Assembly (NCBI GenBank): GCA_001938485.1
Contig: MQRK01236875.1
Span: 14,134 to 65,562 of the forward strand
Direction: 5' to 3'
Origin: Girardia tigrina
Lineage: Eukaryota
Length of the DNA: 51,429 nt
Both the position numbers and the translations under genes were made by a program. The number at the start of each line of letters is the position of its first letter. Within the stretch, counting starts at the first letter, position 1. The notes under the pieces were generated by a model. The model ran no database searches, had not been told where the DNA came from, and saw only the letters and a program-made list of their open reading frames with translations. Positions 1 through 51,429 of this stretch are shown here, piece by piece.

Positions 1-510
1 TCACGGGTGTCAAAACTCGTACATCGGAGAGACAAATCGTCACCTCAAAACCCGGATTAGCGAGCACTCGCAAATGAGTCGATCGAGTAAGGTTCTTGAT
101 CATTGGTTATGTTGTAAGGGTAGAACCTCATCCATTTCAAAAGATGAGTTTTCTGTTTTACAAAAGGGTTTTGCTTCACATTACGAACGACAGTTTTGTG
201 AATCTCTACTAATAAGACACTACAACCCATCAATTAACATTCAGAATGGGCAAAGTAAGGTTATTTCAATACTTAAAATTTTTAATTAAAATATTCTTTT
301 TGCCATTATTACCCAATAATACTTTGATAAATAATAATAATTAATTTTTTCGTTATCTTTAGAGTAAATATATCTATAAAAAATTGTATTATTCAAACAA
401 TTCAATATTCATATACTAAACATCCAAAAATTGCTGATGATGATGTATGTAAACATAGAAAAATGTCCAATAATTATATAAAAAAAGCTTTAATCAAATT
501 ATATTTTCGA
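1..510 (+). mobile_element. Penelope-like retroelement 3' end (GIY-YIG endonuclease C-terminus plus 3' UTR/pLTR)
   Basis: Frame from nt 2 reads HGCQNSYIGETNRHLKTRISEH...RQFCESLLIRHYNPSINIQ, the PLE GIY-YIG signature (YIGET..L..R..EH, E..LI, IN). A closely related reverse copy lies at 17480-17820. Confidence 0.92.
430..471 (+). ncRNA. Minimal type I hammerhead ribozyme in Penelope 3' region
   Basis: ATTG-CTGATGA-T-GATGT(ATGTAA)ACATA-GAAA-AATG-TC-CAAT: CUGAUGA and GAAA cores, stem II, UC cleavage site, stem I ATTG/CAAT. This copy has a mismatch at the base of stem II. Confidence 0.72.
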
Positions 511-949
511 AATATATATATGTTTATTCAATTTTGCATAAATCGTATTTTGTTTTTGTTTTATTAGTTTTTACAGTCTTTATTAATTTAAAATATAAAT
601 TTAGATCATTAAAATTATTTTAATGGACATGTCCTGTAAAAATTCAGTTCCTAAATAATTTTTCTTTAATTTTAAAAATTCAATTATAAATTATTTTTTA
701 CTGAGAATTTCCGTTGACAATTAAATTCAATAAACATGATTTTTATTTTAAAAAGTGTTACAAGATATGTCAAAATCTTCTTTACAATATTCTTTTACTC
801 TGAAACTGTTATTTTAATTGTGATTTTTTAAACCTAATTTTTTACAAAACTTATTTCATTTTAATTAGTAAAAATATTATTTTTTAATTTATCTCAAATA
901 TAAATGTGATTTTTATTTTAAAAATATCAAAAATTTACAGTTCACCAAA

Positions 950-1600
950 AAGAACCCCTAACAGTCTTATAACGTTTTCTGAGTGTATTCTGAGATGCAT
1001 TCTTTTGTAATAGACATAAATGTGTGTTTTGAGCTTTGCGTTTACTATATATATCAGCTGTTACTGTAATATGCTGCATTGATAATGTGAGGAATATTAA
1101 ATTTATTACACCGTTTCTGTCCAAAAACTCTGTTAAGGTTGTTTCTTTTCATTGTGATGCACTCGATCTGTTAGTTTCATGGACGCTCATTTGGAAATTT
1201 CCATTCTTTGGATTCACGATGAGATTCTGTCAAGTTCATATAAACATTTGTTTCATCAGTTTTTATGTTATTTAATAAACGTTCACACCACTGTTAATGA
1301 AAAATATTAGACGATCTATCATTGTGCCAGTCAAAAACCTGGTTACAAATGCTTAACATTGTCTTAGAATACCCTTATCTTTCACAATTGTTTAAAGGTT
1401 TCCTACACTAATATGAAGACGAAAGGACAACATTTTAAAAGAGATTTTATTCTCATCTTTACATTTTTTTTACTTTAACCATGTTTTCACAGTAGCCTAA
1501 GATAAAATTCATCCTTATGTGTATCTTGAATTTATTTTTTTAGTTGTGTTTCGTCCTTGCTAAACAAAAGACTTCAGTACTCCACTTGATGTATCATCAC
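950..1600 (-). mobile_element. Highly degenerate mariner transposase remnant
   Basis: Broken frames give KTDETNV...ESKEWKFPNERP, EFLDRNGVINLIFL and LLQKNAS, matching mariner TGDETW, FWD..GV and LLHDNA motifs. Confidence 0.6.
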
Positions 1601-1964
1601 GTAACAGAAATTTGAGAATGTGGCACTACAAATAGAAACAACACTAATATATTAAAGCAAATATTTATTGTTAATCTATGTATAACTCTGAAGAAAAGCT
1701 GGATTTTGTCGAACTTTTTTGTGTATGAACGTACCAAATATATATGAATGTTATAGGTTATAATTCTCTTCTTTAAAGTTTTGGACGTGTTTCCTTCAAT
1801 CTGTGACAATCTCTTTCGATTCCCCTATAAAAACCATAAAGAATAATTTTTATTTTTTTCAAAAAATTGTATTTTTCTGCAAACTTTATTGATAAAAAAA
1901 ATAATTTTAGATTATTTTTGATTTTGCATTTTTGCCAAATATTCGATTTTCTTTCATTTGACAG

Positions 1965-2249
1965 AATGATTTTCCCGTTTAATTTACTGCTCTGATTTTA
2001 CAAAGAAAAAGTGACAATGAATTTAATGACTGGTAAACAGAATAATAAATTGCGAAAAATAATAATATTTTTAACAAATTATTTAAAAATATCAATATCA
2101 TGTCGTTAAAAAAAATCTCTAGGGCTCATGAAACAATAAATTGTGAACCGGAAATTGTGACAGATACATTCTGTTGTATGGATAACCACGTACATTTTAC
2201 TACGACTTGGCTCCTAACCTAAATTGTATAATTACGTTGTTTACCATGA
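1965..2249 (+). CDS. Candidate host gene, last two exons (1965-2032, 2123-2249), BAF/BANF-like, if TAA=Gln
   Basis: Splice sites cag|, |gtaaac and tag| join in phase to NDFPV*FTALILQRKSDNEFNDWAHETINCEPEIVTDTFCCMDNHVHFTTTWLLT*IV*LRCLP-TGA. Spacing K-x4-F-x2-W-x3-T-x9-D-x-F-x-C matches the BAF C-terminal half as recalled. TAA at 1980, 2220, 2229. Confidence 0.45.
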
Positions 2250-2608
2250 AAAAATTACAAATATTTTTTATTAATTTTACACTAGAATTTTAGGGACAAA
2301 AATATATAAGAAAAAAGAAGTCAGTTTAGTATGACGATGGAAAGAGAAACAATTATGTTTGGGAGGCTTTCGGGAAACTCTTCTAAATTTTTGAATAAAA
2401 ATCTAAGTAAACAATTTTTACAAATTAATACAATATTTAAATACAAAATTAAATATTAAGTAACTTTTAATTAAAACTATAAAAAATATTTAAAAAGGTG
2501 TTTCAATAACTTAATATAGTTTTTAAAAAATACAAAATAGAAGATTTCAAAAAAAAAATAAAATTAACATTTAATTGAATTATATATTTATATTTACAAT
2601 TTATTTTA

Positions 2609-2686
2609 AGGAATCAGGACTTTTTGGCTCCAAACCCTTTTTGATAAGATGAAAACAATATGGAAACGCTCATATTTTATTTTTGG

Positions 2687-2728
<42 letters not shown>

Positions 2729-3340
2729 TAAATATTTAATAATAAATATTTAATAAAGATTAAAGAATAGTCTTAGCTTTGGCTTTCGTTCCATTGGAAG
2801 ACCTCATCTAAATAATACAAGAGTCAATCCAAAATTTAATTCTGAAATTTGGTCAGTATTTTTTCGGACACTAAATAGGAAGGATAGAACTACTAATTTC
2901 GTTGAAGCGGCACATGGGCATCTTTAGTTGTAATTCGTAATGAATCATCCATCAATTTGGAGATTTATCTCTGGATTGAAAAATGTTTAAAAAAATGATC
3001 GACTTCACTTGGAGTTTATTTGCGGTGATGGACCGTCGGAAAGACGAACCAAATATAAGGCTTTAGACAATAGAATTCATACTATTGTGTCAAGGTATCG
3101 AAACAGAGACTGAATGGAATATCTGCTAGAGATTGCGTCGAACTTATCATTAAATTAAATTTCTCCATTTTAATGATTAACAAACATTATTATCTGTCTT
3201 TAATTTTTAAAATTTTTTATTTATAAAAATTTAAAAGTTTTAAATTTTTATTAAATAAAAAAAATAAATTAAAATAGAAACTTGATTGGCCAAAAAGTCC
3301 GGCACCAAAACGGCGGAGCCAAAATGAATAAGTGTTCCTC
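2609..3340 (+). mobile_element. MULE/Mutator-type remnant
   Basis: RTTNFVEAAH...NHPSIWRFISGLK...YLLEIASNLSL is typical of the animal MULE transposase C-terminus. Ends AGGAATCAGGACTTTTTGGC / GCCAAAAAGTCC...TTCCTC are inverted. Confidence 0.7.
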
Positions 3341-4709
3341 AGAAATTTACTTAAATAAAACTTGTGTGAATATTATGTTATATTGTTGATATTGAACAAA
3401 AGTTTATAAAAATGTCTTTATCTGAGTTTTCAGCAAATCACAGTCACGCACCTCACAATGTTTAAGAATATCGAAAAAAATTATTTGATTCATTCTATCA
3501 TTTTAATATTAATAATTTTATTATATAGACATTATTTGTAATAAACATAATTATTCAGGGTTCAGCAACCTTTTTTGCTTCTAGTCAGAGTGCAGACGTA
3601 TATAATCTAGTGATCATAAATTTATTATCTTTTGAGAAGATATTTGAGAAAATTTATTTTAAAGAAATAACCTTGATTATGTTTTGATCAGAATTTTTGG
3701 TCGTCTTCACTTACTTAATTTAAAATAAGAGATTCAGAGATGATTATTTATTTGCGTTTTAAAATTAAATATCTCTGGAACTGTTACTACTAAGTGATCA
3801 AAGTTTGAACGTATAACATAATATTTTAACCAAAATTTCTGCACTATTTGATTAACAATTAATTTGAACGAACTAAGAAAAAGAATGTACAAATGATTAA
3901 AACTGATAACGATACACAACGAACAAGAAAATTAGTTAATAAGGAACGAATGCAGTTAAAAATTTAGTTAATGGATGGAAATCTCTTCAGCTATCGAATA
4001 CAGGATGTGTTAGATAGCGGGCTAATTTGTGTTTTGAAAAATCGCGATTAATAGCAGTAAAATACGATTGAAGGTAATTAGGCTTCAAGTACGTAGTCAG
4101 AAATAAAAATAATTCTAAAAATTATGTGATCGATCATTCAATCGATTTCTTTTGATCTTATATATTTTAAAATTGCATCATCATATCGACCGTTGGCCGT
4201 TATGAGGAGTAATTAAAAAATGAATTCATAAATAATAATTGTTATGAATTTTTTATGAAATGTTTTTAAAATTTTTGAAATAATAATTGAATCCAAAGTA
4301 TCATTTTAAAATAAAAAAATCAAAAACTAAATAAAGTTATGTTAACTATGATAAAATTTTGTAAATTTAAATAAAAAAATAAAATTATTTAATTGTCAGA
4401 AATTAAAAAATGTCAAATTGATTATTAATACTATATTTATTTTTATTATACCGGTTTGAGATTTATGAAATAAATAGTTCCTCAAAAGTAAAAAAAATAA
4501 ATGAATTTAATTTCGATTAAATTTGTTTAAATAAAATGTATTTGACATTTTTTTGTAGATAAATAAAATTTGAAAATCTGATGTCAGCTTTTAATATTGA
4601 TAGCGTGGAAGATGTTCCAAAAACATCTAACATGGCTAATTTAATATAGTAAAATAAAAAATAAATAATTTTTAATAAATAAATTAAATAAATTTATAAT
4701 AACAAAATA

Positions 4710-4811
4710 ATGGATGTATTTAATACTAACAATTTGTATTGGGTCAAGGTAAAAATATAAGTTTAAGATATATAATAATGATACTGGATTATTCTTTAAT
4801 CTAACATAAGT

Positions 4812-4855
<44 letters not shown>

Positions 4856-5197
4856 AGTATGAATTTTGTGTAAGTAAGATATATGATCACGATATAAAGA
4901 GGTGTTTATATACTAAATATTTTGAAAATGCAAATTTGGATTGGAACGCTCAGTTGTATTCTGAACTTTCTGAACTCATTTTGTTCTAAGGTGAATTAAC
5001 AAAACTAATTTGGACCCCGACATTTTTAGAAAAAATCGAACGCCATTTAGACAATTGGGAAAAAAATAAACAGAATCAGAAAAGTAAACTGAATCAATAC
5101 TTAGATATTTGAAATTAAATGAGATCCCCTTCATCCTTCTTTTTTGTCTCAGAAACATTTTCAGACATGATCAGATTAATATATCAGAATAGAACAA
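4710..5197 (+). CDS. Candidate host gene of unknown function (exons 4710-4748, 4768-4809, 4858-5197) with in-frame TAA
   Basis: ATG plus two phase-0 GT-AG introns (19 and 48 nt) give MDVFNTNNLYWVKIYNNDTGLFFNLT*YEFCVSKIYDHDIKRCLYTKYFENANLDWNAQLYSELSELILF*GELTKLIWTPTFLEKIERHLDNWEKNKQNQKSKLNQYLDI-TGA(5110). The frame stays protein-like to a GT at 5198. Confidence 0.55.
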
Positions 5198-6389
5198 GTA
5201 AAGATATTAAATATTAATATTAAATATTTTCAAATAAAAAAATGATAATAAATAAATAAATAATAATTATTTTTCAAGACAATTTAAACTAAATAAAAGT
5301 TTAATTAAATTAATTTTTAAATATGGGGCTAATGTTGGACTGAGTCCAGCCTCACTAGACCGAAAAGGAGGAGGAAGAGTAGTTTCAATTACTTTTATGT
5401 TTCTGGTTAGTCTAAGACGAATTAACAAAATGTGGGTCGTAATTTGACACTATAAAACAAGTATGGGTTAAAGTAATTAATTGTTAAATGACTTCGGGCT
5501 TATAAGAACACATTGCGTCCAGATTTTAACTATAAATGTGATTTTACAGCCGCTACGTTCATGGAGTCTGCACATACATATTGATTTTTTTCATCAGGGT
5601 TCCATTGTAAAGTAATAAGTGTAGATTTTATTTGAACATTTCAGAGAACCCTGTTAAAAATTGAAATAATAATTGAAAAAAATATTATTTCAGGAGTAAT
5701 CATTAAGAACATTAGTATGATTTCTGTCATTTTTATTAATAAAACTACGTGGTTGAATTGCTCTTCAGACAATGATTAACAAAACTCTAAGAGGTGTAAA
5801 TTGTTCTAGATTAAAATATATATTTCAAATTATGTGAATCGATAAATTTGACATAAATATCTTTTAAATATTAGAAATTTTATTTGTTTAAATTAAAATA
5901 AATATTAATTATTTTTAAAAATATTAATTTATATTATACATTTAAAATTTTAATTTAAATTAAAAATCAGTAAAAATTTAATAATGATGTTAAATTTAAA
6001 ATAAATTTCATCAATCAATCTAAAATTAAATTAAATTGGTTTCGGATAACAAGAATTGAAATACTAATGATCCATCTGGGTACGAGAGACAATTCAAAAT
6101 CAACCTACAACATTCAAATACCAAACATCAAACATTCAAAATATTCCTCAGTAATAAATATTATTATTATTTTATTCGATTCTTTTTTATATTTTAAAAA
6201 TAACGCTAGCAAAAGAATCAAAGAATCCTTTGATTCTTATTAAAAAAATCTTTTTATTTAAACTTATCTTTCGTTTTTACAGTTCTATTCAAAAACTGTA
6301 CAATCTTCTTGGTAAAAAATATAATTCAAATAAAATTGACGTGGCGAGTGTACAAAAAGTCCATTTTTGCATATTTAAATATTTTTATA

Positions 6390-7613
6390 TTAGGTTGGTC
6401 GAAAAATAATGGCGGTTTTGGGACACAAACTTCAAAGACGTGCAAATTCACAGAAACAAAAGTTTATTAATAAAAGTATGAACCGTTGGCATCAATACAT
6501 TTTTGCCAACGAGAAACAAGTTGTTTTATTCCATCAGCATAAAATGCATCGGTTCTCGAAGCGACAAATTCTTGAAAAGCATTTTGAGCATCATTTTGGT
6601 TTTTGAAAATTTTTTCACGTAGGAAGTTGTACAAATGTCAGAAAAAGTAGAAGTCCGTTGGCGAAAAGTCTGGTGAATATGGTGGGTGAAGCAGGGTTTC
6701 ATAGCCCAACTCATTAAGCTTTTGAAGAGTCACTTTTGAAATATGATGTCTAGCGTTATCATGAAGAATGATGGAACTTTTTCGATTGACCAATCCCGGA
6801 CAAAGGGTTTTCAATTTTTTATGCATTTCATCAATTTCATAACAGCACCTCTCCGCTGTGATTGTTTCACCTGGATTCAAGAAACTATAGTGGATGATTC
6901 CAGCATCACACCACCAAACTGTCACCATAACCTTACGGGGTGTTAGTTNNNNNNNNNNNNNNNNNNNNNNNNNNNNNNNNNNNNNNNNNNNNNNNNNNNN
7001 NNNNNNNNNNNNNNNNNNNNNNNNNNNNNNNNNNNNNNNNNNNNNNNNNNNNNNNNNNNNNNNNNNNNNNNNNNNNNNNNNNNNNNNNNNNNNNNNNNNN
7101 NNNNNNNNNNNNNNNNNNNNNNNNNNNNNNNNNNNNNNNNNNNNNNNNNNNNNNNNNNNNNNNNNNNNNNNNNNNNNNNNNNNNNNNNNNNNNNNNNNNN
7201 NNNNNNNNNNNNNNNNNNNNNNNNNNNNNNNNNNNNNNNNNNNNNNNNNNNNNNNNNNNNNNNNNNNNNNNNNNNNNNNNNNNNNNNNNNNNNNNNNNNN
7301 NNNNNNNNNNNNNNNNNNNNNNNNCCCTTGCCAAACGCTTTATTGATATTGCGAGCCGTTTCTGCTGCTTTACGACCCAGTTTAAATTCGTACAAGAAAA
7401 TTGCTCGAATTTTAATTTTTTCCATTATTAATTTAACACCGTACATATTCTAAAAAATAACAGCAATATGTTAATAATGGCTATAGGAATATACAGCTAG
7501 GCATAAGATTTCAAATAATATCTAACACTAATGCATTTAAACTTATATACATATCAAAGTAGATAAACAAAGTATAAAGCTCAAAAACCGCCATTATTTT
7601 TCGACCAACCTAA
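6390..7613 (-). mobile_element. Mariner transposon, near full length (assembly gap inside)
   Basis: Perfect 30-bp TIRs TTAGGTTGGTCGAAAAATAATGGCGGTTTT flanked by TA. Transposase motifs IRAIFLYEFKLG, VWW, HDNAR, HPPYSPDFSPTDF, RWQKCIDANGSYF. Confidence 0.97.
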
Positions 7614-7839
7614 TATTTTTTATATTGTAGTGACTACATTTGAAATGCAAAATACCAAAATTATGATTATCTAAAAGAAAAATAATTTTTTTAAAAATAT
7701 TAATTAAGTATACTAAAATGGCTTTATAAATAATTTATAATAACACAACAAAAATACTTGTTGTTTCAATAAGAATAAAAATTTTGGTAATAACAAAAAT
7801 CAAATTTCGTCTGAGATTATTTTTAACGATTATAATTGG

Positions 7840-8261
7840 TCCACGAACGTCATCTCGGTTCAAATGGATGACGAATGCCGAAATCGGGAAATAATCGAAT
7901 ATCACTCGGTGCTGATTTATGTATTGGAGTCATATCGCCTAACAAAATATATATTAAAATTTTTTTATGTATATAATAATTGTCTGAAATCTTAGGTAGT
8001 TTGTTTGTTGGTTTTTTAATCACGCTATAATCAAAGTGTGTAAAGTGGGAGGAACCGAGTGAGGACGTGGTCAATCTGGATAGCTCATATTGAAACGGGT
8101 TTGTCAGTGCAGTACCTTTGCTAAAGGACGCTCGGAAGCTGACGAAATCGGCCGAAAACTTGGCTGGTCGACCGACTGTTAAATCATTAATGAATTTTGA
8201 TAAGAAACTTTCAAAGACGAAAATTTAGCTCCCCCGTCATACATGACGGGTCTTTTGCTAG
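7840..8261 (+). mobile_element. Helitron-type 3' terminus (non-autonomous; 5' end uncertain)
   Basis: Hairpin CCCGTCAT-AC-ATGACGGG (8233-8250), then CTAG (8258-8261) 7 nt later, followed by T. Confidence 0.75.
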
Positions 8262-8319
8262 TATCATATATTTTCTTATATTTTAAACAAAAAATCCTTT
8301 TAACTAAATTTTCTTTACT

Positions 8320-9090
8320 TCCCACTTTTAACATTGAGATTACAAGAACTTATGGTTCTTCAGAAAATCTTCGGCGTATAATTTAGGTAATAGACGTCTA
8401 AAGTGAAAATAAAATAATATTAAAAAAAAATAATTTCGAAAAATTGTTAATTCTTTAGACTTTTTTTTAATAGTAAAAGCCAAATCAAAGAATTTTATCA
8501 ACAATTGAATCGTAATATTTCCTCTGAAGAAAAACGAAAATCTTTAGAAAAAACTGGTTTGAATTTCATAGAAAAATAATTGGTATTTTTCTTTCGTATT
8601 TCCTTTTCTCAAAGCAAATTCTAAGTAAATATTTCCCCGGGCAAAAATTTAATTCTTCAAATTAGAGTCAATTAATAAAGTTCTTGTCTGATTAAATCGA
8701 CGTTGTTAATAATTAATTTATTCTTTCAATTTATTTTTTAAAAATTTAGTTTATCTTTTTTTAGGTTTGGAAAACGTTTCGATTTTCCATGGAAATTTTT
8801 CTTTTGCCTAAAGCAAAATTTGATTTTAGGTGACTAAACGGTGTATTTTCGTGACCTTAAACCGGGAATAATTCCTCGGCGTTTGCCACCGATCGGATCC
8901 AGCTGTTCGTTCAGTCTCTTTTGCTGGTGTTTCTATTCAGATTATATCAATTTCTGGAGTTTATTTCGCCTGACAAATCGAGTTTTTGACATGAATTTAC
9001 AGATTTTCCATTCCGACATCGGTTTCGATTCCGGATTTGTTTATGACATAAATTCGGGATAAATATACGACTTTTCCAAGATTTACACAT
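8320..9090 (-). CDS. Possible multi-exon host gene with in-frame TAA/TAG, unknown product
   Basis: Minus frames free of TGA for over 100 codons, e.g. KLQKLI*SE*KHQQKRLNEQLD, and an AG/GT-bounded exon RLLPKLYAEDFLKNHKFL*SQC*KWE. Frame choice is ambiguous. Confidence 0.3.
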
Positions 9091-10180
9091 CTAATAAATA
9101 TTTTATGAGATTTGGTTTTAATTAATATTAAAATACAGAAATTTACATTTCTCTTTCGTAAAAGAAATTGAAGCTTAAACGCGATTCATTTTATAGAATA
9201 TTTATGGTGTATATTTGGTTCGTGATTAAAATTAGAAGTCATAATTTTGTAAACTTTATTTCTACTACAAATTTCATTATTGAAACAAATTTATGAGGAA
9301 CAATATCTTAATTACATGATCCAGATCTCAAAATTCTAAATATAAATAATAATATCGATAAATATATAAATATGTTATTTTATTCAATTTTGATTTTTTT
9401 TTATTTTAAATCACGCGATTATAAATTATTTCTTTTTAATTTGTTTTTTAATAAAATTGCAAAAATAATTTACCAATTTAAAATACAAAAATATTTAGCA
9501 ATTTTTAAATTTATTATTATTTAATAGAGATTCATTAATTATAAAATTTTTAATATATATATATATCTATATTTTATCTATTATTTATCGAATTTTAATT
9601 TGCAGAATTTCCAACTGCCTTTNNNNNNNNNNNNNNNNNNNNNNNNNNNNNNNNNNNNNNNNNNNNNNNNNNACAAAAATTTTAACAAAAAATTCTTCCG
9701 AATAACTCTTAAAATAAATGCTAAACAATTAAAATTCAATTATTTATGATATTAACTTTTTTAAAATTAATTAAGATTTTTTTACTAATAATTGTTTAAA
9801 ACTTTTGATTTTATTTTAGAGATTATTTATAACAATTAATTATTTCCAAAATTTAAAGAATGAGCTTGTTCTTTTTTTTAAGAATTTAAAAGGTTTTTAT
9901 TTTAAAGAATTATTTCATTTTAATTAATCGAACATTATTTTTAATTTACTTAAAATACAAATATGATTTTTAAAAAATATCAAAAATTTAAAGTTCATCA
10001 AAAGTAACCCCAACAGTGTATAATAAACATTTTTCTATTTGGTTTTGGAATTTTCAAAGAAATATATAATTTGATGAAAAATCGATGATAAATCTGTCGG
10101 GAAATTTTTTAAAATTAATTTTACAAAATAATTAAATTTTTAATTTTAATTAATCAATTTTGAAAATTACAGAAATATTA

Positions 10181-11394
10181 TTAGGTTGTCAAATATGAAA
10201 ATTGTAGAACTAAAGTCAAAGTCCATTGATAATTTACCACTACAGATATTCACGTCATTCATCAAAGTTTGCACCCATATTATTGATACACCTTTGCCAT
10301 TTGAGGCGGTAGCTTGTTGAGGCCATTTGAATAAAAAATATAGCGAGCAAGAATTTTTAAATGGTCATCTTTACGACATCTGTGAAATTAATTTTTTTCC
10401 TATTAAAAAGTTATTCGAATTGAGGAAGAAACAGTAGTCTGTAAGGGTTACAGCTAAGTCTGGTGAATATGGATGATGATGCAGTAATTCCCACTCAAGT
10501 TCCTGTAGTTTTGTACTGTCGTAAGTGCACCATGGGAGTCGACGTGTTTACCAAACACGGCTGTTTTTCTTTGATTTTCCAAATTATATTTTCAATTAGT
10601 TTGTCTCTATACATCTGCTGTGATCGACTAACCAGGTTTCATTAATCCATGAAGGATTACACCTGCCGAAAACCATCAAACACTCACCATCAGCCTTTTT
10701 GATAAATGTTATGTTTTGGACCGCATTTTGGTGCTTCATTCGTGTTCAATCAGCTTGAAGAGAGTTTGAAATTATTATTTTCTATCTTCTTTTAATCACA
10801 GGTGGCGATATGATTCAAAAAGTGATCAAATTTATAATGAGAAAGCATGATCAAGCAAGCATCCAAACACTTTTGTTTCTGCATTTAATTCAACGCATGG
10901 GAAATTCACTTATCCAACTTTTTCACTTTATCAATTTCAGCCAAGTGATTAAGTATTAATTGCGGTGTAAGAGAAAATGTTAGCCATTTATCATGAACCC
11001 TTTGTAATGGATCCAACTCAACAGTTATCTTCAGTTCGTCATTGTCTGTCTGTGTTCCTAGGTGACTTCGAGACTCATTATTGAGAAAAAAATTACCTAT
11101 CACAAATTTCCTGAATCAGCCTGCGAATGTCTGCTGCGTAGCGGCACTGCATCCGACTACACTGTTGATGTTTCGTGTGGTGTCTGATGCTGAGGTTCCA
11201 CATAGGATCTCGTACTTCATGGAAGTTCGAATTTCTGCCTTTCTATTACTTTAAATACTGATATATTAAACAAGTTATCAATAATTTTAATTATTTAAGA
11301 TATGTAGCGATCAAATAAAAAAATCTGAGCAAGAAATTATAACTATTTGAATTCATTGTACTCATGCATACGAATTTCATACATGACAACCTAA
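10181..11394 (-). mobile_element. Degenerate full-length mariner
   Basis: TIRs TTAGGTTGTC...TATGAAATT / AATTTCATA...GACAACCTAA with TA flanks. Fragments KVKKLDK, LMVSV*W, WQRCINNMGANFDE-TGA. Confidence 0.9.
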
Positions 11395-11653
11395 TATATT
11401 AATTATTTTATAAAATTAGAATTTATATATAAATATATGCAAATATATATGTATATATATATTAGCATTGTAGAGTGAAACAATTTTTCAGTTGAGATGA
11501 TCAAGATGTTTTGTGTTTTTTAATTGGGTTCGTTTCTTTTTGTACTTCAATTGAGATTTGTCCTGCAATTATTTTATTTTAATCAAATAAATTGGAATAT
11601 TTTCTTTAGATTTATTTTTTTTAAACTGGATCTTTTGATTTTTTGTTCTAGTC

Positions 11654-11783
11654 CATAGGTTCCCAAAGTGATCTACATGTGCGAAAAAAATGGGTGTCTG
11701 TTGTTTTTCTTAGCAGGGGGTCTACTCAAAACCAAAAATCATGGCAAGGGGTCTATGAGTGAAAAAAAGTTTAGGAACCTTTG
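11654..11783. mobile_element. 130-bp hAT-type MITE
   Basis: Imperfect TIRs CATAGGTTCCCAAA / TTTAGGAACCTTTG and a perfect 8-bp TSD TTCTAGTC (11646-11653, 11784-11791). Confidence 0.88.
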
Positions 11784-12789
11784 TTCTAGTCTTTGTATGT
11801 TACCAACGTATTTATTTCAATTATTTTATTTAGTTATTAATTTCTTATGCACTTCCTAAATACTTAAATTCATAATTTAAAAGTCCAAGTATCAATAAAA
11901 ATATAAATTTAAAATAAACGCGTATAGAAAATGTCTAGAAATTGTAAATGATACATTCACCACGGTCGTCGAAGTCCTAGAAAGAGTGAGGAATGTGATA
12001 CAAAATCAAACTACTTCCTTCTCAAAAAGTTTTAAATGACTTATTATTTTTTAAAAACGTAATATAATAATAATTTTATTAAGTTATTTTATAAAAAACA
12101 ATCTGAAACGTATAAAAACAAGTTTAACAAATCTGAGAATATTGTTTCATTTATGCTGCTGAACGAAAACGATGTGACAAATAAGTTCCATTGTTAAATT
12201 CAGCTGCGATTGTTTCCATAAAATGCATAATATTTTTTTAAGTTAGGCTTTAAATGGATAATAAATCGTAAAGTAAATGTTTATTTTAATACAGTAATAA
12301 AAACATTTTGCCAAAACGATTTACCAAACTTTGTGAAAGAAAATTCATTTAAAAACTTTTGTTGTTTGAAATTCTATGTTTATTTTTATTGAATTTTACA
12401 CTGAATAATTCTTTAATATTTTTTATTTATTCAGAAATTTATGATTAAATATCACGTACATATTATTTAATAATGTATAAAAATATTATATAAAATAATA
12501 ATAATTAATATTGAATGAAAGAACATTACAATTACCGTGATGTCCAACTTACCCTAAAATATAATAAAAGTACTCTTTTATAGTACAAGTGCTTATTGCC
12601 ACTCAAAACTCTTTTCTTTACTCTCTTTGATTTTGTTCTCATTTTTAGATTTTCTTTAATCACAACTTTGTCAAAATTAAAAAAAAACATGGAAATTATT
12701 TATTACATTCTCTGTTTTTTTGCAAAACAATACTGGAAATTTATAAATTTTTTTTATAAGTAAAAGGAAAATAAAAAAGAAGCAAACAA

Positions 12790-13420
12790 CGTGCCAAGAT
12801 TACACAGTGAACGTTATATGTCTTTCAATGATAAAAGAAATTTTTTAATTCAGAAACGAAACCTACAGATGTAAGTATAAAAACATCTTCTCTCGAAGAC
12901 AAATGTTTTGAAGCGTTTGGTGTAGTGCAGAAACCTCTAGAATTGGTCTCTTTAGCGGAAGAAAATGTTATTTTTCCTAAGATGTTTACCCTATTTGTAA
13001 ACCTCCAGTCAAATATGCGTTAGGAGGTAACAAATAGAAGCGTTTCATCCATGCTGCTTTTCCACAACCGTAAAATATGGTAGTGATTTTGTGATGATCT
13101 GGTGTGTTATTTCTTTTAAATCCGTCGGACAATTATTACATTTCATGGAAGAATCAATAATAATGACTATTTCCGGAGGAGAACATAATCTTTTTAAGAT
13201 GGTAATACATCAAGCCATACTGTTTGAATTCTTTCAGAATGGCACAAGAAACATTTTAGGAAGTATGAGCAATATACACATGAATATATGGAACATTGAC
13301 TATTACGCAATTTATCATTTTTTAAGAAACTTTAATTTGATTGGACAACTCATTTTGGAAATTGAAGCCTTCTTTTCTGTCATTTAAAACCATGCTTAAA
13401 TGTCCAAAGTGAAATGTCAA
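12790..13420 (+). mobile_element. Degenerate Tc1-like transposase remnant
   Basis: TVKYGSDFVMIWCVISFKSVGQL resembles the Tc1 TVKHGGGSVMVWGC..GVG.L motif. Confidence 0.7.
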
Positions 13421-14183
13421 TCATATTAAAGTTATTTATACGATATTTTAAAATATACTTTGTTTAAAACGTTAGAATCATTTTATGTGTGTAATTTCAC
13501 AACTTTTTATGTACTGAATTTAATTCTTCAAAAAGTAAAACATGTTTATTTATTTTTTAATCTACCAGTAAAAATACTTATTTTAAAAATCATAAAATTC
13601 ACTTATCTCTAATTCAGTGTATATTTCTGTCTGTTTTCGGACAGTCAAAATCGACGGTAAAATCAAAATATTCTGACAAAAATATAACAGATTCTCACAG
13701 TATCAATTTCATCAATTGATTCATAGAAAAAAAATCTTGTTTTTATTATTAAAGTGATCTGGTAAAAACGATGATGATGACTTTTTCTAAATACCAAATG
13801 TTAAGATTTTGTGAAATTACATACATTAGAATGTAATGATAACATGACAGAGTCTTATCTCATTAAATTATATGTATATATTTATATAAATAACACGTAT
13901 AACAAAATGTTGAAGTATTGCAACTTATCCCCGATTTGACAATTCAATGAATCATAAAGGGTTTTTCAAAATAATTCAAATTATTGTATATAATCTGTCA
14001 AATTTCGACCAAAAGTACTTAATAGTGAGTGAACTCAGCAGAGTGAGCTCAAATCTGTGAAACTTCAAATGATGTTTGTTCAATGTATTGACAGAAATTG
14101 ATGAATTACATATATTGAATTTTAGCACATTTTCTTATATGCAAAAGGTACTATTGTATTCAGTATTTCAGTATATGTATTTA

Positions 14184-14845
14184 CAGAGGGGTAGCCAGGG
14201 TGGGACGGTGAGATGCATGTGTCGCCGGATGCTAAGGCGAAGAGGAGCTTAATGATGCTAACATAATGTTCACAACAAGGGTAAAAAACTGGTAAAAACA
14301 TGTCACACTGAGGCTGAAGCTATGCCAGCCAATAACTGTAGCCCGCAGTCAGGATATTTAATTAGCGTGCTGCCGGTTTTTTTAGACTTATTGGACGAGT
14401 TTTGAGAAAAAGTAGGCATAATATACTGCTTGTTGTTATTGACTTTGCGGTGACACTAAATAAAGACCCAATACGATGCATGCTGTGGTAAAAAGTTCTA
14501 TTTTTCAGTTAGCTACGTTTATCTGAGAGGTGCCGACCACCGGATCCAGCTATGGCGATCGGCATCCCTCTAACGTTTGGTAAGTTTTTACTCGAAGAGC
14601 TCGGTGCAGCGACCTGGCAGTCCATAGGACACCAGTCGGATCGCCGTTGTGTATCGGTCCTTCGACTGATTCAAAGTAGTTCCTCGTCGAGCTGTGAAAC
14701 CCGGAGCGGGGGGCTGTACGATCTCTCCGTTCACTTGGCTTCGGATCGTCTGGCCAGCGATGCGCCGCCGACCTGCTCATAACAGCACCGGCCTTAGTCC
14801 AATCGGCTTGTGTTACCACAGAGTGGTATAGTTACACGGGCACTG
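14184..14845. mobile_element. hAT-like non-autonomous element with GC-rich cargo
   Basis: Start CAGAGGGGTAGCCAGG resembles the TIR at 39604; end GTTACACGGGCACTG. No clear TSD. Confidence 0.4.
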
Positions 14846-15749
14846 CATGAATTTCTAATTTTGCTATTTATTTACGAAAACTGATATTGTTTTAGTTTTA
14901 AATTTTATTCATTTTTTAATTATTTATTGAAATATTAAAACAATTGCCAGTTTTTGTTTTTTTATTTACATTTTTTTACTATTGCATTTCTGAGCACCAC
15001 AATCTTTTATGATTTTTAATACGAAATGATCTAAACAAACTCCCAAATATTTCAAATTTTCTGGAACGTGTCATTGCAAAGAAGAAGTTTATTTATAATA
15101 TATACAGAAAAGCCTTGGTTGTTATTAAGAACATTTAAACAAGTCTCGTTTGAATGTTTATTACAATCACATTTAGAGTCATTATGACTCTCAGAAAGTC
15201 TTTCATCGTTTGTCATCCTTCTAATTGGTCTTCTTATTTCTGTTTTTAATCATGATTATTCGAACAAATTTTCTAAATTATTTTTTAAAATATTTGGCCT
15301 CTAAAAATATTAATTAAAAAAATAATAATTTTTACCATTTTTCAATAAATCTTAAAATAATTACAATGTCATCAAATTATTAAAAATGCATTTAATTTAA
15401 ATTTTACTAAAAAATATTAAACTTAATTTTAATTGTGTTCGAATAGTCAATCACTTTAAATTTAATTAAAAAATACCAATTTCCATCTTGGTGGGAGAAT
15501 CACCATTCTAAATTCAACATATTTAAATCAGCATACCGCATCCATACATTTACACATTCAAACAAATTAAAATATTCCTCACAGTTGTATTGATATTTAA
15601 ATAATAGTTATTTAATATTTATTCCAGACCCAATAAACAATATATATTTTTTGTATAGGCCACATCAACTGTCACTCTGAGAAATAAATAAATTATGAAA
15701 AATATTTTTACTGAACAAAAAAAGGTTTTTGTTGGAATTCCTGTTAATA

Positions 15750-16110
15750 AAATCATGCCGTGATGAAAAAAAAGACTAGATCCCTAGCAATTCGGTTTCC
15801 GCCCTAAAAGAGATACGTTACCGGCCATAATTATACCAAGAAAGATACAGGAGAAAAGACGAAATAGAAACCAGAAAGTATATGACATCTTCATTGATCT
15901 AAAAAAGACTTTTGATAATGTCTGCGTGAAGTACTGTGAGCAAGTCTGAAAAAAATCTGTCTAACCGAAAATATTCTTCGTCTGATTAAAGAATTTCTGG
16001 AGAAGTTTGTTGCTTCTGTTGAGAGTAGCGATTATTTTATTGAAAGAGGGGTCAGATAAGGCAATATTAAGAGGGCCTTGTTTATTTAAATTGAATTTTA
16101 ATGAGGTCAT
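15750..16110 (+). mobile_element. LINE reverse transcriptase fragment
   Basis: QFGFRPKRDT, IFIDLKKTFDNV and RGVR*G are non-LTR RT motifs. Confidence 0.8.
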
Positions 16111-16339
16111 TAAAACATTTATCTATATATACTGAAATATCAATTGTGGTGAACATTTTTTATTTCACAAAGATGTGAATTTACACCCAATATATAATGA
16201 TGCATATTTATTTGATATTCAAATTTAATATAAAATTTTGGATATAATTTCTACTTTAAAACATATTAGCTAAATGCTGTATTTTGTCTTGGACTCCTAT
16301 AGAAAAATGTAACACAAAAATAACACTTAGTCTTTAAAG

Positions 16340-17420
16340 TAAGCATACAAATTGTTAAAGTGGAAACTTCACTTTTATATGTAATTACTTTCTGCTGCTA
16401 GGCATTATCTTTATCAATTCTCAAATAAAAACAGGCCATTTTCGAAGAACTTTGTATCCTTTTCTCAAAAAAGGATTATGCACTAAACTAATTACACCTT
16501 ATTTAGACTCAATTCTTCGCCCTTGAGGGTGTTTCTTCAAGTGATTAAACAAAAAATAATCATTTGGAACTAAGTCAGGTCTGTGGGCGATGAGAAACTA
16601 ACTTAAACCCTTTTTTCCGTGAATACGTCCATTGTTCAATGAGCTGTGTGAACAGATTCATTGTCTTGTTAGAGATAGAGGTTTTGGTTCCTTGGTTTAC
16701 GATTTAATTGTCTCATCATTATTAAGCAGGACACAGTAACAAATTGGAGTTAATGATTCCTGAGGTAAAGTCGAGTTTGACAACCCCTTTTGAGTCCAAA
16801 AACCCAGTGAGCATGATATATTTTCGATGATATCTCCGCTAACGGAGCATTTAAGGTGGCTTTTCTTTTGGAAATACTAATTCACGAGACTCCTGCTTAC
16901 TGTAGAGTAAACAAAGACTCAATGGAGTCTCATGCTTTGTTATTTTATTCTTTAAAAAAGTACGTCTCAGAGCATCAAACAGAGCCAATTTGTCTTGACA
17001 TGCTTGCATTTGTTTTTCCCTCATCTTGGCTGTCAGTAAGGGTGGGAGAAATCGACTGCACAATTTTCTACCTCCAAGCTCACCCAGCATATTCTGTGTA
17101 GTCTTCTCGCTTACCCTAAGTCGGTTTCACAGCTTTTTCTGAGTGATTTATTTTTCTACTTTCCCAATAATCGATAACATTTCTTTATTAGTAATTTCTT
17201 GAGGGCGCCCACTTTCTTCTTCATCAAACACATTGCTCCTTCCACAGGAAAACTCTCTTATCCAGTTTTAAATAGTAGACTTGCATGGTGATTCATTTCC
17301 ATGTGTTTCCTGCTGCTGCCGCACAATGTCCTTCTTTTCAATCTTTCTCAAAAAGAAAAAGCCGAAGACGCTGCAAAATTCCTAGCTGGTACATTTTTTT
17401 GTAATTTCGCAAAAAATAAT
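16340..17420 (-). mobile_element. Degenerate mariner
   Basis: LGGRKLCSRFLPPLLT, ITKHETP...ESRELVFPKEKPP, and a SPDL-like C-terminal region. Confidence 0.8.
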
Positions 17421-17479
17421 GCTATTATGCATTAATACAGTTAAACAAACTTCATATTATTTACCTATATATATATATA

Positions 17480-18298
17480 AATATATATTTCGAAAATATA
17501 ATTTGATTAAAGCTTTTTTTATACAACTATTGGACATATTTCGATGTTTATATACATCATCATCAGCAATTTTCTATTGAATTGTTTGAATAATACAATC
17601 TTACACAATTTTAATAAATATCATTTACTTTAAAAGGTGACGAAAAAATTAAACATTTTTATTTATAAAAATATTATTGGGTAATAATGGTAAAAATATT
17701 GCAATTAAAAATTTTAAGTATTGAAATAACCTTACTTTGCCCATTCTGAATGTTAATTGATGAGTTGTAGTGTCTTATTAGTAGAGATTCACAAAACTGT
17801 CGTTCGTAATGTGAATCAAANNNNNNNNNNNNNNNNNNNNNNNNNNNNNNNNNNNNNNNNNNNNNNNNNNNNNNNNNNNNNNNNNNNNNNNNNNNNNNNN
17901 NNNNNNNNNNNNNNNNNNNNNNNNNNNNNNNNNNNNNNNNNNNNNNNNNNNNNNNNNNNNNNNNNNNNNNNNNNNNNNNNNNNNNNNNNNNNNNNNNNNN
18001 NNNNNNNNNNNNNNNNNNNNNNNNNNNNNNNNNNNNNNNNNNNNNNNNNNNNNNNNNNNNNNNNNNNNNNNNNNNNNNNNNNNNNNNNNNNNNNNNNNNN
18101 NNNNNNNNNNNNNNNNNNNNNNNNNNNNNNNNNNNNNNNNNNNNNNNNNNNNNNNNNNNNNNNNNNNNNNNNNNNNNNGTAGAACAATAAGTAGTGCTAA
18201 AGTAGTCTCTGTCACATCCAAAGTTCAAAGTTTCCTCTCAAACAAATCGAAAACAGTTTGCGATTTGCAAGCTAATCTGGTATATAAATTTAATTGTG
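17480..18298. mobile_element. Second Penelope-like copy: minus-strand 3' end, gap, plus-strand GIY-YIG N-terminal piece
   Basis: 17480-17820 is a reverse-complement relative of about 170-510. 18265-18298 encodes LQANLVYKFNC (PLE VYK..C motif). Confidence 0.85.
17529..17570 (-). ncRNA. Minimal type I hammerhead ribozyme (better-preserved copy)
   Basis: Reverse complement reads ATTG-CTGATGA-T-GATGT(ATATAA)ACATC-GAAA-TATG-TC-CAAT: perfect 5-bp stem II, 4-bp stem I, vestigial stem III. Confidence 0.82.
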
Positions 18299-18314
18299 TG
18301 TGTGTGTGCATCTT

Positions 18315-18753
18315 ACAGAGGGACAGATGGCGTGGTGGCGTGATGTACTTACCAGCCAATAGAAATCGAGCAAAAGTGGCATTGGTCCATGTAACATGTG
18401 AGCAACATAGAGGAAACTGTCATAGACAGTGTTTTCATTTTTCTTTAACACATGAAAGACGCAGTACGTTTTCAGCGTGCCATCATCTTTTTCCTTTGGA
18501 AAGAGGATACTCCAGTGTCTGACATTGTGCGCCACTTATCAAATGTGTTTCAAGGTAGAGCCCTGCAAAAGTCTGCCGTCTACAATTGGGTGCATCAATT
18601 CGTAAATGGACGTGTATCCTTGGACGACGAGGACAGGAGTGGACGTCCAGCAACGACGAGCACGGTAGAAAATGTGGAAAAAGTGTCGCAGACCATCAAT
18701 CCAAATCACTACCTTACCATTCGCGAGTTGGTGAAGATGACAGGCCTATCTGA
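18315..18753 (+). mobile_element. Mariner 5' fragment (HTH region)
   Basis: ORF 18452-18757: QRAIIFFLWKE...VYNWVHQFVNGRVSLDDEDRSGRP. Confidence 0.9.
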
Positions 18754-21700
18754 ATGACATTGTATTCCTTCAATAAATGCTTTCTTGTGGTGTCGTCTCC
18801 CATTTTTCCACTTACTTTCGGAACGCCCTTCGTATTATCCGGTTCGCGCTATGATGATATGAACTTGAAAAATGGATTGTCCTCATCATTGATTTTGCGT
18901 ATTTTCCAAAACTCTGGGACTCAAAAACTTTTCCTCTGTCTACGTTGCTATTTGCTGGAGCTCCGAATTTATATATCCACTTGTGTTGAAAGGTTTTTTT
19001 ATCACCGTAGCTTCATCTTGATTATTAACGGCCGTCAAACTAATATATCTACTGAATCTATCAATGATTCCCAAGATATACTTCTTTCCATGAACCGCTA
19101 GAAGTGGTCCACAGAAATCCATATAAATGTCATCTAACGAACGTGGTGACATCGATTAGCATGTTTTTTCTTTCGCTTTTTCCGGTATATGTATTCGATA
19201 TTTGACGTGTAGGGCAGCCTCGTACTACTGATTCCACCTCCTTAGCAAAATCGTCCATATAATATTCTTCCTTCATGGACGAATATATTTTATTTGCTCC
19301 AGCGTGGCATAAGAATTTATGAAAAAAATATAGTGCAATCCTTTCGAGACTGTTTTGGGATCCATATTTTGTTAGACGAAGTCCTTAAATATCCTTTGTC
19401 TAATTTAAATTCCATCGCCTTTCCGTCGTTTATTGATTGCAATATATTCGTAATTTCCTCTTTGTTCTGTTGTCACAGGATTGGTGAAACATATGTATCC
19501 AACGCTTACATTATCGTTCTTGGCTTGGTCAATTTGCTTGTTCATGCTGAAGCAGGCATTGTGTACATGTTTGACAATCTTTTCTTGAAAGTGCATCCGC
19601 GTTTTGATGCAATATGCCTTTTCTGTATTCTAACACCATATCGAGGCTACTGAAATAGTTCATCCAGTTCTGGAGTTGTGGTGTTAAGGGTTTCTTCATG
19701 ATCATAATGAATTCTATCGCTTTGTGATCGGTCCTCAGTTTAAAACTTGCACCATATAGGTAATGTTGGAAATGTTGTGTAAAATGAAAAATCGCCAATA
19801 ATTCTTTCCGAGTGATACAGTACCCCATTTCGTGTTTTGACATCGACTTTGACCCATATGCAACCACCTGCTCCTCACCCTACCTGATAGTAAGCGTTAC
19901 CTAAATCAACCTAACCGAACCACTTTGTACCTTTCAAAGCAGCCAACATCTCTTCGATATTTGGCATTGGGAATGCTGACCTCTCAGTAAGTTGATTTAA
20001 CAGTCTAAAATCTAGACAAAAACCGAATTTCTTTCTTTTCCTTCTTCCAAACACAAACCATTGGTGTGTTCCATGGGAGCGAGCATCTCTTTATTATCCA
20101 TGTTGTTCCAATTTTTGTAAGGCTTTTTCAATATGTCTGTCCAAATGAGCCGGTTGGTGCCGGTGTTTCTGTAATATCGGTTCCCCTGCAGTTTCAATCT
20201 GATGTTCGACCAACATCGTTTTCCGATATCCCATTTACCGGCCATGAATATATCTTTATATTTTTTCACACATTTATATAAATTTGTCCCAGTCTGTAGA
20301 CTCAATTTCTCTATCGCTCTTTCAAATCTCTGTTTGTTCGAATATTTGAATTTTCCTACATAAGGATCTAAAGCACTAATTTCAAAATTAGGTCTATTCA
20401 CTATGTTTTTTAGCTCCACCAACGTTGCCCCTTACATTTCAGCTCAATTCCTAAAGCACTAATCAAATTCATACCGAAAATAACATGGAAACATCTTCTT
20501 TGCTACATAAAATACAGTATTTATTTTCATAAGTCGCCAAACGACTTTTATTTTATCTTCATTCCACTTCCATTCGCACATACTACTGAAGTTAATAGCT
20601 TATTATCTACGGGAATTTGACATTTTTCGGCAATCTTCCTATCTAATACGTTAATGCGGGCCCCCGTGTCTAATAAACAGTTTACTTCAAACCCGTCAAT
20701 TTTAGCCGATAAACTGGGTCTTCCATTCAAAACTTGATAATAAAACTGCCCCTTGGACTGTATTATTAACTCTACTTCATGACGTTCATCATCCAGTGCT
20801 TGGTTAACATATCCATTATTCTCTATAGTTGCAATACTTTTACCACTTATAACAATGTTATTATTATACTTAAAATTTATATTATAAATATCATACATAT
20901 TATTAAAGTTATTATAAATACAATTACAGATACTACTATTACACATAAATGGATCGAAAATATTCTTACTACTTACTTTATACTCCCACCATCTCCTGAA
21001 CTGGTGGGGCCTCCAAATTTTAGTGGCCCGTTTGTCACCAATCCAAACGATCAGGATTCCTCATTGTCATCTAAACCAGTGACTTCTCGTCTGTATCGGT
21101 CCTGGGGTTTGTATCGACTTGGTCCTTGATTCCAGTGTGGGTTGTATGTCGTCGACCTTTGAAAGCACTGGTATCCCAAATGTCCATGATTATTACAAAC
21201 TGAACATTTTGTATATGGACAATCTCTCCAGATATGTCTGGTACCCCAACATCCATAACATATTTTGTTTATTTCCGGGTTGTCACGTCGAATGTGTCCC
21301 ACTTTTCTACAATTATAACAAATACGAGAATTACCTTTTGTTTTGCGAGTCTGATTTGGAGAAAATTTTGGAGTTGTTGCAAATCTATGTCGATCTCTCG
21401 TTTGATTGTTTGATTGGCCACTGATGTTCGATTGGACCGAGAATTGAGAACGGTCTTTCAACACAATGGCAAATGTTTTGTATTTACTGATAACTGCACT
21501 TTCACTATTTTTCACATCCGCTCTGATGTTCTCCATTTTCTCGATTACTGATTGAATTGCTTCTGGAGATTTCGCCTCTGCATCATGATTTGTATCTTCG
21601 TTTCGATATTCTCCACGCAGTGTGTCAGGAAGTAAGACATAAGTTCTTGCTTGTTCCACTTATGAATTAATATTTTCTCCACCATCTTTTCGACATTGTT

Positions 21701-22066
21701 GAAAAATACCGGTGCGGTATCCAATCCTTTCCGGTATTTCATCAAATCTTGGAGATCCTAAATTAATGAAGTCGGTTTTTGAAACGCTCTTCTTAGTCGC
21801 TACTCGAAATCGACTATCTTCGGATCAACGGCCTCGTATGTGACGAGTAAATCCCTCCCAATAAAGGCCTTGACCATCAATCCTTGTACCACATCATTGA
21901 ATTGGTAGATCTCGAAAAAACGTCTGCAGTCGGTGATGAACTTTTCTAAATCACCGCGCCAATCGAAAAGGTTTGGTGCCAGGTAATTTACGGCATTGGG
22001 AGTGGTCGCCATGTAAGTCGAATCAGACATAACAAGAATTTATTAATTTATTTAAATCTGACACCA
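18754..22066 (-). mobile_element. Degenerate Ty3/gypsy LTR retrotransposon internal region (gag, protease, partial RT, RNase H, integrase)
   Basis: PBS TGGTGTCAGA (22057-22066); three CCHC-type knuckles; LLDTGA protease; YCITRKELLAI...TDHKA...NADALSR RNase H; MDFCGPL...IDRFSRY integrase. Most of the RT is deleted. Confidence 0.95.
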
Positions 22067-23567
22067 AAACAAATGAATATTAAAACAACGTCCCAATATT
22101 TATATTGATATTTCAGGAGCATTTGTAATAATATTTACGATCCTTTATGTGTATAAATATAGATATGGATATAAATATATGATTCTCGTATCCTAAGAAT
22201 AATAATGGTATTATTAACTTAGAAGAAAAAACATCATATTTGCAGAACAATTAATAAATATATTGAAATCAAAAAAAATTTATATCCATTCTTTATGCGG
22301 ACAGAACTCTACTTGAACAACATATTTTTTTCGTTTTCTTTTGTAGAAGGCAAAATTACTGTTACATTTTCTTTAATAAATTGGTTATGTAATTAGCGAC
22401 TCTTTAAATCTTTTGTAGAAGGGAAAATTTCATACAAAAAAAAATTAACAACTTCATTTTGCAATTAAATAGTTACTAATGCCATAGTAAATTTATTATA
22501 AAGCATGGAAGACAAAAAACCCCATTTCTATTTAATGAAGTTTAAACATTTGTTGAGAATTGTAAATATTATTTGCAAAACATTTTTTTGATTTACTAGT
22601 TTGATCAAATTTTCACATAATCATTTATTGTCATCAAGAATGAGTAAGTGTGCAAAGTTTGAAGAAAATTGATTGAATAAAAATCCTTCAAATATCATAT
22701 TTTTTAAGCAGTTCTAATGGCAATCGATTAAATAACACATAAAACGCCATTTATTTAAATATTTATTTCTCAATACATATTTCGACAGTTTTGGTATCGT
22801 CAGTTGAATAATTGAAAATTTCATATTCAAGTCATATAGCGACAGACTATTGCACAACATTACTTAATTTTCAGGCTTTTTTAAATTATAATTTAAAAAT
22901 AAATGAAAAAAATTTTTTACAAATAGTACAAGCAAAACATTTTAATAAATTGCGTAAAACTTTAAATTTTTTATTATGAGATTTTAACTTCAAAAAATAA
23001 TGAGTTTTAAGTACTGAAGTACGAAGAACGGAAAAAGGTGAAGATCATTTTTGACGAATTATTTAAAGTAAGATTTGAGTTGTTTGATGTGGTTGGCATT
23101 GATTGTTTTCGCTATTCTATCACTTATATTTTGGGCCTTTTAAAACTGAGTATTTTTGGAAGCTAAAATCTTATTACAATAAAAAATTAAAATTTTTCAG
23201 CAATTTATTAAAATATTTTAATTTTGTCTCTCATATATATNNNNNNNNNNNNNNNNNNNNNNNNNNNNNNNNNNNNNNNNNNNNNNNNNNTATATATATA
23301 TATTTATTTATATTGCTTTTTTAAAAATAAATTTTATATCAAAAAATATTTCATTTATAATTATTATAAATTCTGATTATTGAAGAATAAAAGACATCGG
23401 CCGCTTTTTGTATCTGTTGGTGGAAACATGATTATACAAAATATTATATATAATGAAAAATTTAATTTATAATAATATAAAAAGAAGAGATATTTTGTTT
23501 ATTTTGAATGAAAAATATAACGGTTTTAAGGGAAAATGATTATTTGTTGTGTAGAAGCATATATTAA

Positions 23568-24640
23568 CCCGTTGACAAAAGGAGACTCGTAAATGGGTTT
23601 AGGGCTTATAACTTTTGAATGAAGAGGATTTTTAATGCGTTTTTTTCTAAATATTACTATTATTATATTAACTTTTCTAGTCCAGCTCTCTCGCTCTCTA
23701 GTCCAACTCTTTTCAATTTATTGCATCAGAAGAAAACTGGAGCATGTGGAACAGTGAGAAAAAATCGTAAAGGATAGCCAAAATTCACTGGAAAATCACG
23801 AAAAGAAGATGTTCAATGGTTTTCGTCTTCAGCTCTTCTAGCAATGAAATGTAAAGACAAACGAGATATCTAGATGTTATCGACTGTAAATAGTAAAAAT
23901 TTCTTGAACAGTGGAAAAATTGATAGATCAAACGGAACAGAAATTACGAAGCCCTCTCTAGTCATGGAATATTCGCAAAAAAATGGGAGCTGTTGATGAA
24001 ACTGACATGCAGATATCATTCTCTGCTTCAATTAGGAAAACTTTTAAGTGGTATAAAAAATTATTCTTTCATATGTTGGATATGGCGATATTCAATTCGT
24101 ATATAACATACAGAATGAAGCGCAATGCTTGTTCAGTTCAAATTGCTTTTGGTTAGAGAAATACTTCAGAGATATGGTCCGTCAGAGAGAAATAGAGTTG
24201 GTAGACCTTCTAATGCTCCTACATCTTTGAGATTAGTTGCTCGTCACTTTCTCGACAATGTTCCACAAGATCCAAAGAGTAGAGAACGAAGTAGAAGAAA
24301 TTTTATTGTTTGTAGTGCGAAACAAATTCAACAACGAAGTTATTTCATGTGCCTTGACTGTAATGTGTCATTATGCGTACCAAATCGTCTCCAAATTTAC
24401 CACACTAAACTTCATTTTGATGTAGATTAGTGATAAAAACCAATTCTAATCAGTAAAATATAATAATACTGCAATATTCATTGAAAACTCTTGTTTGTAG
24501 CACAAAAAAACTCATTTTTGTAACTCTTACGTGATTAATTATTTCTGTCTTTTTTAAAATTTTTTCATAATTACCTTTGCTACGTCGAAAACTTCAATAA
24601 AATTAACATATCTCCAAAACAAAATTCAATAGTCAACGGG
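23568..24640 (+). mobile_element. Internally deleted piggyBac element
   Basis: TTAA-CCCGTTGAC ... GTCAACGGG-TTAA ends; GACGTVRKNRKG, MGAVD, KWYKKLFFHMLDMAIFNSYI and a Cys-rich C-terminus. Confidence 0.96.
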
Positions 24641-25189
24641 TTAAAATTATTTCTTTCCCCTGAATTTTGTCAGATACCTTTCTACGAAATAATATAATAT
24701 TGTCATTTATTATATTAATTTCAATATCAAAAAAAAAGATAATATTTGATGAAAATTTCCATTGAGAAGATTTATGGATGATCTGTTGGAAATATTTGCC
24801 GCTATCAAATTCAGTTGTAAAGGAAAAGACTGTCAACTGCAGGAGCTGGATTTGTGAAAGAGTTTCAATGAATTATCAGTTTTAGGTACAACAAAATTTT
24901 AATAATTTTTTTTCTAAATTTATTTGATAATAAACTAAAAAATATTCTTTATTATTTTTTTTGTATAATATGTATATTAAAAGTGCACTTTGAAAAAGAA
25001 TATCTAATTAATATAATATTAATTTGTTCTAAAATTTTTATTTCGCCAACAGTCTTAAATGTTTTTATTCAGCTAAGAAAAATAAAATCACTTTGAAAAA
25101 CCTTTAAGCTTTTTTTAATTTATTTTATTCAAAGAAAACTACAAATATAAATAATATACATAAAATAATTTTGTTAATGCTTTTCTAAG

Positions 25190-25645
25190 AAATTGATTAT
25201 TGAACATGTTTTATTGATTATTGAACTAAATTATACAGCTATGAAAAATGGTTTAGTTCAAAGAATTTGGAATTTGTCTTCCAATTTTAAAATGGCAGAT
25301 CATGATTTAATTATTATTAGAGAACGCCTGAGGGACAATATGTACACAAAAAAGCAGATAAATCACAACATTAGTGTTATATTGGATAAATTATGTATAC
25401 AAACATGATTTAAAATAAAATGCCAATGAAGAGCACAAACAAAAAATCAAAAAACAATAATCTGGAGTATTTAAAGCATTTAAGAAGTGTTTTTTTCAAG
25501 AGTATAAGTAATGTCAAAGGTATTTCAATGACGCTCAAAGTTCAAAGTTTTCTCAAATAAATCGAAAACGATTTGTAGATTGCAAGCCAATCTGTTTTTA
25601 TAAATTTAGTTGGAACGGGTGTAAAAACTCGTACATTGGATACAT
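25190..25645 (+). mobile_element. Third Penelope-like fragment (RT C-terminal linker to GIY-YIG start)
   Basis: KNGLVQRIWNLSSN...LRDNMYTKKQI linker pattern. 25535-25640 resembles 18218-18295 and nt 4-28. Confidence 0.75.
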
Positions 25646-26181
25646 TGGGACAAAGAATGTACTACTTACCTCATACTAACTATTCATTTCAACAACCTAT
25701 GCAGAGCCACCACCAATTTTGGAGCTAAGGGAGGATATACATGACATTGGATACCCCACCAACATCTGACAAAATTCATCAGCAGCAATTAAACATCTGA
25801 CGAAATTTGGTGAACTTATCACTGAAATCTATAAATGGAAGGGATTAATTGACAATTTAACATTAAATTTAGCATTGTCAAATTCTGTAAAAGGTTTTCT
25901 ATTTTGTCTAAATCCGGTGATTGTTTTTAATGTATATAATTAATTATGTTGTACTTAATAATAATGAAATGATGAACACTTTATTTAAAAGTGTAAGCAA
26001 TTTAATACTAATCAAAACTTTTAAACATCTTCAACGTTACAAAAACAAAAAATTGTAATTTCAAAAGATTTTTAACAAATGTTTTCATTAAGAAACCACT
26101 GAAAATGTTAAGTGACTTTAAATTTGTTTTTTCATTAAAATTTGTGATACAAATTATAAAATCATTATTATTTATATATAG

Positions 26182-26516
26182 TAAAATTATTATCACATTA
26201 TTATATCTAAATACTTCAATATGATTGGACGAATAACTTTGGACTTTTAAAGAAAGCTGATAAAATATATTAATAGATCTTAAATCAATTTCCTTCCATA
26301 ATTATAATCAAAGTTACTGATTAGTACTCGAAAAATATTTGTAAGTTTCTCCTTCAACTTTCAGAACACCACAAAATATAAAAATCTAATAATCATTTCT
26401 GTCTGGAGAGATGTGACGGTTTTGTCTCGAATAAACTGACTTTAAATTTCTAATAAAATAAATTAATTTTGATACTTAATTATTATTATGTTCGAATTCA
26501 GAATTCAAGTTCATGA
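26182..26516 (+). CDS. Candidate host exon(s) with a TPR-like helix, if TAA/TAG=Gln
   Basis: KLLSHYYI*ILQYDWTNNFGLLKKADKIY**ILNQFPS...; 24-nt intron GTAAGT...TTTCAG (26341-26364); no TGA until 26514. Confidence 0.4.
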
Positions 26517-27194
26517 CACAAAATTTTATTTCTATCACTAACGATTTTTCAAACAAAAATTTTTGAGGAACTTAAGCACTTTCTTTTTTTTATTCAAACC
26601 ATTATAAATAAAATTAAATATAAAATTCGATATTGTTTTTTAATTAAATACGAATTCTAATTATATAATCGTCTTTAAAATTATAAAAGTATTTTATTAA
26701 AATTTTGTCACAAAGATTTTATTTCATCCTATTTTAAATTTCCATTTTATTTGACATTTTCATTTATTTAATTTAACTGTGTTTAAATTACATTTTCAAA
26801 AAATAAAATAAAAAGTACATTTTCATTTATTTCAATTTAACATTTTTAATTAAAGTTATACTTTCATTTTGTCTCAAAACAATTGTTTTTTTTTTTAATT
26901 TTAAAATTTATGCATTCATATGATATTTGATTTTTTTATACTTAGATAAAACTTACAAAATAATTTTTAGTTTATTAACATTTCAAATATTAAATATTAT
27001 GTTTTATATGGAATTAAAAATTTACTTTATTAAGAAATCAGTTTATGGATTTTGTGTTAAACCTTAAAAATCTACCTTAAAATTTATTGTTAAATAATTT
27101 ATTTTTTATTCAATTTAATGAAAATCTTATTTTAACATAATCTATAGACCTACTTTTCGAAATTTAATTATTTAATTATTAAATTCATTAGATT

Positions 27195-27480
27195 CTAAAT
27201 TCAAAAATTTTATGAACTCACCAAAGCTCCTAACAATTATTTTTAAAATTATCTAAGAAGAAAAATGAAAAATTACAGAAATAAAAAATAATGACTTACA
27301 TGTCGAAGGAAAGATACTGATGTATGAAGGATGTATATTGTCACTGCTTTACACTCTCAGTATAAGTTGGAGAAATAGATAAATATTTAAAACTCCTCAA
27401 AATACTATTATAAATTATTGTTAATATTTTTTTACTTTTACTTATAGTTGCATGAAATGTTAATGAACGACAAATTTGTA
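27195..27480 (-). other. Cluster of tiny GT-AG introns, reading frame unresolved
   Basis: Minus-strand donors GTAAAA, GTAAGT and GTGAGT pair with TAG acceptors to give about 38, 47 and 27 nt introns. All three spliced frames contain stops. Confidence 0.4.
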
Positions 27481-28427
27481 TCTTAATAATGATACAATGG
27501 TACATAAAAATATAAAATATAAAAGTACATAATATAATTATATCATGATATTTATATTATTTATATTTTAATTTAATTGAAATTAACGAAAGATTTCACT
27601 TTTGTATATTTAATGAGGATTTGATCTAAAATAGTTATTTTCGAGTTTCATTCGCAAAACAACTTCTTTCACAGACGACGTTTCTATTCTTATTTTATTT
27701 ATTAAAATAAATAAATAATTTAATAAAATATTTATTTTTACTTTTCATTAAGTTTGTAAACAAATAATTATTTATTAATTATTTAATAAATATTAATAAA
27801 TATTAAAAAATGTGGACAAAATAAAATTTCATTATTTATTTTGGATTTGAGAGTTAATAAGATAATTTTATTTTGTTTGAATTGCTTTTAAATAAAATCA
27901 GTTTTAATCTGATTTTAATCCGATCAGTGTATTTTGAAGCTTTCAATAAAATTGTTCTTTTTATTGTCAAGTTTGTTTTGTAAAATAAATTTTAAAATGG
28001 AATTAGTTTGCTGTTTAAGTGATCTTGCAGAACTTTTGTAACGTTTGTCACGTTATGATCGTTGAAGCAGAAATACTTCAAATACTTCTGGATATCTTCT
28101 TTCGTTAATTATTTATCAATTTTAATTGGTTTTCCATATGATTGTCAATATTATTGTATTTTTCATTAATTATGTATAATTTCTTTGCTAAGTATTATTA
28201 AATAAATTTTACTTTATAACCTTTAATAATCTTTTGTTTGTAGAAGTTATTTGTTTGGTTAATTCGTGTAGAAGTAACAATATCCACACGTCCTTTGTGG
28301 CATATAAAACACACGGAAGGTCGCTCAGTCATACAAAAGATATTGCTTATCGTGTAAATCAATTTTTTGCAAAAAATAGTGATAATGTTCCAGATTCGCC
28401 GGAAGTTATATTTATAAATAAATACAC

Positions 28428-28458
<31 letters not shown>

Positions 28459-29326
28459 TTAAGATTAGAAATTTAGAAAAACAATAAGGTTCAATTTAAT
28501 GAAGGATCATTGAATTTAACTAAATAATTTTATATTTATTATAAATTTAGCCAAATTAATGTGTTTTAAATTGCATGTAATGTGATTGAGCAGAAATTTT
28601 CAAAGTTTAAAGAAAGTTGCGTTCACTTCACTTGTAAAGAAATGAAAGTTATTATTAAAAAAGACTTATGTTTTCTGACATTGCAAGTCAATCATTTCTT
28701 TTTGTTTTTCGATTCTCTTCCGTTAAGTTATAGTTTTTCTGATTGATGAATTATCGAAAGGGTAAAATGTCCAAACTCGCGGTCATATGATCCGAATGTT
28801 TATTTCGGTAAAGATAGACAAGTAAACAGAGACAAGTGCATTAAAGGTATCAAAAGAGAAAGTCCAACGGCCGTCCCTAGGGCTTGAAATTATGATTGTG
28901 CTCCATCTCGACTTACAGGAACGGCTGTTGTTGTACAGCATCATACAGGCACGTTCACGCGCACATAAACTAAAAAATACGTTAGAGCAATGTATTTCAA
29001 CCTTTTTACAGGATCCAAATCCCACGGAAACATTCCTCTAGGTCGAGGAATCCATGTGCAATAATTTATTATCTTATTGTTGTATAAATCTGAAGAATTA
29101 TAAAATTAATAAAAGTCAATCAGCATTAATATTTATTATATAACATATTATTGAAACAAATATAAATTGTTTTTAAATATTTTTAGTTTTTTTTATTTTT
29201 TAAAATATATTATCATAAATGATAATATAACACTAATGCAGAAAACAACATTTTTTCCATTCTTTTTATTATCTTACTTTCTATACATACATTTTTATAA
29301 ACATTTCTATATATACTTTCTATATA

Positions 29327-30695
29327 TACATAGGTTTGCCTCATAATTTTTGTCGAAAACAAGACAAAAAACACGAAAATACAATAAAATATAAAATATA
29401 AAGAATATTTGATCAATCGTCTACGTCATGAAAATGCAAAAAGTAGTCGAAATTGTGCTCAATACATCTCAGACAACGTCCAGGGAGGCTGCGTATCCCA
29501 TTTTGGAAAAAAATCACTCGGTTTCTTGTGAAACCAATGAATAAGATTTTCATTGATATCAATGACACCGACATAATTCTATCCTCTAAGTGCACATTTC
29601 ATTGGAGAGAATAGATAGCAGTCAGATGGTGAGAGATCGGGGCAGTATGATTGATGTGGTAGTACAGTGAATCCAAGAGCATTCAGCTTGTCATTGGTCT
29701 TAGCAGCCGTATTCGGATGAGCATTATCGTGGAGATAATGAACATTGTGGTTTCCTCCATTAAGCAACCGTCTGCGCCTCTACTGAACGGCGATAATGAG
29801 ACGATCCAGCTGAGTAGAGTAGACATCCGCATTGATTGTAGCATTTAGAGGTATGATATCTAACAAGAACAGTTCTTTACTGTCCCGAAAGACGGAGGCG
29901 AGATGTTTTTGGTTTGTCAGTCTTTGTGCTGGTGTTGGAAAAGTGTTTTCATGCTATTTTTTCCATTGTTGAAAGCACATTTATTGTCCCAGTACACTCA
30001 TATCTCATTGCAGATGATGATTTGGGACAGGAAATCATTCCAGTGATAACTATCCAATAGCTTTTGACAAATTCTTTTGCGATTATCCTTGTTCTGTTGC
30101 GTCAGAAAGTGTGGCACTCAGCAATTTTCCAGGTATAGGTATCCCATTGCATTCAAGTGCCGGCATACCGTGGTTTTATCCTGATCAATTCCCTCTACAA
30201 TGTTCCTCGTTGTTGCACGCTTGTCTTCAGTCAGAAACTTGATTATCTTCTCGTCTATGTCAAGAGAGGGCCGCCATTCGCGTACTTGATAGTCTGTGTT
30301 AAAGTTATTTTCACAAAAATTGGAAATCCACCTTTCACACGTTTTCTTTGAGACTGTTCGAACTCCAAAGGCCGTGGTAATTTTGTCAGTCATCTGTGAG
30401 GGTGGTACATCCCTTTTTCAGCAATATTAATTAATTTACGAATATCAGAGCAATTAAAGTTCATTGCGATGAAGAAAGTGTGCGAAATTTACGAAAATGC
30501 TATTATTTTATTAAAAAAAATTCAATTGGAACAGAAAATAATTATTATTGGACATAAGTAAATCGCAAATGCTATTTTATCTAATTTACATTTTATTAGG
30601 GATTGCAAATATATAAGAATTATTTATGTGATGGAAGGATATCTGCAGTTAACATCGATATATATGTGCGACAAAACTTATGAGGCAACCATATA
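29327..30695 (-). mobile_element. Full-length degenerate mariner
   Basis: TIRs ..GGTTTGCCTCATAATTTTTGTCG / CGACAAAACTTATGAGGCAACC; motifs *VPH, HDNAHPNTA, YCPDLSPSD. Confidence 0.93.
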
Positions 30696-31701
30696 TATAT
30701 CCATGGAATTTAGAAACCTATTTTTGAAGACCTTTTACTCAATCAATTTTCTACAAAATTTGCACACTTACTCATCCTCAATAACAATAAATGATTATGT
30801 AAAAATTTGATCGGAAACAAACTTTTAAAGATCCAAAAATGGGAAAAAAACGGAAAATTCGAAGTTGCTGAACTATATTAATTGCAAGATATTTACTTAA
30901 GAATTATAAGTAGTTTATATTAATTTTTATTGCGTTTTTTAACTAAAATTTTAAATTTTAAAAACTTTGTTTGCAAAGAAAAGTTCTTTCTGCATAAAGA
31001 ATAGATATGAAGAATTTAAATTTTTGATTTACTAGTTTAAAAATGAAATACAAATATATATGTTCAAAGTATTGCACATGTTAGTTAATGAAATTAAAAC
31101 AAAGTTGTACATGTTTGAATAAACTAAATTTATTCTTATCAAAAACTCAGAGGGAAATCTGAGCTTTGTGTTTTTTTGCACACCTCTAAAATTCTGTCGT
31201 GTTTTTGGCAGACACACAAAGTTCATCTTTCACAAACAGCAATTGTGTTTGTTTCTTGTGTTTTGATGGTTATCAGAGTTGAAAATCCAAAATCACCCAA
31301 ATATGAAGTTGAAAATTACACGAGACGTCACAGACCTTTATTCGATCGAATTGCTGTAAGATGAGCTGGACAAAGAGGTAAGGAAATTGCTTCAAACTAG
31401 CGAATCTCATTTGTGGTAATGTCTACAGAGGGCATGATAACGATTGCGACGAGAAAGACTTAATTAATTAGTTGCAGGAATGACCAAAATTTGTGAGGCT
31501 TTCATCAAATGAAAAGACCAACATATTGATGAAAAATGGATGGATTGACTTTTTCGTTGTTTTTGTATTAATATATTATGTTTCTTAATAATTGATTTTG
31601 ATAATTTAAATCCAAATAAATAAGTTATACAAATAGGTATGAGTACGATAGTTACTGTGATAAATACAAAAAAGTCGATGAGTCTAAACGTTTGCAGAGG
31701 A

Positions 31702-31762
<61 letters not shown>

Positions 31763-33012
31763 GTTGTGGTTTTTTTGTTATCAGAGTAATTATTTTGATA
31801 GAATGACAATGTTTAAAACATTTCATTAGAATATTATATAAAAATAAAACATTTTACGTTAACCTCAAATAAATGATAATTTTATATCAAAAAATAAATA
31901 ATACAAATAATTAAAAAAATTTGATCAATTTTCTTACAGCACTTTGTAAGGAAAATTAATACACTTACTTAATGTTAATTAAATAATTAATTTAATCGGT
32001 TCAATTATGAAACGTAGATTTTGATTTTTAAATTGTATATTTTAATTAACATATAAATTAATATTGAAATAAAAATTTGATACTTCTCATAAATACAATG
32101 ATTATTGTGGAAATTATTTCATGAGCCATTAAGAAGTGTCAGATTGCCCATGTCCCTTTACAATATAGGATCAATTTACCAATTCAATTATTTTACTTCT
32201 CTTCTTTTATAATTTTATGTAGAAAAATACTTGTTTCTAGGTTAAAAAATGCAAAAATCATTATTTAAATTTTTGGTAACTGTGATGAATATTTTGAATG
32301 TTAGATGTTTTGTGTTTGAATGTGTATGTTGATTTGGAATTGTGTCTATCCTACCCAGATGGATGATTAATATTTGAATTCTTATTATCTAAAAATATGT
32401 TATGTTTAAATTTAATTTTAATTTCAAATAATTTTACAATTTTAAATAAGTTAATTAGTTTTTACAATTTTAAATAAATAAATCAAATTAATATTTTTTA
32501 AATAATTAATCATCATTTTAATTTCTATCCAATAAGTTTTTAGTAAATATTTTATTAAAATATTTATTTCTCCATTTACTAAAAAAATAATGAGAATTAA
32601 TTCATTAATCAATTTAGTTTAGAATGCACTCGTACGAAAGCTTTGACAAAGATTGTCTTAGGACAATCAAAATTGTTGTTTAAATAGAAATATGAAAAGT
32701 CAAATTGGTGTTCTTAATAGTAATTAAATATTAAAATAAATTGAAATAATCTCCGTAAAATTTATAAAAGTTTGTACCATAAATGTTTTTTCAAAATAAT
32801 AATAATAATAATGAGAGAAAATTAAATATTAAAAAATATATTTACAATTATTTTTTAATAATTTGTTTAAATTGTTTTTTGTATATTAATAATAAATATT
32901 TCAAAACATTTCTTACTTTTAATTTAAAATGGAAGAAAATAATTTATCTGGAAATCGACGCAGTTAAAAACAGTTAATAAAAAAATATACAAAATATATA
33001 GTACATTGTAGT

Positions 33013-34678
33013 TATGGGTTCCAATCATGGTATCCCGGACCCAAAAAGGTGACCCAAAATTCCGGGATTATTGACCATAAATCACTGGATTACTGGTTTC
33101 GGTGATATGGCTTTCACAATTTTTTTATGAAAACTACTTTTAAAAATTACTTTCAATCTTAGTAATATTTAAAATTATTTTTTATCAAAAAAAGGTAAAA
33201 AATTATTTTTTATTCTTACTAACTTATACCCAAAAAGGGTAGTAAATATTTTTTGGTTATAAGCTTGTAGCTTAATAAGATTTAAAAGTAATTTTTTAAT
33301 AAAATATGCTAAAAATTTACTTTTAATTCTTAATAAGGTACAAGCTTATAACTAAAAAGGGGTTTTAAATATTTTATAGTTATAAGCATGAGCTTAGTAA
33401 GAATTAAAAGTAATTTTTAGCATTTTTTTATTAAAAATTTTCCTAAAAATAAAAAAAGCCTTTTTTTTAAACCATTTTTTAATTTTTAAAACCTTTAAGA
33501 AATATTTTAAGTCACAATCTCAAGTAATTTCCAAATGATAGATAAAAGAAGTGATGAAGAAAGCTCGAGAAGTTGTAAAATTATTTAAATGATCACCACA
33601 GAAGTACGATATTTTATTTAATTACATATGACAAGAGAATAACATGACAATCAATGTGTCTCTGATTCTAGATTGCAGAACACGTTGGGTTAGTTTAGTT
33701 AACATAATGGAGAGACTGCTAATTGTAAAGTCACCTGTTTAAATAGCTCTGATTGATGTAAATGCGAGCGTCTGTTTGACTGATGAAGATTTTGAAATCA
33801 TGATGAAAATCTTTTCTACACTGAAACTATTTTAGATAGCTATGACAGCTATCTGCAGAAGCGATGCTACAATTTTGACTTCAGAAGCCATAATAAATTT
33901 TCTTCAAGATGATCTGCAAGCACATTTTCTTAGTGAAGAGTTTCTCGAATCTCTTCACAAGTGAATTTTATAATTGTGGTACAATGATGCATCAGTGTAC
34001 TTCAATATCTGGACAACTCGCAAGCACAGTTAGCAAAAAACAGATGGTAAAAGATATTTGCATAAAACTACTGATGCGTCTTAAACCATTGCAAGAAGAA
34101 AATGGTGAAGTACAAAATTTGAAAGGGAATACTCACATTCCTCGGAGTTTAATAGAACGAAATGAGTCATTACCATCGAATTACCATCTTACAATTGAGT
34201 ACCGAACACAAGAAGTTATTGCGGCTGTCTTTTCAAATTGAGTTACAATATATACAACAGAGCCGGGATCTTATTCAAGTTTGATTAATTATGAGATTAA
34301 TATTGCAGTTCAGTCAACAAACAAGGGCCCAATTTAGAGGGTGTATATCAATATTTATTGACAATTCCTCCTACGTCTGTGGAATCGAAAGAGTCCTCTC
34401 TTCGGCTGGTAACCTATGCAATAAGATCCGCTCCAATAACACTCTTGAAAATTATCTTTTCTATGCTTAAATTTTTCGCGATTATAATTCCTTTGGTCAC
34501 AAATAAATATTATTTATTAGATTTTTTATCCAATTATAAATTTATTATTTTCGATTAAATATTTTAATATTATTTGTTCGTTTTTTATGGTAAAAATAAA
34601 CTTATCAAAATGTAATCTTTATCTCAAAATTTCCCGGGATCTCGGGATCATAAATATGCTCCGGGATTAAAACCCCTG
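33013..34678 (+). mobile_element. Deleted hAT transposon
   Basis: Perfect 8-bp TSD ATTGTAGT at both ends; CCGGGAT subterminal repeats; LILDCRTRW and LTIPPTSVES motifs. Confidence 0.93.
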
Positions 34679-34965
34679 ATTGTAGTGATTAAAATTTATA
34701 TCAATATTTACAAATAAATGCATTAAAATCACATATTCTTATTTATAACAAAAAGTTAGTAATACTTAATGTTCCTTATACTCCACAAAATATCGAAACC
34801 GAAAATAATAATGTCAAAAAATAATTTTTGTTATTTGTGATAATTGAACAATTTGTTTTACTGATTTTTTTATGTTTAATAATAAATTTAAATTTCACTT
34901 TCTGTTCACCATTTTTAATTATTAAGATATTTCGGTTTTTTTAAAGCCCCGTTTGATTTGTCATT

Positions 34966-37430
34966 TGTAAAAATAGTGGATTCTCCGATTTTTACAGATC
35001 CACTATTTTTACTATAAAAAAATTATCCAACCAGGTTAACTGAACTAAGTGTTTGTTCAGTGAATCTGTTTGAATTTTTCAAAAAGAATTAGGTAAACGA
35101 ATAAACAATAGTTATGAATTTTGATTTCAACTATAAACGATTTAATTTCCACCAAAAATTACTCACAAGATATGTATAGACAAATTCTAAAATTTCGATG
35201 ACTAGTCAAATAGTTAATTTCTCAAAGGAGTTGAACTGATACTGACAATGTAGATACAGATATTTTGGTCATTGAATAAAAGTCTGTCCAAACGCTACGC
35301 AAGGAATTGATAATTGATGATACTTTTAATGACAAATTGCACAACAAAATCAAACGTCTTGTTCTTTCGCAATTTTTTAAGAGAATTGCAAAATATCTAC
35401 ATTAAATCAACCGAGCATCCCAATCATTGGGAACACAGAAAACAAGAACACAAGGTGATTCGCTATGCACCAAAAATGTGTCGCGGCCGCACACTCACAC
35501 TGACCACGAATAGTGGCGTCAACAGTCAAAGTACAAACAACAAACAATAACATGATAAATACACAAATATACCAATTTCAATATACACATATGCGACACG
35601 ATATGTTTGGTGTTGTGAAGTAGTGGGTACACTACATTAGCCCCCCTATCGATAAGTGGAACGTTAAAATGAATTAGCAAAATATTTTTTTTCGTATCTT
35701 CTTTGTACGTCGTTGTCGAGTAGAAGGAACTCTGTTTCGTTTAATGGTTTTTGTGAGCAGAATCTGATTCTTTTAATGTTAACCTGGGTAGATGTATGAT
35801 TTATTTCTAGAATGAAGGAGTTCTTCTTTTCTTCGACAATTTTATATGGACCATCTAATGTGTTATTTGTTGTGTCCCTGACTAATGCCAAAATATGATT
35901 GTATAGGTATGCATTTGTTTCTTGTCGATGGACACTATTTCCAGTCATTGTGTTAATGTCGTGGTACGCTTCAGTTATTTCTAAGTTTTGTTTTGGTTTG
36001 AAAATAATTTCTTCGTTTTCAATGTATGGATCATTGGGGGTCCGTTTTTCTGTGATTACATGCCCTGGATTTTGAATTGTTTTGTTTAAGTTTGTGACTT
36101 GTTTCCCTTCAGTATTTTCGGTTTGTGAATGATTATTTCTGTATATTCTGATTGGTATATGTTGAGTTTGAATTTCTCTATCGATGGTTTGTTGTTGTAA
36201 TGCTATTGTTTGGATCTGCATTTCACTGTCCGAAGTATTTGTCTGTGGATTGTTTTAAATTGTTTGAGTTTCTCTTTTTTTAAACAATGTGGTGTTCGTT
36301 GTTTGGATTTCCATATCATTTGATTTGTTTGGGATCTGTTTTTCTTCCGTTTCTTTTGATTCTTCAATTTGAGCTATCTCTGTATTGTTTCTTATGTAGT
36401 TGGTTTTTGGTGTGTATTATTTACTTCCTTTGTTGTTTTTGTTATTTCTGCTATTTTGTTCGTAAAATAGTTTTTTTATTTTTGAATTGTAGAAAGTACG
36501 TGTTTTGAGTCTAATTATAAACGGTGTTTGATTAAAAGTACATGGATATTGGCACTTGCACGCTTTATCCTTAAATGTCTTGTGATACCAACAAATACCA
36601 TTGTATTCTTTCAAAAATAACTTTGAACTTTGTTTATCATGTTTTTCTGCATTTTTTGTAAGGTTTTCTGGTTAAGTTCTTTTATTTGTATTTTTAATTC
36701 TGTAATTTCTTTTTTAGGGATTTAATTTCCTGTTCAATGTTATTGATTTTCTGAATTAGGTAGCTTAATAATTGGAGTTTACCGTGATTATTCTGATATT
36801 TATCGTTTGTTTCTTTAATATTTGTTTCCTTTTCGCGTATCTTAAATTTTGTTTCCTTGTAAGGTTGTGTTGGGTTTTTAAATTGAACAATGAATTGGTT
36901 TATGTAATTTCTTGTTTTGTTTGATATATCTACTTGTTTGTGTAGAGTAGTTTTAAATTTGTATGGATGCATTTTAGATGTGTAGATGTATGAAATGTGA
37001 ATGTGTTTGGTCTCGATTATGGAGGTGAGTTGTGTGTTTTTCACTTCTGACACCAATTTGTAAAAATAGTGGATTCTCCGATTTTTACAGATCCACTATT
37101 TTTACTATAAAAAAATTATCCAACCAGGTTAACTGAACTAAGTGTTTGTTCAGTGAATCTGCTTGAATCTTTCAAAAAGAATTAGGTAAACGAATAAACA
37201 ATAGTTATGAATTTTGATTTCAACTATAAACGATTTAATTTCCACCAAAAATTACTCACAAGATCACACAGATATGTATAGACAAATTCTAAAATTTCGA
37301 TGACTAGTCAAATAGTTAATTTCTCAAAGGAGTTGAACTGATACTGACAATGTAGATACAGATATTTTGATGATTGAATAAAAGTCTGTCCAAACGCTAC
37401 GCAAGGAATTGATAATTGATAATTGATACA
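34966..37430 (-). mobile_element. Non-autonomous gypsy-type LTR element
   Basis: About 360-bp direct repeats (34966-35323, 37059-37430); PBS TGGTGTCAGAAGTG; PPT AGGGGGG followed after 4 nt by TG at 35636; gag CWYH..F...A.KC..PC.F motif and integrase GPY tail; no PR/RT/RH seen. Confidence 0.9.
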
Positions 37431-37816
37431 GAAACAAAGCTGGGAGGTGATTCCATATAATAATCCACCAAAATCGAGAAATGATCAATCATTGCCTTAT
37501 TAAACTATTATATAAATTCTTGATTTTTGTATTGCCAATTTTAATTTTTGGCAATCATAAATTGGAGGATGTATTTGTTTAAAAATAATCGATGGATGGG
37601 TGTGTAGAAAATGTCAAACTTAGTAAACGTTATTATTTCCATACCCTCACTAATACAATCACGACAATAAATGATGTTCATAAGAGAATCAAATTTGTTA
37701 GTTACACTGACATTATCTTCGATGATGGTTGATTCTGGATTAGAAATCTTAATTTTACACAAAAATTTATTAGTGAAAATAATACACAAATTGGAAGAAA
37801 TATCATACATAATCAT
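37431..37816 (-). CDS. Candidate host exon, weakly UBR E3-ligase-like, reading through TAA/TAG
   Basis: The 91-aa standard ORF continues in frame as FMIAKN*NWQYKNQEFI**FNKAMIDHFSILVDYYMESP with no TGA. FYTPIHRLF resembles the UBR FH.PLHR motif (tentative). Confidence 0.45.
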
Positions 37817-38364
37817 ACATAATCATTTTGTAAAAATCCATTAATAAATTTTCTTTAAAATCAAATTTCTACTTTTGTATAAATTTATTAAACTTTCACT
37901 ATGAAAATTTATCTCTGAATTTTACTAATTTTGTTAAAAAATAATTAACTTAACTTTTAGTAAATATTTTTTTATAAATACATCGGTTTTAATTAATCTA
38001 AACGTTTTAACTTACGATTTTTGTTTATTTTAATTATTATACAATTTTTAGTTTTTTTTAAAAAAATCTTTTTTTTTCCTTTTTATTTAAACTTTATGTA
38101 TTTTTTATGTTTTATGTAATTATTTAATTTTTGTTAAATTTTTAAATTTAAAATTTTTATAAATTATTTGATGAATTGAAAATTTTAACTCTTCATAGAG
38201 TCAATGAAAAATATTTCGTAAAATAATATAGATTTTTTCACCATAAATCAAAACGAATCTAACAGCCCTGGTAAAGATTTAATGTTACCATAATAGGGAT
38301 AGCTGTACTTACAATCTGTCAACAAATAAATAATAAATAAAAAGGAATATATATATATATAAAA

Positions 38365-38407
<43 letters not shown>

Positions 38408-39120
38408 TAAAGAATTAATTAATATAAACAAATAACAAAACAAATATTTTTAGAAGATAATTAGTTCTAAAATACAAACTCCACCTGAAGTCTGTTTTAA
38501 ATGTTTTAGTTTAATTAATTCATTTATTAAGCTGATTAATTCCTATGTCAAAAGGTTGGTCTAATTAAATCCCATTTGTTCAATTCTCGACAGTATTGCA
38601 CTGTGTACATTACTTTATTTCAGACTCAGACTCCAATAGGGAAAATTTCGCAAACGAAGTCAGAACCCGGCGTCAATTGTCGCAGATCGGACATTTGCTG
38701 ACCGTAGCTCTGGTTATTCTGGCGTCATTCAATAATAAAACATTTATGAAAACAATCAGCCAGTTTGGGATATTAAAACAGTTGCTATGGTTCTTGATGG
38801 AACACTTGATGTATTAGATAACCTTCTAGTAGTGACAAATATGGTTTTCCACTGTTCTTTGGTTGTTTCCTTTTAATTTTGATTAATGAGTGGAAAATTT
38901 GTCAAACAATGACCGGTGTATTTACGAGATATTTCTGGAAATGTGGTAAAACTGATATTAATTTTAGTATTTGATAATATTAATGTTCAAAAATATTTGA
39001 TTAATATTTTTTTTCTATTTTATTTTTTTATTTTAGAATTTATTGTATTTTTATCTAATTTTTTAATCCGTTTTTGAAAATGTTTTTTATTTAATCCATT
39101 ATGAACCAACCCCGATTTAA

Positions 39121-39598
39121 TTCTGGATACGTACTATCGTCTAAAAAGATCTGCCCGAGTAATTGGATTACCACAAAGAATACGTTACCATGGAGTATGA
39201 GCACGAAATAATTCGAGGATATGTATCTATCGAGAGCTGGTTGGACGTCATGTCCGACCAATGATAAATCTCCTACTTTGTCTCACGGGCAAATCTCGAA
39301 TCTCCTTGTAATAGGCTCAAAATTTACACACGCTCAAAAAAATCGTATTATTAAAGCAAACATATTTCCTTAAAATTGATTTAATTATTAAGGGGAATAT
39401 TCATCAAATTATTTAGATAATAATTGCGAGGAACCAACGAAATTGTGGACAGTAAAATGATCAAATAAAATTGGATTAGAACAGGTGGAAATCAGGCGTC
39501 GAATTCCGCGGGGAAAATGTAAACCAAATCATTGGGCACTACAGTATCTTAATAAGTTAATGCTTATTTTATTCGATTCAAGTTGCTACGTACGGAAG
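39121..39598 (+). CDS. Candidate host exon with many in-frame TAA
   Basis: FWIRTIV*KDLPE*LDYHKEYVTMEYEHEIIRGYVSIESWLDVMSDQ**ISYF...KLI*LLRGIFIKLFR**LRGTNEIVDSKMIK*NWIRTGG...TTVS**VNAYFIRFKLLRTE. One TGA at 39262. Confidence 0.35.
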
Positions 39599-39603
39599 GT
39601 GCA

Positions 39604-40945
39604 CAGGGGCGTAGCCAGGACTTCATTTCGGAGGGATATTGATGAACATGACACAATTTCTGTCATACTCTCACACACACACTGACATTGTTAAGGATTT
39701 TTTTGTCCTGTTAAATAGCATTTCCACATTGTTTATTTTTTAGCAAGAATGAAGAGTCTGGACATAAAAACTACAGTGTATTCTACCTAAATTGTAAGGA
39801 ATAAAGAATTTAATAAAGATAAGAAGAGCTAAATTTATATTAAAAAGTTCAGTCGTCGTTGGTATAGGCAAAACTTTTCTGTGAAAGCACATTTTTTTCT
39901 AGAAATCTCTCAAAAGATAAACTGGATATTATTTTCACGAAGTTGTCTTTTAACGTTGTAGAGATATACATTGTAAATAGTCGTCTTAATCTTCTGAAGT
40001 AATAATCTTAATAATCTTAAAAACTTTTCCAGTATATATCAGCACTGACTGAAACATCCAACTGAATTTTACAGCATCACCCGACCACTTAGTCGGTTTT
40101 TATTCATGTTACTTCTCGTATTTGTTTTCATTCGAGTCAGAGAGGAAAATTTTCTTTCTTCTGTAGGAGTTATCACTCAAAGAATGAGAAAAATTCGTTG
40201 AAGTGTTTTAATATTTGGAAAATAGCGGATATCGCATTGACAAAAAAAGCTTCCAACGCTGTCACTGGCTGGTCTTTGGGGAGACACTGAACTTACATTT
40301 CAAAGTATATCCAAAACTCTGATGGCAATTGATACTTATCGACAGAGGTTTCAATTGGTCAAGATTTTCAAAGTTGCTCTGTGAAAGCACATTTTTTTCT
40401 AGAAATCTCTCAAAAGATAAACTGGATATTATTTTCATGAAGTTGTCTTTTAACGTTGTAGAGATATACATTGTAAATAGTCGTCTTAATCTTCTGAAGT
40501 AATAATCTTAATAATCTTCTGAAGATGAGAACTATTATGAAAATCCATTAACAGTGCGCTGAATAGTCCTGGAAATCGAGATTCTAACGTGATCTGAAAA
40601 AAAGTCCAAAAAGCTAAAAGTCCATCAGGTTCTGAGAAGATCTTATGCAAAGTTTCTTGACAATGCAGAAGAGTATGCTAGAAACGAATTTAATGTGAGC
40701 AACCTATGCTGCTAGATTTTGGGTTTGGGATTTTAAGGTTTTTGGTAGTCGAATAGTTAACGAGGAGTCATCTTTGGCAACAAGTAATGATATTACGAAG
40801 AAGCTTTTCTCTACAACAGACTTTTTTATAGAATATTTTTTTAGTATATTTAGTAAATATTAGTAAATTTTTTAGTTGGGAAAATGTTTTAAAAATATTT
40901 AGGGGGGAATTAATCATCTCTATCCCTCTCTTTGCTACGCCCCTG
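39604..40945 (-). mobile_element. Deleted hAT element with a 141-bp internal duplication
   Basis: TIRs CAGGGGCGTAGC / GCTACGCCCCTG; dimerisation-like ERKFSSLTRMKTNTRSNM; 39878-40018 repeated at 40378-40518. Confidence 0.88.
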
Positions 40946-41087
40946 AAGTTGTGTATTTGACTTATCTTTTATTTTCAAATGAAAATCGATCTGTAGGGGT
41001 TAAAACAGAAAGTTTTATAATCAAAATAATTTTTACATAATTTATTAAAAAGTAAAATAAAAAATATTGAACGATTTCGGGCATTAC

Positions 41088-41516
41088 CGAATAATGACAG
41101 ATAATTCTTGTAGATGTAATTTTCACGATTGCAATCTGATGTTTCCTAAAGTGCTCTTGTAGCTAAAATGATTTATTAATTTAATAAGGCAAAAGTATCT
41201 TTGCGAAAGAGAATGAGAGAAAACTTAATCGTTTTTTGACATTTTTGGGTGTATAAAACCGACTGAATGGTATTTGAAAATTCTTTTCCTTCGCAATCAC
41301 ACTTTAAATTACCAGTTTTGATTTTTATCATTTTTCCTAAAAGATATTCTAAGAAAAGTGTTAAGAAGGAATTTTCATCAAAGTAAATGAAAAATGAGTA
41401 CCTTTGGTCGAACAACAATATTTCGAAACGATAATATGCATTGTAAGATTTATTGTTACCTACTGGTTCGTTACAAGGTTTAATAAGGGTATCAGAATGC
41501 CCAAAAGTAACTTAGG
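41088..41516 (-). CDS. Candidate host exon of unknown function reading through TAA/TAG
   Basis: Runs from acceptor TTATTAG| to donor |GTAATG, about 143 codons, four TAR and no TGA: *VTFGHSDTLIKPCNEP...FRKDTFALLN**IILATRAL*ETSDCNRENYIYKNYLSLF. Confidence 0.55.
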
Positions 41517-42470
41517 CTAATAAAACTTAATTATTTTTTAATTTTGTCATTAAGATTTGGAAACTATGATCTCAGACATGTTAAAATGATTATTTTAAAG
41601 CAAAAGTATGTTTAACCTCTGATTTAATAATAGGCTGTTTGGTGGTCTATTTTAGCAATGCAGCTCAGTGATGGTTAAGCATCAAAGTTGGTGGCCACGA
41701 AACAGTCGTTTTGTTGAAAGTATTCAACTCATAAAGGCTATTATTATTGTAATGTAATTATCATTTAATAATTAATTAACTAACTTAATATAATTGGTCG
41801 CGCTGTGATTACTTTGGACCCATTTTTTTTGAACCCATTTTATAAATTAAAATAAAATTAAACTAAAATAATTAAATTAAATTAAAAAAAATCATTTAAA
41901 TTAATTAAATTAAATATATATAAGTATATATATATATAAATAAATATATGTGAAATCATCACGTTCATATGGTTTTGTGATGACGCATAAACCATATGAA
42001 TTAATGTTTCAACTTCAAGATAGTCATTGAATTTTTCCAATACATCGAAATCAATTCACTCAACTCATTCAAATTTAGTCGATTGATTATCTCTGATATA
42101 ATTAATCTGCAATTTTATCGAGATATTACATTTAAGCAGTGGATCGATTTGTATCAGTGAATTATGTGATAATAACAATTGTGAGCCTCATTTTTTTCTG
42201 TTTTTGTGTGTTTCTTTGTTTGTGATTACCATTTCCATTTAAATTGTCCAATCACATAGTGTAATTGGATGATAGTGTGTATGTGAATGGATTCATTAAT
42301 TACCATATGATTGGTTAAAAGTGTGTATGTATGTGTGTGCAAAATTTTGTGAGAATTAATCACAATTAACAATGCTGCAATAAAAAATGATTTTGAAATG
42401 TGAATATAATTCACAATTTTGTTTAAACCAAATAAAAATTTTGAAAATAAAACTTGCTATTTTTGATGAA

Positions 42471-43076
42471 ATGAGTGAATCACGAGTTTGTGAATTGTAC
42501 AATGCCATTATTCAAACTTCAGATACCGGCAAAAAAGTCGAATTAATTAATAAAATTAAAGAATTAATTGTGAATAAAGATTCACTGATTAAATTATGTA
42601 TTCCGATGGGAACAGCAGTAACTGCCAAATTTAAGGGTGCATTTTGTGAAGCTTTGGTGAATAATGTCGAGCGAATTTTTCTTTGCCGAATTCAATTAAT
42701 TGATAATAAAAAAACCGTAAAAGTCAATGCGGAAGATGTAATTGGCAGTGTGTCAGTAAATAATAAAGTNNNNNNNNNNNNNNNNNNNNNNNNNNNNNNN
42801 NNNNNNNNNNNNNNNNNNNNNNNNNNNNNNNNNNNNNNNNNNNNNNNNNNNNNNNNNNNNNNNNNNNNNNNNNNNNNNNNNNNNNNNNNNNNNNNNNNNN
42901 NNNNNNNNNNNNNNNNNNNNNNNNNNNNNNNNNNNNNNNNNGAAGGTGAATATTTCAGTATGATCGCTTCATTCATTAAAGCTGAAAAAGATTATCATCA
43001 TAACACCGCTGATATTTTTGAATCTCTGTTTTCAAATTTAAGAGATTATCATCATAACATCACTGATATTTTTTGA
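42471..43076 (+). CDS. Chimeric ORF: symplekin-like N-terminus, ARID4-like Tudor domain, RICH/ARHGAP17-like BAR helix
   Basis: SESRVCELYN...KIKELIVNKD ~ symplekin SERVVDLLN...VQELIINKD; GTAVTAKFKGAFCEA ~ ARID4 GTDVSAKYRGAFCEA; EGEYF...KAEKDYH ~ ARHGAP17 EGEYG...EAQADYH. An N gap precedes the third piece. Confidence 0.75.
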   Translation: MSESRVCELYNAIIQTSDTGKKVELINKIKELIVNKDSLIKLCIPMGTAVTAKFKGAFCEALVNNVERIFLCRIQLIDNKKTVKVNAEDVIGSVSVNNKXXXXXXXXXXXXXXXXXXXXXXXXXXXXXXXXXXXXXXXXXXXXXXXXXXXXXXXXXXEGEYFSMIASFIKAEKDYHHNTADIFESLFSNLRDYHHNITDIF

Positions 43077-43862
43077 ATCTCTATTTTCAAATTCAATAAA
43101 AAAGCGAGATGTAGCAAATTCAAATAAATCAGCTACCAGTTCGAGTGTAGAAAAGGAAGTGAAATTCGCATTGAGTCTTGCTCTTAAACTCATAGAGTTG
43201 AATCAAATCGAAATCNNNNNNNNNNNNNNNNNNNNNNNNNNNNNNNNNNNNNNNNNNNNNNNNNNNNNNNNNNNNNNNNNNNNNNNNNNNNNNNNNNNNN
43301 NNNNNNNNNNNNNNNNNNNNNNNNNNNNNNNNNNNNNNNNNNNNNNNNNNNNNNNNNNNNNNNNNNNNNNNNNNNNNNNNNNNNNNNNNNNNNNNNNNNN
43401 NNNNNNNNNNNNNNNNNNNNNNNNNNNNNNNNNNNNNNNNNNNNNNNNNNNNNNNNNNNNNNNNNNNNNNNNNNNNNNNNNNNNNNNNNNNNNNNNNNNN
43501 NNNNNNNNNNNNNNNNNNNNNNNNNNNNNNNNNNNNNNNNNNNNNNNNNNNNNNNNNNNNNNNNNNNNNNNNNNNNNNNNNNNNNNNNNNNNNNNNNNNN
43601 NNNNNNNNNNNNNNNNNNNNNNNNNNNNNNNNNNNNNNNNNNNNNNNNNNNNNNNNNNNNNNNNNNNNNNNNNNNNNNNNNNNNNNNNNNNNNNNNNNNN
43701 NNNNNNNNNNNNNNNNNNNNNNNNNNNNNNNNNNNNNNNNNNNNNNNNNNNNNNNNNNNNNNNNNNNNNNNNNNNNNNNNNNNNNNNNNNNNNNNNNNNN
43801 NNNNNNNNNNNNNNNNNNNNNNNNNNNNNNNNNNNNNNNNNNNNNNNNNNNNNNNNNNNNNN

Positions 43863-44337
43863 CATTTTATATATGAAAGATATGAAATTCCTGTTTGATA
43901 TAATTTTGAAATCATTTGATCACATTTCTCAAAATATACAATTTAAAAAATCAAGAACCTCTGCGGAGATACAACAATAATTAAGATCTTATTTGTAGTT
44001 ACGTATCTTCAGTTTTATTTTGGTGTACTCGAAATGTGTTTCTGATTGTTCGGGATGCTACTTATGATGCTTTTCAGATTTTATAAACCCATTTGACAAT
44101 CCAAGTTTATCCATTCCTGGAATCGGTCTTTTCCATTCATTTATCATTCTGTTAGTGTAAAATTGATTGATAATCCTTTAAGGAATGATCTGCTAGAAGA
44201 ATTCGGTTATTAATCTTTAGTATAGCTACAAAATTGGATATTTAATAAACAAATCAATTAAAAAATAATTACCGAAAATTTCTGAAAATTATTTTCCATG
44301 AATTCATTATCTGGAATGACAATTTATTTTCCTTCCT
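43863..44337 (-). CDS. Candidate host gene, possibly USP-like, with in-frame TAA/TAG/TGA
   Basis: A 47-nt intron GTAATT...TTGTAG joins FMENNFQKFS to LY*RLITEFF*QIIP*RIINQFYTNRMINEWKRPIPG. Distal LNCIF*EM*SNDFKIISNRNF resembles the USP ..LW(S/T)G...ISP..F helix. Confidence 0.35.
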
Positions 44338-44807
44338 TTCAACATCAAAAATATAAATCGAAATTTCTTCTCTTTCGACTAAAGAAACTTGGAGGTAACG
44401 TAAGTAGGAAGTTTAAGAAACTATTAATTATGACAAGAAGGAAGTCAAATTTTAAAATCCTTTGAACTGAGACATTTTTCTAACAAAAGGCTGTGAGATG
44501 CAATACCTATTTTTTATTACAATAACTTCATCCCTTTAGTGAAATAATATCTTTTTCTCATACTATATGGTTAGCATAAAAAACAACTTCAAAATGTTAT
44601 TGATTTATTCATTGTAATGACATTTATTATGAATGTTCAATTATTTGTTGTTTATATTATAAGAATTATGTTGAACTAATTTGAAGGTTATGTATCAGTT
44701 CTCCTCTGATGTTACTCCTCCGACGTTGATGAATTTAGAATTTAAAAATTTTAAAACAGCGACAAAAAATTAATATTCAATGACAAAGTCATTATATATG
44801 AATGTAG

Positions 44808-44905
44808 CGGAAGAGAAACGACTAGAGGAGAAACGATCAGACTAGAAACGATCGGATGAAAAACGACCGGAGGAGAAAAGTCGAAGGAGAAACTACCTGT
44901 CCCCA
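44808..44905. repeat. About 15-bp degenerate tandem repeat, probable MULE TIR end
   Basis: GGAGAAACGAYCRGA-like units, about 6 copies, ending CTGTCCCC. Confidence 0.6.
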
Positions 44906-45239
44906 ATTGGAATTTAAACTCATGTCACGTGAAAAAAATATTACTTGTTCATCTTTATGATGAAAATAGAAGGATGACTATGCTACTTTGTGAGAGTTAA
45001 AGAACAATTTAAGAATTCATTATGAGCATGGTTATCCAGACAGAAACACATGAAGAGTCCTGAATAACCAAACCGTAATTTTTATTAAGTTGTTGACGTT
45101 AGATTAACGATCCCCAAAGGATGTTGGAAAAAAGTTTCTTTTGTTAATTCTTTGCTTCTATTGTCTAAAAGTATTTGCTGTTTATTGTTTTTCGTACAAA
45201 TCTATAGGTAGAAGTAAGAATATTTAAAAAAATAAATCT

Positions 45240-46204
45240 GGTACTTCATGTGTAAAAAATTGAAGAATTTAGGACAGTTGAAGACACGAGTAAGTAAAGA
45301 TTGATAAAGTGGAAAGAATCGTTGCAGCAAATGACCATATCAGATCTACTCGAATTGCTAAACTAAGCAGCATTCCTAAATCAAACATTATGAAGATCTT
45401 ACTATAACATCTCCATCTGAATCCTAACCGTATTCATGTTTTCTATGCTTTCACAGTTCAAGATTTTGAAGAACGAATCGCTTCTAGTGAGTCCATGTTG
45501 CGCTCATTAAATATCCGGAATGATGTAGTAAAGGACACAAAACAGGAATAATTTGTAAACAACATTGATGGGTATGTTAAGGTATTTATTTTTCAATTAT
45601 GAACCCACCATTTTGTACACAAGTTTTGTAGCTTCTTATTAGCTTTAAAAAGACATTTTCCTGGAAAATGTAATGTTGATTCACCAGGGATTCTTGTACT
45701 ACCTCTTTTAATTCTGCTTTTGAGGCGAACAGTCTACCTCGTAGGAGTTTCTTTTGATTGAGAAACAAATAAAAATAAAATCGTATCCGGTGAAGAGAGA
45801 ATTAGTGTAAGGCTGTGGAAACCTACCTTGTTTTTGATTGTAGAGAATTCACTTGTTTGTTCTAAATATAGAGATTGGAGAAAATAGAGCGTGTACGATT
45901 GACAGAGAGAGCGGTGTTTTGTATTTTTTTCAGAAAATATCTCAAACTTGCTCAAATATTATGAGATTGGCCTGACACGAACTGAGCCTGTTTTCAAATA
46001 CTTCATTTTATTCAGCTACAACTGGGTATTTATTAAGAAATCTAAACTTCCTTTGCTCACATTCAAACTTTCGCAGAGCATTCCTGTTCTGATACGTCGG
46101 TCAAATAATACATTATTCGCAAATGCTTCTTTAATATTTACGCAAATTTTCAAAGATGTTTCGGTACTGTTCTCATTAGACACAAGAGAAAAATCAGGGA
46201 ACAA
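45240..46204. mobile_element. Tc1/mariner remnants (plus 45240-45500; minus 45586-46204)
   Basis: RSTRIAKLSSIPKSNIMKIL HTH; FDRRIRTGMLCESLNVSKGSL HTH; LRGRLFAS...KTCVQNGGFIIEK mariner tail. Confidence 0.7.
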
Positions 46205-46249
46205 GCCTGGGGAAAAATATTTTGATAAATAAAATTAATAAAATTATAG

Positions 46250-46895
46250 GAGTCATATTAAAGCATTTTATTATCAAATATTATATATAAATCTAAATAA
46301 ATGTAACGACTCGACCTGAGCCGCCCCGGTGGTAATTATAACCGATATAAAATTCGGTTTGACTGGTCACTGCGTCTACTGTTCAGTTCGCGAGGGATTT
46401 GCGGTACTCCCGACCAGTGCAGACCAAAATCCCGCGGTGACGATTTTCTTCGGCTCGATTGACGACAACGATGATTGCTCGTTATTTTCGGACAAATACG
46501 AATTCCAAATAAACTGATTAATCGATTCTTTATCGGCCGTATTCGCCGAATCCGCACAGCTTTTCAGCAGCAACAGTTGCGATTTCTTCACGTAATTGGG
46601 ATCTATGATCGCTTTATTCGTACAAAATACAGATCAAATCAAAACAAATACAGAAATCAAAGAATTGTGTATAGGTGCGTGCGCGTTTGTCGATCGGATT
46701 TCTTCGAGCAATATCGACGAATTCGAAAGCAACTTGCGCGATTACGATACCGTTCCTTTGTCGGACAATTTTGGCGTATTGGAATCGCCATTTGTGATTA
46801 CCATTTTGGAAATTTATTTGACTTAATAACGATAAAATAATAGACAATAACGAAGATATTTGATTTTTAAAAAATAAGCCGACTAAGCATTTTGA
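46250..46895 (+). CDS. CpG-rich coding-like island with in-frame stops, product unknown
   Basis: ORFs 46329-46517 and 46596-46826 share a frame, separated by TGA (46515) and one TAA; codons are G-first rich; tail LT**R*NNRQ*RRYLIFKK*AD*AF-TGA. Strand uncertain. Confidence 0.4.
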
Positions 46896-48179
46896 AATTT
46901 TTATTAAAATAATTCAGTAAAACAATATCGTTTTGTATTGTTCTTTATACATTATAAAATAATTTCTAACATAAAAAATAATTTTTTTTACATTGAAAGA
47001 AAAAAGTTTTTTACATGATACAATAAGTATTTGTTTACAATAAAATAAGTGTTTTTTAATGTTTTTATAGTAAAATGTTGTGGTACACAACATCAAAGTA
47101 CATATAAAAGTTTTAGCAAAACATTGATTTTTATTAAAAGATAGCATATGCAAAAGACTGACGCATTTACATCCAAACACTTTTAAGCAATTTACACTAA
47201 AAATATACTGTAAGTAACATAAATAAGAGAAACAGATGGCGTCATGGTAATTAGTAGGGATGTGTTAATGCTTTAATACTGTTATCGAATCGGTATAAAT
47301 CAGAAATAGCATAAAAATATTTACTATAAAATTCAAAGATTAACTTTAAATTTAAGTGAGATGTTGTAGCACCCTAACATATAAATAAGCATGAAATAGT
47401 GAAGCGGAATTGAGAGCTTTTACTTAAGCAAGAGTAATGTTTGGTATGAAATCTTGATATATTTTCTTATAATGTTTCTAAACAAAATAATATAGCTTTA
47501 AATTTCATTAGATTATTGAACTCTTAAGAAAGTTACTTATTAAACAACGAAACGTTAAAAACCAATAAAATTTGAGTTTTCTTTGCCAATCACTCTATAT
47601 TCTTTTATGTTTAATTTTGAGATTCTAAATGGAGGGATAATTACCCTTTTACCCCTCCGCCCTGGATTCGCCTTTTTCAGAAACATCCTGTTTACCATGT
47701 TTAAATTATGTAATCCAGTCATAAATAATAGTTTTTGGATGGGCTTTCATCATGGTGTACCTTCTTCAACTCCTTAATAGTTTCATTCGCCGACAAATTC
47801 TTCAAAACAAAAAACTTAATTTCACTACGAAATTCCTCTGTATAATCCATGATTATGTCAAAATTTTTAATGTCCACAAAAATTAGACCACATGCATATA
47901 TTACTGATAAAAAGTTGTATTTCAGTTACCTATATTACTCACGGAATTTATCACAAAAAGTCAATTAAATTTATATATTATTTGACATTCATTCCGAGTA
48001 TTTAATGGGCGCAGTACGTATCAAAAGACAAAATCGCCTATTATGATTTCTGTATGGAAATTGATATGTCAAATGAATTCGAAGATTTGAGAACAACTTT
48101 GAATTGTCGAGTTGAAGTTTCTCTTGCAAATGTCTAAATATAAGTGCTTCATTTTCTTTGATAATAAATAAATGTTTAC

Positions 48180-50339
48180 TTGACACTCGAAATAAGCCTG
48201 ACACATGAAATGCTTCTTTAAGATAGTTTGAATTGATGTTATAAAGTCCACGAACCGGTGCTAGATTGCTATCAATAGATCTTCGTATTTACATAAAAAC
48301 AAATTTGTTGGTTGAAAGTTTTCTTCAGATTCGTTTTAGTAAAAAGTTTTTTCTTTTGTCTTAGTCATTAGGGTCTTTCCTTTTTGTCATAAGAAACCAC
48401 TTTTAAAAAGCTCTTTTAATAACTATTCTCCATGTCGAAATCGACTCGAAGATACAGTAGCGTGCAAAAGTCTGTTGACAGTAAAAAAATCCCAATTTTC
48501 CCACTTAAGCCATGAGTTTATAAGGTGGCAAGCTTAAATTTTGACCAGATATGTAATTTATTTTAAGCTTTTACGCTAAATAAATCTTTTTTTAATTTTG
48601 TTAATATTTTTATGACGAACATTCAATTTTCAAATTTACCAGTGGGAAATTCATAAAATTCATTGTTTCAATAAAGTAAATGCTAATTAAATTTAAGTAT
48701 TCATTTAAATATTAATTTTAAGTATTAAAAATAAAGTAATATTTAGGATGACCTCAGGCCGAGAAACGACAGAAGATATAAAGAAATTGATTGTTGGTGC
48801 TTATCTTATATGGAAAAAATCATATAGAGAAATTGCATCGCTTTATAATGTTAGCAAGTCTGCAATCGGTAGTCTTGTCAAGAGATACAATCAGCGTCAT
48901 ACCATAGACATCAAGTCACGCTGTGGAAGACCCCTGAAAGAATGCTGTTGAATGGAATAAAATAAAGAGAAAGGACTATAATGTTAAGTGTAGTGTTGAA
49001 ACTAGAAAACGTGGTCTTCGGAAAACAAATTTATTTGGTCGTCGACAAGCAAAAAAACCTTTGATCTCGGTAAATAATCAAAAGACCCGGTGTGTGATAG
49101 TTTTGTATTGGCCAAATGTGTTATTATACTGATTGTCACCAGTGTCAAACCTGGTACAGTTGACAGAACACAACGTTCTCTCAGATTTCCATTTGGTCAG
49201 ATATTTCAGTCAAATTGCATCGATGAGATTTCGGATTGTTTTGGATTTGATGGGAAGGCTATAAATAATCATCTACCTACGGTAAAACATGGAGGTGGTA
49301 ATGTGTTGGTTTTGGGTGCCTTTAGCCGTGAGATAGTTGGTTAAATACATCGCATGGAGGGCATAATGGATCAATCTTTGTACAAGGATATCATCGGTAC
49401 TAAAATGTTACTTTTTGCAAAAGATAAAATGCCATGAGATTGGGTATTTCAACAGGATAATGATTCAAAGCACACGACCAAAACAGTACAGGATTTTTTC
49501 AAAGCTAATAAAATTCTTGTTTTGAAGTGGCCATCGCAAATTCCGTACTTAAATCATATTGAGCATATTTTGGAATATATCGATCGTCATTTGAAAGGCA
49601 ATAAGCTCAAAAATAAGGACGAACTCTACGAAAATATTCAAGATATTTGGAACAGCATTCCTTTGGATGTGATTAACAAATTAGGTCATTGTAAAGCAGT
49701 TTTAGTTTCGAAAGGTTATGCTGCAAAATTTTAATAAAATTTACAATTTCTATCAATCATATTCAAAAATATTTGTTTTTTTTAATAAATTTTTGAATTG
49801 TTCATTGACTTTTGCACGGGTTAAAATTTGAAAATTGAATGTTCATCAAAAAGATATTAACAAAATTAAAAAAAGATTTATTTAGCGTAAAAGCTTAAAA
49901 TAAATTACATATCTGGTCAAAATTTAAGCTTGCCACCTTATAAACTCATGGCTTAAGTGGGAAAATTGGGATTATTTTACTGTCCACAGACTTTTGCACG
50001 TTAGTGTAGTTGTAGATCTTTTTTGATTAGATCTTTTTAGAATGACACAAAATCCTGCGTAAATCTTAAATAAAATCTGTCTTTCACGTTTCGAGAATTA
50101 AAAATTTATTGTCTTGGGCTTCTTTGTTTCAATTTTCACTTCTTAAAACTTTCTCTTCTGATATTTTCTATTTTTACTTTTACATCGTCCTTGTCTTTCT
50201 TCTATTTCAATCCATCTGATGTTTTGTTAAATGCAAAATTTTTCGTCTTTATTTCCCTTTGATAACAAATTTCACAAGAATTTTTGTAATTTACAATGGT
50301 ATTAAAATGTCTTTCCTATTTTTGATATTCCATACTCAT
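48180..50339 (-). CDS. Candidate host exon split by the Tc1 insertion
   Basis: Removing 48455-50006 and one TA gives about 200 in-frame codons: MSMEYQK*ERHF...IRRESFKK*KLKQR...KKDLQL|SSSRFRHGE*LLKELFKSGFL*QKGK...LIAI*HRFVDFITSIQTILKKHFMCQAYFECQ, then GTAAAC. Confidence 0.4.
48455..50006 (+). mobile_element. Tc1-family transposon with long TIRs
   Basis: TA-CAGTAGCGTGCAAAAGTC ... GACTTTTGCACGTTAGTG-TA; about 183-bp TIRs; TVKHGGG, FQQDND, WPSQ.P.LN.IE motifs; frameshifted. Confidence 0.97.
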
Positions 50340-51254
50340 CCAAAGAATAGTAAGAAAATGTTTGAAAGTGTATCTGAAAAACATTATTTATTTTTGTAAA
50401 AAAAATTATAAATCTTATTTTTAAAATATTTTACAAAAAAACTAATTCAATTTTATAAATTAGATTATTTTCTTTTCATTTTTCTATTTAATTTAAATAT
50501 TAAAAACTAATTTTATAAAATTACCATGAGTTATCCTGTGTTAAAAAATAAAATATTATTTCTAATATTAATTTTCAGATTATATAAAATATGAAATTGA
50601 TGTCATGAAAATTATTAATCAATAAATTAATAATACATATAAAATATTTATTCTTTGATATTTTTTCTGAAAATTTTTAAGCACAATTTTAAACAGATAT
50701 ATTTCAATTTTATAAAAATAACATTTAGTTTTATTTTATATTTAGTTTTCGGTTAAAATTAATTTAATTCAATTAAAAGCTTTTATTTCACAAATTGAAA
50801 CACGAAAATTTTTGTAAAAATCCGTCATCAAAAAAATATTTGGTCAAAATAAGATTTATCAAATATCATTTAAAAACCGAGAAATATTAATTAATATTAA
50901 ATTTATGTATTAAAATAGAAATTTTATTGTTTTATTAAATACAAAATACAAATTATTATTTAAATTATTATTATTTATAATTACTACGGTTTTATTACTA
51001 ATATTTGTAATATTATTTTTATTTAATATTTTTGTAATATTATTTATAATTACTACGGTTTTACTACTAATATTTGTAATATTATTTTTCTAATGGAAAA
51101 ACAATTTTTTATTTTAATCATTAATTGATAATCGCACATAAATGACGACTGAGACTAATTTTTGAGTGAGATATTTTCCTTTGAATGTTTTATGACTCCT
51201 AAATTGACCTTTGAGGAGTGCTCCACAAATAGCCTTTATTCTAAATTATGTTTT

Positions 51255-51429
51255 AGTAGGGGAAAAATGTACCTTCGGCGGCACCTCCCCCCCCCGGGGG
51301 GGGGTCGTTCCTAGTTACCGTGGTTGCCATGGTTACGTAACCAGTTACCACGCGGGGTTACCATGGCAACGGTCGCGATCACCTTAGCAACGGTCGCGGT
51401 TACCATGGCAACGGTCGCGATCACCCTAG
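51255..51429. repeat. GC-rich terminal segment: C9G9 palindrome and 21/42-bp tandem repeat containing RFX X-box motifs
   Basis: C9G9 at 51287-51304; GTTACCATGGCAAC at 51357 and 51399; alternating 21-mers GGTTACCATGGCAACGGTCGC / GATCACCYTAGCAACGGTCGC run off the window end. Confidence 0.85.

Follow-up and report, generated by a model that had tools for sequence, protein, structure and literature searches.

Spliced host mRNA mosaics inside the LTR of a Girardia tigrina BEL/Pao retrotransposon: a candidate in-frame leader of ubiquitin-Gag

Several described systems resemble parts of the element reported here, and what is said of them rests on partial text of the papers cited. Animal LTR-mediated retrocopies contain partial spliced mRNAs with microsimilarity at the switch points, several parents per chimera and later amplification (Tan et al. 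2016, PMC5131818), and one mosquito case involves a BEL element (PMC5131818). The maize LTR element Bs1 carries a chimeric ORF made from three spliced host genes (PMC5131818, PMC13317346), and in BARE-2 foreign sequence entered the LTR through abnormal template switching (PMC13317346). The 5' UTR of Ty1 covers nucleotides 1-53 and its primer site nucleotides 95-104 (PMC5454406). Planarian Burro/GYPSM1 is a giant Gypsy element of more than 30 kb with host-like domains in its polyprotein, including a ubiquitin/SUMO-like one (PMC6431247). In cytopathic pestiviruses a captured ubiquitin in the polyprotein, with other host sequence upstream, is a host-cleaved signal that gives an authentic N-terminus (PMC8310069).

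We analysed a window of 51,429 nucleotides from Girardia tigrina (assembly GCA_001938485.1, contig MQRK01236875.1, positions 14,134 to 65,562 of the forward strand) together with related copies across the assembly. LTR-mediated gene capture is known; what appears to be new is that host mosaics lie inside the LTR, between polypurine tract and primer site, and in frame with ubiquitin-Gag.

Ends, copies and interior of the element

Positions 41795-43976 of the window are almost certainly a solo LTR of a BEL/Pao retrotransposon, loaded by capture from RNA. Its ends and flanks are as follows.

41790..41794, no strand: left TSD, 5 bp, same letters as 43977-43981
41795..43976, + strand: LTR with TG...CA ends, almost certainly solo and BEL/Pao, from shared ends, TSD, and the primer site and polypurine tract of full copies
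43953..43976, + strand: conserved 24-nt LTR 3' end, reading RTSAEIQ in the Gag frame; pairing with the primer site is possible in full elements
43977..43981, no strand: right TSD, 5 bp, same letters as 41790-41794

Family copies share the 5' end at 41795 and the 24-nt 3' end at 43953-43976. Exact patterns for these ends were searched in the AT-rich 1.43 Gb assembly (255,254 contigs) and gave 1055 5' ends and 1003 3' ends, against 0 for reversed-pattern controls; repeats are collapsed in the assembly, and the copy, primer-site and polypurine counts are lower bounds. The 35 distinct units with both ends measure 630-2968 bp (median 2052). LTRs are flanked by TSDs of 4-6 bp. An exact 5-bp TSD flanks 24 of the 35 units, which are all of the lone copies with both ends, and the remaining 11 adjoin a primer site or polypurine tract. 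The 3' end fits YNYAACA of the LTR end consensus (PMC3601003, partial text), and the 5' end agrees with that consensus in TG only.

The primer site occurs at a fixed spacing 3' of the LTR end in 35 places, near-duplicate contigs included. The motif that runs into the polypurine tract has 61 matches genome-wide, and the tract was seen adjoining the LTR 5' end. Both are absent from the window and from the 8 kb upstream, which makes the window copy solo. Flanks sampled initially had suggested a repeat-less DNA element, since the primer site was present in 0 of 44 3' flanks and the polypurine tract in 1 of 56 5' flanks; targeted patterns overturned this. The primer site also has 13 matches in incomplete tRNA-like copies that carry a CAT loop, and in the five of these loci that were read neither ARAGORN nor Rfam found a whole tRNA. 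Loci L343-L347 hold scattered partial initiator-tRNA-like 3' halves, one with a CCA end, and L346 holds a 5.8S rRNA relic.

Paired LTRs of one provirus are 98% identical over 162 nt, up to a gap, in C255193, and 97% over 185 nt in L323. In provirus L281 (G000:C182088, minus strand) the 5-bp TSD matches, the two LTRs share only their 5' ~560 nt (87-89%), and the cargo differs. No intact LTR pair with identical cargo was seen among the proviruses examined, which contain assembly gaps. At L196 two family LTRs lie in opposite orientation within 8.5 kb, one with ThiF/PWWP cargo and the other with a GIY-YIG-like frame inside it.

BEL/Pao elements are marked by DUF1759, DUF1758, RT, Peptidase_A17, integrase and DUF5641, and their Gag usually carries CCHC zinc knuckles. 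From primer site to polypurine tract, the interior of this family reads ubiquitin, DUF1759, CCCH fingers, DUF1758, RVT_1, Peptidase_A17, rve and DUF5641 (Pfam), an order of Gag-PR-RT-RH-IN and of BEL/Pao type; the place usual for CCHC knuckles is taken by CCCH fingers (L197:3486-4445). The integrase is 46-49% identical to BEL/Pao polyproteins among the best matches listed. All interior copies seen are broken frames, and the pol part is missing from many. In a common derivative, seen in five interiors (L165, L174, L195, L312, L323), ubiquitin-Gag is retained and a long coiled-coil-like frame replaces RT and integrase. A protein search with Gag alone found no match, which is weak evidence, and matches to a 638-codon frame of L313 were dominated by polyubiquitin; that frame does not belong wholly to the element, its LTR being interrupted by another repeat. 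The remainder of the window is transposon-rich, with Gypsy pol- and Tc1/mariner transposase-like fragments recognised by eye at 19532-20431 (-), 18449-18754, 30121-30417, 6641-6946 and 49438-49731.

The left half of the LTR holds the following features.

41795..41954, + strand: conserved AT-rich 5' part, probably U3-like, with overlapping TATAAA/AATAAA at 41935-41944
41955..41984, no strand: family-wide stem-loop, pairing retained in 69/73 copies, with one compensatory change (AC/GT versus GC/GC)
41964..42000, no strand: 12-bp stem, 41964-41975/41989-42000, an alternative fold of one subfamily (15/73 copies)
42180..42470, no strand: putative promoter-like middle, with TG repeats and CCAAT-like boxes

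In 62 of 83 copies TATAAA and AATAAA both precede the hairpin by at most 40 nt, and dual-role motifs are described (PMC3601003, partial text). Any placement of the U3, R and U5 borders within the LTR is a guess. The 12-bp stem reported in the earlier note is present, but it is confined to the subfamily listed above, the family-wide stem being shorter. A leftward ATG at 42191 is common to copies and opens just 9 codons in the window copy. In L226 pairing between the LTR end and the primer site is possible and a second strong hairpin follows, which may explain why only ~24 nt are fixed.

Host pieces, their parents and their junctions

The cargo of the window LTR comprises symplekin, ARID4, an LSM12 remnant, endophilin A, Hsp90, two further host pieces and antisense MAT1.

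41995..42070, - strand: MAT1 (MNAT1) fragment, antisense to the element, from sister cargo and an RNA-type contig
42471..42583, + strand: symplekin codons 1-38, spliced, first intron gone at 42485/42486; parent G000:C166699
42577..42769, + strand: ARID4 Tudor piece, in frame after symplekin; parent G000:C225563
42770..42941, + strand: 172-N assembly gap; 172 nt in sisters L032 and L033, holding the remaining, spliced part of the ARID4 Tudor and a short remnant of LSM12, probably also in the window copy
42942..43142, + strand: BAR tail and linker of endophilin A, with splice points at 42944/42945 and 43103/43104; parent G000:C239585
43138..43215, + strand: further host mRNA piece (43138-43206), then Hsp90 lead-in; RNA-type contigs match 43138-43206 and then run into other sequence
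43216..43875, + strand: 647-N gap, probably the Hsp90 N-terminal domain found in sisters L043, L048, L050 and L333; last codons visible at 43863-43875
43876..43952, + strand: second further host piece; a 1992-nt contig matches 43876-43944

For symplekin, ARID4 and endophilin A, parent genes carrying GT-AG introns were located, and the three splice points listed are removed introns within the window's own sequence. Five longer cargos lack the GT-AG introns of the symplekin gene C166699, of which C69213 is a second copy; the window piece is 37/39 identical to a longer sister cargo, which matches symplekin structures (E 2e-21). The ARID4 Tudor piece matches ARID4A/B (E 3e-5), and four introns of its parent are absent from cargos L150 and L152. 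For MAT1, a longer sister cargo matches the Pfam family (E 4e-11) and a 1017-nt RNA-type contig matches 41995-42057; a genomic parent was not found, the candidates read being LTR copies. Pfam gave nothing useful on the window's own three pieces. Because the parental introns of symplekin, ARID4 and endophilin are absent from cargo, the capture must almost certainly have been from RNA.

The earlier note had described a chimera of three host fragments here, which is real and larger than it appeared, the element ends, antisense MAT1 and the Hsp90 piece having been overlooked. Its contiguous, in-frame fusion of symplekin to the ARID4 Tudor was borne out, and the same junction in contigs L003 and L022 shows that it did not arise in assembly. 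The 54-bp tandem duplication was likewise confirmed, within the endophilin piece (42986-43039/43040-43094). Its attribution of the BAR helix to a RICH/RhoGAP gene was wrong, the source being endophilin A. The parent C239585 also has BAR-family matches, one more of its introns is missing from sister L032, that sister continues into an SH3 domain with endophilin A as nearest relative, and the RNA-type contig matching the piece (1074 nt) is too short for a RhoGAP gene. The parent exon was located by motif; a BAR family search (30 loci) did not bring it. Several long intronless BAR or BAR-SH3 endophilin-like frames, possible retrogenes, lie apart from the intron-bearing parent (L233-L248). To judge by its letters, the window copy is now decaying, since its frame breaks near 43070-43076, within the endophilin piece.

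RNA evidence consists of assembled contigs from five different runs out of 11 listed, most of them only presumed RNA. No listed RNA-type record bridges the symplekin-ARID4 junction. A 706-nt metatranscriptome record spans endophilin into the Hsp90 lead-in, and an 890-nt record covers Gag, ubiquitin and the primer site but has just 25 aligned LTR bases (below the 31-base rule); each is only a hint of transcription.

Cargo varies between copies, with dozens of exchangeable mosaics inside the LTR. In Pfam scans of 47 and 21 frames, many of them without any family, matches at or near the cut-off were SYMPK_PTA1_N, AD (LSM12), SH3, actin-like, FERM, ubiquitin-like, MAT1, CH_2, RNA_pol_N, Nop, Prenyltransf and INPP5B_PH; we take the actin-like cargo to be Arp6. 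Several mosaics start at the host start codon and some include 5' UTR (~50 nt for ARID4). In the left arm of L304 an antisense piece resembles the P-loop of an ARF GTPase.

Microhomology was found at three junctions for which both donors are at hand: 7 nt for symplekin-ARID4 (42577-42583), 11 nt for ARID4-LSM12 and 5 nt for ARID4-Arp6, the donor for the latter two being an LTR copy. Random symplekin/ARID4 joints share at least 7 nt with p ~0.0007 and 5 nt with p 0.007. Pieces of the mosaic were likely added by template switches of reverse transcriptase. The enzyme, copying the long 3' LTR part, would jump to a co-packaged host mRNA and then back, or to a sister element, where a few bases match. 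Most of the LTR would be U5, copied in strong-stop steps, if a short R is marked by the stem-loop and the overlap of TATAAA and AATAAA near 41935-41984. A minus-strand jump to host mRNA would yield sense cargo and favour mRNA 5' ends, whereas a plus-strand jump would yield antisense cargo and differences between 5' and 3' LTRs, as in L281. LTR-LTR recombination would then leave the ~1000 solo copies.

The frame into ubiquitin and Gag

A single frame runs through the LTR end, the primer site, a hydrophobic stretch, ubiquitin and Gag. We counted open frames upstream of ends with 300 N-free bases, 45 of the 108 distinct ends. The Gag frame is open for at least 60 codons in 35 of these 45, the other frames in 0/45; the +1 control frame contains a stop inside the conserved LTR end. 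Grouping the ends into 20 clusters, two of which were dropped for N or contig edge, left 18 scorable end types, and 15 of them have an open member (p ~5e-5 if independent, a value that is too small given that end types share history). Open frames free of gaps reach 381 and 510 codons. As a control, the left arm is open antisense for at least 60 codons in only 11/52 entries and in varying frames, and so is not locked.

Ubiquitin ends GG|M directly before Gag in 18/19 copies, and five different in-frame spacings separate LTR and Gag. Of 27 ends followed by a primer site, the frame continues into ubiquitin in nine, meets a stop ahead of it in 13 and is cut by gaps or edges in five. From LTR end to Gag ATG, 8 of 12 copies are in frame and 6 of 12 free of stops. 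Stops before ubiquitin (13/22 scorable) and out-of-frame spacings (4/12) may reflect decay, undated. Ubiquitin-Gag could also be initiated, free of the leader, at a Met ~30 codons past the LTR end.

A distant BEL/Pao polyprotein, P0131, has the same order of leader, ubiquitin, GG and Gag and is 40% identical over 263 aa; it carries one and a half ubiquitin units before Gag, both ending GG. Among 42 near-full-length relatives, P0131 alone joins leader, ubiquitin and GG to a homologous Gag. Judged from these relatives, the ubiquitin-Gag arrangement reaches beyond the G. tigrina genome and is not general in BEL/Pao.

We infer, with a probability of roughly two in three, that the mosaic is kept in frame as the leader of a ubiquitin-Gag polyprotein, which host deubiquitinases are predicted to cut. 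The ribosome would meet the captured start codon first, and pieces that are out of frame or bear stops would silence Gag and hence be lost. Cleavage after GG would give Gag a constant N-terminus whatever lies upstream, leaving the leader free to change.

The same LTR and the same RNA capture are compatible with a frame lock that merely protects the RNA, by avoiding NMD or inhibitory uORFs, with Gag made mostly from the Met that follows the primer site and little translation of the mosaic. The conservation of that Met in most copies agrees with this, as do the 13 scorable ends that stop before ubiquitin; yet length changes upstream of the Met preserve frame, L281 has no Met at that place and is open for 281 codons, and the GG of ubiquitin is retained. 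We regard RNA protection alone as unlikely. Selection might instead act on the mosaics themselves, if released fragments of host domains (Hsp90, SH3, Tudor, FERM, Arp6) or small RNAs from the cargo affect the host or protect the element. Some modules do recur in dozens of copies, and host pieces occur in both sense and antisense. Most pieces are however partial domains, such as half an SH3 or one helix pair, swapped freely and with no common function, and we consider such selection quite improbable.

The vehicle proposed in the earlier note, a Helitron or Pack-type DNA element that captured genomic gene fragments, draws on the unit being multicopy, on the mixture of its fragments and on the hairpin close to one of its ends. 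Capture or exon shuffling by a multicopy element was right, and the searches it had called for gave three parents, ~1000 ends of each kind and a 5-bp TSD. Helitrons have no TSD, a 5' TC, and a 3' hairpin with CTRR, hallmarks not found at the ends of the LTR unit, which has a 5-bp TSD; a Pack-TIR element is opposed by the lack of inverted ends beyond TG/CA. A DNA vehicle is very improbable because of the TSD, TG...CA ends, primer site, polypurine tract and Gag-PR-RT-RH-IN interior, and removed introns are not predicted by DNA capture. Misassembly, or a single conserved protein behind the whole ORF, is barely credible. The assembly is from short reads and has gaps inside the unit, but junctions repeat in independent contigs with other flanks, and separate intron-bearing parents rule out one protein. 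The reading we prefer is a BEL/Pao LTR whose mosaic probably serves as a leader of ubiquitin-Gag.

Meaning and comparison with known systems

Such a leader would provide a rule for why captured pieces have sense orientation and keep the frame: the element would need that frame for its own Gag, and the ubiquitin cut would remove the cost. LTR-mediated exon shuffling would become a running, countable process rather than a rare accident, a single genome offering hundreds of dated junctions. The ~1000 loci carrying housekeeping gene pieces of 94-99% identity can mislead gene annotation, read mapping and RNAi, and small RNAs directed at host mRNAs are a candidate product of the cargo loci. A broader proposal, which we hold to be speculative and rather doubtful, is that the LTR is an evolvable coding cassette under selection, in which in-frame mosaics of host domains are freed by ubiquitin cleavage, and which has seeded ~1000 promoter-bearing chimeric ORFs, some maybe used by the host.

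We found no description in the literature searched of host mRNA mosaics within an LTR in frame with ubiquitin-Gag; the supplements of Tan et al. 2016, Repbase and subscription papers (original Burro, Bs1) could hold one. As far as the partial text of these sources goes, Ty1 is like the G. tigrina element in that its Gag frame passes through the initiator-Met primer site, and unlike it in having a short, fixed leader without host cargo or ubiquitin. Burro/GYPSM1 is likewise a flatworm LTR element with host-like domains, but its extra domains are interior and downstream of Gag, whereas the G. tigrina element is BEL/Pao and its cargo is variable and in the LTR. The BARE-2 insert comes from another retrotransposon and acts as a promoter, while the insert here is host coding sequence. 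Pestiviruses are RNA viruses in which sporadic recombinants arise and cleavage is shown; in the G. tigrina element cleavage is only predicted. Bs1, as excerpted, is one fixed chimera between LTRs in 1-5 copies, with one piece out of frame, in contrast to dozens of exchangeable mosaics in the LTR. The retrocopies of Tan et al. 2016 come close, sharing spliced partial mRNAs with microsimilarity at the junctions; in the parts of that paper available, the retrocopy lies between two LTRs and replaces part of the internal ORFs, whereas the G. tigrina cargo sits within the LTR itself, precedes Gag in the Gag frame, and is spread in ~1000 copies via solo LTRs.
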